IMG/VR virus record: IMGVR_UViG_3300027151_000002
Span: 42,735 to 106,734 of that record
Reading direction: 5' to 3' (one strand)
DNA from: a virus
Length of the DNA stretch: 64,000 bases
The notes beneath the pieces were generated by a model. It searched no databases and had not been told where the DNA came from. It was given only the letters and a program-made list of their open reading frames with translations. The position numbers and the translations under genes were made by a program. Positions 1-64,000 of this stretch are shown piece by piece (position 1 is the stretch's first letter; each line of letters opens with the position of its first letter).

Positions 1-2
1 TT

Positions 3-929
3 GGTATTTCCCAACAATTTTGCAAAGTAAATGAGCTATTTATGGACGGCGTGATCGCCGATCCTGCGTCGTGGCGGGAATTTTGGTCGCAAGTTGCTCC
101 ATTTAGCCTGCTGGAATTTGCCCGCATTGGAGGCAAGGAAACTTTAATTCCTGCTGTGCCTTACGACAGCCGCCTTTATACGATTTCACGGGAGGTGCAA
201 ATTTCTGCCCTCTTTAATCAAGGGAATATTTTAGAGGACAGTTATAAAGAAGAATTCCTTGACTATGGCGATAACACGCAGGATTTAATTGCCACCATTG
301 TTTATCGAGATACGGCGAATGATAAAGTTTTTCCTCAGAACACTAGCGTTCAAATTCATAAAGACGATGCGGAGTTTGATGAAAGCTTGAGCATTCGTCA
401 AACCTTTGACTTATCTGCTTTTGTAAGCAGCAGAGAGCAAGCAATTAAATATGGCAAGCTTCTTTGTCAGCAACGTCGATATTCTCGTCGTGCCATTGAA
501 TTTAAGACATTCCCCACTGAAAGTCCAGTTGCTCCTGGTTCATATATTTACGTGCAGCTAGATCAAAACCAATGGGATGACATTAGAAGCGGCATCGTTG
601 AAGAAGAAGGCAAGCTTAATATTCCACTGGCTGAAGAAGCTGTAAATGGCAGTTTTACCGTGCTGCTTTACAACGGCCAAGACTCGCCCACAAAACTGTC
701 TTCCGTTCCCATTGCTAATAACCAATCGTCTGAATTAGCGGGCTATGAAGGGTGGTTGTTTGTGCTTGGCATAGAGCTAACGAAAAAACGTGTTTTCCGC
801 GTAACTGGTGTGTCAATGGAAGAAGAAGGAGAAATTACAATTAGTGCCGTCGAACATCAGTGCGACGAAATTGGAGGAGCTACGTTGTCTAAGATTGCTC
901 ATTTTGATGACGTCTTCTTAGTTGAATAG
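3..929 (+). CDS. Tail tip / host-specificity (J-like) protein, C-terminal part, 5' truncated
   Basis: Frame is open from base 3; motifs such as FNQGNILEDSY and FRVTGVSMEEEGEITISAVEH resemble tail-tip J proteins; lies in a tail cluster. Confidence 0.6.
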   Translation, partial: GISQQFCKVNELFMDGVIADPASWREFWSQVAPFSLLEFARIGGKETLIPAVPYDSRLYTISREVQISALFNQGNILEDSYKEEFLDYGDNTQDLIATIVYRDTANDKVFPQNTSVQIHKDDAEFDESLSIRQTFDLSAFVSSREQAIKYGKLLCQQRRYSRRAIEFKTFPTESPVAPGSYIYVQLDQNQWDDIRSGIVEEEGKLNIPLAEEAVNGSFTVLLYNGQDSPTKLSSVPIANNQSSELAGYEGWLFVLGIELTKKRVFRVTGVSMEEEGEITISAVEHQCDEIGGATLSKIAHFDDVFLVE

Positions 930-964
930 AAACGTTGCTATCATAAACAAAAAGCTTTAAGACG

Positions 965-1384
965 ATGCCCTTTTATACCGGCCGTACTGGCAAGCTAAAG
1001 ATTGGCACTAACCAAGTATCAAAAGTTCGCAACTGGACTCTTGATACTTCCGTAAACATGCTGGATACTACGGCTTTAGGGGATACTGCCAATACTTTCA
1101 CTCCTGGCTTGTCTAGCGCCACTGGTAGCGCCACGTTGTCGTACTACAACGGCGATACCACTGATGTGACCGATCTTCTTACAAGGATTGCCAAAACTGG
1201 TGCGGTCACTGACGCTGACGTGGCTGCCCTCACTTTTGAAGTGGGACCGGATCAATACTTTACGGCTAATGCTTTCATTAACAGTGCAAGCATCACATCA
1301 TCCACTGATGAGCTTACCACTGTCTCGTTTAACTTTACAATTAATGGCGCTCTAACTGCTGTTGTGCTTACTGGCACTGCTTGA
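965..1384 (+). CDS. Tail tube-like protein
   Basis: 139 aa; VRNWTLDTSVNMLDTTALGD and VSFNFTING patterns typical of siphovirus tube folds. Confidence 0.6.
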   Translation: MPFYTGRTGKLKIGTNQVSKVRNWTLDTSVNMLDTTALGDTANTFTPGLSSATGSATLSYYNGDTTDVTDLLTRIAKTGAVTDADVAALTFEVGPDQYFTANAFINSASITSSTDELTTVSFNFTINGALTAVVLTGTA

Positions 1385-1433
1385 TATGATGCTGTTATTG
1401 TTCGTACAATAGAATAATCAATGCTGAGGCGAA

Positions 1434-2444
1434 ATGACATTCTTTGTTGGCCATACAGGCGCGATTAAGCTTCAGCGTGGTGGAGAGAATGTTTTCACTG
1501 CTGCCATTTCGCCTGATGATGTTAATACCGCGTTAAACCGCTTTAGTTTTGACGATAGTGATAGGAACATAATTGCTGGAGATTTTTTAGAAATTAGCAC
1601 GGAAGACCCTAGGGGCCTTCTGTTTATGCCCGCTTCTTTTTGGAGCGTTCCGGGGCCGGATGTTGATGGTTATAGCGAAGTGGTATGGAATGATAATGCC
1701 ACTGTTGGTTTAGCTGGATGGCAAGATGATGAGATGGGCTTTTCATCTGAATTACCTCCGGAGGGATACACTGAATATCGCATGAGTCCATATCAAGTGC
1801 CAAAAAATGCACGGGCCTATGCTCACATTAATCAACTAGGAGGTATTCGCCTTTTTGATAGCTTTGAAAGTGCCATTAATAATGAGCGAGCAGATGAATA
1901 TGCGTTGGCCCAGTTTTACGGCGAATCATTGCCAGTTACGATTGGAGTGAAAGACACTAGGTATAACACACTGGGCTCTGTTACATCGTTTGAAATAAAT
2001 ACTGACAGGGCTGCGATGGAGACGACAAGCTTGTCGGACACCTTTAAGCAGCAGTATTCAGCAGGATTACTCAGTGGCAATGGAAGCATCGAATGTTTGT
2101 TTAGTTATGACACTATTCCAAGACAGGACACACCACTATTCTTGCTGCAAGTTATTAACAGAATAAATATTGGCAGTGCATTTAAAGCTTTGCTTTCGAT
2201 TTCGTCGGTAGATAGATCACCAAGCTTTAGAGAAGAAGTTTATTACGAAGTTGAGGCAGTTGTAACAAGGGCGGGTGTAACTGTAACGTCTGACGCCTTA
2301 GTGGCTTGTTCCATTGATTTTGTTACCACTGGGGAATTCAAGCTTCGCGTGGGAATACCAACTGAGTTCATCTTGAAAGAAGATGATGATGCCATTTATC
2401 TTGAGCAAAGCCTTGATTATCTGCTGCAGGAACCCAGTGATTAA
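1434..2444 (+). CDS. Tail protein with tube-like domain and an inserted domain
   Basis: C-terminal half aligns by eye with 965..1384 (VTSFEINTDRAAMETTSLSD ... CSIDFVTTG). Confidence 0.5.
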   Translation: MTFFVGHTGAIKLQRGGENVFTAAISPDDVNTALNRFSFDDSDRNIIAGDFLEISTEDPRGLLFMPASFWSVPGPDVDGYSEVVWNDNATVGLAGWQDDEMGFSSELPPEGYTEYRMSPYQVPKNARAYAHINQLGGIRLFDSFESAINNERADEYALAQFYGESLPVTIGVKDTRYNTLGSVTSFEINTDRAAMETTSLSDTFKQQYSAGLLSGNGSIECLFSYDTIPRQDTPLFLLQVINRINIGSAFKALLSISSVDRSPSFREEVYYEVEAVVTRAGVTVTSDALVACSIDFVTTGEFKLRVGIPTEFILKEDDDAIYLEQSLDYLLQEPSD

Positions 2445-2520
2445 TTTAAGGGATGAGGGGGAGTCATAATAGCTATTATCGTTTAAGACTAGACTGTATT
2501 TAGCACTGCCTTTTTGAGAG

Positions 2521-5500
2521 ATGGCCGATCAAAGAATTACGGAACTCGTCGAACTTCCTCAGGGAGGCGTAGCTTCTAACGACGTACTACCCATTTCGGA
2601 CGTTAGCGCCAGTCAAACCAAGAAGGTGCAAGTGAAGAGCCTGATCCAGGCAGGCTTTAACATTGCTGACGCTTCAACTCTTGATATTTCAAAGATTAAT
2701 CAAGCCAGTATTGCAAAACTTACTGGCTCTTCCATTGCCCCTAATACGCTCACTTATGACAAGATACAGCAAGTAAGCGCTAATAAGCTTCTAGGTCGCA
2801 GTAGTTCTACTGGCAATGTAGAAGAGATTGATTGCACTGTTTATATTCGCACTCTTCTTGATGATGCCAATGCTGCTGGTGCACGTTCCACATTGGAATT
2901 GGGAATAGTTGCCACTGGCAACACTATCAATACCAGTCTTCTTGAAGACTTAAGCATTACCACTGGTAAGATCAATAATTTAGCAGTTACGGCCGCAAAG
3001 CTTGCTAGCGGCGCGGTAGAAACAGCCAAGATTTTTGATGGTGCTGTCACTTCTGCAAAAATTGAAACCAGTGGCATTACAGGGAATAATGTAAGTGCTG
3101 GCGCCATTGATACTGTTCATCTAGCTGCAAGTGGCATTACGCTTGCAAAAATGGCAGCCAATTCAGTTGGCACCATTCAATTAGTTGATAGTGGCATTAC
3201 GCAGGCAAAATTGGCCAGTGGCGCCATCTCTTCAGCAAATATCGCCGACAGTGGCATCACGCAAATTAAGCTTGCTAGTGGCGCTGTAAATACAATCAAT
3301 TTGGTTGACAGTGGAATCACTGCCGCGAAATTAGCTTCCGGCGCTGTCACCATTGAAAAATTGGCGCTTGCTTCCGGCGAGCTATCGGGCGTAGTAATCA
3401 CTGCGAGTTCCATTCCTTCTGGAAGCTATACAAGTGGTTCCATTCCAACTGCAGCCATTGAAGATAATGCCGTCACTTTTGCCAAGATTCAACAAGTGGC
3501 AAGTGGCGTGCTGCTTGGTCGAGCATCTGCTGGTAGCGGCAACGTAGAAAGCATCACACTTACTGCGGCAGGCAGGGCATTGTTGGATGATGCTGATGCC
3601 ACTGCACAGCGCACTACGCTTGGACTTGGTTCGTTAGCCGTAAAAAATACAGTAGGAAGTGGAGATTATGACTCTTCTTCCATTGTCACTGGAAACATTG
3701 CCGACAGTGCAATCACCACTGCAAAGCTTGCTGATAGTGGCGTTACTACTGTCAAAATTGTAGATGCAAACGTTACGGCAGACAAGCTTGCTAGTAATTC
3801 TGTTACTACAGCCAAGATTATTGACGGTGGCGTTACAACTGCCAAGATTGCTGACGGAGCTGTTTCTTACGCAAAAATTCAAGCCACTTCTACAAGCAAT
3901 GTGTTGCTTGGTCGCTCTTCAGCAAGTGGCGGTACTGTAGAAGAAATCTCTTGCACTTCTGCGGCGCGTTCTATTCTTGATGATGCAACTATTGCTGATA
4001 TTCGCTCCACTCTTGGTCTTGGCACATTAGCCACGCAAAACGGCACCTTTACTGGTACGTCCACTGGTACTAATACTGGCGACCAGACCATCACGCTTTC
4101 TGGAGATGTTACAGGCACTGGCACAGGGGCGTTTGCTGCCACTATCGCCACTTCTGCAGTCACTTCAGCAAAGATTAATGACGGGGCTGTTACCACTGCA
4201 AAAATTGCGGATGGTGCTGTTACCAGCGCCAAGATGGCGAATAATTCTGCTGCCATTGTTGCTGGCTCCACTCCTGTTGGTAGTGGCATCTTTATTGGCC
4301 AGCAATGGCTAAATACTGGCACTGGCGTTGAATACACTTGGACGGGAAGTGAATGGCAGCGACAGTCTGGTCTTTCCACTGCTGTCATCTCTGGCGACAC
4401 TGTTTACAGCTTTACCACCTCCTATCCTGATGCCTTCAGTGCATCCATTGTTCCTTCGTTAAACACGCAAGTTGCCACGCGCTTCTTTGCTGGTCCTGCA
4501 AGCGGCAGTGCTGATGCTGCTCCGACTTTCCGTGCCATCACCGCCAATGATCTTCCTAGGGCTACCACGGCAGCATTAGGCGTAGCTCAAGCTGGTACGG
4601 GCCTAGTAACTGTCAGCGGCATCTTTAACCACGCGAATAGCGTGGCGTCTGGCATCTATTACAAAGTAACAGTGGATGCACAGGGGCACGTTAGTGCTGG
4701 TCAGACAAGCTTGGTTGCGGATGACATTCCGTCTCTTCCTGCAAGCAAAATTACTACTGGCACATTTGGTAGTGGCTTAATTGCGGATGATTCCATTCTT
4801 GCTTCTAAACTTGCAAACTATTCAGTGAGTCAGTTTGGCGAAGCACCGCCGGTTGCTGATTTTATTGGACAATTCTTCTTCAATCCATTGGAGAAAGACC
4901 TTTACTTATGGGATGGTAACGTTTGGAACCCTGTTGGCATTAGCGTTGGCGAAATCATCTTTGGTGGCACATATAACGCAAGCGGAAATATTATTGCTAG
5001 CACCAGTAGCGATGGTGCTGCTGTTGGTTTAACCGTTGGGCAACCACTTCCCACTCCTTCTGCCACGTTTAATCGTTATTACGTGGTGGTAGCAAGCGGT
5101 GGTACTGGCACTTCGCCTGCTCCTGCTACTACTTTGCAGCCGCCCGACATTCTGCTTTGCAATGGTGCTGCTTGGACTGAAGTGGATGTTAGCTCCACTT
5201 ATCTTTCGCAGAGCGCTGCGCAGGTGTCCTTTACTCCTGCTGCAAGCATTTCTGCAAGCAACGTACAAGCTGCCATTGAAGAAGTTAGCAACGAATGTAG
5301 GAATGTTAATAACGTAGCGAGCGGCATTCTTGCCACTGGTTATGGCGGAACAAGCTTTAATTCCTACACGAAGGGTGATCTTCTTGTTGGCAGTGGAACC
5401 ACTCTTGTCAAGCAAGCAGTGGGAACAAATGGGCAAGTATTGACGGCTAATTCTGCGTTTGGTGGCGGTGTTCAGTGGGTGACGCCTGCAAGTGGCACAG

Positions 5501-6069
5501 TTCTTTCAGTGAGCGTTAATGCTCCGCTCACTGTTGTTAGCGGCACCACAACGCCAGTTATTTCCATCCCTGACGCTACGACAAGCGTGCGTGGCACCGT
5601 TCAGCTCACTGACAGCACGAGCACTACTAGCTCTACGCTTGCTGCCACTGCCACTGCAGTAAAGAGCGCTTATGACCTGGCTAATGCAGCATTGCCCAAA
5701 GCTGGTGGGACTATTACTGGTGCCGTTACATTCGGGACGACAGGCACGCTTTTCTTTGAGGGCGCCACTGATAACGCTTTTGAAATTCAGCTTACTGCTG
5801 CTGATGCCACGGCGGACAGGACAATCACGCTTCCCAACGTCACTGGCACTGTTGTCACTACTGGTGATACTGGCACAGTCACCAATACAATGCTTGCTGG
5901 CAGCATTGCTGATACCAAACTTAATACTATTTCCACCGCTGGAAAAGTTAGTAATAGCGCCACCACTGCTACCAGCGCTAACACTGCTAGCGCAATTGTC
6001 GCTCGCGATGCAAGTGGTAATTTCTCTGCTGGTACTATTGATGCCATCATTGATGAAGGCACGTTCTAA
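2521..6069 (+). CDS. Long tail fibre protein with 10-aa repeats
   Basis: 1182 aa; repeated (I/V)TxAKLAxGA units, three LLGR modules, fibre repeat RGTVQLTDSTSTTSSTLAATATAVKSAYDLA. Confidence 0.8.
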   Translation: MADQRITELVELPQGGVASNDVLPISDVSASQTKKVQVKSLIQAGFNIADASTLDISKINQASIAKLTGSSIAPNTLTYDKIQQVSANKLLGRSSSTGNVEEIDCTVYIRTLLDDANAAGARSTLELGIVATGNTINTSLLEDLSITTGKINNLAVTAAKLASGAVETAKIFDGAVTSAKIETSGITGNNVSAGAIDTVHLAASGITLAKMAANSVGTIQLVDSGITQAKLASGAISSANIADSGITQIKLASGAVNTINLVDSGITAAKLASGAVTIEKLALASGELSGVVITASSIPSGSYTSGSIPTAAIEDNAVTFAKIQQVASGVLLGRASAGSGNVESITLTAAGRALLDDADATAQRTTLGLGSLAVKNTVGSGDYDSSSIVTGNIADSAITTAKLADSGVTTVKIVDANVTADKLASNSVTTAKIIDGGVTTAKIADGAVSYAKIQATSTSNVLLGRSSASGGTVEEISCTSAARSILDDATIADIRSTLGLGTLATQNGTFTGTSTGTNTGDQTITLSGDVTGTGTGAFAATIATSAVTSAKINDGAVTTAKIADGAVTSAKMANNSAAIVAGSTPVGSGIFIGQQWLNTGTGVEYTWTGSEWQRQSGLSTAVISGDTVYSFTTSYPDAFSASIVPSLNTQVATRFFAGPASGSADAAPTFRAITANDLPRATTAALGVAQAGTGLVTVSGIFNHANSVASGIYYKVTVDAQGHVSAGQTSLVADDIPSLPASKITTGTFGSGLIADDSILASKLANYSVSQFGEAPPVADFIGQFFFNPLEKDLYLWDGNVWNPVGISVGEIIFGGTYNASGNIIASTSSDGAAVGLTVGQPLPTPSATFNRYYVVVASGGTGTSPAPATTLQPPDILLCNGAAWTEVDVSSTYLSQSAAQVSFTPAASISASNVQAAIEEVSNECRNVNNVASGILATGYGGTSFNSYTKGDLLVGSGTTLVKQAVGTNGQVLTANSAFGGGVQWVTPASGTVLSVSVNAPLTVVSGTTTPVISIPDATTSVRGTVQLTDSTSTTSSTLAATATAVKSAYDLANAALPKAGGTITGAVTFGTTGTLFFEGATDNAFEIQLTAADATADRTITLPNVTGTVVTTGDTGTVTNTMLAGSIADTKLNTISTAGKVSNSATTATSANTASAIVARDASGNFSAGTIDAIIDEGTF

Positions 6070-6143
6070 TCATTAGAAAACAAAAGCCTTTTAGAATTGC
6101 AAGAGACTAATTTGTCTCCTGTAATTCTGGAAGGCTTTTAATT

Positions 6144-7931
6144 ATGGCTGGTGTTCTTCAGCATCTGCGTTCATCGACGCTTAACAAGCGCCCTAATCCT
6201 GCGTCCATGGTTGATGGACAATTGGCCATTAACTATGCAAGTGGTAGTCCTGGAGCATTCTTTAAGGATACCAATGGTAATTTAGTGAAAGTGGGGCCTG
6301 TGCATGTTGGCGCAACGGCTCCTAATGTTAGTCCTGCAAGTGGCGGCACTGCTGGTAATAGCCTTGGCGAGCAATGGCTTGATACCAGTGGCGGCACTTA
6401 TGTGTTTAAGATTTGGGACGGTGCTGCATGGCGCAGTGAGGCTGGTGAGTTTGTAAACGTCACTGGCGACACGATGACTGGTGCGTTTGGTGTTGTCGCG
6501 GGCTCAGATTCCACGCCAGGACTATTTATTAGCGGGGACGCAAATACTGGTATTTACTCTCCTGGTGCAGACCAGCTAGCTCTAACCACTAATGGCACTG
6601 GGCGACTGTTTATTGACAGTTCAGGTCGTGTAGGGATTGGCACTACGAGCCCCGCATCAAAACTCGACGTATCTGGAGACATAAATTATTCGGGCGATAT
6701 AGGCACAAGCGGAAATGGCTTTATTTACTCCTACGGTGGAGGATCGCTTGGTGATGTCCGAACTGGACTTAAGCTTGATGGACAAAATAAAGCTTTCTTA
6801 GTTTTCACTGATGCTTTAGAACGCGCCCGCATCGACAGCTCCGGCAGGCTCTTAGTTGGTACGTCTACTGCGGATACAGCAAATGGCACGGCGCCTTTGC
6901 AAATCAGCACTGAAGGTAATACCGCAGATAGCGGAATCTTTATCCGCAACAGTAGTTCAGTAGCCTTTGCGGCTCAATTAAGGCTTGGTAGTTCTCGCGG
7001 AACCAAAGCAAGCCCCTCAAGCGTGGCAAGCGGAGATACTCTTACTGAGATTCATGGAGCGGGATACGACGGCAGCGCCTGGATTCGTGCTGCAAGCATA
7101 GGAGTTGTTGTAGACGGCACCCCTGGCACTAGTGACATGCCAGGCCGAATCATACTGAGCACGACCTCCGACGGGGCGAGTACTCCAACGGAGCGGATGA
7201 GGATTGGGAGTACTGGACGAGTTACTATTCAGAACAATACTGGTTCTTACGATGCCGGAGGCAGCGGTCCTGGCCTAGAAATATTTGCTGGCCAGGAAGT
7301 TGGTCGCTATTCATATCACTTCGGAGCTTACGTTACTGGGGGCGCAATTGGTCCTTATATTAGAAGCGCACAAAACAGTAATTGGGCATCACCAGTTAAT
7401 CTCGCTATTTTACATAATACTGGCTCATCATTTTGGTCAAACTTACTACCTGCAACAGATAATACTTATTCTTGTGGGGGATCAGCAGCTCGCTGGACAG
7501 CTATTTGGGCTGTCAACGGAGCCATCCAAACATCAGATATTCGTGACAAAACGGAAATTCGGCCTATTGAAAATGGTATTGATTTTATCAAGCGCCTCCG
7601 GCCTATTACCTACAAATGGAAGATTGGTGGATATGAAATAGAGCGCGATGAAGACGGTGCTCCCATTCCAGACGAAAACGGAAATCCAAGGCAGCATCCC
7701 GTTCCCGGTAATCGTACGCACTGGGGATTTGCATCTCAAGAGGTCAAGACAGTCGCCGACGAGTTCGGTATTGACTTTGGCGGATGGGTGTTAACCGATA
7801 AAAACGATCCCGACAGCCAGCAGGCTCTGCGTTACGACCAGTTCATTGCACCGCTGACCAAGGCTCTGCAGGAGGCGTTGGCTGAGATCGACGTACTTAA
7901 GGCCAAAGTTGCAGCTCTTGAAAGCGCGTAG
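6144..7931 (+). CDS. Tail fibre/spike with C-terminal intramolecular chaperone (peptidase S74-like)
   Basis: GRVGIGTTSP and ERMRI repeats; TSDIRDKTEI...GFASQEV...LRYDQF and a terminal coiled coil. Confidence 0.85.
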   Translation: MAGVLQHLRSSTLNKRPNPASMVDGQLAINYASGSPGAFFKDTNGNLVKVGPVHVGATAPNVSPASGGTAGNSLGEQWLDTSGGTYVFKIWDGAAWRSEAGEFVNVTGDTMTGAFGVVAGSDSTPGLFISGDANTGIYSPGADQLALTTNGTGRLFIDSSGRVGIGTTSPASKLDVSGDINYSGDIGTSGNGFIYSYGGGSLGDVRTGLKLDGQNKAFLVFTDALERARIDSSGRLLVGTSTADTANGTAPLQISTEGNTADSGIFIRNSSSVAFAAQLRLGSSRGTKASPSSVASGDTLTEIHGAGYDGSAWIRAASIGVVVDGTPGTSDMPGRIILSTTSDGASTPTERMRIGSTGRVTIQNNTGSYDAGGSGPGLEIFAGQEVGRYSYHFGAYVTGGAIGPYIRSAQNSNWASPVNLAILHNTGSSFWSNLLPATDNTYSCGGSAARWTAIWAVNGAIQTSDIRDKTEIRPIENGIDFIKRLRPITYKWKIGGYEIERDEDGAPIPDENGNPRQHPVPGNRTHWGFASQEVKTVADEFGIDFGGWVLTDKNDPDSQQALRYDQFIAPLTKALQEALAEIDVLKAKVAALESA

Positions 7932-7951
7932 TCCACATCGCTACTAGCTCT

Positions 7952-7982
7952 GGCGGTTTCCCGAAGAAACCGCCTTCTTTTC
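7952..7982 (+). terminator. Intrinsic terminator
   Basis: GGCGGTTTC-CCGAA-GAAACCGCC followed by a T-rich tract. Confidence 0.7.
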
Positions 7983-8017
7983 CATTGCTAAACTAACGAA
8001 GACCATTCTTTCTGATC

Positions 8018-8329
8018 ATGGCAATTACTTACACATGGGCGGTGGCCAATATGGACCGCACGCTTTCAAATGGTTACGTGGGCACTGTTCACTATACAAT
8101 TTCTGCCGATGATGGCACCTATGCAAGTTCGGCCTATGGCAGTCTTGGTCTTGAAGCTCCTGACGAGGACAATGCCATTCCTTACGCTCAGCTCACTCCC
8201 GAAATTGTCATCGGCTGGGTGAAAGAAAAGTTTGGCGATGAGAAAGTAGCAGAAATTGAAGCTGCTCTTGCCGTTCAAATTGAACAGCAACGTACTCCCA
8301 CCACTGGCACTGGTCTTCCTTGGGCTTGA
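8018..8329 (+). CDS. Small acidic tail-fibre-associated protein
   Basis: 103 aa, IPYAQLTPEIVIGWV...GLPW; directly after the fibre gene. Confidence 0.6.
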   Translation: MAITYTWAVANMDRTLSNGYVGTVHYTISADDGTYASSAYGSLGLEAPDEDNAIPYAQLTPEIVIGWVKEKFGDEKVAEIEAALAVQIEQQRTPTTGTGLPWA

Positions 8330-8332
8330 TAA

Positions 8333-8473
8333 ATGGCAGCAAAATCAAAGATTGGTATTAGCGGTCAAAAGCTACATCAAGCTGGCAAGCCAAAGCTTAC
8401 AAAGCAAGGCCAAGGAAAACATAGCAAAGCATCTCACGGCCGCAAACTTTCTCGCGGCCAAGGCAAGGGATGA
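8333..8473 (+). CDS. Small basic peptide (46 aa, absent from ORF track)
   Basis: Manual translation MAAKSKIGISGQKLHQAGKPKLTKQGQGKHSKASHGRKLSRGQGKG; homologue at 35522. Confidence 0.7.
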   Translation: MAAKSKIGISGQKLHQAGKPKLTKQGQGKHSKASHGRKLSRGQGKG

Positions 8474-8547
8474 TTATTTCAAGGAGCGTTAGCTCCTTTT
8501 TTAATGGCAAGAACAAAGCTATAATGAAGCTAATTAGCCAGTGAGCA

Positions 8548-9120
8548 ATGATTTATCCAGCCACTTATGACATAGTGGTATTGCAAAATGCCACTTGGAA
8601 AAATCAGTTTAGAGCCACTGAAAACCAGAAGCAAACAACAATTGATATTTCTGGAAGCACATTTACTACTAGCTGCCATGGCTTTAACAGTGGTCAGAAA
8701 GTGGTATTTGCTGGAGGCGCATTACCTTGCGGGATGACTGACAATACTGTCTACTATGTCATTGCAAGTGGTTTAACTAACGATTCTTTCAAAGTGTCAG
8801 CTTCTTCTGGGGGAACAAGCCTAGCTCTTCATGGTACCGCTAGTGGTACGCATTACGTGAGCACTCCCATTAATTTAAGTGGATATACTGTTGATTCTGA
8901 TATTCGCGGGCTTCTTGAAAATCAATATGTGGGCACTTTCTCTCCATCGTTAATTGATGCAGCAAATGGTTTGTTTCAGCTTGAACTTTCTCCTGCCACC
9001 ACTTCTGGCTTTGAAACTGGACAGTTTGGTTATGACGTGAGTCTCACTTCATCTGGAGGCGAGCGATATTATTGGCTTACTGGCAAGATGACTGTTCAAG
9101 CCACTTATTCACGCGCTTAA
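8548..9120 (+). CDS. Virion/baseplate-associated protein
   Basis: PINLSGYTV...YDVSLT...LTGKMTV BppU-like ends with an inserted HGFNSGQKVVF domain. Confidence 0.5.
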   Translation: MIYPATYDIVVLQNATWKNQFRATENQKQTTIDISGSTFTTSCHGFNSGQKVVFAGGALPCGMTDNTVYYVIASGLTNDSFKVSASSGGTSLALHGTASGTHYVSTPINLSGYTVDSDIRGLLENQYVGTFSPSLIDAANGLFQLELSPATTSGFETGQFGYDVSLTSSGGERYYWLTGKMTVQATYSRA

Positions 9121-9124
9121 TTTC

Positions 9125-9376
9125 ATGCCGGAAGTATCTCTCATTTCGACTGCTAATGGCAGTGTTGCATTAATTGGCGAAAATAATACAGGGTCTAGCG
9201 CCATCTTTTCTAGCGATGATGGCAATGCTGTTATCGTCAGTGCTTCAAGCACTAATGCAGCTATCATTAATAGTGATTCCGTTGCTTCTTCTATGGTGGT
9301 TGCGTCTTCAGTTGGAGCGCAAGGACCACAAGGAGACAACGATAACGCTATTGCTTATTCCATTGCTTTAGGATGA
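9125..9376 (+). CDS. Small structural protein
   Basis: Ser-rich, GAQGPQG, ends AIAYSIALG. Confidence 0.5.
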   Translation: MPEVSLISTANGSVALIGENNTGSSAIFSSDDGNAVIVSASSTNAAIINSDSVASSMVVASSVGAQGPQGDNDNAIAYSIALG

Positions 9377-11866
9377 ATGGCTAAATATCTCGTTTCTGGC
9401 TATACATTCTCGCCTGGCGTTGCTGGCTCTGGCAGTATTACGATTAGCGGTATTTTTCCGCTAGAGCAATTTTTGCTTGCTACAAATGTCACTGATAATG
9501 TAGTTATTTATCAATTCAATTCGCCGGCACGAGGCGGTAGTGTTAGCAGCGTTTCGGGAAATACGACGCTATTCCTTAATGCTGACACTAGCGGCATGAA
9601 CGCTGCAGATAAAGTGCAGCTTTTTGTTGATGATGGCGCAGATATTCAAGTGGAGATTGCTAATGCAAGCGTAGAGATTAGCAATGATAGCGGCAATCCA
9701 GTACCTGCAAGCATTGCAAGTTTACCATTACCGTCTGGAGCTGCGTCTGAAGCCACTGCGTCTGGCATTAGAACTGCCATCGCTAGCGGCGTAAATGTTT
9801 ACCCTGCGAATATTACTACTAAATTCAGGGAATCGTTTGAAAGCTTTTCTCCTGGAACTAATTGGACTTTAACTACAGCTTCGGGGGACCTTGTTCAGCT
9901 AGATGGAAATGCAATGTCTGCGTCCTATCTAGTTATTTCTAAAGATCCTCTAGTCGCAGACGGAGAAACAGTTTTACAGGGAATCACTAACTATGACATG
10001 CCTTTAGAGGCTGCAGTTGGCTTAAGTATGTCCCAGCGAGTATTGGGACAAGAGCTGTCAGTAGAAATTATTAGCACAGACGCAGGTCTCACCCCTCCTT
10101 CTGAATTAACCATTGCAAGTATTTCGCAATCAACTACCACTTTGACAGTTAATACGTCAGGCGCCCATGGTCTTGTTCCTGGCAAGCGTATTGGTATTTA
10201 TGGAGTGAGTGATAGTCGATTTAACTATCCGTCTTTAGTTGTTGCGACCATTCCTTCTACCACGCAGTTCACTTGCACTGCTGGACCTGGTGGTACCATT
10301 CCTTCTGTAACGGCAGGTCCATTTACTTCCGGTTTTGTTTACCAGCGCTCTGCATTGGGATATGCAAGGGATGGGATGTCGCAAATTTTTGAGAACGCTA
10401 CTGCCACTAACTCATCTTTATACGTGCGCGCCAATAGTGGCGATGTTCTTCCTGGCGGTGCTGCGAATGGTAACCATTCAACAACCGTCAACACGACTGT
10501 TGGAACACAAGGTATTAATGCTGCTTTCACTTACTCATGGTTTCCAGCCACTGAATTTAGATATATTTTGCAGGCAGACAGGGCTCAGTATCAAGATGCT
10601 GCAGTTGACAGTATTGGTGCGTTGAATGCCAGGATATTTAGAACGCAGGTGGTTCCTGATTTTACAAAACAATATAAGCTGCGTTTTCGATTTACCAATA
10701 ATAAAGGGCTTACTGTTCCAACTGCACAAATTGTTTCTGCAGTCAAAGCCGGCTCTACCACTGCCACAATTACAACGTCAACAGCGCATGGTTTAACAAC
10801 TGGTGATCAAATTGTCATCTATGGCATTCGTGATCAAACTAACTTCGCCAACTTGACTACTGCCACTGCAGTTGCCTCCACCCCCACGTCCACTTCTTTC
10901 ACCATTGCTTTTGGTGCTTCTGCCACTGCTACCAGTTATGGTGGCATGGTGGCGCGAGTGCAAGGCGGAAGCATTCCTGCCGCCTTTACAACTGTTGCCA
11001 TTCAGTCTGCAGCCAACGATGGCACTGCATTAACTCTCGTTGGTAGCGGCAACTGGGCCGCTTCAGTTGGGGACTATGTGAATGTTTATAGCTGTAGAAA
11101 CGATTCGACTGGTGCATCTTTAAATGTGGATGGCGTCTATAAAGTTGCAAACGTTGCTACTACGACAATAACTTTACTTCCCATTGGAGGAACTGTTCTT
11201 CCTGCCACTTTTACCACTACAAATGCTGGCGGTACGATCATTAAACGTACAGACGCACGAATTGGCTTTGTTCGTATTTTTGATTATCTCCGTGAAAGAG
11301 TGGAGATTCAAGCTAATTCAACGCAAGCAGCTTCTGTTCCAGTACAGTTAACTCACCAAGCAAGCGTTAATGCGCTTAATACTGCAGGCTCTGCAGCGCA
11401 CGATGCTGCGGTTGCTGGTAACCCTGTAAGGATTGCAGGACGTGCTCTCACTGCCAACTACGCAAACGTTGCCACTGGCGATACGGCTGATCTAATCACC
11501 ACTTTACAAGGTGCATTAATCACTCGTCCATATCAAATTCCTGAGCTTGAATGGTCCTACGCTGCAACTAGTAGTGGCATTTCAAACACAGCAGACGTGG
11601 CATTAGCTGGCGCTGCCGGTGCTGGTTTAAGACGCTATCTCACTTCTTTGGCGGTTAAAAACGCGAATGCTACGGTGACAGAAGCCGTAGTAAAGGATGG
11701 TAGTACTGTAATTTGGCGCGGACACCTCAGTGGAACCATGACATCAACAGATCAAATTGTTTTTAATAATCCATTGAAAACGTCCGCTAATGCTGCTTTA
11801 AACTTTGCTTGTGTAGCCTCCGGCGCTCAAGTGTATGTCAATGCTCAAGGATATACTGCTCCATAA
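9377..11866 (+). CDS. Large virion structural protein
   Basis: 829 aa, Thr/Ala/Gly-rich, duplicated TxxAHGLxxG beta domains. Confidence 0.6.
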   Translation: MAKYLVSGYTFSPGVAGSGSITISGIFPLEQFLLATNVTDNVVIYQFNSPARGGSVSSVSGNTTLFLNADTSGMNAADKVQLFVDDGADIQVEIANASVEISNDSGNPVPASIASLPLPSGAASEATASGIRTAIASGVNVYPANITTKFRESFESFSPGTNWTLTTASGDLVQLDGNAMSASYLVISKDPLVADGETVLQGITNYDMPLEAAVGLSMSQRVLGQELSVEIISTDAGLTPPSELTIASISQSTTTLTVNTSGAHGLVPGKRIGIYGVSDSRFNYPSLVVATIPSTTQFTCTAGPGGTIPSVTAGPFTSGFVYQRSALGYARDGMSQIFENATATNSSLYVRANSGDVLPGGAANGNHSTTVNTTVGTQGINAAFTYSWFPATEFRYILQADRAQYQDAAVDSIGALNARIFRTQVVPDFTKQYKLRFRFTNNKGLTVPTAQIVSAVKAGSTTATITTSTAHGLTTGDQIVIYGIRDQTNFANLTTATAVASTPTSTSFTIAFGASATATSYGGMVARVQGGSIPAAFTTVAIQSAANDGTALTLVGSGNWAASVGDYVNVYSCRNDSTGASLNVDGVYKVANVATTTITLLPIGGTVLPATFTTTNAGGTIIKRTDARIGFVRIFDYLRERVEIQANSTQAASVPVQLTHQASVNALNTAGSAAHDAAVAGNPVRIAGRALTANYANVATGDTADLITTLQGALITRPYQIPELEWSYAATSSGISNTADVALAGAAGAGLRRYLTSLAVKNANATVTEAVVKDGSTVIWRGHLSGTMTSTDQIVFNNPLKTSANAALNFACVASGAQVYVNAQGYTAP

Positions 11867-11891
11867 TAGACTTAAATAAAGGGCTATTTTC

Positions 11892-13118
11892 ATGGGACAA
11901 GTAGTTAGAGGCGGTGACCAGTTTGAAACTGCAATTGCCGCCGATTATCGTGGTCAAATTATTCGTCGTGGTATTGACAGCGGAGAAGTGGATGCCTTTG
12001 CACGTAAGCGCGTAAGCCAGCCATATACGCTATTTGATTCCGTACTTCGTTACGACAAACGTAGTGATGTGTGGAATGAAACCATCACTGGTTCTGCATC
12101 GTCTGTTCATGATGCGAATCAAAGCTCTATCAATATGACTGTCACCACCGCCTCTGGTGACAGCGTAATGAGGCGCACTCGGCGAAGGTTTCCTTATCAG
12201 CCAGGAAAGTCTTTGCTTTCCATTCAAAGCTTTGCTGGGTCAATGCCGGCGAGTGGTGTTATTCAGGAAGTGGGACTATTTGATGACAACAATGGAATCA
12301 TTCTTCGTGCCAGTGGCACCACTCTTCAGCTAGTGGTAAGAGGAAAGTATTCTGGCGTTGTCACTGAAAACGTTATTAATCAGGATCAATGGAATATTGA
12401 CACTGCTTCGTGGCTTGATTTTTCAAAGGCCAACATCTTTACCACTGATCTTGAATGGTTAGGGGCAGGACGGGCACGTTGTGGTTTTATTCTTGATGGC
12501 GAATATTATTATTGCCATGAATTCCTCCATGCAAATAATATTAGTAGCGTCTATATGACAGCGGCAGTATTGCCACAAACCTATCGCATTGCAAAATATG
12601 CAACAAGCGCTAGTGGCGCAACAATGAAGCAAATTTGCTCCACTGTTGCAAGCGAAGGCGGGTATCAACCCTATGGCGAAGTTTATGCAATTTCTCCTGC
12701 TCTTGGTTCAATTCCTAATATCACTGGTGAGCGTATCGTTGCCGGCATTCGCATGGCAAGTGGCCGCACTGATAATGTGATCATTCCAGTGAAAGTTGAT
12801 TTAGTGACGGAGGATAATACCACGATTGAATGGAAGCTTCGTCGTAATCCAACCACTTCTGGCGTTACTTGGACCGCTAGTGCCAATGGCAGGGGAAATG
12901 TGGAAACCACCTCTGCTGGCAGCATTGTTTCCGGCGGAACCACTGTTAATGCTGGTCTTTACTACAGCGCTGGTTCAGTGGAAATCGATGTGCAAGATGG
13001 GCTTAGCCTTTCCTTGGGCGTCAATGGAAGCGGAGTTAGCGATGAACTGTTCCTTACAGTGACAAGCTCTGGCAACGCTAAAGCAACTGGCATGTTGGGC
13101 TGGATTGAAACGCTATAG
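11892..13118 (+). CDS. Virion structural protein
   Basis: 408 aa, beta-rich (YQPGKSL, DLEWLGAG); last gene of the tail cluster. Confidence 0.5.
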   Translation: MGQVVRGGDQFETAIAADYRGQIIRRGIDSGEVDAFARKRVSQPYTLFDSVLRYDKRSDVWNETITGSASSVHDANQSSINMTVTTASGDSVMRRTRRRFPYQPGKSLLSIQSFAGSMPASGVIQEVGLFDDNNGIILRASGTTLQLVVRGKYSGVVTENVINQDQWNIDTASWLDFSKANIFTTDLEWLGAGRARCGFILDGEYYYCHEFLHANNISSVYMTAAVLPQTYRIAKYATSASGATMKQICSTVASEGGYQPYGEVYAISPALGSIPNITGERIVAGIRMASGRTDNVIIPVKVDLVTEDNTTIEWKLRRNPTTSGVTWTASANGRGNVETTSAGSIVSGGTTVNAGLYYSAGSVEIDVQDGLSLSLGVNGSGVSDELFLTVTSSGNAKATGMLGWIETL

Positions 13119-13139
13119 AAGCTATGCTGGGGCAGCACC

Positions 13140-13361
13140 ATGCTACCCCTTTCCATGGCTTTTCCTTTCGTTGCAGAAGGCGAGTGGTACAAGCAACAGA
13201 CGGAGCATCTTTCGGACATTCTTGCTGAGCTACTGACAGACGATGATCCAGCAATGGCCTGTAAGGCACTGAGCGAAACCATCGCTTCTTGGGAGGACTA
13301 CCACGAGAAGGAGCTTGCTAAATGGAAGCGCCTCAGGGTGCTTCTGGGCTTAAGTAATTAA
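13140..13361 (+). CDS. Hypothetical protein
   Basis: 73 aa helical ORF with upstream TATGCT. Confidence 0.5.
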   Translation: MLPLSMAFPFVAEGEWYKQQTEHLSDILAELLTDDDPAMACKALSETIASWEDYHEKELAKWKRLRVLLGLSN

Positions 13362-14302
13362 CCTTCTTGATAGACGCTAATAAAGACAGTGCCGGTTTTG
13401 GTGAGCGGAAGGATTTTGTCGCGCAAGTCAATGTTGTGACAACGCACGCAACCATGAGTGGGGACTAATGGCTGCTTGGGAGCCCATGCTCCCGGCCAAC
13501 CATTTGCGCTTCCGCCACCATGCACCATAATTCCAGCCCTACCATTGCCGGCTTCTTGATTTTCTAGTTCGACCATGTCAAAGCTGTACCAGCCGTAAGC
13601 CATGAGGGTGCGATCATAAGCAGGCTTGTCGCCCACTTTCTCATAGTCTTTGTAAATGGCACCAATTTTATAGATCCCTGGAGGAGTGTCTGAATTTGTA
13701 ATCTTCCATTCAAAATCACTATATTGTCCACGAGCAAGACAAGGGATTTCCCATAAGAGCTTCCCTTCAAATGAGAAAGCCTTCATGGTTTCCACTGCAT
13801 CGTTCACAATTAAATGTGAATCGCCTTTCTTAAAGCCAAAATCTTGCGGACGTTTCTTGGGGCCAATCATAGTAAAAGCAGTGCTCTCAGGAGCATATTC
13901 CTTCATGAGCTTAGACAGTTTTGCGGGGTAATCGGGATCCGTGGCATACGATTGCTCCTTGAGCATACGCGCCGCTGCATAGCGATTAGGGGCATTATTG
14001 ATGCCCTTAAAGTGACGATAGTCTTTATACCATCGCGTGATTAAATATTCAATGCAAGCAGCAAGACTAGGGAAATCAATAAAACCAGCTTTAATGGTCA
14101 CCCATTGACCGTCATACCATTCTTGCGTAGAAGTGGTGGTGCCACTTCCTTTTAGGCCTAGATAATTATGCTTTCCAGAAGTATGATTCCCAAAGCCACT
14201 TTCTAGGCAGCATTGTGCAGCTACCAGCTCTGGATATCGAGCGCCATATTTACGAGCAATTTGGAAGCATTCATCCCAGAATGCTCGATTTGACGGCCAC
14301 AT
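13358..14302 (-). CDS. Endolysin: GH73 glucosaminidase plus L,D-transpeptidase-like domain
   Basis: AQCCLESGFG, HNYLGLK, YATDPDY; C-terminal TPPG, MVHGG...THGCVR. Confidence 0.8.
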   Translation of the reverse strand: MWPSNRAFWDECFQIARKYGARYPELVAAQCCLESGFGNHTSGKHNYLGLKGSGTTTSTQEWYDGQWVTIKAGFIDFPSLAACIEYLITRWYKDYRHFKGINNAPNRYAAARMLKEQSYATDPDYPAKLSKLMKEYAPESTAFTMIGPKKRPQDFGFKKGDSHLIVNDAVETMKAFSFEGKLLWEIPCLARGQYSDFEWKITNSDTPPGIYKIGAIYKDYEKVGDKPAYDRTLMAYGWYSFDMVELENQEAGNGRAGIMVHGGGSANGWPGAWAPKQPLVPTHGCVRCHNIDLRDKILPLTKTGTVFISVYQEG

Positions 14303-14306
14303 GGCC

Positions 14307-14450
14307 TCAGCCCTTCACGCGAAAAATAGTCTTCAAGCCTTCAAGAAGAAGCTGAAGAACGTTATTGCTTTTCCAAGGGGAACGATCAAGAATTTGGTCG
14401 GCGGCGGCAATAATGATGCCACCAATAACAAACCATTCTGCGCCGCTCAT
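14307..14450 (-). CDS. Holin-like small membrane protein (47 aa, absent from ORF track)
   Basis: MSGAEWFVIGGIIIAAADQILDRSPWKSNNVLQLLLEGLKTIFRVKG; directly upstream of the lysin; similar to 52178..52351. Confidence 0.55.
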   Translation of the reverse strand: MSGAEWFVIGGIIIAAADQILDRSPWKSNNVLQLLLEGLKTIFRVKG

Positions 14451-14480
14451 GATGAACAATGCAAGGAAGATATAAATACG

Positions 14481-14699
14481 CTAGCGCTTAATTTCTAAAC
14501 TGCGCACTCTAGTTTCAATGTCGCTCATCTTATCTGTGAGCACGCTTAGCTTCTCGGTGATGCTTTCAATTTGCACTGCCACTCTTGCTTGCTGAGTGCC
14601 CACTGCAATAAGCATGGCGCCTGTTGACAGCAACATGCCAGCCGTGATGGTGGCTACAAAATTTGCAAGGCCGTCCTTGAAACTGTCCATAGCCATCAA
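14481..14699 (-). CDS. Membrane-anchored coiled-coil lysis-cassette protein
   Basis: One TM helix plus coiled coil ending RVRSLE; same architecture as 52354..52596. Confidence 0.55.
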
Positions 14700-14776
14700 T
14701 CAATACGCCTATTCTATACAAAATTCACGAGGCATTATTTAGCGTTAAACTATGGTCAAGACAATTTAATAGTGCC

Positions 14777-15259
14777 ATGCCAAGAGCGAATGGTCCTGAT
14801 GAGCTGCTTTATTCTCTCATTGAACTTCGCCCTGGAGATGCAAAACGTAGATTTCGTAAGAGTATTTTTGAAGATTATTTTCTGAGGGGACCATTTGGGC
14901 AGTGTGCCTGTGCATATTGCGGGGAATGGAAAGAAAAGCTTACGATTGACCACATTGTTCCCAAGAGCAAAGGAGGCCCGCATTTCAGCCGTTGGAACAT
15001 GCTTCCCGCATGCAAAAGCTGTAATCTTCGTAAAGGAAACCTTCCAATGCTGGAATGGTGGCGAGTGCAACCATTCTGGACCGAGAAGCGAGAGGAGATT
15101 GTGATGGCATGGGTGTATTGCAATAGCTTTGTTAGCGCCCACACTGACCAGAAGGAGCTTGAAGCATGGTGCGAGAAGAAAGGGATTGTGCTGCCGATGC
15201 ACCAAACAATTGAGCATGAAAAAGCCCCCTTATGGGGGCTTTGTTGCAATGCTGCTTAG
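14777..15259 (+). CDS. HNH endonuclease
   Basis: CAYCG...[12 protein letters not shown]...N...CKSCN. Confidence 0.9.
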
Positions 15260-15624
15260 TTTTCAATGGGAGCAAAAGTGATTTGCTTTCCGGGAAGATC
15301 GTAGCGAATGCCAGGAACCGGCTGAACCGAGCCAGGCATTGGACAGAATCCTCCTTCGCATTGTTGGGAAGCATTCTCAAGAGCCTCAACTGCTTCTTGC
15401 TGTGGCTCGTTTTCCATATTAAAAATGAGAAGATCAAGATACCAACTGGCTTTCTTCAAATCTTCCAGGCCATTTTTTTCTTCATAGCGCCAAACGTATT
15501 TCATTACATTCCCTTTCAGGAATCCACGAAATTCGTCTTGGTCCATTGAAGCTTCAATAGCCTCAATACATTCAATGCCGCCATTCTTGGCATAATGACG
15601 GGGATGATTCACGGCGTCAGTCAT
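15256..15624 (-). CDS. DUF3310-family protein
   Basis: VNHPRHY...ECIEAI...GNVMKYVWR...[14 protein letters not shown]. Confidence 0.85.
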
Positions 15625-16337
15625 TAGAAAGAAGATTGGTGAAGATCAAAAGCCTCAAAGGCTTCTTTGAACAATGGACGGGCAAGGGAAGACAAGGCCT
15701 GAGCATAAGCCTGGATTTCTCCTTGGCTATCAGCCTTGTCCCGCAGAGAGATGAAATGCAAGAGAGCCTGAAGGCTGCAAGTCCAGGTGAAGGACGTATA
15801 GGTGGACATTGGCATGATGCCTCGTGCCTGCTCCTTGCTCACTCCTAGCGTCAGCAACGCCTTGTAAGCCTGCTTGGACTGCTCAAGGGCCTTGGCATAT
15901 TCAATCATGGCCACTTGGTTCATGCTTGGCTCCAGAGGGCCGCTAGAGGCCTGTTTGTTGCTGGGGCTTTGCTGGCGGAATTCACGAGGCATGTAATAGG
16001 CCTCTTCATCAGCTTCGCAGTAGCGAAAGCTTTTCTCGTTCCAACCAAGCGTGTCATTGGCAAACGTACCACCAATAACATGCTTCCACCATTGCCGACA
16101 AACGAACAGCGGAGCCTTCACTTGCCATTTGGTGACAACGCCACGAAATGGACTGGTGTGTTGGTGCTTGACGAGATAATTAAGAAGCTTCTGGTCCTTT
16201 TCGGACCATTCGCTGCTGGTCTGATCAAAGCTCTGCCGAGCGTCGCAAACAATATCAAGAGAGCTTCCCATCCAATCAATGAGACGCACCATGCTGATGC
16301 CATCCATCAGCGGATCGATTTTTTCAGCAATAGCCAT
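15624..16337 (-). CDS. thyX: FAD-dependent thymidylate synthase
   Basis: HTSPF, APLFVCRQWWKH, NEKSFRY, EQARGIMP, HFISLR...QGEI. Confidence 0.9.
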   Translation of the reverse strand: MAIAEKIDPLMDGISMVRLIDWMGSSLDIVCDARQSFDQTSSEWSEKDQKLLNYLVKHQHTSPFRGVVTKWQVKAPLFVCRQWWKHVIGGTFANDTLGWNEKSFRYCEADEEAYYMPREFRQQSPSNKQASSGPLEPSMNQVAMIEYAKALEQSKQAYKALLTLGVSKEQARGIMPMSTYTSFTWTCSLQALLHFISLRDKADSQGEIQAYAQALSSLARPLFKEAFEAFDLHQSSF

Positions 16338-16641
16338 GGATTAAAGCGAGAGGCCTGAGCCGTTGCAGACTGATTGTAGGAGCAATGTTCGTAGCCGAAT
16401 GCCACCGTACTCGTGCCTTACGAGATCTTCCGCTTTCATCAAAGCCTTCAATGGTGCCAACAACGGAAGAGGGCATCCACCCTGCTGCCGTACGTTGTAC
16501 GTACACCACATGCTGTCCTGGAAGCCATTCATGGTTGCGAGGAGTGCGAGGGAGTTTGTAAGGACGGTAGCCCGTCCCGCATTTTACGGCATCCTTCCCA
16601 TCGTCCACCAGATAAACAAACTGCTTGCCAAATCGCTGCAT
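16324..16641 (-). CDS. Hypothetical protein (SH3-like)
   Basis: 105 aa, overlaps the thyX start. Confidence 0.5.
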   Translation of the reverse strand: MQRFGKQFVYLVDDGKDAVKCGTGYRPYKLPRTPRNHEWLPGQHVVYVQRTAAGWMPSSVVGTIEGFDESGRSRKARVRWHSATNIAPTISLQRLRPLALIHGYC

Positions 16642-16671
16642 GGCTAGGCTAAACGAAACAATGCAAGGACA

Positions 16672-17046
16672 ATGAGCACTTTCTCTATTCCCGTTGGCCT
16701 AAAATACAATGGTCAAGATTGTATTGGCGTTATGGGGCCTTTTGAACGGAGCATGGAGCGGGACTTCGCTCTCGTTGCGAATAAGAAGGCACTGAGTGAA
16801 TGCAATGACATTGACAAGCTGCGTGAAGTGGCTTGCACGATGATGGAAGGCTGGAGCAATATGCAAGAAGCCGTCACTGCATTGGTCAAGGAGAATCTTG
16901 AGCTGCGGCAAGCTATGCAGCTCCAAGAGCGTGATTTACAAGCTGCTGATGAGCTGCTTGGTGAAGCTGCTGATGCAGTTAAGCGCTTCGCAGAAAAGCA
17001 GCAATCCGCTCAAGCCAAAAAGTTTCCTTGGCCGTTTGGGTGGTAA
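16672..17046 (+). CDS. Helical protein, possibly NblA-like
   Basis: ERSMERDFAL...LSECNDIDKLREVA weakly matches the NblA LSLEQxF helix-loop-helix; own -10 box (TAGGCT at 16645). Confidence 0.4.
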   Translation: MSTFSIPVGLKYNGQDCIGVMGPFERSMERDFALVANKKALSECNDIDKLREVACTMMEGWSNMQEAVTALVKENLELRQAMQLQERDLQAADELLGEAADAVKRFAEKQQSAQAKKFPWPFGW

Positions 17047-17341
17047 GAAGGAAGATCTTCCAGCCACCCATCGTTGCCAAATTGAATTTGCGAGCATCAC
17101 GCTCGTAGCCTGAGCCAGTTACGTGACGGCCACGATTGAACGTGCCGCCTTGTATTTCAATGAGAGAACGTGAGGGCAGATGAGCGAAGTCTGCCCTGTA
17201 ACGCTTTGAACGCTTGCTTTTGGCATAGCGCTCTTGAAAATCAGCTTCCCACGTTTCTACGTCGCTGTATTCCCTAATCAATGGAAGATCTGGGAAATGA
17301 GCCTGCCATAGCCCGAGGAATTGATCTTCAAGAGCGCTCAC
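16979..17341 (-). CDS. PD-(D/E)XK endonuclease (Vsr/DUF559-like)
   Basis: YRADFA...IEIQGG...GRH...DARKFNLA...GW. Confidence 0.75.
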   Translation of the reverse strand: MSALEDQFLGLWQAHFPDLPLIREYSDVETWEADFQERYAKSKRSKRYRADFAHLPSRSLIEIQGGTFNRGRHVTGSGYERDARKFNLATMGGWKIFLLTTQTAKETFWLERIAAFLRSA

Positions 17342-17344
17342 AAG

Positions 17345-17932
17345 CTATACGGCAGCAAACGTTACGTTAGCGCCTTGGTTTTGATACTTGCCATTTCCAT
17401 AGTCACTTCGTGAGTCTTCATTGAGACGGACGAACATGACTTGCACGATGCCTTCGTTGGCATAGATGCGAACGGGAAAAGCCAGGGGATTAACAATACA
17501 AATAGTGAGATGGCCAGACCAGCCAGGCTCAATTGGCGTAACGTTAATGATCGTACCTTGTCGAGCATACGTTGATTTGCCGTCCGTCAGTCCCATAATG
17601 TTAGACGGCATTGTCAGGAGTTCCACACTCACGCCAAGAGCGCAGGAGAACGGCGGAAGGACAAAGAACGTGGAGCCATTCTCTTCAATTGGTTCAGCCT
17701 CGTACACCAGCTCCTTATTAAAAGCCTTTACGTCTAGCACTTCATCCGTGATGTGGGAATCATTGATGACCATGAACCCCTTAGGGGATAAACGGAGGTC
17801 ATACCCTGCATGACTTAAACCGTATGAGAGGGCTTTTGTGCCATTGGGCAGCTCTCTGGTTTTCTCTGCGACGAAAGGAAAAATAATATCATTTTCAGCA
17901 AGAACGCTGATTTCCTTGTCATTAAGAAGCAT
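17345..17932 (-). CDS. dcd: dCTP deaminase
   Basis: SYGLSHAGYDLRL, GKSTYARQG, TPIEPGWSG, YANEGI, KYQNQ. Confidence 0.92.
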   Translation of the reverse strand: MLLNDKEISVLAENDIIFPFVAEKTRELPNGTKALSYGLSHAGYDLRLSPKGFMVINDSHITDEVLDVKAFNKELVYEAEPIEENGSTFFVLPPFSCALGVSVELLTMPSNIMGLTDGKSTYARQGTIINVTPIEPGWSGHLTICIVNPLAFPVRIYANEGIVQVMFVRLNEDSRSDYGNGKYQNQGANVTFAAV

Positions 17933-17946
17933 GGTTCTGGAAAAAG

Positions 17947-17968
17947 AAAAGGGGCTCTTAAGAGCCCC
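17947..17968 (-). terminator. Intrinsic terminator
   Basis: GGGGCTCT-TA-AGAGCCCC hairpin with an A-run on + (T-run on -). Confidence 0.6.
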
Positions 17969-18000
17969 GTTGTCAAGAAAAGAAAAGCTTCAAGAAGCGA

Positions 18001-18279
18001 TCAAAACGGATCGTCAGAGCCGCCAGAAAAGCTTTGCTTGGAGCCACTGCCGTTGTCCCACATCGAAGCATAAGCCTTGGGGCTCTCTGTCATTTCAGGC
18101 ACTGTCACCAGACCCTTGAAATGAGGGGCAGTATCTTTATCGCGCTTGTCGTTGTTCCACAATGCAAAACGCAGCTTGTAGTTGCCATTTGCATTAGTCC
18201 CGGCCTTTTTCATGGCATTGAGAATGTCGGGAGTAAGATCAAGCGATCCAGAAAAAGAAGGAAGATTGCCAGCGGGCAT
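18001..18279 (-). CDS. Putative ssDNA-binding protein
   Basis: ALWNN...PHFKG; acidic aromatic tail DDPF. Confidence 0.55.
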   Translation of the reverse strand: MPAGNLPSFSGSLDLTPDILNAMKKAGTNANGNYKLRFALWNNDKRDKDTAPHFKGLVTVPEMTESPKAYASMWDNGSGSKQSFSGGSDDPF

Positions 18280-18326
18280 TGAGTGTTCCTCTGCGGAGTG
18301 TAGTAGGCCCTGGAAGGGGCATCAGA

Positions 18327-18354
18327 AGCATAGCGCCATAAACAGGGGAGTCAA
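18327..18354 (-). promoter_or_regulatory. Sigma70-type promoter
   Basis: TTGACT-16-TATGCT on - strand upstream of the SSB-like gene. Confidence 0.55.
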
Positions 18355-19151
18355 GCTCCACGGTCCATAGAAATTGTTAAGGGGCGCCCGCCTGGGTAGT
18401 GATCAAAGAAGAACTGCTGCACCTTCTGCACCATGATGCCTGCCTGCATAGCAAGCTCTGCTGCCGAAAGACTTACGATTTGCGCTTCCTGGCCGTTACC
18501 AGTGTCGGGATCGTAAATAGCAATGGCGCAATGTGCTTCATTGACTTCGATGTCATACATCTGTTCAATGGCTTGCACGTAGGCACCAAGCTGCATGCGG
18601 TAATCGGCCAGTTGAGTGTCAGGCTTTTCCTTGTAGCTCGTCTTCCAATCAAGCAAGGCATACGCCCCGCTGTTCATCTTGGCGAGCATATCGAACGTGC
18701 CTGAATAGCCAATTTCTTGCGCAGGATCGTACCAGGCAATGGCGCTTTCAACGAGCAGCGGACTATCCACTCGCTCAAGAAAGCCAACAATGCTTTCAAA
18801 GTAGGGGACGTAATTCTCGTGCGAATCGAGGTGGGTTTGAATGTCTTCACCATTCCAGAGGTCTTCTAGAACACCGTGAAGCCAATTGCCTCGATCCACA
18901 GCATTACGAGTGCGACGATTAGCTTCTTCATCGCCCACTTTCCTGCGCCAATTCATGAGCGCTGCAATCTTGCCAGGCGATGAACACGCGCTCGCAATAG
19001 TCGTCACAGAGGGCAAAACACACCCTGCGGGAACATTGGGAAAATCGTCGCAAACGTAATAGCGCTTCTTGTTCAGTTGGAGCCTGTTGGGTTCGTAGCG
19101 GGGAAACGCTGGCATTTGAAGGGCTGCAAGGCATAGATCGTAACAAGCCAC
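18351..19151 (-). CDS. PD-(D/E)XK exonuclease
   Basis: LPSVTTI, RGNWLH, YSGTFD, LLDWKTS, QLGAY. Confidence 0.85.
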   Translation of the reverse strand: MACYDLCLAALQMPAFPRYEPNRLQLNKKRYYVCDDFPNVPAGCVLPSVTTIASACSSPGKIAALMNWRRKVGDEEANRRTRNAVDRGNWLHGVLEDLWNGEDIQTHLDSHENYVPYFESIVGFLERVDSPLLVESAIAWYDPAQEIGYSGTFDMLAKMNSGAYALLDWKTSYKEKPDTQLADYRMQLGAYVQAIEQMYDIEVNEAHCAIAIYDPDTGNGQEAQIVSLSAAELAMQAGIMVQKVQQFFFDHYPGGRPLTISMDRGA

Positions 19152-19154
19152 TTG

Positions 19155-19475
19155 TCATTTTTCATTCATGTCCCAGAAGTAGTCGCAGCCCTCTTCATCG
19201 CATGGAGGCGCAGCGAAATAGCTCTGCCAGCGATCCGCAGGCGCCATGTAACGCCAGCAATTTTCTTTAACAGGGCATTCACCCCCCGTGCACATCGCAA
19301 TGTCAGGCATGAGAATAGTGCGAGCAGTTTGATAAAGGAATCGCTTATCAGCCAAAGGATGATTAGCAACGGCCTCAAGAACAGCAGCAATGCGACGATC
19401 ACTGCTAAGCGTGTCTTCAGGAAAGCTCCAGAACGCTTCATGACAAGCATCAATTAGAGAGCGATGATTTTGCAC
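19155..19475 (-). CDS. Hypothetical protein with Cys-rich C-terminal module
   Basis: MPDIAMCTGGECPVKENCWRY...CDYFW. Confidence 0.5.
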   Translation of the reverse strand: MQNHRSLIDACHEAFWSFPEDTLSSDRRIAAVLEAVANHPLADKRFLYQTARTILMPDIAMCTGGECPVKENCWRYMAPADRWQSYFAAPPCDEEGCDYFWDMNEK

Positions 19476-19662
19476 GCTTTTCTTCCATCATTTCATGCTC
19501 TTCAACCATTGTTTCCATGGAGGCCATTATGCAGCTCTCAAAGAAGCCACAAGCCAAAATAAACTGCTTGAAATGTTCAATGATTTCAGGCATGTAAATG
19601 TTATGGAAAGAATAGGAGACTTTGGTTTCTCCTTCTTCGTAAAGAAAAGTGAAACGACTCAT
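19450..19662 (-). CDS. Hypothetical protein
   Basis: MSRFTF...FKQFILACGF. Confidence 0.5.
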   Translation of the reverse strand: MSRFTFLYEEGETKVSYSFHNIYMPEIIEHFKQFILACGFFESCIMASMETMVEEHEMMEEKRAKSSLSN

Positions 19663-19850
19663 GGGAGAATCAGCGAAAGAATCGCCAAGATTGACAGAGC
19701 AAGGATCAGGCATGTAAAGGTAACGAGAAGGAACAGGCCAAGAGGATCATTCGCCAAATAGGGCGGGAGGAAGCTCAGTAATTGGTAGGGCATCATCATC
19801 AATGCAAACTGCTCCAGCAAAGGCCCGCGCTAAGCGGGCCGCTGCTAGAT

Positions 19851-20804
19851 CTACTGCTTTTTTGCGACGAAAGCTTTCATGCCATCAATAATGGCAGCAG
19901 TATCTTCAAGGCCACGCACGGCATTGATTTCTTCAGTCATTTCAGCTTTGCTAATGGCAATTTGCTCTTGCTTTGCCCATAGCGTCATCATTGCTGCGAC
20001 GACGTTTCCGAAGGCTTGCCAGCTTTTGACTTCCGTGGCGCGAGCAAGTCCAATGCTTTCAAGAGCAGCTTTACCTGCAGCCATAGAAGCTTTCTCGTCG
20101 CCATAGTTCAACGGATTGGCTTTACACACTGCTGTAAGAGCTGCTTTTGCGTCGAAAGGCTCACTGGTCCCTGTATCGGCGGCGGCAGTAGGCCCTTCTT
20201 CTCCAACATCAGAAGTGCCACCAGTAGTGGCCGTCGCAGCCTTCTTGGCCGCACGAGCAGGCTTTGGGGCATCTTGCTGCAGCGCCGGTTTCGGCGCTTC
20301 TTCCTTCGGGATGTCCTCTCCGGCATAGAGACGAAGACCAAGGCCCGTGAACGTAGCGATGGCCTTGACGCTCGCACGTTGGATGTTGTCACTAATGGCA
20401 CGGCCATCAAGCTGTTGAATAGAGTTGTGCTTCCTGTCCATCACGGGAAAGACAAGAGCAGGGGTGCGACGAATGCCGTCCGTGAGGTAGGGGCGAAGGA
20501 TAAAAGCACCAGGCTCACCGAAGACGGGCCAGCCAAGAGTTTTCTCTTCAAAGGCCACAAAGAGCGTCGGGAAATGCTCCTTCAAATAGCGGAATGCAAA
20601 TGGCCAGGACAAATAGGACAAGCCTTTGTAGTCCTTTTCAATGTGAGGGCCAATGTCTGGAGTGTCATACGCAGCTTTAAAAGCTTCGGCGCTGATTTCC
20701 AGCGGGGTGAAGATGCCGTTGTAACGGTCGAGCATTGCTGCTTTTGCGGAGTCTTCCATGCTGGAAAAGTCGGACGGAGAATAAGTGAAGATAGTGTGGT
20801 TCAT
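19851..20804 (-). CDS. Single-strand annealing protein (DUF1071/Sak, Rad52-like)
   Basis: LSYLSW, PVMDRKHN, IQRASVKAIA...GLGLRLYAGED. Confidence 0.85.
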   Translation of the reverse strand: MNHTIFTYSPSDFSSMEDSAKAAMLDRYNGIFTPLEISAEAFKAAYDTPDIGPHIEKDYKGLSYLSWPFAFRYLKEHFPTLFVAFEEKTLGWPVFGEPGAFILRPYLTDGIRRTPALVFPVMDRKHNSIQQLDGRAISDNIQRASVKAIATFTGLGLRLYAGEDIPKEEAPKPALQQDAPKPARAAKKAATATTGGTSDVGEEGPTAAADTGTSEPFDAKAALTAVCKANPLNYGDEKASMAAGKAALESIGLARATEVKSWQAFGNVVAAMMTLWAKQEQIAISKAEMTEEINAVRGLEDTAAIIDGMKAFVAKKQ

Positions 20805-21076
20805 TCAATTGAAGCCACTGCTTTGTAACCAAAACCACGAGGTTGATATTCGCCATACATGATGACAAACATCTTGTCTGGGTTTTCGTTCTTGGTGATA
20901 AGACTGTCACCAGGGAGAGGCCAGTCATTAATCACCCTCACATCAGTGGGCTCTTCAAGGTATTCAGGATCGTAGTTTTCAGAAATGACGCCTTCTTCCC
21001 ATAGAATCTTCACTTCAGAATCGGGATGCTCAAGAAGAAACTCTTCGCAGGCAAGTTTAAGCTGAGAAACCTTCAT
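20801..21076 (-). CDS. Hypothetical protein
   Basis: 91 aa, coupled to its neighbours. Confidence 0.5.
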   Translation of the reverse strand: MKVSQLKLACEEFLLEHPDSEVKILWEEGVISENYDPEYLEEPTDVRVINDWPLPGDSLITKNENPDKMFVIMYGEYQPRGFGYKAVASIE

Positions 21077-21302
21077 AGTTTTCGATGGTGATGTCAGAAA
21101 TGGAATAATCCTCGATCATGGAAAAAGCACCATCAGAAAGAGTGGCGCTACCTTCCCAGATGGGAGTGGAGCGAATGAGACGCTCCACTGTTTCACTCAG
21201 GCTTTGCCTTGCATCATGAGCGATGTTCTTCAGATGGGCGTAGGCAGTATCAGTGAGGGTGAAGTGGCGGCTCTTCTTTAGCTCGCCGTGATCAATGGTC
21301 AT
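21057..21302 (-). CDS. Ribbon-helix-helix DNA-binding protein
   Basis: SRHFTLTDTAYAHL...SLSETVERLIR. Confidence 0.6.
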   Translation of the reverse strand: MTIDHGELKKSRHFTLTDTAYAHLKNIAHDARQSLSETVERLIRSTPIWEGSATLSDGAFSMIEDYSISDITIENYEGFSA

Positions 21303-21392
21303 AGAACAGAGGGCCGAGAAGGTAACCAATGCTGAAACCGATGATGGCGGCCAGCAAGAGTTCCATGGTTTTGCCGTGCGAGGGACATGGCC

Positions 21393-21420
21393 AATATAGC
21401 CGTCATAGCCAGAGCGTCAA
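21393..21420 (-). promoter_or_regulatory. Leftward sigma70 promoter
   Basis: TTGACG-16-TATATT at the head of the leftward operon, divergent from the primase. Confidence 0.6.
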
Positions 21421-21509
21421 GGCTTGAAGCTAAAGCTGGCATGAAGAATTGCGAAAGCCTTGCAGCAGCAGGATTCTGGTGCTAGAACACCCCCATCTCA
21501 CCATCGCCC

Positions 21510-23525
21510 ATGGCTTTTTCCATTCTTGAACACCTCGCCAAACTGGAGCCGAGCGACCATGCAGGCAAATACATCTGCCCTGCGTGCGGTGGCAACGACC
21601 TGTCCGTGAACGAAGGGAACGGAGCATACAACTGCTTCAATGACGACAGTCCGAAGCATCGTGCAGAAATTCGTAACATTCTTGCTCCTCTAGAGCGCTG
21701 GGAACGTCCCATGCGCGAAGCAAAACGCTATTCGTTCCCCTATCAAAATCGCAATCGCGAAGACGTGATAGTCGTCACGCGAGATGACACTTCTGGCAAG
21801 AAAAGCATTTCGCAAGACTATCCCACTGCCAATAATGTAAGTGGCAAGCGTTCTGAAATTGTCAAACAACTTCGCAAGAACGTTCTTCCCTATCGCTATT
21901 ACGATGCCATTGAAGCATCAGCAGCTTCAGGCCTGCCCATCTTCATTGTTGAAGGCGAACTGACTGCTGATAGGCTTTGGGAAATCGGCCTGCCTTCTAG
22001 CACGTTTCTTGGTGGCAGCGGACAATATCGTGCGAACGGTGACTATTCGCAACTGTTTCGCGGGCAGAAAGTAGTTCTATGTCCTGATCGTGATGAGCCT
22101 GGCGTGGCTCTCATGAAGGAGGTGGCTGCAGACAATCCCAATGCGCAATGGTGCTACGCGGATCCAAGCAGCTTTGAATGGGACAATCTGCCTCAGAAAG
22201 GAGGCTATGACTTAGCCGACTGGCTTGATGATGGTGCAGATCAAGATGCCATTCTTTCATCCATCGTCTCAAAGGATAGGCACGAAGGGAAAGACGGGCT
22301 CCCTTCTTACGAGGAGATCATTGGCACGTTTGAGCGCATGGTTGGTCTCTACAACAACGATGCCCGCATTGCCTATGAAGCTCGCCAATGGATGGATGCT
22401 CATGGCGTCAAGCTGAATTCACAAGAAATCGACAAGCTGCTTTCTGAAGCACGCGGTCGCGTACATGGCAAAGAGGAAATGGAAATCCTCGATGCAAAAG
22501 CAATTGCACAGTCTGAAGACTCAAGGAAGTGGACTATTGCTGGCATTCTTCCTGAAAGTAGCGTGATGCTGCTAGCTGCAGCTCCCGGAAGTGGCAAGAG
22601 CACAATCGTCTACAACTGGGCTTTGCACGTTGCCACTGGTAAAGATTGGAGCAATCGCCGTTGCAAGAAAGGGAAAGTGCTCATCATTCAATGCGACGAG
22701 CCAGTTGTTGATGCTGCAGAAAAGCTTCAAATTATTGGCTACGACGATGATGCACTAGGCAATGGTCAGATTGATTTCATTGATCGCTGGCGCTTTAGTA
22801 ACATCCCCCAGCTCCTTTCTTACGTGCAGCGCCACCAGCCACAGCTCATCATGATTGATAGTCTCACTTCATGCTTGGCTGGCATGGATGTAGATCTCAT
22901 CCGTTCTGATGCTGGTAATTGCATTTACGAACTGCGCGACATTGCCAATCAATATGGTTGCTCCATTGTCATCCTTCACCACTTGAATAAAAGTGGTGGT
23001 ATTCGTGATAGCTCCAGCTTTGAAGCCAACGTTAGTGAAGTGGTGAAACTCTATCGCACTGACAATAATCCTGATTCAACGCAGTTCATGTTTGAATGGA
23101 CCAAGAGCCGAAGTGGCTTAGCTGGTAAGCATTTCATGCAGCGTGATCCTGCCACTTATGGCTGGTATTACAAAGGGCCTGCAGTGGGTGGCAATGAGAG
23201 CATGGATAATCTCGTCAATATGATCAACTCTCGCAAGCACGAGCGTTTCGATAGGAAGGCTGCTGCTAATGCTTCTGGCTCATGGGACACGGTAAGCGTG
23301 GGACGTTTGCTGGAAGTGGCACGTCGTCAAGGCTTGATTGACACCAGCTTCATTGTTGGTCCCAATGGTGAACGCACCAGGATGTACCAAAGCTGGGCTT
23401 ATGAAGCTCCAGATGTTGATTTTGAGCCTGTTCCCGCTCAGGAAGAAGCTCCCCAAGAAGAGCCTGTTCCCATTGTTCCCAATGAAAGTCTTCCCGAAGG
23501 GGAAGACGATGATGAGTGGTTCTGA
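21510..23525 (+). CDS. Primase-helicase (Zn finger, TOPRIM, AAA_25/RecA-like)
   Basis: CPAC; IVEGE, PDRDEPG; Walker A AAPGSGKS, Walker B IMIDSL, LHHLNK. Confidence 0.9.
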   Translation: MAFSILEHLAKLEPSDHAGKYICPACGGNDLSVNEGNGAYNCFNDDSPKHRAEIRNILAPLERWERPMREAKRYSFPYQNRNREDVIVVTRDDTSGKKSISQDYPTANNVSGKRSEIVKQLRKNVLPYRYYDAIEASAASGLPIFIVEGELTADRLWEIGLPSSTFLGGSGQYRANGDYSQLFRGQKVVLCPDRDEPGVALMKEVAADNPNAQWCYADPSSFEWDNLPQKGGYDLADWLDDGADQDAILSSIVSKDRHEGKDGLPSYEEIIGTFERMVGLYNNDARIAYEARQWMDAHGVKLNSQEIDKLLSEARGRVHGKEEMEILDAKAIAQSEDSRKWTIAGILPESSVMLLAAAPGSGKSTIVYNWALHVATGKDWSNRRCKKGKVLIIQCDEPVVDAAEKLQIIGYDDDALGNGQIDFIDRWRFSNIPQLLSYVQRHQPQLIMIDSLTSCLAGMDVDLIRSDAGNCIYELRDIANQYGCSIVILHHLNKSGGIRDSSSFEANVSEVVKLYRTDNNPDSTQFMFEWTKSRSGLAGKHFMQRDPATYGWYYKGPAVGGNESMDNLVNMINSRKHERFDRKAAANASGSWDTVSVGRLLEVARRQGLIDTSFIVGPNGERTRMYQSWAYEAPDVDFEPVPAQEEAPQEEPVPIVPNESLPEGEDDDEWF

Positions 23526-23616
23526 CTGTCTCGCAATAGGAGGGAGGCTCTATTGCACAGCCTCCCCGCTGCCTACCGTAGCGAGCAGCTTTCTTCAGTA
23601 TAGACAAAAGACTAAC

Positions 23617-23638
23617 GGGGGCTCAAGCCCCCTTTTTT
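23617..23638 (+). terminator. Intrinsic terminator
   Basis: GGGGGCT-CA-AGCCCCC followed by TTTTTT. Confidence 0.7.
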
Positions 23639-23980
23639 GTGCCAATTTCCTCACTGGCCCTCTTGTGAAAATTTGGCGGGGGTGAGTAAACTGGTTCCGG
23701 AATGTCCCGCGAGTATCCCAGAGATCTCAGACGAGCATTCCAGGGGGCTACAAGCCTACGCTGCCTGGCCATCCAGAGCAAGCGGAGCCCCCCAGGGCGA
23801 AGCGCCTCGATCATCAGGCCAAGATTCCCTAAAAGGAACAGGCCAGACGAGGCCTCAAACCTCCGCAATGCCGCTCTAGCCAGAGTGGAGCCCCACAGGG
23901 CGGAACGTTCCAGACGAAAGGCAAACAAGCCTTCAAACAAAAAGAACGTTACTAACATTGCAAAGGAAACTACCAAAGCA

Positions 23981-24217
23981 ATGCTTCTACCGCCTCAGCC
24001 AGTAGAAAAGCTCCCTCTGCTGGAGCACAATGGAGCAGAAATTCTGCCAATCATTCATCACGGCTTTTCAAAACCCGCTAAAGGGCCGCAACCAGCGGCC
24101 CGTACGCTTTACGGAGCCCGTGATAACAATGGTGAGCGCCATTGGCGCGGAAGCTTGCATGAAATCCAGCAATTGATTGATGGTGGTTTCGCCGTGCAGG
24201 AGCAAGCCAATGCGTGA
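23981..24217 (+). CDS. Hypothetical protein
   Basis: Probable start at MLLPPQ inside ORF 23702..24217. Confidence 0.45.
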   Translation: MLLPPQPVEKLPLLEHNGAEILPIIHHGFSKPAKGPQPAARTLYGARDNNGERHWRGSLHEIQQLIDGGFAVQEQANA

Positions 24218-24425
24218 ATTCTGCACCAACCCAAAGGATTGCATGGCTCTTGCTTACGAGCGTGAAGCTGAGCATGAAATGGACTCTCGCGGGCTAGATG
24301 CTGCTTATGCAGAAATCGTTGATAGCTTCCACAAAGAAATGGAAGAATTTATTAGGAAGTATTGCCCTAAAAAGCTAAATGAGTTTGATGATCTGTTAGA
24401 AAAAGCTTTCTGGCAGTATCATTGA
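24210..24425 (+). CDS. Hypothetical protein
   Basis: MREFCTNPKDC..., coupled start/stop. Confidence 0.5.
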   Translation: MREFCTNPKDCMALAYEREAEHEMDSRGLDAAYAEIVDSFHKEMEEFIRKYCPKKLNEFDDLLEKAFWQYH

Positions 24426-24567
24426 ACCATGCTTAATTCAGGCGATGATCTTCAGCGTCTCATTGATGATGCCATTCGTCGCCATGAAATCAGAGTGGCA
24501 CTATGGAGCGGCGCATTAGGCGCCGCTCTTCTATTAGGCACGTTCCATGCCATTGCATTGCTTCGTC

Positions 24568-24738
24568 ATGAATTACACTCCCTCACCATTGTCACAAGCT
24601 GAATGGGAAGAGCTTTGTATGTTGAAGCAAGCCATTGATGATGCTCCGGCCACTGTCGTGGCCTCGCGCATGGAACGTTTCACAGAATTATTTGTTCGTA
24701 CTCTCCATGGAAAGGGAGATACCATGAGGGGCGCATAG
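24568..24738 (+). CDS. Hypothetical protein
   Basis: PLSQAEWEELCMLKQAI...MERFTELF. Confidence 0.5.
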   Translation: MNYTPSPLSQAEWEELCMLKQAIDDAPATVVASRMERFTELFVRTLHGKGDTMRGA

Positions 24739-24780
24739 CCAAAAGCTTCGCTTACAATGCGAGAAGCAAAATAATAAAGA

Positions 24781-25536
24781 ATGCCTCGTCCTGAAATTGA
24801 ATTTGCTACGCCTGAAGAAGAAGAGGCTTATGCACGAAAAGCTTTAGCAAAGGCTGGCGTTCCAATTTCACAATACGAAGCCATTCGTGAGCATAAATCA
24901 AAAGGCGGTACAGCCGGTCCTGGCATCTACACCAAAGAGATGCTTGGCGTTAGGCGATGGATGGTGCAGGAGCTTCTTGCAGCAAAAATGAGCAATCGTC
25001 AGATTGCGAATGTTCTTAAACTCAGCAAAGAAACAGTTAATGGTGATCGCCATTTCAACCGCGATCTCTATACGCAAGAAATCTTGAAGAATCAAGATAC
25101 GCACAGGGCGCGTCTCTTGAAAGAACAAATGGAGCTAAAAGACTTAGCTCTTCGTAGCTTTGAAAATAGTAAGCGCAAGAAAGTAGTCACCATTATGGAC
25201 GGTGGTGACGATGGTAGCAAGGAGATGGTGAAGATTGAAGAAAGTGCTGGCGACGCATCGTTCCTTAACGTGGCCAAGAATTCCCTGGTGGAACAAGCAA
25301 AGTTGCTTGGCTTGAACGAAATCAAGCAAGTGGAAAACCAAGACACCTCCTATAGGAAATTCCTGAAAGATTTGTCTTCCACCATTGAAAAGGAGAAGGA
25401 AGCCAAAGCAACGGAAGAACGCCGAAGCAATTCTCTTCCTGCGTCTGCTGAGACTATTAGCTTCGATGCAGAACCAGAAAACGAGCCACTTCCTGACGCC
25501 ATGCCTTTACAAACAATTAATGAAGATGACTATTGA
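24781..25536 (+). CDS. HTH protein, probable terminase small subunit
   Basis: HTH MSNRQIANVLKLSKETV followed by a helical oligomerisation region ending AKLLGL. Confidence 0.5.
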   Translation: MPRPEIEFATPEEEEAYARKALAKAGVPISQYEAIREHKSKGGTAGPGIYTKEMLGVRRWMVQELLAAKMSNRQIANVLKLSKETVNGDRHFNRDLYTQEILKNQDTHRARLLKEQMELKDLALRSFENSKRKKVVTIMDGGDDGSKEMVKIEESAGDASFLNVAKNSLVEQAKLLGLNEIKQVENQDTSYRKFLKDLSSTIEKEKEAKATEERRSNSLPASAETISFDAEPENEPLPDAMPLQTINEDDY

Positions 25537-25561
25537 CAATGGTCCTTAATGGGACCATTAT
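25533..25561 (+). promoter_or_regulatory. Sigma70 promoter with palindromic operator in the spacer
   Basis: TTGACA-17-CATTAT; AATGGTCC-N6-GGACCATT. Confidence 0.6.
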
Positions 25562-25584
25562 GAGCCCATCTTCTCCCTTTTCCA

Positions 25585-26010
25585 TTGGACGCTTTTGATT
25601 CCGTCGACCAGTTTCTACGGCAAGCTGTAGCCGCTAAAGATGGCAAGCGGCAAGCTATCGGCGCTTCAATCTCGCCTCACTTGCAGGACCATGGCACTGT
25701 AGGCATTCCGCCGAAACTGGCCAAGACCATAGAAGCCATGCTGCAGAAGCATGGCGACGAAACCTACCGGCAAGTGGCCCTGTTCTGCCTGGGCAAATGG
25801 TTTGAGCTGCACATTGGCATGTTTGAGGAACTCATTGGTGAAGAGCCCAGTATGGCTTGTAGCTGCCTAATGGACTCCACTCGCATTGCTGATGCTCTCC
25901 ATCTCCTTTCAGAAATTAATAGCATTGGAGGCGACGGCGGATGGCGCACCATGCTTGAAGAAACGCTCAGTCAGCACATTCTTGAAGAGCTTGAAGAGGA
26001 GAGTTGGTAA
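25585..26010 (+). CDS. Hypothetical protein
   Basis: 141 aa ORF after the promoter. Confidence 0.55.
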   Translation: MDAFDSVDQFLRQAVAAKDGKRQAIGASISPHLQDHGTVGIPPKLAKTIEAMLQKHGDETYRQVALFCLGKWFELHIGMFEELIGEEPSMACSCLMDSTRIADALHLLSEINSIGGDGGWRTMLEETLSQHILEELEEESW

Positions 26011-26349
26011 TGGCTGCAACGTGCCGCACATTCTTGATCACCACTTACGAAGGCAAGAAAATCGCCCTTGGGGCGATTTCCGCAAAACAAGCTGAACACT
26101 TTATGCTTGCCATGCGTCCCGATGTGAGGATTGCAATGATTGAAGAAATTCCTCCGCTTCCCGAAGACCCCAAATTATGATTTTCTCTTTCCATTGCTCT
26201 GACATCACTGGGCATATTCGCCTGGGAGATTTCTGTTTTCAATGGAGAAATAGTTTTCTTCTTGGCACAATGTATGACGGCTTTGGTGAAAGCCTTCTAA
26301 TCATCGGCAATCGTTCTTTTCGTTTCGGACAATTCCGTTTCATCTAATC

Positions 26350-26769
26350 ATGGACTTTCAGCTCTCCCTTGTTGAAGAGCATTCTCTGCCTCGCATGGTT
26401 CACATTTGCATTCCTCCTCAATTGCGAGAAGAAGCACAAGCTTTAGCCATGGAGAATCCGCCCATTCATCCTGCATGGCGAAAGGCTCAACAACGTGGTA
26501 GACATTTTGTCATTGCCACCAATGAGCTAGATGACATTACGGAACTTGCCGACTTTGCTCGTACCAACATTGAAGAGCCTGAAGGGCCGATGAGCAAGCC
26601 AAAGCGACAGGCTTATCAAATCCTGCTGGATAGGGCATTCAGGCATGCTGAGCTAATGCCAGTGGGCTCTTGCCATGCCATTGCCATTAAATGGCGAGAC
26701 AAGCCTTTGCCTATCACCAAAAATCTAAGCATCGCCACACAGGCTTTGCGCAAGCCACGAGCTTTGTAA
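26350..26769 (+). CDS. Hypothetical protein
   Basis: 139 aa, codon style of phage A. Confidence 0.55.
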   Translation: MDFQLSLVEEHSLPRMVHICIPPQLREEAQALAMENPPIHPAWRKAQQRGRHFVIATNELDDITELADFARTNIEEPEGPMSKPKRQAYQILLDRAFRHAELMPVGSCHAIAIKWRDKPLPITKNLSIATQALRKPRAL

Positions 26770-26781
26770 CGATTTATGAAC

Positions 26782-26805
26782 GGCCCCCTTGATAGGGGGC
26801 CTTTT
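26782..26805 (+). terminator. Intrinsic terminator
   Basis: GGCCCCCT-TGAT-AGGGGGCC followed by TTTT. Confidence 0.65.
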
Positions 26806-26816
26806 GCTGGCACACT

Positions 26817-27194
26817 ATGCACATGCGACGGCGAACGTCGCTAGCCCTCTGCTTCACCATCGTGACCGTCTCCTTCAATCACCTACTGCCCAACCATCCT
26901 GTTTCTGCTTTTAAGGATGGAGAGCTTGCCATGCACTTTGGCCAGCCAATGGTGACGCGCAGCTTCTCCATGGGAGATCTGCAAGAATTCATTTGCACCA
27001 TTGAAAAGGCTATTGATGAAGAGCCTAACGTCGTGCAACAACTGGCCCTGGAGCGCATTCGTTGTGCTTTTGTTGTGAGCTTGGACATGCTCAAGCAGAA
27101 TCATGAAGAGCTTCAAAAAGAGGCTCCTCTTGGTGCTGATTTTGAAGAATATCTAATGAACTACAACAATGCCATTAAAGGAGGCAAACTGTGA
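26817..27194 (+). CDS. Hypothetical protein
   Basis: 125 aa ORF; start uncertain. Confidence 0.5.
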   Translation: MHMRRRTSLALCFTIVTVSFNHLLPNHPVSAFKDGELAMHFGQPMVTRSFSMGDLQEFICTIEKAIDEEPNVVQQLALERIRCAFVVSLDMLKQNHEELQKEAPLGADFEEYLMNYNNAIKGGKL

Positions 27195-27367
27195 GCACGC
27201 CCAAAGATGTGCTTTCAGACGCTATTTTTAATTACTTTGATAATGACAATGGCGATGAGTTCATCAAAGATCTCGCGGAATTGTTGGCGCAAGATAGGGA
27301 TCATCATCTTAGGAAATTTCGCGCTATCTCTCATGCCTACGAACAACTCTTTGGCCAAAGCTTCTGA
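27191..27367 (+). CDS. Hypothetical protein (58 aa, absent from ORF track)
   Basis: GTG start overlapping the previous stop; LSDAIFNYFD...DHHLRK resembles 13140..13361. Confidence 0.45.
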   Translation: MSTPKDVLSDAIFNYFDNDNGDEFIKDLAELLAQDRDHHLRKFRAISHAYEQLFGQSF

Positions 27368-27543
27368 TCCATTGTTGGATTGGGATTATGACAAACGAAG
27401 CGTGATGCAACTTGCTACGGCAAAGCTTGAACGTAGGCTTCAATACTGGCGAGAGAAAGAGCAGGAGGAAATCCTGAAGCGATATCGTCTCGTCACTTCC
27501 ATCTAGCCAAATTGCCAATTTCTACACACTACGAGGTTCAACA

Positions 27544-27753
27544 ATGACTCAAGAACATCCCATCACCCCAATGAGCGACTTCCACCCCGCACCATTCGAT
27601 GACTTTTCCACCGAACTGCGCGATCCGTGGCCCGTTGTGGAGCGGCTACGCATGGCACTGCGCGAGGCCGAGCGCTACTGCCTCGGCGCTGAAAACACCA
27701 CCGGGCAGTGCATCACATCCCTTCTTGAAATTCTTCCTGACGAAGATGACTGA
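27544..27753 (+). CDS. Hypothetical protein at the genome junction
   Basis: GAGG RBS, MTQEHPITP...; GC content rises here. Confidence 0.5.
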   Translation: MTQEHPITPMSDFHPAPFDDFSTELRDPWPVVERLRMALREAERYCLGAENTTGQCITSLLEILPDEDD

Positions 27754-28006
27754 CTTCCGAGCGCTGTGCGCCCGCATGGCTGACGAGCTGGACCATTACC
27801 GGCAGCTTTTGATGGATGACCGACGCGAAGCACATGCGTTGGCGACAGAAGCCCGCGCCGCACTTGCTCAGCCCAAGCCGCCGAGCTTGAGGGAGCAGGC
27901 GCTAGATGCCCTCACCCTTCTATGCAAAGGGCCGGACGCAACAGCTTTTGTGACGTGTAGAGACACCATCCGCCGTGCTCTCGAACAGCTTCCCGACAAC
28001 GAGTAG
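27746..28006 (+). CDS. Hypothetical modular protein
   Basis: MTDFRALCAR...PPSLREQAL...TIRRALEQLPD; its TAG stop is part of a TAG-N9-CTA site. Confidence 0.55.
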   Translation: MTDFRALCARMADELDHYRQLLMDDRREAHALATEARAALAQPKPPSLREQALDALTLLCKGPDATAFVTCRDTIRRALEQLPDNE

Positions 28007-28222
28007 TCACCTTCACTAATTACGCCAACCCATGCCCACCAAGCTCAAAGCCAGCACCCTCCCCGTCAACCTCACCGCCTACCAGCGCGCCATCGACGCC
28101 GCCGCTCGCACCGTTTCCGGTATCCCGCGCTGCCAGCTAGAGGCCATCGTCGCCGCTGCCATCACCGCCATTGGCAAACCAACAGATGACAACCAAGCGG
28201 CCTGAAAACCAACCCTGTCGCC

Positions 28223-28786
28223 TTGTCTCCCTCTGCGGTCAGTTCCTCACCGTCAATGGCACCTTCTCCGCAGACCCTGCCAGCGCCCTCACAGCCGAAC
28301 GCTGGTGGCTTGAACGAGAACAACGACGCATCAACACCCTCTCCATCATCATCCGCGCCTAGTGCCATCACCTTCAACGTGATCGGCATGGAACCAGCAA
28401 CCCAAGGCTCTAAAAGCCATGTCGGTAACGGGATCATGCGCGAAACCAATCAGCGCCTCCGTCCCTGGCGCTCTCTCGTCACCGACGCAGCCCTAGCAAC
28501 CAATACCCCACTCATCAATCACCCCGTCTCCATCTCAATAACCTTTCGCTTCCTACGCCCCAAAGGCCACTACAACAAATCCGGCCTATCCCCTAAAGCA
28601 CCAGCCCACCTAACCTCTCGCCTAAAGGGCGACATCGACAAACTTTCCCGTGCCGTGCTTGATGCCCTCACTGGCTCACTTCTTCACGACGATTCTCAAG
28701 TGGTTCAACTGGCTGCCCACAAGCGCTACTGCACCGCAGAAGAAAAACCTGGTGCCCTCATCACCATCATCCCGCTGGCAACCTAA
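28223..28786 (+). CDS. rusA: RusA-family Holliday junction resolvase
   Basis: PATQGSK, DIDKLSRAVLDAL, DDSQVV...KRY. Confidence 0.85.
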   Translation: MSPSAVSSSPSMAPSPQTLPAPSQPNAGGLNENNDASTPSPSSSAPSAITFNVIGMEPATQGSKSHVGNGIMRETNQRLRPWRSLVTDAALATNTPLINHPVSISITFRFLRPKGHYNKSGLSPKAPAHLTSRLKGDIDKLSRAVLDALTGSLLHDDSQVVQLAAHKRYCTAEEKPGALITIIPLAT

Positions 28787-28805
28787 AGCAGCGGCACCCT
28801 GTGCC

Positions 28806-29120
28806 ATGGAACCCTGGTCCATCGTTGCTGAAGATCCCGCAACAGGCGAACCCTTCGGCCTGGTCCTTCAACACGACGTTGACCCAGAACTCGCTGAACA
28901 CATCGCACGCAATCTTCTCGCTACCTTCCGCCTCACAGGTGGCTACCTCCCAACCAACGGCCATCGTTCCCTTAAAGGTCACTACCTCTTCCTCTACTTC
29001 GTCGCACCAGAACCCGTCGCACGCTTAGCCACCATCTGGGCACGCTCCTTTCAAGACGCTGAAGACAAGCTCAATATCCTCGCCTCAGATGGCACCCTCC
29101 TCATGCCCTCCTCCGGTTAA
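28806..29120 (+). CDS. Hypothetical protein
   Basis: MEPWSIVAED..., downstream of a GGCAACCTAA motif. Confidence 0.5.
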   Translation: MEPWSIVAEDPATGEPFGLVLQHDVDPELAEHIARNLLATFRLTGGYLPTNGHRSLKGHYLFLYFVAPEPVARLATIWARSFQDAEDKLNILASDGTLLMPSSG

Positions 29121-29129
29121 ACTCCGGCC

Positions 29130-30341
29130 ATGGCAAATACAATCTCAGATCTCAAGTTTGACCATAAGAACGCCCGCAAGCGTACTGATAGTTCCGCACG
29201 CCTCATTCAGGAATCCCTGCAGCGCTACGGCGCAGCACGCTCCATCGTCATCGACGAAGAGAACCGCATCCTTGCGGGCAACGGCACCATCGAAGGTGCC
29301 AAGGCACTAGGGCTAACGAAGCTCAAGGTCGTTGAAGCCAGCGGTGACGAGATCATCGCCGTGCGCCGTAGCGGCCTCTCCGAAGATGAGAAGGTCGGCC
29401 TCGCTATCGCTGACAACCGCGCTGCTGAACTCTCGGACTGGGATGCCGAGATGCTGCAACAGCTCAGCGAAGAGCATGACCTAGAGCCTTGGTTTGAAGC
29501 AGAAGACCTAGACGAGCTGCTTAAGGAAGCCGAGCAACTCGATCCAGTCGAAGGCAACACCGACCCCGATGAGGTGCCTGAGGCACCCGAAGATCCGATC
29601 ACCAAGCCAGGTGATCTCTGGATTCTCGGCAATCATCGCCTCCTCTGCGGTGACAGCACCAACCCGCAGCACGTTGAACGCCTGATGGATCAGCAGGAGG
29701 CGGACATGCTCTACTGCGATCCTCCTTATGGGATGAACCTCAACACCGACTACAGCCAGATCAAAGGCTCCGCAAAAAGCCCTAACGCAAAGGGCTACAA
29801 ATGGAAAGAAGTAATAGGAGATGACAAAGATTTTGATCCATCGGCTCTAATAGCTTTGTTCCAAGATGTGCCAGAGCAATTTTGGTGGGGAGCTGATTAT
29901 TACTTTGAATGCCTGCCTCGCGGTGGCAGCTTGATTGTTTGGCAAAAACGGGACAAGGCTGATGCTGAGATGATCGGTAACGATTTTGAGATCTGCTGGT
30001 CTAAGAAGCGCCATAAGAAAGCAACATTTTGGAAGCGCTGGGTTGGTTTTGACTCTGTAGAACGCGGAGAGAAGCGCGTCCACCCAACGCAGAAGCCCGT
30101 TGACTTGCATTCATGGGTCTTCGATCAATGGGGAAAACAAGGTGACGTTGTAGTAGACCTCTTTGGAGGCTCAGGCTCCACCCTTATCGCCTGCGAAAAG
30201 ACCAACCGCCACTGCCGCATAATGGAACTCGACCCCGCCTACTGCGATGTGATCGTCAAGCGCTGGGAAGACTTCACCGGTAACACCGCCATCTGCCAAC
30301 CCTCCGCTACCCACTTTGCGGAGCAACAGGAGGCAGCCTGA
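29130..30341 (+). CDS. ParB-like domain fused to N4C/N6A DNA methyltransferase
   Basis: ILAGNG...ADNR; HRLLCGDS, DPPY, HPTQKP, DLFGGSGST. Confidence 0.9.
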   Translation: MANTISDLKFDHKNARKRTDSSARLIQESLQRYGAARSIVIDEENRILAGNGTIEGAKALGLTKLKVVEASGDEIIAVRRSGLSEDEKVGLAIADNRAAELSDWDAEMLQQLSEEHDLEPWFEAEDLDELLKEAEQLDPVEGNTDPDEVPEAPEDPITKPGDLWILGNHRLLCGDSTNPQHVERLMDQQEADMLYCDPPYGMNLNTDYSQIKGSAKSPNAKGYKWKEVIGDDKDFDPSALIALFQDVPEQFWWGADYYFECLPRGGSLIVWQKRDKADAEMIGNDFEICWSKKRHKKATFWKRWVGFDSVERGEKRVHPTQKPVDLHSWVFDQWGKQGDVVVDLFGGSGSTLIACEKTNRHCRIMELDPAYCDVIVKRWEDFTGNTAICQPSATHFAEQQEAA

Positions 30342-30664
30342 TGGCAGCCCGCGATTCCTACCAAGGTCAAGCTATCGAGCGGGCACGCCGCTTCGCTCGC
30401 ATAATCGCCAATGGCGGCCGTAGGTCGGACTGCCTGCGCTATGCCGAAGAAAACTGGGGGGTCAAGGCAAGCTCCTGCGATCAATACCTCCGCATGGCCC
30501 GCGATCAGCTCAAGGCTGACTGGGACATCGAACGGCCCCAGATGATCGCTGACCTGCTCTCTCAGTGCTCCACCCTTCAGATGGAAGCCCGCCGCGCTGG
30601 GCAGTACCACATCGCTCTAGGTGCCATTAACACCGCAGCCAAGCTCGCTCAGCTCTGCTCGTGA
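30341..30664 (+). CDS. Terminase small subunit (probable)
   Basis: 107 aa helical/HTH-like protein coupled to terL. Confidence 0.6.
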   Translation: MAARDSYQGQAIERARRFARIIANGGRRSDCLRYAEENWGVKASSCDQYLRMARDQLKADWDIERPQMIADLLSQCSTLQMEARRAGQYHIALGAINTAAKLAQLCS

Positions 30665-32010
30665 GCATCCTTGCTGCTGCACCAACAGGCAACGTCCTTC
30701 AGCAGATCGGTCATGGCAACGGCGACCTTGATGTAGCCAACCTCCTCGCTCGCATCACAGCGGACCTGCACCCCGGTCAGCTCGCCTTTGTCGAAGACCA
30801 GACAACCGAGATCCTTGGCATTTCTGCCGGATACGGCGCTGGTAAAACCCGTGCACTAGCCAGCAAGGCCGTTCACCTCGCCGCCAGCAATCAGGGCTTC
30901 ATCGGCATCGTCATGGAGCCCACCGGCCCATTGATCCGTGACATCTGGCAGAACGACTTCGACGACTTCCTAGAGGCCTACGACATCCCCTACACGTTCC
31001 GCGCTTCACCGCTCCCGGAATACGTGCTGCACCTGCCCGGCGGCGACACCAAGATCCTCTGCCGCAGCTTTGAAAACTGGCAGCGCTGCATCGGCATCAA
31101 CGCCGCATGGTGCCTCTGCGATGAAATTGATACTGTCCCACCCTCCACGGCCAACAAGGCCTTCCCCAAGATCCTTGGCCGCCTTCGTGCCGGCAACGTT
31201 CGGCAGTTCGGTGCAGCCTCCACACCTGAAGGCTTCCGCTGGATGTGGCAAACCTTCGCCTCAGAAGAGACCAAGGAACGCGCTGATCGCAAGCTGATCA
31301 AGATGCGCACGGCAGACAACCCCTATCTGCCGCCTGACTTCATTGAGCGTCTACAGGCCAACTACGACCCGAACCTGCTGCAGGCCTACCTCAACGGTGA
31401 GTTTGTCTCGCTCACCACCGGCCAGGTGTACGACCGCTTCAACCGTGAGCTGCACGTTCAGACGGTTGACTGGGATCCAGAAGAGCCGATCCTGCTCGGC
31501 ATTGACTTCAATATTGGCAACATGAGTGGCGTCTTAGCCGTGCGCCGTGGCCGTGAGCTGCACGTCTTTGATGAGATTACCGGTGCCCACGACACCGATG
31601 CCCTCGCTCAAGAGGCTCGCCGCCGTTACGGCAAAGCACGCATCCTTGGCTACCCCGATGCTTCCGGTGCCAACCGCAGCACCAATAGCTCCCGCAGCGA
31701 CATCGCCATCCTGGAGAGCTACGACATCAGCAACATGGCACCCTCAGCCAACCCACCGGTGCGCGACAGGATCGCAGCGGTGCAAGCGTTGCTGGAGAAC
31801 GGCATGGCCGAGCGCCGTCTGTTCGTCGATAAGCGCTGCAAGAAGCTGATCGAGTGCCTAGAGCTGCAGAGCTACACAGAGCAAGGTGATCCAGACAAGA
31901 GCGCCGGCTATGACCACATGAATGATGCGCTCGGCTACATCGTCCACCGCTGCTTTGAAGTGGGCCGTGGCCACAGCGGTAAAGCAGTGCGCAATCTGCG
32001 CATCTACTGA
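30661..32010 (+). CDS. terL: Terminase large subunit
   Basis: Walker A AGYGAGKT, Walker B LCDE, STPEG, nuclease GIDFN...DHMNDALGY. Confidence 0.92.
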   Translation: MSILAAAPTGNVLQQIGHGNGDLDVANLLARITADLHPGQLAFVEDQTTEILGISAGYGAGKTRALASKAVHLAASNQGFIGIVMEPTGPLIRDIWQNDFDDFLEAYDIPYTFRASPLPEYVLHLPGGDTKILCRSFENWQRCIGINAAWCLCDEIDTVPPSTANKAFPKILGRLRAGNVRQFGAASTPEGFRWMWQTFASEETKERADRKLIKMRTADNPYLPPDFIERLQANYDPNLLQAYLNGEFVSLTTGQVYDRFNRELHVQTVDWDPEEPILLGIDFNIGNMSGVLAVRRGRELHVFDEITGAHDTDALAQEARRRYGKARILGYPDASGANRSTNSSRSDIAILESYDISNMAPSANPPVRDRIAAVQALLENGMAERRLFVDKRCKKLIECLELQSYTEQGDPDKSAGYDHMNDALGYIVHRCFEVGRGHSGKAVRNLRIY

Positions 32011-32033
32011 TCGGAAACCTAGAAAAAAGGGCT

Positions 32034-33503
32034 GTGCACTTCAATCTCGCTGCCACTGAACTCAAGCCCGTCCTGTCCATTCAGGATCTCGGCGTTCACG
32101 ATCCCGGCATCGCCTGGCAGCGGATGCAGCCCCGCTGGGAACTCATCGAAGAGCTGATCGGTGGCACGCTGCAGCTGCAAGCCGCAGGCCGTCGCTACCT
32201 GCCGCAGGAGCCGAAGGAATCCGACGAGAGCTATCTCGCCCGCCTGCGCCGCAGCGTCTGCCCGCCGTACTACCAGCGCTTAGAGCAGATGCTGGCCGGC
32301 ATGATCAGCCGCAAGCCAGTCCGTCTGGACAACGTGCCTGATCAGGTGCAAGAGCACATGATGGACGTCGATCTGCAGGGCAACGATCTCAACGTCTACC
32401 TGCACAGCCTGGCCCGCACCTGTCTGCGCTACGGGCACGTCGGCGTGCTGGTGGACTTCCCTCGCGGTGATGAAGGCGACGACACACCGGTTACTGACTT
32501 CAACCGTCCCTACTGGGTGAGCTACAGCCCACGGGACATCCTTGGCTGGCGAACTGACGTAGTGGGCGGCACGCAAAAGCTCACGCAGCTGCGCCTGCTA
32601 GAGCGCGTCGTCGTGCCTTACTCGGAATACGGCGAAGAGGTGGTGGAGCAGGTGCGGGTGCTGACGCCCGGTGCGTTCCAGCTGTTCCGCAAGCAGGCCT
32701 CCCGCTCCCGTGATTGGGAACTGGTCAGCGAAGGCCAGACCACGCTCGACGAGATCCCCTTTGCGGTTGCCTACTCCAACCGCGTGGGCATCCTGGAATC
32801 CACCCCGCCGCTGGAAGAGGTCGCACACCTCAACCTGCAGAGCTACCGCGTCAGCTCAGACCTCAGCAATCAGCTGCACATCGCTGCTGTGCCTCGCTTC
32901 CATCTGTACGGCGTGCCAGCCGAACTAGATGAGATCACTGCTGGCCCTGACTCCGCCATGGCTCTACCCGTGGATTCACGGGCTGAGTTTGTGGAGCCGC
33001 AAGGCACCAGCTACGGCTTCCAGTTCCAGCAGCTGGATCGCATTGAACGCCAGATCAATCAACTTGGCCTGGCCGCTGTGATGGGTCAAAACATGACCAA
33101 CCAAGCGGCAGAAGCCAAGGCCATTGACCGCAGCCAAGGTGATGCTGCCCTGATGACCGTGGCGCTTGGCCTGCAGGATCTGATCGACAACTGCCTGCGC
33201 TTCCACAGTGCGTTCCTCGGTCTGCCCAACAGCGGCAGCAGCATGGTCAACAACGACTTCGTGGCCCGCACGCTGGAGCCTGGTCATGTAGCCGAGCTGA
33301 TCAAGCTGCGCCTCAACGGTGACATCACGCAGGAAACCCTGCTGATCCAGCTAGCCGATGGTGAGTGGCTCTACGACGACTTCAATGTCGATCAGGAGAT
33401 TGAAGCCACCGCAGCGCAACAGCAATCACGGCTTGATGCACAAGCTGCGCAGCTTGATGCAAATCTGCAACAACTTCCGGGGCAACCTAATCAGCAACCC
33501 TGA
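32034..33503 (+). CDS. Portal protein (DUF4055-type)
   Basis: YLPQEPKE...Y..RL, DVDLQG, YGHVGVLVD; follows terL. Confidence 0.85.
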   Translation: MHFNLAATELKPVLSIQDLGVHDPGIAWQRMQPRWELIEELIGGTLQLQAAGRRYLPQEPKESDESYLARLRRSVCPPYYQRLEQMLAGMISRKPVRLDNVPDQVQEHMMDVDLQGNDLNVYLHSLARTCLRYGHVGVLVDFPRGDEGDDTPVTDFNRPYWVSYSPRDILGWRTDVVGGTQKLTQLRLLERVVVPYSEYGEEVVEQVRVLTPGAFQLFRKQASRSRDWELVSEGQTTLDEIPFAVAYSNRVGILESTPPLEEVAHLNLQSYRVSSDLSNQLHIAAVPRFHLYGVPAELDEITAGPDSAMALPVDSRAEFVEPQGTSYGFQFQQLDRIERQINQLGLAAVMGQNMTNQAAEAKAIDRSQGDAALMTVALGLQDLIDNCLRFHSAFLGLPNSGSSMVNNDFVARTLEPGHVAELIKLRLNGDITQETLLIQLADGEWLYDDFNVDQEIEATAAQQQSRLDAQAAQLDANLQQLPGQPNQQP

Positions 33504-33517
33504 GCCTGTGGCTCTAC

Positions 33518-34201
33518 ATGCCCGACAACGACACCGCTCCTGTGGAGCAGTCTGCAAACAACGCTGATCTGCAAGCCCTGCAAGCAGAACTCGATGCCAT
33601 GCGCCGCAAGAATGCGGAGCTGCTGGACGAGAAGAAGAAGCTGGCCAAGAAGCTGCCTGAAGTGCCCGATGGCGTTGATGTCCAGGAACTGCTGGACTTC
33701 AAGCGCAAGGTGGAGCAGCAGCAGCTGGAATCCAAAGGCAAGTACGACGAAGCGCTTAAGACCTACGAGCAGCAGTACCGCGAGCGTGAATCGCAGCTGC
33801 AGGCTCGTGTCGCTGAGCTAGAGGCCGAAAACCGTGAACTCAAGGTGATCGGTCCTGCCGTCGCTGCCCTGGCCGACACCGTGCACGATCCAGATGAGGT
33901 GATCAGGTTGCGGCTCAAGCCCGATCAGATTGAGCGCGAAGCAGACGGCAGCGTGGTCGTTGTCGATGGCTACCAGCGCACACCAATCAGCGACTGGGCA
34001 CGCACCAGCCTGCCGCAGTACCGCCTCAAGGCACCAAAGCCCGCCGGCACCGGCGCACCGGTTGGCCGTAGCACCGCTGAACTACCTGCCGGCAGCAAAA
34101 ACCCCTTCTCGCGTGAGCACTACAACCTCACCGAACAAGCACGGATCTACAAAACAGATCCTGAACTCTATGCACGCTTAAAAGCTGCAGCTAGTAAGTA
34201 A
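33518..34201 (+). CDS. Capsid scaffold protein
   Basis: Coiled coil, NPF...NLTEQ C-terminus; lies between portal and capsid. Confidence 0.8.
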   Translation: MPDNDTAPVEQSANNADLQALQAELDAMRRKNAELLDEKKKLAKKLPEVPDGVDVQELLDFKRKVEQQQLESKGKYDEALKTYEQQYRERESQLQARVAELEAENRELKVIGPAVAALADTVHDPDEVIRLRLKPDQIEREADGSVVVVDGYQRTPISDWARTSLPQYRLKAPKPAGTGAPVGRSTAELPAGSKNPFSREHYNLTEQARIYKTDPELYARLKAAASK

Positions 34202-34296
34202 ACGCTTCTGGCATACTTACAAGCAAGAGGGAAGGCTGTGCTGACCCATTGGCCTGTGGCCGCACCACAAACCCACTCTCTTTAGGAGCTTGAACC

Positions 34297-35352
34297 ATGG
34301 CGGCAACAGTCCGCTCGGATATTGTCATCCCGGAGATTTTTACTCCGTATCTGGAAGAGGCCACCACTCTTCGCAATGCCTTTATCGCTTCCGGTGTTGT
34401 GCAGCCCCTTGAGGCTCTCAACGCTGTGGCCGATGGCGGCGACTACGTGAATGTGCCCTTTTTCGATGCCAACCTCAGCGGCGACGCTGAAGTGCTGGCT
34501 GATAACGCCAGTCTGACCCCTGGCAACATCACCGCCGACAAGCAGCGCGGTGTGGTGCTGCACCGTGGTCGCGCTTGGGGTGTGCGTGAGCTGGCCAAGC
34601 TGGCTGCTGGTGCTGACCCCATGGCCGCCATCGGCAACAAGGTCGCTGCCTACATCGCTCACCAACAGCAGAAGGATCTGCTGGCCACCCTCGCTGGTGT
34701 GTTTGGTGCAGTCGGTAGCAGCAACAGCTCGGCATCCTTTGTCGATCTGACCTTTGATGCCGGCGGTTCTGGTGAGACCCCTCTCACCCCTCGTCACGTC
34801 GCCAAGGCTCGTGCACTGCTGGGTGATCAAGGCGACAAGCTGAGCGCTATCTGCATGCACTCGGCTGTCTACTACGACCTCGTAGAGCGTCGTGCCATTG
34901 ACTACGTGACCGCCTCTGAAGCTCGCGCTACCGCTGCTGCTTCTAACGCTGCTACCCCCGATGTGTTCGCTGGCTCTGTGGCTGGCGCATATACCGCTGA
35001 CGGCAGCGTGCCCTTTTACATGGGCATGCGCGTGATCGTCTCCGACGATGTGCAGACCAGCGGCTCTGGCTCCTCGAAGAAATATGCAACTTATTTCTTC
35101 ACTCCGGGGGCAGTCGGATCGGGCGAAGCCCAGGGCATCAAAACCGAAGTGGACCGCGACATCCTCGCGCTGGCCGACTACATGGCCGTGTCCTGGCACA
35201 ACGTGTTCCACCCCATTGGTGCTCAGTACCAGACCGCCGGCGGTGCTAACCCCTCACAGGCAACTCTGGCCACTGTTGCCAACTGGACCAAGGTGTACGA
35301 GACCAAGAACATTGGCATCGTGCGCGGCACTGTCACCAGCAACTTCGACTGA
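34297..35352 (+). CDS. Major capsid protein
   Basis: DIVIPEIFTPY, GGDYVNVPFF, DPMAAIG, NWTKVY. Confidence 0.88.
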   Translation: MAATVRSDIVIPEIFTPYLEEATTLRNAFIASGVVQPLEALNAVADGGDYVNVPFFDANLSGDAEVLADNASLTPGNITADKQRGVVLHRGRAWGVRELAKLAAGADPMAAIGNKVAAYIAHQQQKDLLATLAGVFGAVGSSNSSASFVDLTFDAGGSGETPLTPRHVAKARALLGDQGDKLSAICMHSAVYYDLVERRAIDYVTASEARATAAASNAATPDVFAGSVAGAYTADGSVPFYMGMRVIVSDDVQTSGSGSSKKYATYFFTPGAVGSGEAQGIKTEVDRDILALADYMAVSWHNVFHPIGAQYQTAGGANPSQATLATVANWTKVYETKNIGIVRGTVTSNFD

Positions 35353-35363
35353 GGTTGATCTTC

Positions 35364-35522
35364 ATGGGACTGACCGGGTTCAACCTGGCTCGTCGTGAAG
35401 AAGAAGAGGCTGCTGCTTCGGCAGTGGCCTCTGTTTCTACAGAGTCAGAAGTCTGCTCCATGCCTGAGCAGAAAGAAGCCCCCAAGCGCGGGCGCAAGAA
35501 GGCTGAGTCTGTCGAAGACTGA
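35364..35522 (+). CDS. Small protein after capsid (52 aa)
   Basis: GAGG RBS; MGLTGFNLARRE...PKRGRKK. Confidence 0.5.
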   Translation: MGLTGFNLARREEEEAAASAVASVSTESEVCSMPEQKEAPKRGRKKAESVED

Positions 35523-35659
35523 TGGCGGTCAAAGCTAAGGCGGGTGTTACTGCCCGCCTTTTTGGCAAGGGCAAACCCAAAAAGACCCGGCAAGGGTATG
35601 GCCAGCACAGCCGGCCAAACCACGGGCGCAAAAAGCTAAGAGGACAAGGGCGTGGCTGA
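35522..35659 (+). CDS. Small basic peptide (45 aa, absent from ORF track)
   Basis: MAVKAKAGVTARLFGKGKPKKTRQGYGQHSRPNHGRKKLRGQGRG; homologue at 8333. Confidence 0.7.
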   Translation: MAVKAKAGVTARLFGKGKPKKTRQGYGQHSRPNHGRKKLRGQGRG

Positions 35660-36665
35660 TCTGTCGCAGCAAGTTGAAGCGTTCCTGCGCAACGCGCTGC
35701 GGCAAAAACAGCTGGAAGATCGCCTGATCAGGCAAGCACTACGAGACCTGCGCACCACGCTGACAGCTGTAGAGCGCGTCGTTGGTCAGTCGGGTGTGCT
35801 GAGCTTTGGGCCGGGCCGTGAGCAGACCATCAATGCGGTGGTGGCCGCTGTGGCCCGCAGCGTGCAGGAGAGCTTCGGTGTGCCGCAACTGGCAGCGCTG
35901 CAGGAAGCCCTGCGGCCGTTTGTAGAGCAGCAGCTGAGCTTCGCCCGCCGCATGGTCACCATGGCCGGCGGTGACCTAATCAATGAAGGTGCAGCGTCAG
36001 CATCAACCGTTCAGGTGCAGCGCATCGTTAATGACGCGGTGGTGGCTGGCAAAACGCTGAGCACGCAGCTCACGCAGAGCCTGCCGGCGTTGGTGGCTGA
36101 TCGTGTGGAGCGCTTTGCACGCCTTGGCCTCTCGGACATCGGCGGCGAAACCTTCGCCACCTACGAAAGCGCCGTGGTGCGCATCACCGAAAACAACGTT
36201 GAAGCCCTGATCCGCACAGGTGTGCAGGAAGTAGGCAGCGCCGCGCAGCAGGCGATCTATGAGTTTGAAGCCGATCCTGACTGGATGGGACCGGACGGGC
36301 TTGTCTGGACAGCAGTGCTGGATTCTGCCGTTTGCCCAATCTGCTTGAAGCTGGATGGCAAGCGATTTCCAGCTACTTACCGGAAGGTATCACCGCATTT
36401 TCAGTGTAGATGTGTAATCCTGCCTTGGAAATGGCGCAACGAGACGATGACCGATCCACAGGGCAACCCGGTGCAGCCCAATCGCCTGGCTGACGGTGAT
36501 GGCGCCGAGGGTGCGTTGTCATTCAAAGTGGCTGCCAAGCAGTGGGTCAAAGACAACCCCGAGACTGCACAGGCCATCTTTGGCAAGAAGCTGGGCCAAC
36601 GCCTTGTTGACGGTGAGATCAGCTTTGATCGTGCCGTCAAACTCTGGCAATCACCCAAGAAATAA
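35652..36665 (+). CDS. Minor head morphogenesis protein (SPP1 gp7/Mu F-like)
   Basis: WTAVLDSAVCPIC...LDG...PHFQCRC. Confidence 0.85.
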   Translation: MADLSQQVEAFLRNALRQKQLEDRLIRQALRDLRTTLTAVERVVGQSGVLSFGPGREQTINAVVAAVARSVQESFGVPQLAALQEALRPFVEQQLSFARRMVTMAGGDLINEGAASASTVQVQRIVNDAVVAGKTLSTQLTQSLPALVADRVERFARLGLSDIGGETFATYESAVVRITENNVEALIRTGVQEVGSAAQQAIYEFEADPDWMGPDGLVWTAVLDSAVCPICLKLDGKRFPATYRKVSPHFQCRCVILPWKWRNETMTDPQGNPVQPNRLADGDGAEGALSFKVAAKQWVKDNPETAQAIFGKKLGQRLVDGEISFDRAVKLWQSPKK

Positions 36666-36696
36666 GCGGGCAACCTAGCGGCAAGGGTGTGCCGCT

Positions 36697-37254
36697 ATGA
36701 CCGTCACTGTCGTTGCTACTGCTGGCGCTGCTGATGCCAACAGCTATCTGACAGTGGCTGCTGCAGATGATTTGGCCAACCTGTACCTCGGCACTCTCAA
36801 CTGGTCATCGGCCAGCACCGATAACAAAGGCCGTGCGCTGATCATGGCCACGCGCTACCTCGATGAGCTGAGCTACATCGGTGAGCGTGCTGCCAGCACA
36901 CAAGCGCTGCTCTGGCCCCGCACGGACGCCGAGTGTGGCGACTGGTCTTACAGCAGCACCGAGATCCCCAAGCCGATCAAGCAGGCCACCTTTGACCTGG
37001 CCGAATACCTGCTCGGTGATGGCAATGCCCTGTCAACTGGCGGTGCCGGCAGTAGCGAACTGATCAGCGGCATCCCCAACGCCAACCTCAAGCGTGCCCA
37101 GATTGATGTGATCAGCGTGGAGTTCAATTCCACCCCACAGGCCGAAAGCAAGAACGCTTTGAATGTGCTTCCGCACTTGTCTAAAGTGTTGGGATGCTTA
37201 TGCACCAGCACCGCAGCATCAGCCTTCGGGTCGCGCCTCGTCCTGCGAAGTTAG
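36697..37254 (+). CDS. Head-tail adaptor (DnaT-like family)
   Basis: ANSYLTV...ALIMATRYLD...QALLWPR...IPKPIKQAT. Confidence 0.75.
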   Translation: MTVTVVATAGAADANSYLTVAAADDLANLYLGTLNWSSASTDNKGRALIMATRYLDELSYIGERAASTQALLWPRTDAECGDWSYSSTEIPKPIKQATFDLAEYLLGDGNALSTGGAGSSELISGIPNANLKRAQIDVISVEFNSTPQAESKNALNVLPHLSKVLGCLCTSTAASAFGSRLVLRS

Positions 37255-37259
37255 ACAAG

Positions 37260-37838
37260 ATGCGCGTTGCTGAAGGCCAGCTTGATTTCTTCAGCACTCC
37301 GGCCGCTGCACCGGAGAAAAAGCGCAGCGAAGGACACCTTGCTAAACCACTGACCCGCGAGGAACAGCGGCGGTTTGGGCGCATGTATGCCGAAAACATC
37401 GGCCTGATCAAGATGTTCGGCGGGAAGCTGTGCCGCAAGTACAGCCACTGCATGGCCAAGGAGGATATCTTCTCCTGCTGTGACATTGCCTTCTTGAAGG
37501 CGTGCCGTGCTTGGGATCCCGAGAAGGGAAAGCTGAGCACGATCTTCTGGAGCTTTGCCCAAGGTGAAGTGCTGCACTTTTTGCGGGGCCACAACTGGAC
37601 GATCAAGGCCACGCACAAGGTCAGGCTGCTGGGCAACAACGCCAGGCGGCTGATGGCGTTGGGCTGGCAGCCGGCAGCGATCTGCAAGGAGCTGAGCTGC
37701 AGCAAGCAAGACCTCAAGGAAGCACTGCTAGCGACAGCAGGCGTGGCCCATGACGTGAAGGGCTTTGACCTACATGTATGCCCGCGCATGACGCCGTGGG
37801 AGGTACTTGAGGCCGAAGAGGAGGCTGCTGCTAGTTAG
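37260..37838 (+). CDS. Short sigma70-family factor (region 2 plus HTH)
   Basis: NIGLI...EDI...AFLKACRAWDPEKGKLST. Confidence 0.7.
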   Translation: MRVAEGQLDFFSTPAAAPEKKRSEGHLAKPLTREEQRRFGRMYAENIGLIKMFGGKLCRKYSHCMAKEDIFSCCDIAFLKACRAWDPEKGKLSTIFWSFAQGEVLHFLRGHNWTIKATHKVRLLGNNARRLMALGWQPAAICKELSCSKQDLKEALLATAGVAHDVKGFDLHVCPRMTPWEVLEAEEEAAAS

Positions 37839-37872
37839 GGGCAACCTAAGGCACACGCCACAGGTTTAAGTC

Positions 37873-38352
37873 ATGGCCACCGGTGCCTTTTTTAACTCGC
37901 TGGGGTATCGGTTCTATGTGAAGGCCGGCACCACCGCCAGCACCAAGCCAACCGCTAGCACCGGCATGACTGAGGTGCTGTCCCTGACCAACGCTGGTAT
38001 CCAGGGCACCAGCCAGACGCAGGAAGTGCAGGACTACGGCAGCACGCTGGGCTTTACCGCTTCGCTGGTGACCACGCAGGCTTACACCATCCCCTGCGAG
38101 ATGAACCTCAACCTGAATGACGCCGGTTATGCCGTCCTCAAAAATGCTGCCCTAAATGCTGCAACCGGCACCACTGTTGAGTGGTATCGTGAATCGCCCG
38201 AGATGAGTGGCACCGGCAGCCCTGAATACCACTCCGGCGTCGCCTTCGTGACCGACTTCTCGGAGTCGATTGCTGCAGGCAATGTTGCAACTGTCAGTTT
38301 TACCTTGTCGGGCTACGGCTCGTATTCCTGGTCTGCCGAGACCAACGCCTGA
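37873..38352 (+). CDS. Major tail tube protein
   Basis: 159 aa; FVTDFSES...VSFTLSGYG. Confidence 0.75.
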   Translation: MATGAFFNSLGYRFYVKAGTTASTKPTASTGMTEVLSLTNAGIQGTSQTQEVQDYGSTLGFTASLVTTQAYTIPCEMNLNLNDAGYAVLKNAALNAATGTTVEWYRESPEMSGTGSPEYHSGVAFVTDFSESIAAGNVATVSFTLSGYGSYSWSAETNA

Positions 38353-38380
38353 GCAACTTAGGTTGTCGGGTGGACAGCAG

Positions 38381-38409
38381 AGCGGCCAGCTGGAGATGGC
38401 CGCTTTTTT
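38381..38409 (+). terminator. Intrinsic terminator between convergent genes
   Basis: AGCGGCCA-loop-TGGCCGCT followed by TTTTT. Confidence 0.65.
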
Positions 38410-38413
38410 GTGT

Positions 38414-38863
38414 CTACAACCCGCCGATGCCGTCTAGGCGTCGCCACTGCTCAGCAAAGAAGCGATCTAGCGGTTGCTTCTCTAGGGCTGGCTTGATCCA
38501 GTTGCGGCCTGGTACCAGTGTGCCCTTGCTGGTGGTGTAGCCCGTCAAGATGAGGCCGGCATACATGAATCCGTCTTTGCTCTTGGGTTCCCATGTGAAG
38601 CGCAGCTGCGTTGCACTGGGGCGATCACGACGTTGAGAGCGCAGCAGACCGCCGAGGTCCACGATGTCGCGTGGGCTGCTGACGGTTTGCCCATTGCGGC
38701 GTTTGGTGGCACGCGGCCAACCGAACTGCGGCGTTTGGATCTCTTCCTTGAGCTGATCACCCAAGACCTTCCCGTAGGTGGTCAGGATCTGCGGCACGCG
38801 CAGCTTGAGCTGATTGGCATTCCAGCCGGTCAGCTTGAAGTTGGCCTTGACCTGAACTGGCAT
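38414..38863 (-). CDS. Tail completion protein (HK97 gp10-like)
   Basis: Basic; RDIVDLGGLLRS...PGRNWIKPAL. Confidence 0.6.
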   Translation of the reverse strand: MPVQVKANFKLTGWNANQLKLRVPQILTTYGKVLGDQLKEEIQTPQFGWPRATKRRNGQTVSSPRDIVDLGGLLRSQRRDRPSATQLRFTWEPKSKDGFMYAGLILTGYTTSKGTLVPGRNWIKPALEKQPLDRFFAEQWRRLDGIGGL

Positions 38864-39258
38864 CAGCCCTGCACGTAGCGGGCCAGCCGGATCTTGTCGC
38901 CAATGACCTGCTGCACGGTGCTGCCAATCAGACCGGTGGTGCCGTAGGGGTAGCGGCTGTTGATCACTTCGCAGTCGATGCTGCCTTGACCGGCGAAGTT
39001 CAGAGTGCCGACCACTCCGGGCTTGATGCGTGCATCCAGTGCTTGCGGGCTGACCGCATAGCCCTCGTAGGTCTCAACTTCAGTGTCAACGCCAGGAAAG
39101 TCCGAGGCCCTGGTGCTGCCTTGACGCAGGTACAAGCTGACCGTGACTGTTTCCGTGGCCGGCACAACGTTGCCGGTGACGGGATCAGTGACTGTGCCAA
39201 CGGTTGGAACCGTGAAGATTGCAGTGGCGTTGGCCAGTGCAGCGAGAGCGCTAGTCAT
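38863..39258 (-). CDS. Head-closure-like protein
   Basis: 131 aa; DPVTGN motif; coupled to the gp10-like gene. Confidence 0.5.
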   Translation of the reverse strand: MTSALAALANATAIFTVPTVGTVTDPVTGNVVPATETVTVSLYLRQGSTRASDFPGVDTEVETYEGYAVSPQALDARIKPGVVGTLNFAGQGSIDCEVINSRYPYGTTGLIGSTVQQVIGDKIRLARYVQG

Positions 39259-39309
39259 GGCCTAGGTTCCCGCAATCAGCGGCAACTTAAGAGCACATGA
39301 AGGCGTGTT

Positions 39310-41535
39310 GTGGCGGAGAGTCTGGGCTCAGCTGTCTTAACAGTCAGCGTTGATGATGCCCAGCTCAAAGCAGGCCTGCAAGCTGCAGAACGTCAAGCAA
39401 CAGCGACTGGCCGCGCAGTAGAAAAAGCCTTCACACCGTCCGGCAAGTCGGTGCAGACTGCTGCCAACGGTCTGCAGTATTTCATTGATACGCAGGGTCG
39501 TGCCCGTGATACGGCTGGTAAGTTTCTGACCGTTGCACAGCAGCAGGCGGCTGGGATTGAAAACGTCGGCAAAAGTGCAAAGCGGGCAAGCTTTGACATC
39601 AGCGGCCTAGGTGATGCGTTAGCTGCGATTGGTATTGGTGCTGCCGCTGCTGGGTTTCTGCGTGGCTCCGTTAATGCTGCTGTAGAACTTGAAAGTATTA
39701 GCAAGAAACTCAGCAATACGCTCGGTGAGCAAGGTGCTGGGCAGGCACTCAGTTTTACCAAGGGCTTGGCTGATCAGCTGGGCCTCAGCTTCAAAACGCT
39801 GGCCGGTAGTTTTGGCAGCTTTACAGCCGCAGCCTCGGCGGCCAATGTTCCGCTTGACCAGCAGAAAGAGCTGTTCGCTGCTGTCGCTAAGGCGGCGCAG
39901 GCTCTTGGTCTGAGCAACGATGAAATCAATGGCTCACTGCTGGCCCTGCAGCAGGTTGCAGCCAAAGGCACCGTGCAGATGGAAGAACTGCGCGGTCAGC
40001 TTGGTGAGCGCTTGCCGATTGCTTTTGGTGCTACTGCCAAAGGGCTTGGCATCACACAGCAAGAGCTAATTAAGCTCGTGGAGTCTGGAAGGCTCACAGC
40101 ATCTGAGTTTTTCCCTGCTCTGACCAAAGGCCTTAATGAGCTGACAGCAGGTGCTGGTGGTTCGGCAACTGCAGCTCAGAACTTCCAAAAGCTGGCTAAT
40201 GCTTTTGACGAGCTGCAGACATCCTTTGGAAAGACTTTGCTGCCAACCATTACCGAGCAGGTCAAGAACCTGACCGGTGCGTTGAGTGGGTTGCAGATTG
40301 GAATTGATGCCAACAAGCTTGGCCTTGGTGGCCTCTTTGGCAACCTTGGCCTAGTTCCAGATGCAGGCATTGAGGCCGTTGCATCGGTGCGGCAACTTGC
40401 TGAGCAGTATCAGCTGACCGCTGAGCAGGCACGGGCTCTGTTCTTTGATGCGGCCAAGCTTGAAGGTCTAACACTTACCAGCACAGGCTTTCTCCCCGAC
40501 GCTAAAGGTTTGGAGCGAGCGCTAGAGCGCTTGCCGCAACTAGCCGAAGAATTCAGGGCCAAAAATAAGGATGCAGTCACAGAGCTGAAAGCACAAGCGG
40601 CAGAGGCTGCTCGTGTTGCTGCAGAGCAGAAAAAAGGACGTGACAGCGTTGAAAACATTCAAGAAGCCATTAAGGCTTTGTCTTCAGAGCAGAAGGCATT
40701 GGCGGTTGATAGTCAGCGCTATGCAGACATCTCGCAAGAGATCGTCAACAAGCAAACGCGACTCAATGAGCTGAAGAAGACCGAGGGCCAGCGTTTTGCC
40801 GAAAGTATTGCTGCTGCAAATCAGCTTCGTAGTATTCAAGAGGAGATCGCCATCCAACAGCAGCGCGGCAGCTTGACTGGTACTGGCATTGGCGCGTTAC
40901 AAGCTGTCAAAGCGCTGGAGGATGCCAAACGAGCTGAGCAAGAAGCCCAGGCTGCTCTTGGTGCTGATCCTGGTAACTCCAGCCTCTTCAACGCCTCGCA
41001 GCAGGCAGCAGCCAATGTTCAGCTGGCTGCAGCTAAGACCAAGGCCGACCTTGAAGACGCTTTTAGGTCCGCACAAGATGCGGTGCGCAGCATCAGCCGC
41101 AGCATTGAGGATTCCGTCACTGCCCTGAACGCCGCACGCGGTAGCGCTGAGGGCATCAATAAGTTCATCAATCCCCAGCAAGCCCGTGAGCGGCAACAGG
41201 CTGCCAACGTGACCTTGCTGCGTGAAGCAAGCGATCTGGCTAAGCAGCTTGGCGTCACTGCCACCTTCCGGGGTGGGCTGACGCAGCGCAACAGCCAGCT
41301 CAACGAGTTCATCACAGCTGCACGGCAAGAGCTGCGTGCTCCTGAGGACATTGCACGCTCCAACTTGGATTTAGCGCGTGCTCAGAACGATCTCGCCACC
41401 GTCAACGAGTCCCTAGTCAATGTGACTACTCAGCTGGCGGAAGCGACCGCAAACCTAGCGAGTAAGGACTGGAACGTTTACGTGAACGCTCCGGCCACTG
41501 CTGATCTGCCCCGTGGCGTGGAGGTTTACCAATGA
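39310..41535 (+). CDS. Tape measure protein
   Basis: Ala-rich helical; ALQQVAAKGTVQMEELRGQLGERLP tape-measure domain. Confidence 0.88.
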   Translation: MAESLGSAVLTVSVDDAQLKAGLQAAERQATATGRAVEKAFTPSGKSVQTAANGLQYFIDTQGRARDTAGKFLTVAQQQAAGIENVGKSAKRASFDISGLGDALAAIGIGAAAAGFLRGSVNAAVELESISKKLSNTLGEQGAGQALSFTKGLADQLGLSFKTLAGSFGSFTAAASAANVPLDQQKELFAAVAKAAQALGLSNDEINGSLLALQQVAAKGTVQMEELRGQLGERLPIAFGATAKGLGITQQELIKLVESGRLTASEFFPALTKGLNELTAGAGGSATAAQNFQKLANAFDELQTSFGKTLLPTITEQVKNLTGALSGLQIGIDANKLGLGGLFGNLGLVPDAGIEAVASVRQLAEQYQLTAEQARALFFDAAKLEGLTLTSTGFLPDAKGLERALERLPQLAEEFRAKNKDAVTELKAQAAEAARVAAEQKKGRDSVENIQEAIKALSSEQKALAVDSQRYADISQEIVNKQTRLNELKKTEGQRFAESIAAANQLRSIQEEIAIQQQRGSLTGTGIGALQAVKALEDAKRAEQEAQAALGADPGNSSLFNASQQAAANVQLAAAKTKADLEDAFRSAQDAVRSISRSIEDSVTALNAARGSAEGINKFINPQQARERQQAANVTLLREASDLAKQLGVTATFRGGLTQRNSQLNEFITAARQELRAPEDIARSNLDLARAQNDLATVNESLVNVTTQLAEATANLASKDWNVYVNAPATADLPRGVEVYQ

Positions 41536-42257
41536 GCGTCACCATCGGCGCGTTCAGCACCAGCAAGCTGATCGCCCAGCCCTTTGGCTACGACGAGACC
41601 AACACCCGCGACGGCCTCACCGCCCGCAAGTGGACCGTCAGAGGTCTGCTGAGCGTCTACAACACCTGGCGCGACGCACGCCTCACCGATGCCGACACGT
41701 TGAGCAGCGGCACGATTGGCACCACCGTCAGCCTGACCGCCAGCGCCAACGGCATCACCTGGAGCGGCATCGCCTGCTGGTTCAACAGCGCCCCCAGCGG
41801 TGATCAAGCCGGCCCTTACATCCAAGCCACCTGCGAGCTGGTGGATGCCGCCCAAGCCCTGGCGGTGCTGCTGCGGCAGGAAGAGAAGAATCGTCAGCGC
41901 AGCGAAGCGCTTGCCAATCCCAACCTCGGCACGGTGACGCTCGGCTCCGCCACGTTGACCCTGCTGGCGCCGATGGAAACCTACCAAGACACACCACAGC
42001 TGCAGCTCACCGCTAGTGGCACTCATGTGATTAACGGTGCCTTGAGCGCTACCCGTGTGCGTCGCATCCGTGGCACCACCGACAGCAGTGGTTGGAGTGC
42101 CGTGCGCAGTTGGTACGAAACCAGCGTGGCCTCCGTGCCCAGTGTGGGCGCCTGGTATCCGATCTCAGCACCCACAGCAGAAGCCGAGGTGATCATCAGC
42201 GGCGGCGCCAAGAGCACCCGCTACACGATCACCGTTGACGCTGCGGAGGTGAAGTAG
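41532..42257 (+). CDS. Distal tail-like protein
   Basis: Directly after the TMP; beta-rich. Confidence 0.5.
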   Translation: MSVTIGAFSTSKLIAQPFGYDETNTRDGLTARKWTVRGLLSVYNTWRDARLTDADTLSSGTIGTTVSLTASANGITWSGIACWFNSAPSGDQAGPYIQATCELVDAAQALAVLLRQEEKNRQRSEALANPNLGTVTLGSATLTLLAPMETYQDTPQLQLTASGTHVINGALSATRVRRIRGTTDSSGWSAVRSWYETSVASVPSVGAWYPISAPTAEAEVIISGGAKSTRYTITVDAAEVK

Positions 42258-45200
42258 ATGCCCATCGACATTCGCGCCGAAGTCAGCTGCAGCCTTGGCA
42301 CCGTCATCAGCGGCAGCTTTGCCGACGACTACCTGCAGGGCAACGGCCTAATCAAGACCCGTGGCGAGGTGGTGCTGGACGGCACCCAAACGCCTGAGGT
42401 CGGCACTGAGGTCACCTTCACCTACGCCAAGGCAGGCGACACCTACACAGTGCCGCGTGTGCTGCGGGTGCTGAGCAGCTTTGCCGATCCATTCCGCCGC
42501 ACCACCACGGTGCAGCTGGGATGCAAGCTGACCTACCTAGAAAACCGCAAGCCGCCGGTTGAGAACCCAAGCAGCAAAGACGAGAACGCCGAAGTGCCCT
42601 GCAAGGTGTTCCTGAAGGCGACGCTGCCGATCACGGCCGAGTACGTGTTCCAGCAGTGCCTTGATGCGCTGCAGCTTGACGCCGCAAGCATCCCCCTCAC
42701 CAACAAGTTCTCGGTTGAGGAGTTCGACCTGACGCCTGGCTACATCCAGGTGATGAGCGACCTGCTGCAAAGCGAGGGCTACGCGGGCTACCTCGACAGC
42801 GAGGAAACGCTGCAGTTCTTGGACCTGACCGAAGAGGCCAGCACCGGCCCTGTAATCACTCCGGCCGATGTGGTGGACCTCGGCCCGATTGGCAGCGGTG
42901 AACTGCCAGGCGAGAGCGTGGTGGTGCGCTGGAGCAACCTGCGCCTGCTGCCTCCTGATGAGCTGTACGGCGACGAATACCTCAAGCGCAGCTGGGAGAT
43001 TGAGGAAGTCTTCGGCGCACCGTCTGAGGTCACGGTCAGCTACACAACTGATGAAGGCAACACAGTCAGCGACAGCGACGTTTTCTACCCGTACAGCTTT
43101 GCTGCCACTCGCTACGACGTGTGGGACCGCAAGATCGAGTCAATTTCCTACAACCTAGTTTCTTCAGCGGAGACAAACAACCGCTGGGCTAGTGATGCGT
43201 TCCGCAAGGGGCGTTTGTGGAACTTGCCCACCGCCCGCCTGACGCGAGAGGTTGTTGAGTACGAGAAGGCGGCTGCCGCAGCCAACAACGCCAACCTGAT
43301 GTCTGTGCAGCAGGTCGGTGGCGGCGTTAACGACATCAAGGCACAACTCGGCAGCGCAGCCGAAGCCCACACCGGCTTGGCCAATCTCTGCAAAAAAGAG
43401 GTGCCCGAGGGTGCTGATGTTGTCAAATCTCAGACGACATACAACTACTTCTCCGAGCTGGAGCTAGCGGGCAGCCTCAATATTGACACCTACATCAGCA
43501 ACAGCGGTTCGCTGGTGGAGTTTGACACCATCGCAGCCGAACTGGATTCCTTCGTGGTCGTCGAATACGAGACGGACACCAGCTCTGGCATCTCCAAGAC
43601 GATCACCAAGCGCTCGGTCTCGCGCTCGCAAACCGTGTCCGGTCAACAGGACTTAGCGACCCGCGCTCAGGAGCTTGACACTGCGAACCTGAGCAACAGC
43701 ATCAGCTCGCTGCTGGGCCTTGCTCGCCGCCAGGTGTATGTCGGTGCCGAGACCAGCCTGCACACGCAGCGTGAGTACGGCCTGCAGAAGCGGCCCAGCG
43801 AAGCGGAGCGCAATAACACCGCCAACAGCAAGCCGCAGATCAGCGAATCCAAAGCCGAAATCACCTGGATCGTTGGTAGCCCCACCAGCACAGCGGTGAC
43901 CGAGTTCACGCTGCCCTATGCGCCAGACGATGCGATCAGCTGGAACGAGACCACAGGTGAGTTCAGCAGCGAACCCAGCGATGCTGATCAGAAGGCAATG
44001 CGTTACGGCCGTGTGCAGAACGCGCTGCTGCTGGGCAACCGCAACGGCGTCAGTCTGCAGCTGGCCCCAGATCAACTGCCCAAGCGCCCCTTTGATCCGC
44101 TGTACCTGCAGGCCGGCGGCATCACCGGTGCCTACCGCGTCAACGGCACCAGCTGGGCCTTTGATGCCAACGGCATCGTGGCCTCCACCGATGCGCTGCT
44201 GTGGGGTGCGGTGAGTGCAGCCAGCGGCACCAACCTCGCCAGCAGCTGGGTTCCGTTAGTGCCTGGCACCACCAGCCTGCCGTTGCCTTACACGCCATCA
44301 CCCGGCGGCACTGACTCAGAAACCGGTGTGACCCATTCCGCTGTGATTACACCTGCTGTGGTGCTGGCGCCATACCTGGAGAGCGTCAAGGTTGAGGGCA
44401 TTAGCCGCAGCACCGTTGCGCTGACGGACTACCCGTACACCCTGGACCGTGGCACCGAGACACAGGTGGCCGTCACCAAGACAAAGCTGGTAGTGGGCAG
44501 CAAGGTGGTGGCCGACACTGCTGCGTTCACTCTCAGCGGTCAATCAGCTGGCTTTGGCTATGCCCGCAAGCTGATCGGCGGCGAAGGCAGTTTTGCTGCT
44601 ACGGGCTTTAGTGCTGGCAGCGTGCGCAGCTACGGCATTGGCACCAACGCTGGCACCTTCACGTTGAGCGGCCAAGACGTTGTACTGAAGCGCGTGTTGA
44701 CCCCGCTAACAGCTGAGCCTGGCAGCTTCGTGCTCGCCGGTCAAGACGCTACATCTAGCGGTGCTACCACGTTGAGCGCAGCTGCTGGCACTTACAGCTT
44801 CAGTGGCGAGGCAGCCAACAGCATTCGCGGCTACCGACTTGCTGGCGATACCGGTACATACGGAGCAACTGGCCAATCGGCAAATCTCGGTTTGTCAGAT
44901 CCGAACTTCAGCAGCGTGGTGTTGTTGTTGCATATGGACGGAACGAACGGCAGCACCACATTTATCGACAACAGCTCCAATGCCTTTACAGTTACAGCAT
45001 TGGCTGACGCCAAGATCAGCACAACACAAAGCAGGTTTGGTGGTGCCAGCGCAGCCTTTGATGGCACGGGCGATGCCTTGAGTCTGGCTGACAGCGAAGC
45101 GTGGAACTTAGGTGGCGGTAGCTTTACGATTGAATGCTGGCTTTACACAACTTCTACGGCGGCAAGCTTTGGCATTGCCTCTCAGCGAGGTACAGCCACG

Positions 45201-45590
45201 AGCAACCATGCTTGGAGCTTCTTGTGGTCTTTTGCTTCTGCGGCGATGCAGTTCCGTTATACAGCAACTGGCACCGCTGAGATTGCCCGAAACTGGCCGT
45301 GGACGCCTTCTGTCAATACTTGGTACCACGTTGCGGTCAGCCGCAATTCCCCGACAAACGAATGGCGCTTCTTTGTTGATGGCGTTCAAGTGGGCACGCC
45401 TCAAATCAACTCAAACACAATTTTCAATGCGGCAAAACCATTGCTGATTGGGGCTGTAAACAACAGCACCACAACGACTTCGCCAAGCTCAGTGCTTAAC
45501 GGCTACATCGACGACTTCCGCTTAACGAAAGGCGTAGCTCGTTACACAGCCAATTTCACACCACCTGCTGCAGCATTCCCAGACTTCTGA
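42258..45590 (+). CDS. Tail hub/tip protein with C-terminal LamG-like domain
   Basis: 1110 aa; LLLHMDG...FTIECW...WYHVAV...GYIDDFRLTKGVARY. Confidence 0.75.
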   Translation: MPIDIRAEVSCSLGTVISGSFADDYLQGNGLIKTRGEVVLDGTQTPEVGTEVTFTYAKAGDTYTVPRVLRVLSSFADPFRRTTTVQLGCKLTYLENRKPPVENPSSKDENAEVPCKVFLKATLPITAEYVFQQCLDALQLDAASIPLTNKFSVEEFDLTPGYIQVMSDLLQSEGYAGYLDSEETLQFLDLTEEASTGPVITPADVVDLGPIGSGELPGESVVVRWSNLRLLPPDELYGDEYLKRSWEIEEVFGAPSEVTVSYTTDEGNTVSDSDVFYPYSFAATRYDVWDRKIESISYNLVSSAETNNRWASDAFRKGRLWNLPTARLTREVVEYEKAAAAANNANLMSVQQVGGGVNDIKAQLGSAAEAHTGLANLCKKEVPEGADVVKSQTTYNYFSELELAGSLNIDTYISNSGSLVEFDTIAAELDSFVVVEYETDTSSGISKTITKRSVSRSQTVSGQQDLATRAQELDTANLSNSISSLLGLARRQVYVGAETSLHTQREYGLQKRPSEAERNNTANSKPQISESKAEITWIVGSPTSTAVTEFTLPYAPDDAISWNETTGEFSSEPSDADQKAMRYGRVQNALLLGNRNGVSLQLAPDQLPKRPFDPLYLQAGGITGAYRVNGTSWAFDANGIVASTDALLWGAVSAASGTNLASSWVPLVPGTTSLPLPYTPSPGGTDSETGVTHSAVITPAVVLAPYLESVKVEGISRSTVALTDYPYTLDRGTETQVAVTKTKLVVGSKVVADTAAFTLSGQSAGFGYARKLIGGEGSFAATGFSAGSVRSYGIGTNAGTFTLSGQDVVLKRVLTPLTAEPGSFVLAGQDATSSGATTLSAAAGTYSFSGEAANSIRGYRLAGDTGTYGATGQSANLGLSDPNFSSVVLLLHMDGTNGSTTFIDNSSNAFTVTALADAKISTTQSRFGGASAAFDGTGDALSLADSEAWNLGGGSFTIECWLYTTSTAASFGIASQRGTATSNHAWSFLWSFASAAMQFRYTATGTAEIARNWPWTPSVNTWYHVAVSRNSPTNEWRFFVDGVQVGTPQINSNTIFNAAKPLLIGAVNNSTTTTSPSSVLNGYIDDFRLTKGVARYTANFTPPAAAFPDF

Positions 45591-45620
45591 TCGGCAACCT
45601 AGTCCCAAAGCCCTGCGTTC

Positions 45621-46043
45621 ATGGCTGCGTTCAATAAGTTCAACAGCTTCGTGGAGGCGTTGGCCGAGAAAAAGCATGACCTTGGCGCAGACACGCTGAA
45701 GGTGATGCTCACCAACGCCGCCCCTGTGGCCACCAACGCGGTGAAGGCTGACCTGACGGAGATCAGCGCCGGCAACGGCTACACCGCTGGTGGCAACACC
45801 GCATCGGTGACGAGTTCGGCCCAGACCTCTGGCACCTACAAGCTGGTTTTGGGTGACCCGGCCACTTGGACTGCTAGCGGCGGCAGCATTGGCCCGTTCC
45901 GCTATGCCGTCCTCTACAACGACACCGCAGCCAGTGATGAGTTGATCGGCTGGTGGGATTACGGCAGCAGCATCACCCTTGCTGCAGGCGAATCGTTCGC
46001 CGTTGACTTTGATCCGACCACCGGCGTCCTGACCTTGGCCTGA
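45621..46043 (+). CDS. Tail structural protein
   Basis: DTLKVML...GYTAGG...FRYAVLYND. Confidence 0.65.
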   Translation: MAAFNKFNSFVEALAEKKHDLGADTLKVMLTNAAPVATNAVKADLTEISAGNGYTAGGNTASVTSSAQTSGTYKLVLGDPATWTASGGSIGPFRYAVLYNDTAASDELIGWWDYGSSITLAAGESFAVDFDPTTGVLTLA

Positions 46044-46447
46044 TGGCACTCACCCTCTCGATTAGCCAATACGAGCTGCAGCGCCAAGCCGCCTTGGCGT
46101 TTGAGGGCAAGGCGTATGAGGTGTTTCTGGCCACCAACAGCGGCAGCCTCACCAGCAACTCCACCTACACCGCATGGCAGGCGGTGGAAGTCGCTAGCGC
46201 AAACGGCTACGCCCCAGTGACCGGCACCATCGGCACCGGATCGTGGAGCGCGGGCAATGCTCGCTATGAACTGCCGTCTATCACCGCCACCTTCACCAGT
46301 AGCGGCAGCGGCTTCAGCTACGACACGATCTGCGTGCGTATCGGCACGGAGACCTACCTGCACAGCACCATTGCTGAATCGCCCAGCATCACTCTGGCCG
46401 CCGGGCAGTCCAAGTCCTACGTGATCACTTTGGTGCAGGACGACTGA
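46043..46447 (+). CDS. Tail structural protein
   Basis: Similar pattern to the previous gene (E...NGY, ITLAAG.S). Confidence 0.6.
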   Translation: MALTLSISQYELQRQAALAFEGKAYEVFLATNSGSLTSNSTYTAWQAVEVASANGYAPVTGTIGTGSWSAGNARYELPSITATFTSSGSGFSYDTICVRIGTETYLHSTIAESPSITLAAGQSKSYVITLVQDD

Positions 46448-46450
46448 TCC

Positions 46451-47983
46451 ATGAGCACCTACATCACGGTCGCCAGCGGCACCGGCGCTCTGGTGAACCG
46501 CGTGAAGCAGGTGCAGCAAGCCAACCGCGAGGCGCAACTGCAGCGTGAGAGCGACGCTGCGCTGCAGGCGCAAGTCACTGAGGATGCGAAAGCGCAAGCC
46601 GCGCAGACCGAGCGCCCGGTCGGCGGCAACCCAGATACCAGCATTGAACGCCGCCCTGCTGCGCAGCGGGAGCTGGGCAGCGTCATGGGCGTGGAGTACA
46701 CCACGACGGTGATTCCCAACGTCCCGCAACCCACGTTCCGTTTGACTGTCGGGCCACCAGGACAGCAGCAGACGGCACAGGCCGAAACGCTTGGCCCCAG
46801 CGGGGCAGCAGCCACCAATCAGCCCGCAGCGACTGACACCAGTAGCGGACAAGATTCGGTGCTTGGGTTCTTGATTCTGCACGACCCTCCCAACTTCTTT
46901 GGCAACGACTGGACTACGGAATACCCCTGCGGGTATTTCTTCCAGACGGGGAAAGGTGCAGCGCCTACAAGCTCTTGGGCAGAATCTAGAATCTCTAGAG
47001 TTGTCACACAGGACTACGACGACTCGGCGTACTACCTGCTGCCGATTGGAGAAGAGACGTGCATCTTTGTCTACGTCTACAGCAAGCTCAGAACCCTAAC
47101 GGTCTACGAGCGCCGGGACCGCACAGATCGCGTCTCCGTTAATCCACGCTTTACTGAGTTTGGCTGCGGCTTTCAGACAGGCACTTACTACGACCGAGAA
47201 AGCACGTTCCGCAGCGAGGACATCTTTAGCAACATTGAGGAACGCCAAGCGTATGCGGTGATGGCCTTTGTCGTCAGCCCTAAAGCGGTGCGGGTGTTGG
47301 AGGTGCCCCCTGAATTGGATGCACTGATGCGGCAGTTGCACCCGCCCATGGCGGTCAACGACACCGTAGAGGTGCTCGGCTCTTCCCAGTACACCCGTTA
47401 TGAGTTTGCGGATGTGCGAGGCCAAGTGGATCCGCAGAACTACAACGGACCGGTGACCTACGGCACAATCACAGTGCCGTACTTCAATGCAACGAAGCAC
47501 CGCGAAGGCTCACTGCACGGCAACTATGCCAGCGGCAACGACGTACTGGCTAAGCAGTTTGGCCTGGGTTATCTCAACACCGACACCCACGACGGTGACT
47601 TCTTCACCCCAGCGGTGTATCGCTTCATCCGGGCTGCGATGAACCTGAGCAGCGCCAGCACCCAGAGTTACGCCTATATGCGCAGCACCTTTTTTGGCAT
47701 TGCCCCCAAGAAGTACCTAGCCCCCTGCGCTGTTGCTGGAAGCTGCCCAGTTGACGGCAACGACGAGCCCACCACGGTGGTGTTTGACATTACCAAGACA
47801 GAGCCTGTGAATATCAGCACAGAGGTGTCTGCTGGTAGTTTCCAGCGCGGCCGCAAGTATCAGGTGCCGCTCAACGGTGCCGATCAGTATGACGTGGTGT
47901 ACGGCTGGGATTGGGATAACGCCAACTACTGCCGCCAGCAGCTGACCGCCTTGGGTTTCGCCCCTGCTGACCTCAAACCATGA
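46451..47983 (+). CDS. Virion protein of unknown function
   Basis: 510 aa in the tail operon. Confidence 0.55.
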   Translation: MSTYITVASGTGALVNRVKQVQQANREAQLQRESDAALQAQVTEDAKAQAAQTERPVGGNPDTSIERRPAAQRELGSVMGVEYTTTVIPNVPQPTFRLTVGPPGQQQTAQAETLGPSGAAATNQPAATDTSSGQDSVLGFLILHDPPNFFGNDWTTEYPCGYFFQTGKGAAPTSSWAESRISRVVTQDYDDSAYYLLPIGEETCIFVYVYSKLRTLTVYERRDRTDRVSVNPRFTEFGCGFQTGTYYDRESTFRSEDIFSNIEERQAYAVMAFVVSPKAVRVLEVPPELDALMRQLHPPMAVNDTVEVLGSSQYTRYEFADVRGQVDPQNYNGPVTYGTITVPYFNATKHREGSLHGNYASGNDVLAKQFGLGYLNTDTHDGDFFTPAVYRFIRAAMNLSSASTQSYAYMRSTFFGIAPKKYLAPCAVAGSCPVDGNDEPTTVVFDITKTEPVNISTEVSAGSFQRGRKYQVPLNGADQYDVVYGWDWDNANYCRQQLTALGFAPADLKP

Positions 47984-48105
47984 ACCAACCCACCAGCAAT
48001 CCGTTGCTTGCACGGATCAAACAAGTGCAAGCCGCTATTCGCCAAGTGCAGCTGCGCAAGGAGAAAGAGCAACGCCTCATCAATAGGGCATTAGCCTCTA
48101 AGTAA
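47980..48105 (+). CDS. 41-aa helical miniprotein
   Basis: ATGA overlap; LLARIKQVQAAIRQVQL matches the N-terminus of 46451 (LVNRVKQVQQANREAQL). Confidence 0.5.
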   Translation: MNQPTSNPLLARIKQVQAAIRQVQLRKEKEQRLINRALASK

Positions 48106-48118
48106 TCACCAAAAGCCT

Positions 48119-48703
48119 ATGCCCACGCTGCCCTTTGTTCAAGCACCCGAGACACCAACCTTGCGGCGTCTTGGCACACCCGCCAGCGGGATCCTTGAGA
48201 TGCCGGTGCTGGGCGGTCTGACGGTGGGTGAATCGGCCGTGGTGAGTGAACTGCTGGCAGCAGAGCAGAGCGCCTTCGTCAAAGGTGCGCAGATCGCAGA
48301 TGCGATTGCCAAGGCAGAAGAGATCAGCATCTCCGAGGCGTTCAGCATTATTGAAAGCGCCATCAGCGGTAAGGCGCTGGAGCCCGAGGCTGAAGCGATC
48401 CGCACCCGCCACGCCGAGCAGATTGAGCAGGTGGCACGGGTGTATGCCAGCGCTGGGCAGCGCAACATGGAGGCCACCGTCACAGCCCTTATTCGTTGCC
48501 GCTGCAACCTCAGCGACTGGCGCGTAGACGACACCCGCCAGATGCACCGCGCCCTGTTCAACGCGATCTGGGCCTTGGCGCAAGAGGAGCAGGAAGCTGA
48601 GGCGATGCCGAATGAACCGCCGACGGAGGAGGAATTGGGAAAGCCGCAGCCGGCGGATGGCGCCGGAGCGAAACGGACTGGGCGCAAATCTTCTACGACC
48701 TAG
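48119..48703 (+). CDS. Tail assembly chaperone (G-like)
   Basis: Acidic helical protein with GGGAAAG slippery site at EELGK. Confidence 0.7.
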   Translation: MPTLPFVQAPETPTLRRLGTPASGILEMPVLGGLTVGESAVVSELLAAEQSAFVKGAQIADAIAKAEEISISEAFSIIESAISGKALEPEAEAIRTRHAEQIEQVARVYASAGQRNMEATVTALIRCRCNLSDWRVDDTRQMHRALFNAIWALAQEEQEAEAMPNEPPTEEELGKPQPADGAGAKRTGRKSSTT

Positions 48704-49290
48704 CCCACGGCTATCCGGGTCAGTTCCATCGCACCAGCTACCAGCGTGAGCTGCGCGTCGTGGTGCTGCGGGCGTGGCGTGAATTGCAGCGCATCCGCCG
48801 CGAGCAGGTGCAGCTGCAGGAGCTGCCTGTCGCTCAGCTGGCGGCGCTGCTGGCCAACGTCAACCGCGACCCCAAGAAGGGCAAGCCCTTCAGCCTGCAG
48901 GACTTCACGCTGTTTGCGGAAGAGCGCAAAGACGAAAGCGTGCTGAGCCCGGAGGTCGCGGCTGTGGCGCTAGAGCTACGCCATGAGGACAAAGCACCGC
49001 CGCTGCTGATCACCTGCTGGCCGCAGGTGCTCGCCAGCGTCAAAGACGGCGCCAAGGTGCCGAGCCCCCGTGCGCTACACAGCGACGACAATGCGGTGTG
49101 GGTGCTGGCGCCTAAGTGGGAGAGCGCCAACGTGCGCGGCGGATTGGTGCTCGTTCGTGGGCGGATCAGCGGCAGCATCACCGTGCGCGATCTCGACAAG
49201 CCACTGTTGAGCTACACCTTCAAGCTGCCTGAGCGCCCCGGTTTCGGCTGGATGGAGGCAGGCTGTCTCTTGGTTGCAACGGAAATCTAG
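48637..49290 (+). CDS. Tail assembly chaperone -1 frameshift extension (T-like)
   Basis: The -1 frame is open from GGGAAAG (48637-48643) into ORF 48760..49290. Confidence 0.7.
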   Translation, partial: GKAAAGGWRRSETDWAQIFYDLAHGYPGQFHRTSYQRELRVVVLRAWRELQRIRREQVQLQELPVAQLAALLANVNRDPKKGKPFSLQDFTLFAEERKDESVLSPEVAAVALELRHEDKAPPLLITCWPQVLASVKDGAKVPSPRALHSDDNAVWVLAPKWESANVRGGLVLVRGRISGSITVRDLDKPLLSYTFKLPERPGFGWMEAGCLLVATEI

Positions 49291-49294
49291 GCCC

Positions 49295-49696
49295 ATGGCA
49301 ACCGTGCTCTCGTTTAGGACCGCGCTCCAGGTCACGCTGGCGTCCTACTTGGGCACCTACACCCTTGCCAACGGCAGCACCACGCCAGCCATCTCGGTGC
49401 GTGGGGCGGGTGAGAGCCTGCCGCCCAACACCACCGTCAGCGGCCTTGAGGTGGTGATCCTGCGGGAGCCGGAGCTGGTACCGGTGCGCCAGTACCAGAA
49501 AGAGCACGCCTTCAGCCGCTGGACGATTTACCTCGTCGATTGGGACGGCACCAACAGCCTGCAGGAAGTAGCTGGCAAGTTGCTCTGGGCGTACCCCGGC
49601 AGCAACGCCGTCTCGATCAACGTGCCAAGAGGCGTAGGCCCGCGTTCGCAGATGCGCGTTGACATCCAGACCGATCCCGACCTGATTGTGGGTTGA
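49295..49696 (+). CDS. Tail terminator-like protein
   Basis: 133 aa, own promoter motif. Confidence 0.45.
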   Translation: MATVLSFRTALQVTLASYLGTYTLANGSTTPAISVRGAGESLPPNTTVSGLEVVILREPELVPVRQYQKEHAFSRWTIYLVDWDGTNSLQEVAGKLLWAYPGSNAVSINVPRGVGPRSQMRVDIQTDPDLIVG

Positions 49697-49727
49697 GGAA
49701 ACCTTGGTGTAGAGCTTTTTGTTGGCG

Positions 49728-50420
49728 ATGCCCGTATTTCCAGGCGCTGGTGACGCCTCTGTTCGGCTGGCGTACAAAGACGCCGGGGGTATCGTTCAGA
49801 ATGTTGATACCAACAATCCTCTGCCGGTCAACATTGGCAGCGCCACGCTCAGCGTCACTGCAGACGGCGTTGAGATCAAAAACGACACGGGCAACCCCGT
49901 ACCCGTCAGTGATGGCGCAAGCAGCCTGACTGTCGATGGCAAGGCATACCGCTCAACGGTATCCATTACCCGCCCCAGCAACACCACCGCTTACACCGCT
50001 GGTGATGTGGTTGGTGACACTGGCGGCAGCGCGATCCTGACGCTCACCAACGCCGGCCCCAGCGGTGGCTTCGTCATTGTGCAAAGCGCCTCGCTGATTT
50101 TTAGCGACAGCAGTGTTCCGAGCGGCATGGGCGCCTTCCGCGTTCATTTGTACTCAGCCAGCCCCACCGCCATCGCGGATAACGTTGCCTTTGACTTAGC
50201 GAGCGGCGAGCGGGCCACCTACATGGGCTACATCGAACTGCCCACACCGCAGGATCTCGGCAGCACGATCTACACACAGGTGGACTACCCAGGCCGCCTG
50301 CTTAAGCTCGCCGCAGCCAGCACCTCGATCTTTGCCGAGATCGAAACCCGTGGCGCTTACACCCCCGTTAGCGCCAGCACCGTTGAACTCCGCATCAACA
50401 CACTGGAGGCTGGACTCTGA
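49728..50420 (+). CDS. Virion structural protein
   Basis: TRPSNTTAYTAGDVVG; VEIKNDTGNPVP is shared with the 9377 gene (VEISNDSGNPVP). Confidence 0.55.
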   Translation: MPVFPGAGDASVRLAYKDAGGIVQNVDTNNPLPVNIGSATLSVTADGVEIKNDTGNPVPVSDGASSLTVDGKAYRSTVSITRPSNTTAYTAGDVVGDTGGSAILTLTNAGPSGGFVIVQSASLIFSDSSVPSGMGAFRVHLYSASPTAIADNVAFDLASGERATYMGYIELPTPQDLGSTIYTQVDYPGRLLKLAAASTSIFAEIETRGAYTPVSASTVELRINTLEAGL

Positions 50421-51772
50421 TGCGCGGCTCTGCTGCTTTCCGCACCAGCGTTACCCCTGGTGGCGCACTAGCTGGACCGTGGGTGCGTAACCCACTGTGG
50501 AACGCTGCCCGCAGTGTGCCGTCGCTGGACCTGCGCTTTGCCGACAACAAGAGCCTCGTTGACGCCACCACCGGCCAGAACCTTGTCACCTTCACCCGCG
50601 CCAGTAGCGGCACCTATGTCGGCAGCGATAGGCTGATCAAGACGGCGACGACGAACGAAGCACGCTTTGATCATTCTCCCACCACGGGCGAAAGCCTAGG
50701 GCTGCTGGTGGAGGAAAGTAGGACGAATTTGTGTTTGCAAAGTGAGGCATGGGATACGTCTCCTTGGACATCCACTGCTCCGTACAGCGTAACCGCTAAT
50801 GCAATAGCTGCACCAGATGGCACACAAACAGCCGATGCTTTGATTGTTGCTAGCGGGTCAAGTTCATTCACTACTAATGTAACAAGGCAAATTATTACGA
50901 AAGCAGCATCTGCACTTCAATACACCCGAAGCGCATATTTCAAAGCACTAGGCTCAACGACTAGCGTTCGAGTCAGCGATTTTGGTTCCTCTGCAGCAAA
51001 CGGTGCCTCCGCAGTCGTATCACTTGTTGACGGCAGTATTGTCACCGCTCCGTCTGTAGCGGGTTCCTTTTCTGGTGCTTCGGTTGCGGTGTCAAATGCC
51101 GGGAATGGCTGGTGGCGCGTTGCGTTTACTTATACCACTGATACGGCAACTTCATTAACTATCCGATCTTTCCCGTATGTAGGCGCGGGCGTGCTTACGG
51201 GCGACGGGTCCAGCGGTCTTTACGTCTGGGGCGTTCAACTAGAAGCCGGCGCCTTCCCCACCAGCTACATCCCCACCACCACAGCAACAGTCACCCGCAG
51301 TGCTGACGTGGCCAGTATTACGGGGAGTAACTTCAGCTCTTGGTATCGACAGGATGAGGGGACGGTGTTTGGAGATTTTACAAGAACTGCAAGCACGAAT
51401 ACGCAACAAGGGCGTGTTTTTAGTTTTAGCGATGGGACAAACACGAACCTGCTTGAGATTTATCAAACAGGTGGGTCCAATCCAGCCGCTCAAATTATTG
51501 CAACTACATCACAAGCTGGGTGGATAGCATCTAACTTTACTGTTGGAACGTCAACTCGTGAAGTGCTTGGCTATCAGCTAAACAATACCAATGCTTCATT
51601 CAACGGCAGCTCTGAAACAGCGGATACAGTTTGCACTATGCCAAATGCATTAACGCAAGCACGAATTGGAGATCGTCAAGATGGTGTCAGAACACTTAAC
51701 GGCACCATCCGCCGCCTCACCTACTTCCCAACCCGCCTTCCCAACGAGACTCTCCAGGGGATCACGCAATGA
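50420..51772 (+). CDS. Head/tail spike or fibre protein with carbohydrate-binding-like domains
   Basis: TFTRAS, GLLVEESRTN, GWWRV, WGVQLEAG...TSYIPT...TRSAD. Confidence 0.7.
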   Translation: MRGSAAFRTSVTPGGALAGPWVRNPLWNAARSVPSLDLRFADNKSLVDATTGQNLVTFTRASSGTYVGSDRLIKTATTNEARFDHSPTTGESLGLLVEESRTNLCLQSEAWDTSPWTSTAPYSVTANAIAAPDGTQTADALIVASGSSSFTTNVTRQIITKAASALQYTRSAYFKALGSTTSVRVSDFGSSAANGASAVVSLVDGSIVTAPSVAGSFSGASVAVSNAGNGWWRVAFTYTTDTATSLTIRSFPYVGAGVLTGDGSSGLYVWGVQLEAGAFPTSYIPTTTATVTRSADVASITGSNFSSWYRQDEGTVFGDFTRTASTNTQQGRVFSFSDGTNTNLLEIYQTGGSNPAAQIIATTSQAGWIASNFTVGTSTREVLGYQLNNTNASFNGSSETADTVCTMPNALTQARIGDRQDGVRTLNGTIRRLTYFPTRLPNETLQGITQ

Positions 51773-52050
51773 CTTATTTTATCCGCTTCCCGAACGCTGA
51801 AACCGGCATGAATGCCTTGGATGATGCTGGTTTGCTTGATGATGACCAGCAATTCATCACTGCTTCCCACAACCATTCCCTTGATGTGATTGGCACCATT
51901 TTCAGTGGTGGTGAATGGGCTTTGGATGATAGCGTCATTACACCCCCTACTGTACTTGACGGCTGGCACGTCAACTTTCAAGGCGAGCTTCCTGAGGGGT
52001 GGGAGGAGTACGTGGTTGAGCCGCAGCAGCCGGTGAGGGTGTTTGCTTAG
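51769..52050 (+). CDS. Small acidic fibre-associated protein
   Basis: LDVIG...GWHVN...PVRVFA; its TAG stop is part of a TAG-N9-CTA site. Confidence 0.6.
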   Translation: MTYFIRFPNAETGMNALDDAGLLDDDQQFITASHNHSLDVIGTIFSGGEWALDDSVITPPTVLDGWHVNFQGELPEGWEEYVVEPQQPVRVFA

Positions 52051-52064
52051 TGGCGGTCACTAAC

Positions 52065-52139
52065 GTGGTGGTGTTCCCGCTCTGCTTCGGCATCGGGCTG
52101 CTTAGCCCAGCTTCGGCTGGGCTTTGCTGTATCCATTAC
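52065..52139 (+). ncRNA. Candidate structured RNA (three-way junction, two UUCG loops)
   Basis: GTGGTGG/CCATTAC closing stem; TGC-TTCG-GCA and AGCCCAGC-TTCG-GCTGGGCT hairpins. Confidence 0.4.
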
Positions 52140-52177
52140 TTCAGAGGGGCAACTTAGCCATAGCAGACCTGCTGGCT

Positions 52178-52351
52178 ATGACCCCAGAAGAATTCGCAGG
52201 CCTAGCCCTTGCGTTATTGGCTGGCAGTGAACTGCTGAGCTACATCCCTGGCGTCAGAGCCAACGGCTGGGTCCAGCTGATCCTGTCGGCACTGCGCGGT
52301 ATCGCCGCTGCAGCGCAGGCAGATCAAGGCAAACCAAAGCGTCGCCGCTGA
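52178..52351 (+). CDS. Holin-like membrane protein
   Basis: LALALLAGSELLSYIPGVRANGWVQLIL; basic tail; in the lysis cassette. Confidence 0.55.
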   Translation: MTPEEFAGLALALLAGSELLSYIPGVRANGWVQLILSALRGIAAAAQADQGKPKRRR

Positions 52352-52353
52352 TC

Positions 52354-52596
52354 GTGGTTGAAGTCTTGGCGGCCGTGATCGGTGCAGTCGTCGGCATCGG
52401 CGCTAGTGGCGTTGGCAGCTTTATGCGCAAAGACGAGGAATCCTCCAAAGCCGTGATCCGCCTGACTTCAGCGGTGGAACACATCGCTGGTGAGGTCTCA
52501 CTGCTGCGCCAGGAGATCAAGGAAGACCGCCAAGAGCTGTACCCACGGCTCAATGCGATTGAGCAACGCCTTGCCGTTTTGGAGACCAAGGTTTGA
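52354..52596 (+). CDS. Membrane-anchored coiled-coil lysis protein
   Basis: TM helix plus coiled coil ending RLAVLE. Confidence 0.55.
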   Translation: MVEVLAAVIGAVVGIGASGVGSFMRKDEESSKAVIRLTSAVEHIAGEVSLLRQEIKEDRQELYPRLNAIEQRLAVLETKV

Positions 52597-53774
52597 GCGC
52601 CATCCAGCTCCGGCAAGCCGCAAAGCACTTCAAGGAACTGCCGCATCAGCTCGCAGCGTGGGACTGGCTGCAAGGCCACATTCCCGATGGCGTGCTGGCG
52701 GACTTTGCGGAGCTGTACCGCGCAGACCCCAAACCGAAAGAACTGCTGCCAGCGCCGTGGGTTGCGCCTGCGCTCAAGATCATCCGCGAATTTGAAGGCT
52801 GCAAGCTGGAGGCCTACAAGTGTCCGGCAGGCGTCTGGACCATCGGCTGGGGCACCACGCGTCTCATGGATGCGCCGGTGCGCGGCGGCGACAAGATCAG
52901 CCAAGCGCTTGCCGATGAGCTGCTGCAGAACGAAGTTGAAAACCTCTTTGGCCCTGGTGTGCTGCACCTGCTGCCGTTAGCCAAGGGCTGGAAACCAGAG
53001 CAGGTCGCTGCCATCGTCAGCTTTGCCTACAACCTTGGCCTTGGTGCCTTAGAGGAGAGCACGCTGTGCAAGCGGCTGCTGGCCGGAGAAGAGCCCTGCA
53101 AGGTCGTCAGGGAAGAGTTGCCCCGCTGGGTTCATGCTGGTGAGGCAGTCTTGGCGGGCCTGGAGCGCCGCCGTGCTGCAGAGGTCGCGTTGTTCTGTGG
53201 TGACAAGCGCCTGCAAACACCACCGCAGCAAAAGCCCGGTCAGCCGCTGAAGGTGCCGTATTTCAGCCAGCGCGATTCGACAGTGGCTGGTCAAGCCAAC
53301 CGCATGTGCTTCAGCTCTAGTTGCGCCATGCTCGTGGCTTACCTGCGGTCTGGTGTGATTAGCGGTGCTGCCGCCGACGATCAGTACCTCAAGACGGTGC
53401 TGCGCTTCGGTGACACCACCGATGTAAATGCCCAGCTCAAGGCGCTAGCCCACTACGGCATCAAGGCCAGCTTCAAGCAGAACGGTGGCTGGGATGACCT
53501 GCAGCGTCAGATCGCTCGCAATGTGCCTGTCCCATGCGGGTTCCTGCATCACGGCACCAGCAGCAAACCGTCTGGCGGGGGGCATTGGCTCACGGTGATC
53601 GGCGTCACCGCTGGTCACGTCATCGTCAATGATCCCTTCGGTGAGATGGATGTGGTGCGCGGCACCTACATCAACAGCAAAGGCGCAGGGCTCGCCTACA
53701 GCAAAGCCAACTGGGGACCGCGCTGGCTCGTGGAAGGCGTGCACAGCGGTTGGTGCATCATCGCCGAGCCATGA
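52593..53774 (+). CDS. Endolysin: GH24 lysozyme plus C39-like peptidase
   Basis: FEGCKLEAYKCPAGVWTIGWG, GLERRR; VPYFSQ...CFSSSCAM...GHW...NDP. Confidence 0.85.
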   Translation: MSAIQLRQAAKHFKELPHQLAAWDWLQGHIPDGVLADFAELYRADPKPKELLPAPWVAPALKIIREFEGCKLEAYKCPAGVWTIGWGTTRLMDAPVRGGDKISQALADELLQNEVENLFGPGVLHLLPLAKGWKPEQVAAIVSFAYNLGLGALEESTLCKRLLAGEEPCKVVREELPRWVHAGEAVLAGLERRRAAEVALFCGDKRLQTPPQQKPGQPLKVPYFSQRDSTVAGQANRMCFSSSCAMLVAYLRSGVISGAAADDQYLKTVLRFGDTTDVNAQLKALAHYGIKASFKQNGGWDDLQRQIARNVPVPCGFLHHGTSSKPSGGGHWLTVIGVTAGHVIVNDPFGEMDVVRGTYINSKGAGLAYSKANWGPRWLVEGVHSGWCIIAEP

Positions 53775-53956
53775 AAGAACCCAACATCAGCCGCCGCATT
53801 CAGCCTGGCCTCTGGATCGTGGAGCGCCCGAAGACCGGCTTGAAGGTGTGGATGGCGATGGCCAATGGCATCACCTACATGAGCTACGACGAGAACAACA
53901 CACGGCTGTGGCTAAGCCGTGAACTGGACGACCCGGAGCCACCGGCTGCGGCCTAG
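53771..53956 (+). CDS. Hypothetical protein
   Basis: ATGA overlap with the lysin. Confidence 0.5.
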   Translation: MKEPNISRRIQPGLWIVERPKTGLKVWMAMANGITYMSYDENNTRLWLSRELDDPEPPAAA

Positions 53957-54033
53957 TTGACTACCGCTAGCCAATAGGCTAGTTTCGTGTTGCTAGGGCG
54001 GCTCGGCTCTGGCATCGTCTTTCCATCTCCGCC

Positions 54034-54222
54034 ATGACAACCACCTTCGCGTGGGTGGCGGCAATCTTCTTCCTTCCGTTCGCACTGCTCTATGTGCTGA
54101 CGGAATCACGCCAGCAGCGGGCCGTTGGCCTGCGTCGTTCTGGCTGGTCTTACAACCGGATTGCTGCTGCTCTCAACTGTTCACCCACCACTGCTCGCCG
54201 GCTTGTACTGCAAGCCCTTTGA
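54034..54222 (+). CDS. Membrane-anchored HTH protein
   Basis: TM helix followed by GWSYNRIAAALNCSPTTARR. Confidence 0.6.
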   Translation: MTTTFAWVAAIFFLPFALLYVLTESRQQRAVGLRRSGWSYNRIAAALNCSPTTARRLVLQAL

Positions 54223-54372
54223 AATCATTAAGCATTCGTGCAGAATTTCTGCCTGCCAGCGTTGACCGTGTTCTGTGCAATATCCCAACCCGCATACACG
54301 CCATTTCATACCTTCTTCCGTTTTGACATAGTTGATCGTCGGCTCTTCCAACGGAATACTTAACCCAACCAT
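54181..54372 (-). CDS. Hypothetical protein
   Basis: WRVCGLGYCTEH; preceded by GGGAACCTAG. Confidence 0.45.
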   Translation of the reverse strand: MVGLSIPLEEPTINYVKTEEGMKWRVCGLGYCTEHGQRWQAEILHECLMISKGLQYKPASSGG

Positions 54373-54385
54373 CTAGGTTCCCGGT

Positions 54386-54607
54386 ATGGCATGGGGTGAT
54401 TGGATGGTGCCCCAACCGGGGCCAGAGCACCTCCTCACCCTTGAGCGTCAGAAACGTGCGGTCGAAAGTTACGACCTGCCGCAGGCGCAAGAGATGTTGA
54501 TCAAACTCTGTCAGCTCTCCTTGCATCAAGACCTGATCATTCGCGGCGCTACGCGGCGGATCGCAGAGCTTGAATGCAATCTTGCCCTTGCAGACCGCCA
54601 AGCTTAA
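54386..54607 (+). CDS. NblA-like protein (putative phycobilisome degradation adaptor)
   Basis: 73 aa; E...V...QAQEMLIKL...Q register matches NblA (QAKxxLVKL). Confidence 0.5.
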   Translation: MAWGDWMVPQPGPEHLLTLERQKRAVESYDLPQAQEMLIKLCQLSLHQDLIIRGATRRIAELECNLALADRQA

Positions 54608-55463
54608 GCCGCAGGCTGTTCATGGCACGGTTGTGCATCTGCTGCGTGGCCTGACGGCTGATCTTCAGGTCTTCGCCGATCTCGATGTAGGAAGTTGGGT
54701 GACGGCTGCTATAGAAGTAGCGCCGCTGGATGATGTGCTGATTCTCTGGGGTCAGATCAGCAATGGCCTCGTGCAGCGCTTTGACATATTCGGTCAGATC
54801 ATCGGGCTGCGGCTCAACGCTGCGCGGATCAGCGACGACTTCCGAGAAGTTGCCGTAGTTGTCACCGCCTGGCATCTGCTGATCCAGGCTGCAGACACCA
54901 GCGTTGTGGTTCAGGTAGCCCAGCAGCGTTTGCTTTTGAATGCCGCAGTAGTCGGCCACCTCTTGCAGTGCTGGCATCTTGCCATGCTCATGCAGGTGCT
55001 TCTGCATAAAGTCCATGGCTTTGCGGATCTCATCGTTGGCCTGCATTGGCAGACGGATGATGCGGCTGTTGCGATTGATCGCTCGCGTAATCCCTTGGCG
55101 AATCCACCAGTAGGAATAAGTGCTGAACTTGTAGCCAAGGCCAGGGTCAAACTTCAGGATGCCTGAATCCATCCCAACAAGACCCTCTTGGATCAGGTCT
55201 TCAAGCGTCAGCGTGCCGCCATACCTCTTGTATTTGCCGGCGACATTGACCGCCAAGCGGATGTTGGAGAGAAAGAAGCGATCACGAGCGCGGCGCCCTT
55301 TGTTGATGATGCCCTGCTGCTGTTTCGTCGGCTTCTCAACGTTTTTGATCGCCATCCAGGCCTGCACTTGACGGGCCAAGACGATCTCTTCGGCGGGTGT
55401 CAGCAGCGGATAGCGGCGCGAGTGCTGAATGATCCAATCAACGGAAGTGCCAGGCGTAGCCAT
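54549..55463 (-). CDS. RpoD-like (group 2-type) RNA polymerase sigma factor
   Basis: PLLTPAEE, NIRLAVNVA, DLIQEG, KFDPGLGYKFSTYSYWWIRQGITRAI, region 4 HTH. Confidence 0.9.
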   Translation of the reverse strand: MATPGTSVDWIIQHSRRYPLLTPAEEIVLARQVQAWMAIKNVEKPTKQQQGIINKGRRARDRFFLSNIRLAVNVAGKYKRYGGTLTLEDLIQEGLVGMDSGILKFDPGLGYKFSTYSYWWIRQGITRAINRNSRIIRLPMQANDEIRKAMDFMQKHLHEHGKMPALQEVADYCGIQKQTLLGYLNHNAGVCSLDQQMPGGDNYGNFSEVVADPRSVEPQPDDLTEYVKALHEAIADLTPENQHIIQRRYFYSSRHPTSYIEIGEDLKISRQATQQMHNRAMNSLRLKLGGLQGQDCIQALRSAA

Positions 55464-55594
55464 CGGCAGCGGTGTCGGGGAGAAATGGCTAATGTTTGGG
55501 CCTAGCCCTTTTTTGGAGGACTAGGCGGAACCGTAGAGGCAGGCTGCGGTAAAGGTGGCACCGCGTGAGGACCACCTACCTGCCACCCTTTTAA

Positions 55595-56176
55595 TTAGAC
55601 CGTGGCCAAGGTCACGGTGTGCTCTTGGTCTTGGTATTTGCCAGAGCGCTTCTCATAGGTGATGTCACAGGGATCACCTTCAAAGAACAGCAGCTGGCAG
55701 ATGCCCTCGTTGGCATAGATGCGGCAGTCAGCACCAGAGGAGTTGGAAAACTCCAGGGTCAGATGGCCGCGCCAGCCCGCTTCAGCCGGGGTCATGTTGG
55801 CGATCACACCCATGCGGGCATAGGTGGATTTGCCAAGGCAGATCACCGTGACGTTGGGCGGCACGCAGAGCTTCTCCAATGCCACACCCAAGCCGTAGCT
55901 GTGGGCAGGCAAAACGAAGTAGCGGCCCCGTTCATCGCTGTGCAACTCGACGTTGCGCAGGTTGTCGGGGTTGAACGCCTTGGGGTCCATGATCGTGCCC
56001 GGCACATGCTGAAACACGCGGAAATCAGCCGGTGACAGGCGGATGTCGTAGCCGTAGGAGCTACAGCCGTAGCTGAGCACCTTGTGGCTGGCGACTTGGC
56101 GGATCAGGGTGGGTTCAAACGGCTGGATCATGCCAGCGTCAGCGCGGACGCGAATCCAGTGGTCGGCCTTAATCAC
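55595..56176 (-). CDS. dcd: dCTP deaminase (second copy)
   Basis: SYGCSSYGYDIRL, GKSTYARMG, TPAEAGWRG, YANEGICQ, KYQDQ. Confidence 0.92.
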   Translation of the reverse strand: MIKADHWIRVRADAGMIQPFEPTLIRQVASHKVLSYGCSSYGYDIRLSPADFRVFQHVPGTIMDPKAFNPDNLRNVELHSDERGRYFVLPAHSYGLGVALEKLCVPPNVTVICLGKSTYARMGVIANMTPAEAGWRGHLTLEFSNSSGADCRIYANEGICQLLFFEGDPCDITYEKRSGKYQDQEHTVTLATV

Positions 56177-56451
56177 TGCACAGCCTCCAGGACTTGACGA
56201 GCGGTGCGCCATGCCACGAAGGCCACCGCCAGCGAACGTGATTGGTTGTTGAGGTGTTCGTTGGGATGGCTGCTATCCCACCAAGCAGACAACTGATCTT
56301 CCAAAGCTCCAGCGGTGTTGATTGGCTTTGCAGCTTTTGCGAAGTCCACAATCACCGCAGCGGTCTTGTTGTTGATTGGTGCGGCGTGCGGGTAGCTGTC
56401 GCGCCACCACTCAGCCAGCAGGTCTTCAAGCGTCGGCGTTGTTGTCGTCAT
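56173..56451 (-). CDS. Hypothetical protein with internal duplication
   Basis: LEDxLxxWWxxSxP...NN occurs twice. Confidence 0.55.
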   Translation of the reverse strand: MTTTTPTLEDLLAEWWRDSYPHAAPINNKTAAVIVDFAKAAKPINTAGALEDQLSAWWDSSHPNEHLNNQSRSLAVAFVAWRTARQVLEAVQ

Positions 56452-56589
56452 CGCTCTGGGTGAGAAGGCCGGTGTAGGTGGATTTCCGAGGGTCGCCTGC
56501 AGGCAGCTGATCGCGGCCGCTGGCGGCGTAGGCAGCTTCCAGGCGGTCTTGCCGGGCCTGCTGCTCAATGGGGTTGCAGTCGGGGTTCA

Positions 56590-56928
56590 TCAGAAGGGCA
56601 TCGCTTGGGTGGATTGGTTCTGCCACTTAGATGACGCCGGATTGATCGTGCCGTAGTCGCCATCACGCCCTTCACGCCCTTTGCCGTTGATGTAGAAGCC
56701 TTCGACCTCTACCTCTGCTTTTTTGTCGTAGTCCCACACTTTGCCGGTGCGCATCTTCTCGCTGTCATCGGCGCTGTTGATGATGTAGTTGGCAAAAGCC
56801 ACAGCAGACTCACGGGGTACAAACAGGGTGAGGCTGCGGGGCTGCTTTCCACCGTTGTCGTAACGGTTTTCCCCAGTGCTCCATTTGACAGCGCGGGGAA
56901 GTGCAGCTTTGAAATCAGAGTCAGCCAT
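56590..56928 (-). CDS. Putative ssDNA-binding protein
   Basis: Beta-rich, C-terminal PF, near ERF. Confidence 0.45.
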   Translation of the reverse strand: MADSDFKAALPRAVKWSTGENRYDNGGKQPRSLTLFVPRESAVAFANYIINSADDSEKMRTGKVWDYDKKAEVEVEGFYINGKGREGRDGDYGTINPASSKWQNQSTQAMPF

Positions 56929-57172
56929 CAGTCAAGGAGGGGAGGTTGAAGTAACGGCGCAGCGCGTCATGCACAGCGCCGCTGGGGGTGAGCTGGTGCT
57001 CATCCGCGTGTTCACGAATGAGCTGCATCACGTCCGGCCAGAGGTGGGCGCAGACCGCAACGCTTTTGGTGCTGCGGCCGTAACGCCGCCGAGGAGCGGG
57101 CTTGCCTTTGCTAGCGCTAGTCATTGCAGGCACACCAGAGGTGAGGCGTGTTGCGGTGGGCATAGAAATCAA
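56921..57172 (-). CDS. Ribbon-helix-helix protein
   Basis: SVAVCAHL...IREHADEHQLTPSGAVHDALRRYF. Confidence 0.55.
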   Translation of the reverse strand: MISMPTATRLTSGVPAMTSASKGKPAPRRRYGRSTKSVAVCAHLWPDVMQLIREHADEHQLTPSGAVHDALRRYFNLPSLTDG

Positions 57173-57559
57173 CGGGTGCGATGGCTAAACCGTTTACATC
57201 TAGGCCAGTGATGTCCCTAATTTGCAGCCAGATGCGCTTGACGCGCTGATAGGAGCAAAAGCGGTATTCCGGCGGCACCGCATCGGCAGATTCCTCCCAT
57301 TGGAGAAAAGTGCCGTCGATGCCAGCCAAAAACGCGCCATCGCTATTCGTCAGCAGCCAGTAGACCCGGTGCAGATACGGATCGCTGCAGAAGCTGGAGA
57401 TCTGAGCGGATGCGCTGAAGCAGGACGCGCTTGGCGCAGTGGTTGCCGAAGTAGGTGAGCCGAGCGTTGTATGCAGCTTCTGCATAAACGTCCGCTCCCG
57501 CTGATTCAATAGCTCGGATGGCATCGCATACATGCGCGTGAGCAAGTCGGATGTGCTCA

Positions 57560-58222
57560 TCAGGCGGCAACGGCATTAAGCTGCTCCATCAGGAAGTCGC
57601 GGTGTGCGGCGGTCTTGATGTAGTCGGCAGCCTTCTTGTCCGGCGGCAGGCTGAACCGCTCTTGGAAGGCCAAGACGATCTGCTTGCGGCGTTCATCCGA
57701 CACCTTGAGCACCGCTTCCACCAGCTCTTGGATCTCAGCGGCACTGAGCCGATCTGGGTTGGGGGAGCTGGGCGCCTTCTTCGCTGGCGTCAGCTTGGCG
57801 GCTGGTAGCTTGCTAGCGCTAGCGCCTGCAGGCTGCGCGTCGTTGGCGTGGTCGCCGTCGTCATCTTCAATGCCTGCAGCCAGCGACAGGATTGAAAGCA
57901 GCGCATAGCGACGGCTGTATGTCGTCGCGCCACCCCAGTCATGCAATGGATTTCGCCCTTTGGTCACTGTGAGCGGCAGGTGGCTATCAATCCTTTCTCC
58001 ACTGGTGTGCAGCAGAGAAGTAACCAGTAATTGCTCTCCAGCCTCTGCTCCAGGTTGGAATGTCTGGACTACTGCCAATCCATTCTTCGATAACGCTGGG
58101 AGAACAGTTGATAGCACAGTGGCAAGATCCGCATACTTGCCGTACTGAGCATTCGCTTCCTTGTGAATTGTTGAAACATCTTGGTGGAAGGCGCAAAGTG
58201 CCTTCGTGAGTTCAGCGGTCAT
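57560..58222 (-). CDS. erf: ERF-family single-strand annealing protein
   Basis: KYADL, LLHTSGE, GGATTYSRRYAL...EDDDG. Confidence 0.9.
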   Translation of the reverse strand: MTAELTKALCAFHQDVSTIHKEANAQYGKYADLATVLSTVLPALSKNGLAVVQTFQPGAEAGEQLLVTSLLHTSGERIDSHLPLTVTKGRNPLHDWGGATTYSRRYALLSILSLAAGIEDDDGDHANDAQPAGASASKLPAAKLTPAKKAPSSPNPDRLSAAEIQELVEAVLKVSDERRKQIVLAFQERFSLPPDKKAADYIKTAAHRDFLMEQLNAVAA

Positions 58223-58928
58223 TTGTTGCGAGCGATAGTTGTTGTCTGCGTGAGGCGGCCAATTTCATGGCTTCAGAATGCCTCTGCCTAGCTTCATCGT
58301 CCCAAACGCGACGAGAATTGGCATTGGCAACGCTTGGGGACTTTCTGCCAAGAGCCTTCTCACGAATACGTTCCCTTGTCTGCTCACTTCGCTTTGCACC
58401 TCGATGAGCTGCAGCCCGTTTTTCAGCCCATTCAGCTGACTGGGTGCGGCCTTTAAGTGATTCTGATATTTTCTGCTTGGCTTCAGGTGTTAAGGACTGA
58501 CCAAGCCGTGCATCGCTAAGTTTTTGCCTTGTCTCAAGGGTGTGCGTTCGTCCTTGAAATGCCAAGCGATAACGCACGCGCTGCTCAGCGGTTCTGACGG
58601 CACCAAATGCGCCTTCGCCGCCATCGGTCAAGTTCAGCAGGATTCCTGTCCCGTTGTCCTTGCGTCCATAGCGCTGAATGTAAAAGCGCTCCCATTGAGC
58701 AGCTGTTTCCCAATCAAGGCCTTGCCGCATGATGCGGATAAAGCTGCGGTCGATGGGCACCGAAGCGTTGTGGTTCTTATGGAATGGCCTGTCGGCGGAT
58801 GATGCCACTCCGATGTAGTAAGGCGATCCGGCTTTGGCAGTGCTGCTGTCTTTGCTGCGGAGATAGCAGTAGACATAAGAGCCAGCATCTGCAGCCTTCC
58901 GGAAATTTGGAGGCTTCAGGTCAGTCAT
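58212..58928 (-). mobile_element. Free-standing GIY-YIG-like homing endonuclease with NUMOD3 repeats
   Basis: YVYCYLR...PYYIG, LNLTDGGEG, HTLETRQKLS and TPEAKQKIS repeats. Confidence 0.8.
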
Positions 58929-58996
58929 GGATGCGGTGGTATCGGGTGCCGCGACGCTGCAGCACCCTTGCATCCTAGGCTAGCCTTCGCTAGTGG

Positions 58997-59659
58997 TCAA
59001 GTGGACTTCTCCGTCGCCGCTAGTGCATCGGCTACCGGGTCGGAGCCGTTGGCGGTGATCGCCTCCCACTCGCTCGGCGTCCACTCGTGCCAGCCGCTTA
59101 AGACGTTGCGCAGGATGTCGCGCTGCGCGGCACTCAAGGCTTGGCAGTGCTGCTCCAGCTGCTTCCACGCCGTTGCCGGCGTCAACTTGTGAGCGGCGGT
59201 GATTGCCGCAAACCGCTCACGGTGCTGCTCGCTGAGCGCTTTGGCCTCAGCCTCGCTTAATGGCTCCGGTTGCTGCAGCCAATCCGGTGCCTCCAACTCG
59301 CCGATGAAGTGCGCGAAGAACTCAGTCGCCCGCCACGGCTGGCCGTTGGCAGCGCGGATTGGCTCGGAATCTTTGAGGCGATCCTTCAGGCGCCGATCCG
59401 TCACGCCGCTGTAGTCGCCTTCTGCTACACGAGCGTTAGCGAGTGCCAGCTGGATGAAAGTCAACGGTTGCGGCTGCTCGGTCTTGGCGTTCTGCAGTTT
59501 GTTGAAGCTGCTGTCGCGCACGGCCGGGAAGCCGGCCTGCTCACCCCACTCATGCAGCGTGCTGTGGATCCATCCGTTGCGGTTGCACCAGGCGGTCAAG
59601 GTGCGGCCAAAGCGCTGACGCGTGGCTAGGGGCGGGTGTTGGTAGCGGTCGTGATCCAC
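58997..59659 (-). CDS. Putative XRE-like regulator (repressor candidate)
   Basis: FGRTL...FNKLQNAKTEQP resembles an XRE HTH; co-oriented just downstream of the integrase. Confidence 0.45.
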   Translation of the reverse strand: MDHDRYQHPPLATRQRFGRTLTAWCNRNGWIHSTLHEWGEQAGFPAVRDSSFNKLQNAKTEQPQPLTFIQLALANARVAEGDYSGVTDRRLKDRLKDSEPIRAANGQPWRATEFFAHFIGELEAPDWLQQPEPLSEAEAKALSEQHRERFAAITAAHKLTPATAWKQLEQHCQALSAAQRDILRNVLSGWHEWTPSEWEAITANGSDPVADALAATEKST

Positions 59660-59679
59660 TGATGAAGGTTCGCTAGCGG

Positions 59680-61107
59680 CTAGCCTAACCCTAAGGAGGA
59701 GATAGCCCCGCAGCCGTCCAAGCGCAGCACCACGGCCTCAACCGCTCGCTCGCGTACCAGCACCTTCTCCACAAAGCGCACAAACATCTCGCGTGTGGCC
59801 TCCTCGTCGTTTGCCATCAGGCTCCACGCCGTCTCGTTGCCCAGCTGCTTGCGCATCTCAACCGCCGTTGCCTCAACATCCAGCCGGTGCCCGTGCATCT
59901 GCATCAACGCGCTGAGCTTCATGCGCTTGTGCAAGATCGCCTCCTGCAGGTCTGGATCCTGCCGACCTTCCAGCTCCCTGATCTCCTCATCAAGCTTGAT
60001 CGCGTCATCCAGCTGGCCGTTCTTCATGCCATTGCTTGCCGTCAAGTAGGCGATCAACTGCTCGCGGCTGGCCTTCAGCTTTGACCAGATCGCATCCTTC
60101 ACCGTCTGCACTTTGATCCGGTTGCGCTTTTCGCTGGCGCACGGCCAATAGGTGCAGCGCAGATAGATCGGCCCCAGCCGCACATGGTGCTGGTAACTCA
60201 TAAACCGTCCGCAGTGGCTGCACACCACCAACTTGGTCAGCTCACGCACGTAGCCCTTCAGCAAGCCGCTGCGCTTGCGATCAACGTGTTCAAGGATCCG
60301 CGCCTGAACCTTGGCGTGCTCCACCGCACTGATCAGCGGCTTGTGCGCGTCTGGCACGACCTCCTTGTAAACCCCTGCCTTGAGCCGGCGCTTCTTCAGC
60401 CGCCCGTCTTGGTCTCTGTAGGTCTCGTCATGGCCATAGACCCGGTAGCCCGCCAGCGTCGGGTTCATCAGCCAGCTGCGCATTCCCGGCACGCTCGTCC
60501 AGGGGCAGCCCGGCAGCTCCTTGGCCTGCCGCAAGAGCGGCCGCAGCTGACCGCTCTCCAAGAACTGCTGCACCAACCAACGCGCAGCCTCAGCCGTTTC
60601 CGGGTCAAGCTCGTAGTTGGTGCGCTCTGCGTTGAAGCGGTAGCCATAGGGCGCCTTCGGCCCGAGCGGAATCAGCAGCTTGCGCTGGTACGCCCGCCCG
60701 TGCCGCACCCGTTCACTGAGCCGCTCGCTTTCGGCCTGGCCGAGGTTGATCAGCATGCGCGCCACTAGCCGCCCGCCGATGGTGGCCAGGTCCAAGGCGT
60801 CATCCAGCGCCAACAGGCTTGGCGTGTCCTCAGCGCTGAAGTAGCTCAGCAGCTCAGCGCCGTGGGCCATGGAGCGGCTGAGTCGATCCAAGCGCGTGCA
60901 GATCACCCGATCCAGTTGCCCGGCTCGGCACGCAGCCATGAGAGCGTTGAGCTGTTGCCGGTCGTCTTTGGTGCCAGAGGCTACGTCGATGAACTCGACC
61001 GTTTCGTGACCTGCTGCCGCAGCCCGCAGCCGATCTAGCTGCTGCTCAAGCGCCGCCTCCTGCTCGTCAGAGCCGGTGGACACCCTGGCGTAAAGCCCGA
61101 TGCGCAT
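59680..61107 (-). CDS. Large serine recombinase (integrase)
   Basis: YARVST, SG, RLDRLSR, ESERLSER, APYGY, Zn ribbon CSHCG...C....C, coiled coil. Confidence 0.93.
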   Translation of the reverse strand: MRIGLYARVSTGSDEQEAALEQQLDRLRAAAAGHETVEFIDVASGTKDDRQQLNALMAACRAGQLDRVICTRLDRLSRSMAHGAELLSYFSAEDTPSLLALDDALDLATIGGRLVARMLINLGQAESERLSERVRHGRAYQRKLLIPLGPKAPYGYRFNAERTNYELDPETAEAARWLVQQFLESGQLRPLLRQAKELPGCPWTSVPGMRSWLMNPTLAGYRVYGHDETYRDQDGRLKKRRLKAGVYKEVVPDAHKPLISAVEHAKVQARILEHVDRKRSGLLKGYVRELTKLVVCSHCGRFMSYQHHVRLGPIYLRCTYWPCASEKRNRIKVQTVKDAIWSKLKASREQLIAYLTASNGMKNGQLDDAIKLDEEIRELEGRQDPDLQEAILHKRMKLSALMQMHGHRLDVEATAVEMRKQLGNETAWSLMANDEEATREMFVRFVEKVLVRERAVEAVVLRLDGCGAISSLGLG

Positions 61108-61126
61108 TCAGCACACCTCCTTCGGC

Positions 61127-61183
61127 TACGGTAGTGGCTAGCCAACCACGTTTGGACGGGGTTGGTACCTGCCACCACCCGTA
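61127..61183. other. Candidate attP (imperfect inverted repeat)
   Basis: TACGG..GTGGC..CCAACC-A-CGT-TTGG-ACG-G-GGTTGG..GCCAC..CCGTA immediately upstream of the integrase. Confidence 0.45.
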
Positions 61184-61193
61184 AAGCCGCACC

Positions 61194-61466
61194 ATGACTG
61201 CGACCTCAGAACTGACTGCTCAGCCGATCACCCGCAGCACTCTGCTGGAGCTGCTCAGCAGCAAGGGCACTGCTTACGAAAACCTGGGCGCTGGAGTGCG
61301 TGAGGCAGCCTGCTGCTTGGCTGAGGCACAGGTGTTCTACGACCTGCCGGCCGTGCTGAGCGAGCCGCTGGCCCGGTTTCGCTGGCACCTTGATCAGGCG
61401 TTCGTGGCGTTAGAGGACGCCCGCGAGCTGGTGGGCGCTGAGGCTGATCTGCAGCAGCTTGGTTAA
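61194..61466 (+). CDS. Hypothetical protein
   Basis: 90 aa, divergent from the integrase. Confidence 0.5.
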   Translation: MTATSELTAQPITRSTLLELLSSKGTAYENLGAGVREAACCLAEAQVFYDLPAVLSEPLARFRWHLDQAFVALEDARELVGAEADLQQLG

Positions 61467-61527
61467 TTCGCGCTAGCGCAGTTTATTGTTTTGACACGCG
61501 CTAGTCCCGCCCTGCGACGGCTAGCTC

Positions 61528-61749
61528 TTGTTAACTCCGATCATGCCCGCAGATCTTTCGCTGGCCTCCCGCCGGCCGCAACGCCTGACGATCACGGTCA
61601 GCCATCACGTTGCTGAGCACCTCGTGAAGCAGAGCAACAGCCAAGGCCGCTCGATCAGCAACCTTGCTGCCTACCTGCTGGAGGTGGCCCTTGGTGACCT
61701 ACCGCCAGCCCCACCGATCAAGAAGCGATGGCCCGGACAGGGCAAGTGA
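61528..61749 (+). CDS. Ribbon-helix-helix (CopG/Arc-like) regulator
   Basis: QRLTITVS...QGRSISNLAAYLLE. Confidence 0.75.
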   Translation: MLTPIMPADLSLASRRPQRLTITVSHHVAEHLVKQSNSQGRSISNLAAYLLEVALGDLPPAPPIKKRWPGQGK

Positions 61750-61754
61750 CGCAC

Positions 61755-61775
61755 GGCCCCGCTAGGGGCCTTTTT
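61755..61775 (+). terminator. Intrinsic terminator
   Basis: GGCCCC-GCTA-GGGGCC followed by TTTTT. Confidence 0.7.
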
Positions 61776-61874
61776 CATGCGCAGCTGCAGCAGTCCTGCA
61801 GCGGGTCTCAAGGGACTTAGCGACTAGCGACAGAAGGCCTTGTCTCTGCGGCTAGCGCTGGCTAATCTCTCGCC

Positions 61875-61936
61875 TAGCTGAGCACTACCGCAGCGCTACC
61901 GCTGGCGTAGCTCAGCACTACCGCAGCACTACCGCT
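61875..61936 (+). repeat. Iteron-like direct repeats
   Basis: Two 29-bp copies (61875, 61908); the 11-mer AGCRCTACCGC occurs at 61881, 61892, 61914 and 61925. Confidence 0.8.
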
Positions 61937-61937
61937 C

Positions 61938-62600
61938 GTGCCCCAGCTCAATTTCACGATTCCGGCGGACCTGCTCGACAGGATTGATGCCGCCAAGCCC
62001 AACTATCTAGACAGGAAGGGCTTTCTCTGCCTGTTGCTAACTAGCGCTATTGACAAGGGGCTTAACCTACCCGCGTGCTGTGCCGGTGCGGGAACCCAGC
62101 AGTCCAAGGGTTTTCCGGCTGTCACGGCTTTCGATGCAGAGCTAGGCCGCTCTGCCTCAGACGCCTCAGCGATTCCAACGGCTGTTGAGGCTGTTCAGCC
62201 GGAAATTGACCAAGCCCCTGAACCCAAAAAAAAACAAGCGCGTGCGCGTGACGCGTACAGCGTGAAAGCGATCAGCCCCGAGCTGATCCCTGACGACTTG
62301 CTCGACTGCCAGCAGCTGCTGCCCGAGTTCTGGGCGGTCAAGAAGGGCACCCGCTCCGAAGGCGTCTGGAACCGGGTGTGCAACAAGCTCCGCCAGTGGA
62401 CGCCAGAGCAGCGGCGTGAGGCCCTAGAGCGGGCCATCGCTAGCGGCTGGGGCGATGTCTTTGAGCCACCTGCAGCCAAACCCGCGCAGCAGGGCTTCGC
62501 GCTCTCGGCCACCGGCACGCCCTTGACGGTCAACGAGCAGATCGCTGCCGCTGCCATCCGCAACATCCGAGCCATGGAGGAGCGCCGTGCTGCAGCTTGA
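61938..62600 (+). CDS. Putative replication initiator
   Basis: RHH-like N-terminus; C-terminal FW..KK...ALERAIASGW..VFEP typical of phage initiators. Confidence 0.55.
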   Translation: MPQLNFTIPADLLDRIDAAKPNYLDRKGFLCLLLTSAIDKGLNLPACCAGAGTQQSKGFPAVTAFDAELGRSASDASAIPTAVEAVQPEIDQAPEPKKKQARARDAYSVKAISPELIPDDLLDCQQLLPEFWAVKKGTRSEGVWNRVCNKLRQWTPEQRREALERAIASGWGDVFEPPAAKPAQQGFALSATGTPLTVNEQIAAAAIRNIRAMEERRAAA

Positions 62601-62982
62601 GCACTTCATCTCCACGCTGAACGCTCTGCAGGAGGCCCTGCCACGCGGCAAGCGACTCGGCGAGGCCACCTACGCCTTGATGTGGGCCACCTTCCCGGCC
62701 AAGGCCAAGGAAGAGCTGACGCCCGAGATCTGGATGTATGCGGCCGCGCAGCGCCTGCTGGATCCCGATCCGATGGAAGACCTCCCGCTGCCGATGCAGC
62801 TGCTCAACTACGTCTTCCGCAACGAGAACGGCCGCGCCAACGTCTCGTGGGGCCTCAAGGCTGATCTGCCGGAGCGCATGGCTAACCCTGATCGCTTCAA
62901 CCCGCAGCCCGTGCCAGGGCAGCTGGTGCTGCCGCCAGAGCCTGCGGTGACCAATCCGCTGCTGCAGGAGGTGGCCTGGTGA
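62587..62982 (+). CDS. Putative helicase loader-like protein
   Basis: Helical protein overlapping the initiator. Confidence 0.4.
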   Translation: MLQLEHFISTLNALQEALPRGKRLGEATYALMWATFPAKAKEELTPEIWMYAAAQRLLDPDPMEDLPLPMQLLNYVFRNENGRANVSWGLKADLPERMANPDRFNPQPVPGQLVLPPEPAVTNPLLQEVAW

Positions 62983-63224
62983 CATTTACCACCTGCGGTG
63001 AGTGCCTCTACTGGTACAAGTTTCCTGGTGCTCCAGATGGCGAGTGCCGTCGCCACGCGCCACGCGCCACCCCCGTCACACCCAGCGAGCTAGAGGTTGA
63101 AGAAAACCAGCCTGGCGGCTACCACAGCTTCAACTGGTTTCCAGAGACATCCGCTGACGACTGGTGCGGCGAGGGTCGGCACCTGCTTCCTGTCGTCACG
63201 TACTCGCATGAGGCCGACCTGTGA
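62979..63224 (+). CDS. Small Cys-rich protein
   Basis: CGECLYW...GECRRHAP...DWCGE. Confidence 0.6.
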   Translation: MTFTTCGECLYWYKFPGAPDGECRRHAPRATPVTPSELEVEENQPGGYHSFNWFPETSADDWCGEGRHLLPVVTYSHEADL

Positions 63225-63553
63225 CCTACGGACCCCTGTTCGACTTCTCGGCTAGCGCTAGCGAGGCTGCTAGAGATCACGGCATCGCCACGGTCGCTCG
63301 TAATGCCGGCACCGAGTTCATGGAGCAGGCCAAGGCCGTGATCCTTGAACGCCTTTCCGGCACCGAGTGCTTGGCCGAGGAAATGCGCCGCGTCTGCGAG
63401 GAAGCCGGTGTGGTCCCCCATCACCACAACGCCTGGGGCAGCCTCACCAATCAGCTGGTCAAGGCCGGGATCCTGATCGACACCGGCCGGATTGCAAAAA
63501 GCAAGCGCGTTACCTCTCACGCTCGTCGCAACACGGTTTGGAGAGTGCGCTGA
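63221..63553 (+). CDS. Putative winged-helix protein
   Basis: PHHHNAWGSL...SHARRNTVW. Confidence 0.55.
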   Translation: MTYGPLFDFSASASEAARDHGIATVARNAGTEFMEQAKAVILERLSGTECLAEEMRRVCEEAGVVPHHHNAWGSLTNQLVKAGILIDTGRIAKSKRVTSHARRNTVWRVR

Positions 63554-63790
63554 TGCACAAAGCCTTTGACCTGTCATCAGTCCAAGCCCTGCTGCAACGC
63601 GGCATTAACAGCGGCCACTGGACCCTGGAGCAGCTTGACTTCCCTTCACCGGACTACGAACGCAACCTGATCGAAGCCCGCCGTTCCAAATACTTCGGTG
63701 CCACCTACGAACCACCCACGCCCTATGCCAATCCGCTCCGATCCCCCAACACCGGCGAAGCCGTCCAACCCATCAGCCCCCGCGACTTCG

Positions 63791-64000
63791 ATGTGGCTGC
63801 AGCCACTAGGCCTAACAAGGGACAGTCAGACGTGGACCTACTCCCTCGCCAATGGCCACCAGTTCCCCGTGTCAGTCACGAGCCTGATCTCAGCCGTGAC
63901 CAAGACCCCAATGCAGATGGAGGCGATCATGGCCAGCCGTCACATCTGGGAACCACGGGGCAACACGATCCACAAGGCCCTGGAGGTGATGGCGCACCAG
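63791..64000 (+). CDS. PD-(D/E)XK exonuclease-like protein, N-terminal part (3' truncated)
   Basis: Manual translation FPVSVTSLIS...RGNTIHKALE matches the N-terminus of 18351..19151. Confidence 0.6.
   Translation, partial: MWLQPLGLTRDSQTWTYSLANGHQFPVSVTSLISAVTKTPMQMEAIMASRHIWEPRGNTIHKALEVMAHQ

Follow-up and report, generated by a model that had tools for sequence, protein, structure and literature searches.

The tail-fibre gene Q (595 aa, 6144..7931, plus strand), located in the 64,000-nucleotide stretch of viral DNA analysed here and referred to as the window, contains conserved islands alternating with variable modules. These islands are DNA-identical across phage families and the breakpoints between related fibre genes are found at them. 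The most probable reading, to which we give about three chances in four, is that these conserved structural-motif boxes serve as joints for in-frame homologous recombination, and that the interrupted palindrome TAG-N9-CTA is a by-product of the boxes and is not itself recognised. A sequence-only reading of the window had proposed TAG-N9-CTA as a cassette-exchange signal marking the boundaries of tail-fibre modules. This interpretation is partly supported: the sites lie in stretches delimiting exchangeable fibre modules, but the evidence does not favour the palindrome as a cut signal.

The window makes up the final 64 kb of an IMG/VR record of 106.7 kb, which is rated complete. Near 28 kb (27500-28500), the GC content jumps from ~0.44-0.51 to 0.55-0.63, with about 0.47 and about 0.60 as the levels on either side. 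Q is located in the AT-richer part, and the record could be two phages joined together or a chimeric assembly. Q is preceded by a second fibre gene and followed by virion genes. Its open reading frame matches PHROG tail-fibre families (E = 2e-59) and Pfam Peptidase_S74. The fibre terminator is directly followed by a small conserved gene (DUF7936 / phrog_7802, 8018-8329), and a similar small gene is located behind the fibre gene of several isolate phages. An almost verbatim copy of the fibre gene region (window 5900-8300) was also found in at least 24 river or estuary metagenome runs from 2018-2019, part of which may be source samples.

Q probably encodes a modular trimeric tail fibre. It starts with an N-terminal anchor and ends with an S74 chaperone, and three variable modules lie between them; all parts are described below on the plus strand. 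The anchor domain (6144..6574) belongs to a shared backbone: nts 1-431 of the gene are ~90% identical to many homologues, many residues within 1-113 are invariant, and the similarity of Q to all top homologues ends 2 nts ahead of box A. Island A (6558..6619) holds the site 6577-6591, around which codons -2 to +6 are wholly frozen at silent positions, not TAG and CTA alone. Island C (6621..6654), with a motif of the SSGR-VGIGTT-SP type, holds the site 6631-6645 and is the only part matched there by contigs of other phages. It is followed by variable module 1 (6655..6817), for which no DNA homologue was found in 50 related fibre genes. Island D (6818..6869) carries the site 6853-6867 at its 3′ end; it is 94-100% identical in 35 genes and is also present in isolate Synechococcus phages of other families. 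In variable module 2 (6870..7107), homologues were found for the last 40 nts only. The fourth island of Q (7108..7223) is a homologue of island E, as indicated by 86-94% matches at gene nts 965-1005 and 1015-1073, with a pile-up of contig depth at 7115-7195. It lacks TAG-N9-CTA, and its codons at 7137-7166 provide neither TAG nor CTA. Variable module 3 (7224..7532) gave no DNA hit. The Peptidase_S74 intramolecular chaperone domain (7533..7928) was assigned from PF13884 (E = 3.7e-12, residues 464-542), with a score of 46.8 bits against a cut-off of 22, and includes the catalytic SDxxxK motif at residues 464-469 (window 7533-7550). The TAG stop codon with its downstream CTA (7929..7943) marks no module boundary and precedes a terminator-like hairpin (7952-7974) and a T run.

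At 6627-6647, Q carries a C-type motif spelling at the first motif position past box A, where 31 homologues are spelled otherwise. Boxes A and C are just 54 nts apart in Q, which is consistent with a short form of the fibre generated by recombination between two motif copies.

The four TAG-N9-CTA sites previously reported at 6577, 6631, 6853 and 7929 were verified at their exact coordinates, and the three internal ones indeed share one codon phase (phase 1 of the open reading frame 6144..7931, xTA Gxx ... xCT Axx). The recurrence of this phase elsewhere was also confirmed, since 41414 and 50949 are in phase 1 of their own open reading frames and 9369 straddles the junction between 9125..9376 and the frame starting at 9377. 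The proposal that the sites mark module boundaries holds for the internal sites, each of which lies 3′-terminally in a conserved island, ahead of a variable segment. Site 7929 is a mere stop codon with a CTA behind it, and the fourth island has no site. Counts of N9 sites were about as claimed (12, against 7 for N7, 8 for N8 and 10 for N10), but other spacings are also high (13 for N11, 15 for N2 and 13 for N15). The 12 sites compare with 5.9 +/- 2.7 in shuffled windows, 4 out of 100 shuffles reaching 12, and a synonymous-codon shuffle of Q gives an uncorrected probability of 0.004 for at least four sites. Clustering, which had been put forward as the actual signal, does not stand up: because the pattern was picked after looking, and because clusters just as improbable occur in the window for 22 of the 832 3-Nk-3 palindrome/spacer combinations, the cluster is no more than chance on the window alone. 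Thus, the sites and their phase are real, but their cluster within the window is at chance level. Outside the fibre gene, TAG-N9-CTA occurs at background level in this window. Four copies of the reverse arrangement, CTA-N9-TAG, were noticed at 2489-3019, where the upstream fibre gene (1182 aa) begins; they were rejected as a signal, as their cluster is at chance level and the peptides are unrelated.

The architecture was established from a codon alignment of 14 fibres. Five islands of ~34-70 nts, high in amino acid and codon identity, alternate with hypervariable segments in which amino acid identity drops to 0.1-0.2, and each palindrome is located at the 3′ end of an island. The islands have in common an E-R-x-R-I-D-S-S-G-R type motif that leads into a hydrophobic/Gly/Thr strand. 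Box D is shifted by one codon relative to boxes B and C, which are paralogous in register. The motif aligns weakly (E ~6e-5) to the solved Bdellovibrio fibre chains 8oml, 8ond and 8ol4. In the reading preferred here, this motif recurs in solved S74-type fibres of Bdellovibrio and of phages. Related motifs were described in such fibres as repeated capping loops on the edges of their trimeric beta-helix domains (PMC10769870). From the alignment, the islands may be capping-loop elements at beta-helix edges. An AlphaFold2 monomer model of Q, built from a 20-sequence alignment, was too poor to place the islands (mean pLDDT 56, pTM 0.29).

Related fibre genes extend this picture. A codon-unbiased peptide search retrieved 42 related fibre loci, many of them on ~74-77-kb contigs. 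These genes contain 1-5 TAG-N9-CTA each, nearly always in phase 1, distributed over five recurrent boxes with differing spacers. In 38 non-redundant fibre genes, 94 in-phase sites were counted against 16.4 expected from synonymous shuffles, while the spacings N3, N6, N12 and N15 were at or under expectation in the same genes. Identical 15-mers are found in the fibres of Autographiviridae isolates, of a siphovirus and of phages with ~75-kb contigs. The isolates concerned, Synechococcus phages of other families, are S-CBP3, S-CBP4, S-CBP42, S-H1, DSL-LC07, the siphovirus S-LBS1 and 7B11-B, and isolate fibre genes hold 23 sites against 7.1 expected. The 15-mer of site 6631 occurs in ~20 other fibre genes, at variable positions. 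Between different phage families, the DNA of the islands is 94-97% identical and the flanks have no detectable similarity.

This identity bears on the possibility that the islands are maintained purely as an indispensable protein motif, their shared DNA reflecting recent common descent with no role in recombination. Such a view would account for the conservation of the motif as protein as far as Bdellovibrio fibres and for the codon identity of the islands (0.64-0.79), which exceeds the N-terminal value (0.42-0.72) by only a moderate margin. However, it sits poorly with near-identical DNA shared by phage families whose flanks are unrelated and with the location of the ends of near-identical segments, all five of which coincide with islands. 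Furthermore, the same peptide is spelled in many ways across IMG/VR, so the protein does not dictate the spelling. We therefore regard it as unlikely, though it is the least improbable of the alternatives.

The positions of the breakpoints argue for the islands as recombination joints. For DNA matches of at least 90% between fibre genes, 31 of the 79 internal ends lie within 15 nts of a box, compared with 8.2 +/- 2.6 for random positions, a count to be read with the tendency of BLAST match ends to be pulled towards conserved stretches. For matches of at least 96%, the five internal ends are inside islands (A, A, B, C and E), and the segment from island B to island C is common to two otherwise different fibre genes. 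Left ends pile up ~42 nts upstream of the box and right ends just past it, delimiting a conserved block of ~70 nts that finishes at CTA. As this block reaches ~35-42 nts upstream of TAG but stops at CTA, the conservation is not symmetric. The expectation that mosaic breakpoints would map to the TAG-N9-CTA sites was borne out for the islands, but breakpoints are found equally at boxes without the pattern (41 ends for 50 boxes, against 52 ends for 87 boxes with it).

Logan contigs of four river and estuary runs, in which rare recombinant molecules are invisible, provide the metagenome evidence. Contig depth jumps on the islands in the four runs, reaching 880 on island D against a baseline of 6 in run X4. 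The extra contigs, which come from other phages, pile up on the islands only and have flanks unlike Q. On island C, contigs have loose ends ahead of 6621-6630 and depart through joints at 6646-6654, and the contig joints listed correspond to genes of other phages that share two islands at different distances. Logan assemblies of this very phage start or stop inside island D, at 6830-6859, in three runs. Island D is a repeat of at least 31 nts common to many co-occurring genomes, which is one practical reason for the fragmentation of fibre genes in metagenomes. In the river and estuary samples, these islands are common to dozens of phages that occur together.

The palindrome itself was followed in boxes defined by their peptide, so that broken instances were also counted. 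TAG-N9-CTA is present in 22 of 35 A boxes, 35 of 53 B and C boxes, 17 of 31 D boxes and 13 of 18 E boxes, and is missing from the other 13, 18, 14 and 5, respectively (28-45%). Site 6631 has 31 positional homologues, all of which lack the pattern. A total of 95 distinct D-type contexts were collected from IMG/VR with an anchor lying upstream of the site and clear of it; 56 carry the pattern and 39 lack it, and the leucine codon is TTA in 66, CTG in 14, TTG in 9 and CTA in 5. The GC content of the flanks does not predict the pattern in D-type boxes (0.498 vs 0.500). It had been expected that the silent positions of TAG and CTA would be invariant and N9 free to change, a prediction contradicted by the data, in which both vary alike: silent-site conservation is 75% and 89% at the TAG and CTA positions, against 72%, 64% and 93% at N9 control codons. 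Silent TAG/CTA positions slower than their neighbours were not found in classes A, D and E, nor in B and C taken separately. Similarly, Fisher tests gave no sign of joint retention of TAG and CTA in four classes and in the sample of 95 contexts (p = 0.27-0.69), class A alone giving 0.02.

The same peptide sampled more widely leads to a similar result. Across IMG/VR, GNVGIGTT searched with fully degenerate third positions carries the pattern in 35 of 226 cases, where the frequencies of GTA and ACT predict 10%, and stratifying by GC gives similar figures. The pattern in this sample therefore occurs at roughly the product of the codon frequencies. GTA in these sequences tracks GC content, falling from 47% in AT-rich flanks to 8% at a GC of 0.45-0.52. 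A codon-context bias outside the boxes was not found as a cause, the frequency of xTA before G being 0.16-0.21 and that of xCT before A 0.16-0.22.

The codon that opens the box might also be selected in its own right. GTA, TTA or CTA would act as a slow codon, pausing translation where modules start, to aid the folding of the trimer, with ACT/TCT being incidental. This would be in line with the frequency of xTA at the first codon (75-88% of boxes vs 16-23% elsewhere in the same genes), with the interchange of GTA, CTA and TTA and with the lack of tRNA genes in the 64-kb window. However, replacements by TTG and CTG are common (23 of the 95 D-type contexts), CTA beats TTG as the neighbour of TTA by merely ~2:1 in a count over the box lists, and GTA follows GC content in the wider sample. 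Hence, a slow codon is an improbable cause. Even less credit can be given to a hairpin of RNA or DNA with TAG and CTA as the arms of its stem. The arms are complementary, but the stems would be just 3 bp, and folding energies at the three sites do not differ from those of shuffles (z = +1.1, -0.3 and +0.1), which effectively refutes it.

A residual anomaly is observed in the fibre family, where no other of the 1024 palindromic 3-Nk-3 patterns is as enriched as TAG-N9-CTA (97 vs 21.4). This pattern is also the sole one present in all five conserved classes, the runners-up being found in three, and codon context does not account for this. Since B and C are paralogous in register and D is one codon off, the pattern represents about four independent occurrences, and the family-wise probability was roughly estimated at 0.002-0.05. 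As the common peptide pattern dictates four of the six bases, the coincidence comes down to two silent positions. It was considered that, in the fibre pool of Synechococcus phages, selection could act on TAG-N9-CTA as a DNA signal, which might for instance be targeted by a nuclease of phage or host that seeds recombination at module borders. If true, this would explain its sole presence in the five islands and the retention of TAG and CTA across the spacers of box A; we hold it to be very improbable.

The same low standing is given to the more specific proposal that TAG-N9-CTA is the recognition site of a dimeric nuclease or recombinase, XcmI-like in its geometry, making fixed in-frame cuts for cassette exchange. 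The first rank of the pattern in the family, its presence in the five islands and the several N9 versions between TAG and CTA in box A (Q, S-H1 and DSL-LC07) can be counted in its favour. However, the loss of the pattern in more than a quarter of the boxes of every class leaves the breakpoints unaffected, the half-sites are lost independently, their silent positions vary no more slowly than the rest and the conservation is asymmetric. The positional homologues of site 6631 lack the pattern and the same GNVGIGTT peptide elsewhere in IMG/VR shows no general enrichment. In addition, six specified bases are expected about once per 4 kb, and the non-fibre sites of the window are at background.

An HNH endonuclease domain (188-aa frame, ~14909-15040, plus strand) lies ~7 kb downstream of Q, and could be counted for a nuclease, but no link to the boxes was found. 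This agrees with the previous statement that no cognate enzyme could be identified, as none was found nearby beyond this generic HNH gene. A search for Endonuclease_7 gave no match in the record, nor in control genomes. Tyrosine integrase, RecT, RecA and YqaJ were not found in the record, and no recombinase of the four families tested is present in its AT-richer, fibre-bearing part. The only recombinases found are located in the GC-rich part, over 50 kb from Q, namely an ERF-family annealing protein (234-aa frame, ~57824-58204, minus strand) and a large serine recombinase (475-aa frame, ~60679-61095, minus strand), which is the sole serine recombinase found. Together they suggest a temperate element in the GC-rich part.

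In the reading preferred here, that of boxes as recombination joints, the gene pool of Synechococcus phages keeps the islands near-identical in DNA and the segments between them unrelated. Judging from the breakpoints, co-infecting phages may cross over within the islands by homologous recombination and thereby swap modules in frame, an exchange made possible by the identity of the islands and their constant reading frame. Stretches of 35-50 nts suffice for phage annealing recombinases, as is known from recombineering. Repeated exchange would, in turn, keep the spelling of the islands uniform. TAG-N9-CTA would then arise because the peptide [L/V]-[G/A/V]-x-x-[T/S]-[T/S/N] forces four of its six bases, the remaining two being silent positions carried by chance in the locked spelling of the gene pool. 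Tail fibres set the host range of phages, and the islands help to read how cyanophage host range evolves: a single pool of fibre modules, linked through a few identically spelled islands, serves Synechococcus phages of different families. The palindrome adds no new mechanism and is rather a warning that frozen spelling in a few boxes can mimic a designed signal.

Several known systems resemble these boxes in part. XcmI reads the interrupted palindrome CCA-N9-TGG, and TAG-N9-CTA has the same 3-9-3 geometry and dyad symmetry. In contrast to sites of the XcmI type, the half-sites described here vary, the conservation is asymmetric, no cognate enzyme was found, and there is neither genome-wide avoidance nor enrichment outside the fibre boxes. 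Site-specific inversion systems, such as Gin/gix of Mu, Cin/cix of P1 and the shufflon of R64, also act in fibre genes. They depend on a neighbouring serine or tyrosine recombinase and on inverted crossover sites, at least 19-26 bp long, on either side of the alternative segments of one genome. The likeness lies in DNA sites placed inside a fibre gene at the border between constant and variable parts, leading to alternative C-terminal parts. However, the sites of Q are direct and in one reading frame, the gene is present in a single copy with no adjacent recombinase, and exchange would take place between genomes. On these grounds, an invertase or shufflon crossover site was rejected.

In structure, Q resembles the S74 trimeric beta-helix fibres, which include the Bdellovibrio MAT fibres, the L-shaped fibre of phage T5 (4UW8) and the endosialidase of K1F, and carry a C-terminal Peptidase_S74 domain with SDxxxK as in Q (PMC10769870). 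Besides the repeated capping loops, the Bdellovibrio study reported chimeric tips, and the motif of Q is one residue longer between Gly and Pro than the published consensus (PMC10769870).

As a mode of exchange, the closest parallel is gp38 of T-even phages (GRM/HVS), in which short conserved motifs forming the structural core separate hypervariable segments, and exchange between phages at the motifs alters the receptor-binding parts. Q and its relatives show the same alternation, motifs that are DNA-identical between unrelated flanks and breakpoints within the motifs. They differ from gp38 in being S74-type trimeric fibres of another fold, in their Synechococcus hosts and the several phage families involved, in having five islands of 34-70 nts, and in that recombination is deduced from breakpoints rather than from crosses. 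The proposed 3-9-3 signal is not supported, and the swapping of fibre parts at whole boxes is a known way of changing host recognition.

What the first reader, a model, noticed from the sequence alone, without database searches (positions are those of the whole stretch)
32027..34262. Five CUGUG-loop hairpins at the starts of the portal, scaffold and capsid genes
Seen: GAGC-CTGTG-GCTC (33502, just before the scaffold ATG), GCTC-CTGTG-GAGC (33536, early scaffold codons), GGC-CTGTG-GCC (34251) and GGGaaGG-CTGTG-CTgaCCC (34229) in the capsid leader, and AAGgG-CTGTG-CaCTT (32027), whose loop holds the portal GTG start. Stems differ while the loop is constant, which is the pattern expected of a protein-binding RNA motif. 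Known: P22 scaffold represses its own synthesis post-transcriptionally. Inference: a translational circuit balancing portal, scaffold and capsid stoichiometry.
Basis: partly seen in the sequence, partly recalled or inferred. Interest (0 to 1): 0.72.

Follow-up and report, generated by a model that had tools for sequence, protein, structure and literature searches.

The report
Scaffold and capsid mRNA hairpin operators
Four of the five small hairpins are real, conserved mRNA signals around the scaffold start and in the capsid leader of a marine cyanophage, and their shared loop changes together with two residues of the scaffold protein's first helix, which makes that protein the likely reader.

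Summary
All five CTGTG sites are at the stated coordinates. Inside this window they are not more than chance (P about 0.17). About 160 related cyanophage contigs show that four are real.

- **H1** lies 4 nt before the scaffold ATG.
- **H2** covers scaffold codons 7-10.
- **H3 and H4** lie in the capsid leader.
- **The portal-start site** is not conserved.

Each folds as a 4-6 bp stem with a three-base loop. Stems change by compensatory pairs. Every genome uses one loop at all its sites, but lineages differ: UGU, CGU, UGC, UAC or GUU. That points to a shared reader that changes with the sites.

Loop base 3 tracks scaffold residue 29 (R/K with U; E/D/T with C). Loop base 2 tracks residue 38 (E with G; K with A). 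There were no exceptions in 96 rows. In 67 further rows, one capsid-leader hairpin (L323) broke the first rule.

Best reading: the scaffold protein controls its own translation, as known for P22, and also acts on capsid mRNA. Binding is inferred, not shown. No Rfam family matches.

This scan noted constant-loop hairpins before head genes in other phages, with readers unknown.

The parts
33502..33514 (+). H1: GAGCC-UGU-GGCUC hairpin between the portal stop (33501-33503) and the scaffold ATG (33518). It occupies the place where a Shine-Dalgarno sequence would be.
   Evidence: Seen in the sequence and in the RNAfold structure. In 23 distinct relatives 97.3% of cells are paired and 4 of 5 pairs show changes on both sides. 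The covariation score is 0.506 against 0.242 in shuffles (0 of 500 reach it), and slid controls pair at 59% or less.
33536..33548 (+). H2: GCUCC-UGU-GGAGC hairpin inside scaffold codons 7-10 (A P V E).
   Evidence: Kept in most lineages, with the lineage's own loop, even where the encoded peptide differs (APVE, VTPV, EPAA, EAAP). Stem pairs 1-3 are paired in 12 of 12 distinct versions.
34229..34247 (+). H3: two-tier hairpin in the capsid leader. Outer stem GGG/CCC, an internal loop, then inner GGC-UGU-GCU.
   Evidence: The outer stem is replaced by GGC/GCC, AGAC/GUCU, CUCA/UGAG or CCGGC/GCUGG in other lineages. The inner G-C and C-G pairs are kept.
34250..34262 (+). H4: UGGCC-UGU-GGCCG hairpin in the capsid leader, 35 nt upstream of the capsid ATG.
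   Evidence: 100% paired in 35 distinct leaders. Pair 71-77 is CG in 18 and GC in 17; pair 72-76 is CG in 19 and UG in 16. RNAalifold predicts it on its own. Stem positions 1-4 pair in 18 of 18 versions; the next two positions pair in 4 of 18.
34267..34272 (+). ACAAAC: a conserved single-stranded RYAAAC element between H4 and the Shine-Dalgarno AGGAG (34284-34288).
   Evidence: The A1 alignment has nearly invariant AAA-C columns. Its function is unknown, and it does not co-vary with the loops.
33554..33652 (+). Codons 13-45 of the scaffold gene: predicted helix alpha-1, the candidate reader. It holds E24 (33587-33589), R29 (33602-33604), K31, the invariant N32 (33611-33613) and E38 (33629-33631).
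   Evidence: The AF2 model has a helix at 13-45. N32 is invariant in 28 diverse scaffolds. Residues 24, 29, 33 and 38 track the loop type with no exception in 96 distinct rows. The rules were re-tested on 67 further rows.
33518..34201 (+). Scaffolding protein gene (227 aa).
   Evidence: PHROG 206, head scaffolding protein, E 5e-26.
34297..35352 (+). Major capsid protein gene (351 aa).
   Evidence: PHROG 247, major head protein, E 5e-83.
32027..32041 (+). Portal-start CTGTG site. It is present in the sequence but is not supported as part of the system.
   Evidence: GCUGUGC is kept only in WIN, L004-L006 and L046. Other relatives read CCGTG or CGGTG and have no conserved stem.
33481..33490 (+). 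GGCAACCTAA junction motif, 12 nt upstream of H1. It may belong to the same leader unit.
   Evidence: There are six exact copies, all on the + strand and all before structural genes. The motif stays with H1 when a 1.8-kb insert separates portal and scaffold.

Best explanation
The four hairpins are mRNA operators read by the phage's own scaffolding protein through its N-terminal helix (residues 13-45, with an invariant K31-N32).

- **At its own gene:** free scaffold protein, probably as a dimer, would bind the pair H1/H2 that brackets its start codon. That would hold down its own translation, as is known genetically for P22.
- **At the capsid gene:** it would also bind the pair H3/H4 in the capsid 5' leader, which ties capsid output or mRNA stability to the pool of free scaffold.
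- **Proposed base reading:** loop base 3 is read by residue 29 (Arg/Lys with U; Glu/Asp/Thr with C). Loop base 2 is read by residue 38 (Glu with G; Lys with A).

**Shown here by computation:** the hairpins are conserved with compensatory changes; the loop is the same at all sites of a genome and has switched many times; the loop type correlates with the helix residues.

**Inferred:** physical binding, the direction of the effect on capsid, and the dimer-to-two-hairpins geometry.
For: **Structure**
- H1 is 97.3% paired, with 4 of 5 pairs changed on both sides.
- H4 is 100% paired, with a CG/GC flip at one pair (18 against 17).
- Positions just beyond the stems pair only at chance level.
- G-U pairs occur on the sense strand.

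**One loop per genome**
- 24 distinct site-sets, then 66, carry a single loop type each: UGU, CGU, UGC, UAC or GUU.
- On the capsid tree the loop label changes 6 times among 42 rows and 17 times among 96 rows.
- L088 and L196 have identical H1 flanks and identical H3 and H4 stems but differ at the loop base in all of them.

**Reader**
- 96 distinct rows show no exception to the residue-to-loop classes.
- Phylogenetically independent pairs go the same way in 5 of 5 cases for residue 29 and 2 of 2 for residue 38.
- R29 is kept through the synonymous codons AGG, CGG and CGT, so selection acts on the protein.
- L088 has a KBS-like backbone on both sides. Only scaffold residues 1 to about 58 are of the UGU type, yet its H1, H3 and H4 loops are UGU.
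- L266 looks like an intermediate whose H1 is still UGC.
- In the second set (67 distinct rows, 43 of them helix-plus-H4 combinations not seen in the first set), the residue 38 rule held in all rows. The residue 29 rule failed only at H4 of L323.

**Position**
- H1 and H2 bracket the AUG, and in the L028 clade H1 pairs the A of AUG.

**Precedent**
Against: - There are no binding or expression data.
- The helix codons lie only about 60-110 nt from H2, so linkage explains part of the correlation. The argument rests on H1, H3 and H4 following the helix in mosaic genomes.
- The 5-of-5 independent pairs give p = 0.0625, which is the lowest value five pairs can give.
- The E24/R29 to R24/D29 swap is also what a g-e' salt-bridge swap in a coiled coil looks like. 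It could reflect dimer specificity rather than RNA reading.
- My first rule for CGU (K29) failed on three new CGU genomes, which have R29. An aromatic residue at position 33 is not required for UAC (L309).
- L323 has a UGC-type helix with UGC in H1 and H2 but UGU in H4. L188 has AGC in H3.
- Several lineages lack H1 and H2 altogether: the GUU clade, KBS-S-2A, L185, L245 and others.
- The scaffold has no recognisable RNA-binding domain.
- H3 and H4 do not cover the Shine-Dalgarno sequence or the AUG, so a simple block of capsid initiation is unlikely.
Confidence: 0.55

Rival explanations
1. The hairpins are operators for a different reader that changes with them: another phage protein encoded elsewhere in the genome, a sequence-specific RNase, or a small RNA. 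On this view the scaffold helix correlation is hitch-hiking.
For: The single loop per genome requires some shared reader. Most contigs are short, so the rest of the genome is unseen for the key mosaics L088, L196, L266 and L323. The scaffold has no known RNA-binding domain.
Against: In L088 the genes on both sides are KBS-like, and only the scaffold 5' part is of the UGU type. The 45-aa basic peptide is 75% identical between the UGU and GUU clades and is not detected in KBS-S-2A. Capsid protein is 92% identical between the UGU and GUU clades, and the loop label changes 17 times on its tree. I found no complementary small-RNA-like partner that co-varies with the loops.
Confidence: 0.25
2. The hairpins are purely structural mRNA elements with no sequence-specific reader. 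They would act as 5' stabilisers or processing boundaries that raise scaffold and capsid transcript levels, or as tuners of initiation.
For: Scaffold and capsid must be made in far greater amounts than portal. A terminator-like hairpin follows the capsid gene at 35539-35567. H3 and H4 leave the ribosome site open.
Against: A structural role does not explain why all sites of a genome share the same three loop bases, nor why they switch together, including by single point changes in otherwise identical hairpins.
Confidence: 0.1
3. The sites act on DNA, as promoter or operator elements for the phage sigma factor or for a DNA-binding protein.
For: The phage encodes an RpoD-like sigma at 54549-55463. 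A GGMAACCTAR motif precedes many late genes.
Against: The arms vary and the centre is constant, which is the reverse of a palindromic DNA operator. G-U pairs exist only on the sense strand. H2 lies inside codons. No consistent -10 element sits at a fixed distance from the GGCAAC motif. No sigma-70-like promoters were found in 28-40 kb.
Confidence: 0.05
4. The pattern is a chance coincidence of short inverted repeats.
For: Statistics within the window alone are not significant.
Against: The hairpins are conserved with covariation across about 160 distinct relatives.
Confidence: 0.02

Closest known systems
Post-transcriptional autoregulation of the phage P22 scaffolding protein gene (Casjens & Adams 1985; Wyckoff & Casjens 1985)
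   Same: A recycled scaffold, with no protease between portal and scaffold, is proposed to hold down its own synthesis after transcription. In P22 the N-terminus of the scaffold is the part implicated.
   Different: There is no sequence similarity to P22 gp8. To my knowledge no RNA operator has been mapped in P22. Here the operator candidates are defined, come in pairs, and a second pair sits on the capsid mRNA.
MS2, Qbeta and PP7 coat protein with the replicase operator hairpin
   Same: A structural protein would bind a small hairpin at a translation start. Loop bases set the specificity, stems are free to vary, and related phages have different loop specificities.
   Different: Here the candidate reader is the scaffold and not the capsid protein. 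The phage has a dsDNA genome. The loop is three bases. There are two hairpins per operator and two operators.
Lambda-family N protein with boxB (nut sites)
   Same: Several hairpins in one genome share a loop, the loop differs between related phages, and the proposed reader is a short basic helix.
   Different: There is no boxA, no early-transcript position upstream of terminators, and no N-like gene. The sites sit on translation starts and leaders of late genes.
E. coli thrS operator (ThrRS dimer bound to two anticodon-like hairpins)
   Same: Two hairpins with the same loop sit next to a start codon and are read by a homodimer for autogenous translational control.
   Different: The protein is unrelated and there is no tRNA mimicry here.
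Constant-loop hairpins before scaffold and capsid genes noted by this scan in other phages (e1-6031582 GUGAU loops; e1-6009409 GGGAY loops; e1-5797648 internal loop)
   Same: The placement and the logic are the same: a constant loop and co-varying stems before head genes.
   Different: The loops and the phage families differ, and no reader was proposed there. Here protein residues that track the loop are identified.

Membership tests
Rfam RNA families | A match to any curated covariance model | tested here: not met
   cmscan of 27000-64000 at E up to 1 gave only a spurious lncRNA hit at 52103, nowhere near the sites.
Autogenous scaffold control of the P22 type | The regulated element lies in the scaffold mRNA at the translation start | tested here: met
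   H1 ends 4 nt before the AUG and H2 covers codons 7-10. In the L028 clade H1 pairs the A of AUG.
Autogenous scaffold control of the P22 type | The scaffold protein itself is the effector, acting through its N-terminal part | tested here: inconclusive
   Helix residues 29 and 38 track the loop bases and the mosaic genomes fit. This is correlation only.
Autogenous scaffold control of the P22 type | Homology of the scaffold protein to P22 gp8 | tested here: not met
   No P22 scaffold chain appears among the PDB sequence or profile hits.
   Capsid protein is 92% identical between the UGU and GUU clades. The loop label changes 17 times on the capsid tree. No capsid column separates all three of UGU, UGC and UAC from one another.
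Lambda N / boxB nut site | A boxA-plus-boxB unit in early transcripts upstream of terminators, with an N-like ARM protein | tested here: not met
   The sites are in the late head module at gene starts. The only basic peptide nearby is absent from lineages that keep the hairpins.
CsrA/RsmA operators | A GGA motif in the hairpin loop or overlapping the Shine-Dalgarno sequence | tested here: not met
   The loops are UGU, CGU, UGC, UAC or GUU; none has GGA.
Intrinsic terminator | A G+C-rich stem followed by a U tract | tested here: not met
   No T run follows any of the four hairpins, and the terminator scan does not list them.
Palindromic DNA operator or sigma promoter element | Conserved half-sites with a variable centre, or a fixed distance to a -35 element | tested here: not met
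   The arms differ between the sites of one genome while the centre is constant. G-U pairs are on the sense strand only. The spacing to GGMAAC is inconsistent.

The most novel reading that the evidence does not exclude
A phage scaffolding protein is a sequence-specific reader of RNA loops with a simple code that evolution can rewrite. Residue 29 reads loop base 3 and residue 38 reads loop base 2, next to an invariant Lys-Asn. The protein uses paired hairpins on its own mRNA and on the capsid mRNA to keep the scaffold-to-capsid ratio right. Natural specificity switches (UGU, CGU, UGC, UAC, GUU) have happened many times, and intermediates are still visible (L266, L323). The same principle may lie behind the constant-loop hairpins seen before head genes in unrelated phage groups.
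Probability: 0.4. Interest if true: 0.85.

Novelty: new variant of a known kind. Interest (0 to 1): 0.74.

Why it matters
P22 scaffold autoregulation was reported in 1985 (references 52 and 53). I found no mapped RNA target for it in the papers searched.

This family offers what is needed to test the idea directly:
- Defined 13-nt operator candidates.
- A defined candidate reading helix.
- Natural specificity variants.
- Two cultured phages on Synechococcus WH7803. S-H1 has all four sites, and KBS-S-2A has only the capsid pair.

If the reading is confirmed, three things follow:
- It shows how a dsDNA phage balances its two most abundant head proteins at the RNA level.
- It gives a compact helix-and-triloop recognition pair that could be re-targeted.
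- It offers a reader hypothesis for similar hairpins in other phage groups.

Tried and rejected
- **Enrichment within the window.** CTGTG hairpins and UGU triloops are not significantly enriched.
- **Extra sites elsewhere.** Scans of six related complete or near-complete genomes (G001-G005 and KBS-S-2A) plus the phage part of the window found no further sites.
- **A long-range switch.** In the window's lowest-energy fold, H4 pairs with capsid codons 2-5. Relatives do not keep this pairing.
- **Loop pairing with the downstream RYAAAC element, or loop-loop kissing.** There is no consistent complementarity across lineages.
- **Sigma-70 or ECF-type promoter reading** of GGMAAC plus CTGTG. The spacing is inconsistent.
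- **The 45-aa basic peptide (35522-35659) as reader.** It is conserved only in some clades.
- **Capsid protein as reader**.
- **Known domains or solved relatives of the scaffold.** There is no Pfam hit. PDB hits are only weak coiled-coil matches, including CREB bZIP at E 0.1.
- **Tree comparison on 42 rows.** The N-terminal, C-terminal and capsid trees need 4, 5 and 6 loop changes. The trend fits but is too weak to decide.
- **The original P22 papers** are not in the library.
Full report
**What the window is.** It is the last 64 kb of a 106,734-base IMG/VR virus record. G+C rises from 44-51% to about 60% near 28 kb. Earlier notes of this scan read that point as a junction of two phage genomes.

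The G+C-rich part is a siphovirus related to the cyanophages KBS-S-2A and S-H1, which infect Synechococcus WH7803 (about 65% nucleotide identity). Its head module reads as follows:

| Gene | Coordinates |
|---|---|
| TerL | 30661-32010 |
| Portal | 32034-33503 |
| Scaffold | 33518-34201 |
| Major capsid | 34297-35352 |

Close relatives lie on contigs binned with Synechococcus and Prochlorococcaceae MAGs.

**The observation.** RNAfold pairs the outer C and G, so the sites near the scaffold start are 5-bp stems with a UGU triloop. I call them:
- H1: 33502-33514
- H2: 33536-33548
- H3: 34229-34247, a two-tier hairpin
- H4: 34250-34262

**Chance inside the window.**
- CTGTG is under-represented, 101 copies against about 190 expected.
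- Only four + strand copies have perfect flanking stems of 3 bp or more.
- Other loops are in hairpins just as often.
- The three UGU hairpins of 5 bp or more in the phage part are H1, H2 and H4. Even so, the chance that some loop type shows three sites within 750 nt is about 0.17.

Relatives can.

**Conservation and covariation.** I collected about 240 related loci from IMG/VR, GTDB genomes and JGI metagenomes.

- **Capsid leader.** The 70-115-nt leader holds two tandem hairpins followed by RYAAAC and a Shine-Dalgarno sequence in every lineage, apart from a distant clade with a 30-37-nt spacer.
- **H4.** It is paired in 100% of 35 distinct leaders. One pair is CG in 18 and GC in 17, and another is CG in 19 and UG in 16. 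RNAalifold finds it unaided. In L087 the whole stem is flipped to GCCC/GGGC.
- **H3.** Its outer stem is rebuilt as GGC/GCC, AGAC/GUCU, CUCA/UGAG or CCGGC/GCUGG.
- **H1.** It is 97.3% paired in 23 distinct sequences, and 4 of 5 pairs change on both sides. The covariation score is 0.506 against 0.242 in shuffles (0 of 500), and slid controls pair at 59% or less.
- **Internal control.** Positions just outside the stems pair at chance level, for example 4 of 18 for H4.
- **Which strand.** G-U pairs occur on the sense strand only, so the functional form is RNA of the mRNA sense.
- **Portal site.** It is not conserved beyond close kin and L046.

**One loop per genome.** Each genome uses the same triloop at all its sites, and lineages differ:

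| Loop | Example lineages |
|---|---|
| UGU | Window clade, L046, L088, L173, L200 |
| CGU | L206, L257, L270 |
| UGC | KBS-S-2A, S-H1, L028 clade, L087, L174 |
| UAC | L025, L040, L136 |
| GUU | L008 clade |

This holds when the strongest hairpin in each zone is picked without regard to its loop.

- The loop label changes 6 times on a capsid tree of 42 rows and 17 times on one of 96 rows.
- L088 and L196 share identical H1 flanks and identical H3 and H4 stems. They differ only at loop base 3 in each.

Concerted change at sites up to 750 nt apart calls for a common reader whose specificity changes with them.

**Extent of the system.** Scans of six related complete or near-complete genomes, plus the phage part of the window, show no further sites. 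Some lineages lack H1 and H2: the GUU clade, KBS-S-2A, L185, L245 and others. All lineages that have the long capsid leader keep H3 and H4, so the capsid-leader pair is the core of the system.

**Who reads the loops.** The scaffold N-terminus is predicted to be one helix, residues 13-45. N32 is invariant and K31 nearly so. Helix residues fall into classes that match the loop:

| Loop | Residue 24 | Residue 29 | Residue 33 | Residue 38 |
|---|---|---|---|---|
| UGU | E | R | not aromatic | E or D |
| UGC | S or R | E, D or T | not aromatic | E |
| UAC | S | E | H, F or Y | K |
| GUU | K | I | Q | Q |

- Across 96 distinct rows there is no exception.
- Independent pairs on the capsid tree go the same way in 5 of 5 cases for residue 29 and 2 of 2 for residue 38. 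Five pairs cannot give a p-value below 0.0625.
- R29 is held through the synonymous codons AGG, CGG and CGT, so the constraint is on the protein.

The mosaic genomes are the most telling evidence:
- L088 has KBS-like genes on both sides and a KBS-like scaffold C-terminal part. Only residues 1 to about 58 are of the UGU type, yet its H1, H3 and H4 carry UGU.
- L266 looks like an intermediate with H1 still UGC.

I then tested the rules on 67 further distinct rows from metagenome contigs. Of these, 43 were helix-plus-H4 combinations not seen in the first set:
- The residue 38 rule held in all rows.
- The residue 29 rule failed at one hairpin, H4 of L323, which may be a recent recombinant or a chimeric assembly.
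- My provisional rule for loop base 1 (K29 for CGU) was wrong. Three CGU genomes have R29.
- L309 shows that an aromatic residue at position 33 is not needed for UAC.
- Two other flagged rows (L254, L262) were mis-picks of a hairpin that overlaps H3.

The chemistry is plausible, though this is my inference. A carboxylate can accept hydrogen bonds from the amino group of C or from G. Arg or Lys can donate to the O4 of U.

**Caveats.**
- Nothing here shows binding.
- The helix codons are close to H2, so part of the correlation is linkage.
- The E24/R29 to R24/D29 swap also looks like a coiled-coil g-e' salt-bridge swap.
- The scaffold has no known RNA-binding domain.
- H3 and H4 leave the Shine-Dalgarno sequence and the AUG open. 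Their effect on capsid could therefore be stabilising, activating or repressing.

**Comparison with what is known.**
- No Rfam family matches, and I found no paper describing these hairpins.
- The closest precedent is P22 scaffold autoregulation, where the N-terminus is implicated. There is no homology to the P22 scaffold.
- It works like an MS2 coat/operator pair or an N/boxB pair, but it fails the membership tests for both.
- This scan has noted constant-loop hairpins before head genes in other phage families, with readers unknown.

**Verdict.** Four of the five hairpins are real, conserved mRNA elements and the portal site is not. A shared reader that changes with them is strongly indicated. 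The scaffold's first helix is the best candidate, at about 55%.

Noticed in passing
window 28777, 32013, 33481, 36669, 37840, 45593 (+ strand): The 10-mer GGMAACCTAR occurs six times exactly, always on the + strand and about 10-25 nt upstream of a structural-gene start. Several copies are followed by a hairpin that abuts the ATG. A diverged copy, GGCATACTTA-CA-AGCAA, precedes H3 at 34210. Relatives keep the motif with H1 when a 1.8-kb insert separates portal and scaffold. It could be a late promoter, a processing site, or a one-orientation junction signal like mycobacteriophage stoperators.
   Followed up: partly
window about 27500-28100: G+C jumps from about 48% to about 58-60% here. The record therefore looks like two different phage genomes joined, or a chimeric assembly, as earlier notes of this scan also say.
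   Followed up: no
window 35355-35659: Two small ORFs follow the capsid gene: one of 55 aa, and a very basic one of 45 aa rich in K and R. Both are conserved as coding sequence in the UGU and GUU clades. A terminator-like hairpin with a T run lies inside the second at 35539-35567. Relatives have about 270 nt more between the two ORFs.
   Followed up: partly
L002, L003, L005, L014, L016 between portal and scaffold: An insert of about 1.8 kb separates portal and scaffold in these relatives. The GGCAACCTAA motif and H1 remain attached to the scaffold gene. I did not examine what the insert contains.
   Followed up: no
L049-L063, L069 (capsid about 53% identical): This distant clade has only a 30-37-nt capsid spacer with no H3 or H4. 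It keeps a strong 7-9-bp hairpin, UUCCUCC-NGU-GGAGGAA, over scaffold codons V-P-P-V-E-E. The first loop base, a synonymous site, varies freely.
   Followed up: partly
window 54549-55463 (-) and 37194-37838 (+): The first ORF is a clear RpoD-like sigma factor with regions 1.2, 2, 3 and 4. The second has only a sub-threshold Sigma70_r2 hit, 18.2 bits against a cut-off of 24.
   Followed up: partly
L088, L089, L090 (GTDB MAG contigs): Contigs of this phage family are binned into MAGs labelled Dehalococcoidia, Fonsibacter and Cephaloticoccus. This is probably mis-binning and not evidence about the host.
   Followed up: no
L323 and L266 (metagenome contigs): These two genomes have mismatched sites. 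L323 has a UGC-type helix with UGC in H1 and H2 but UGU in H4. L266 has a UGU-type helix with UGU in H2, H3 and H4 but UGC in H1. They may be recombination intermediates or assembly chimeras.
   Followed up: partly
scaffold residues 3-54 (profile A4): The profile gives weak hits to the Mpa/ARC coiled coil (E 2e-4) and to the CREB bZIP basic-zipper region (E 0.1). The shared K-N...E...KKK pattern is probably coiled-coil composition, but a basic helix with an invariant Asn is a suggestive parallel.
   Followed up: no
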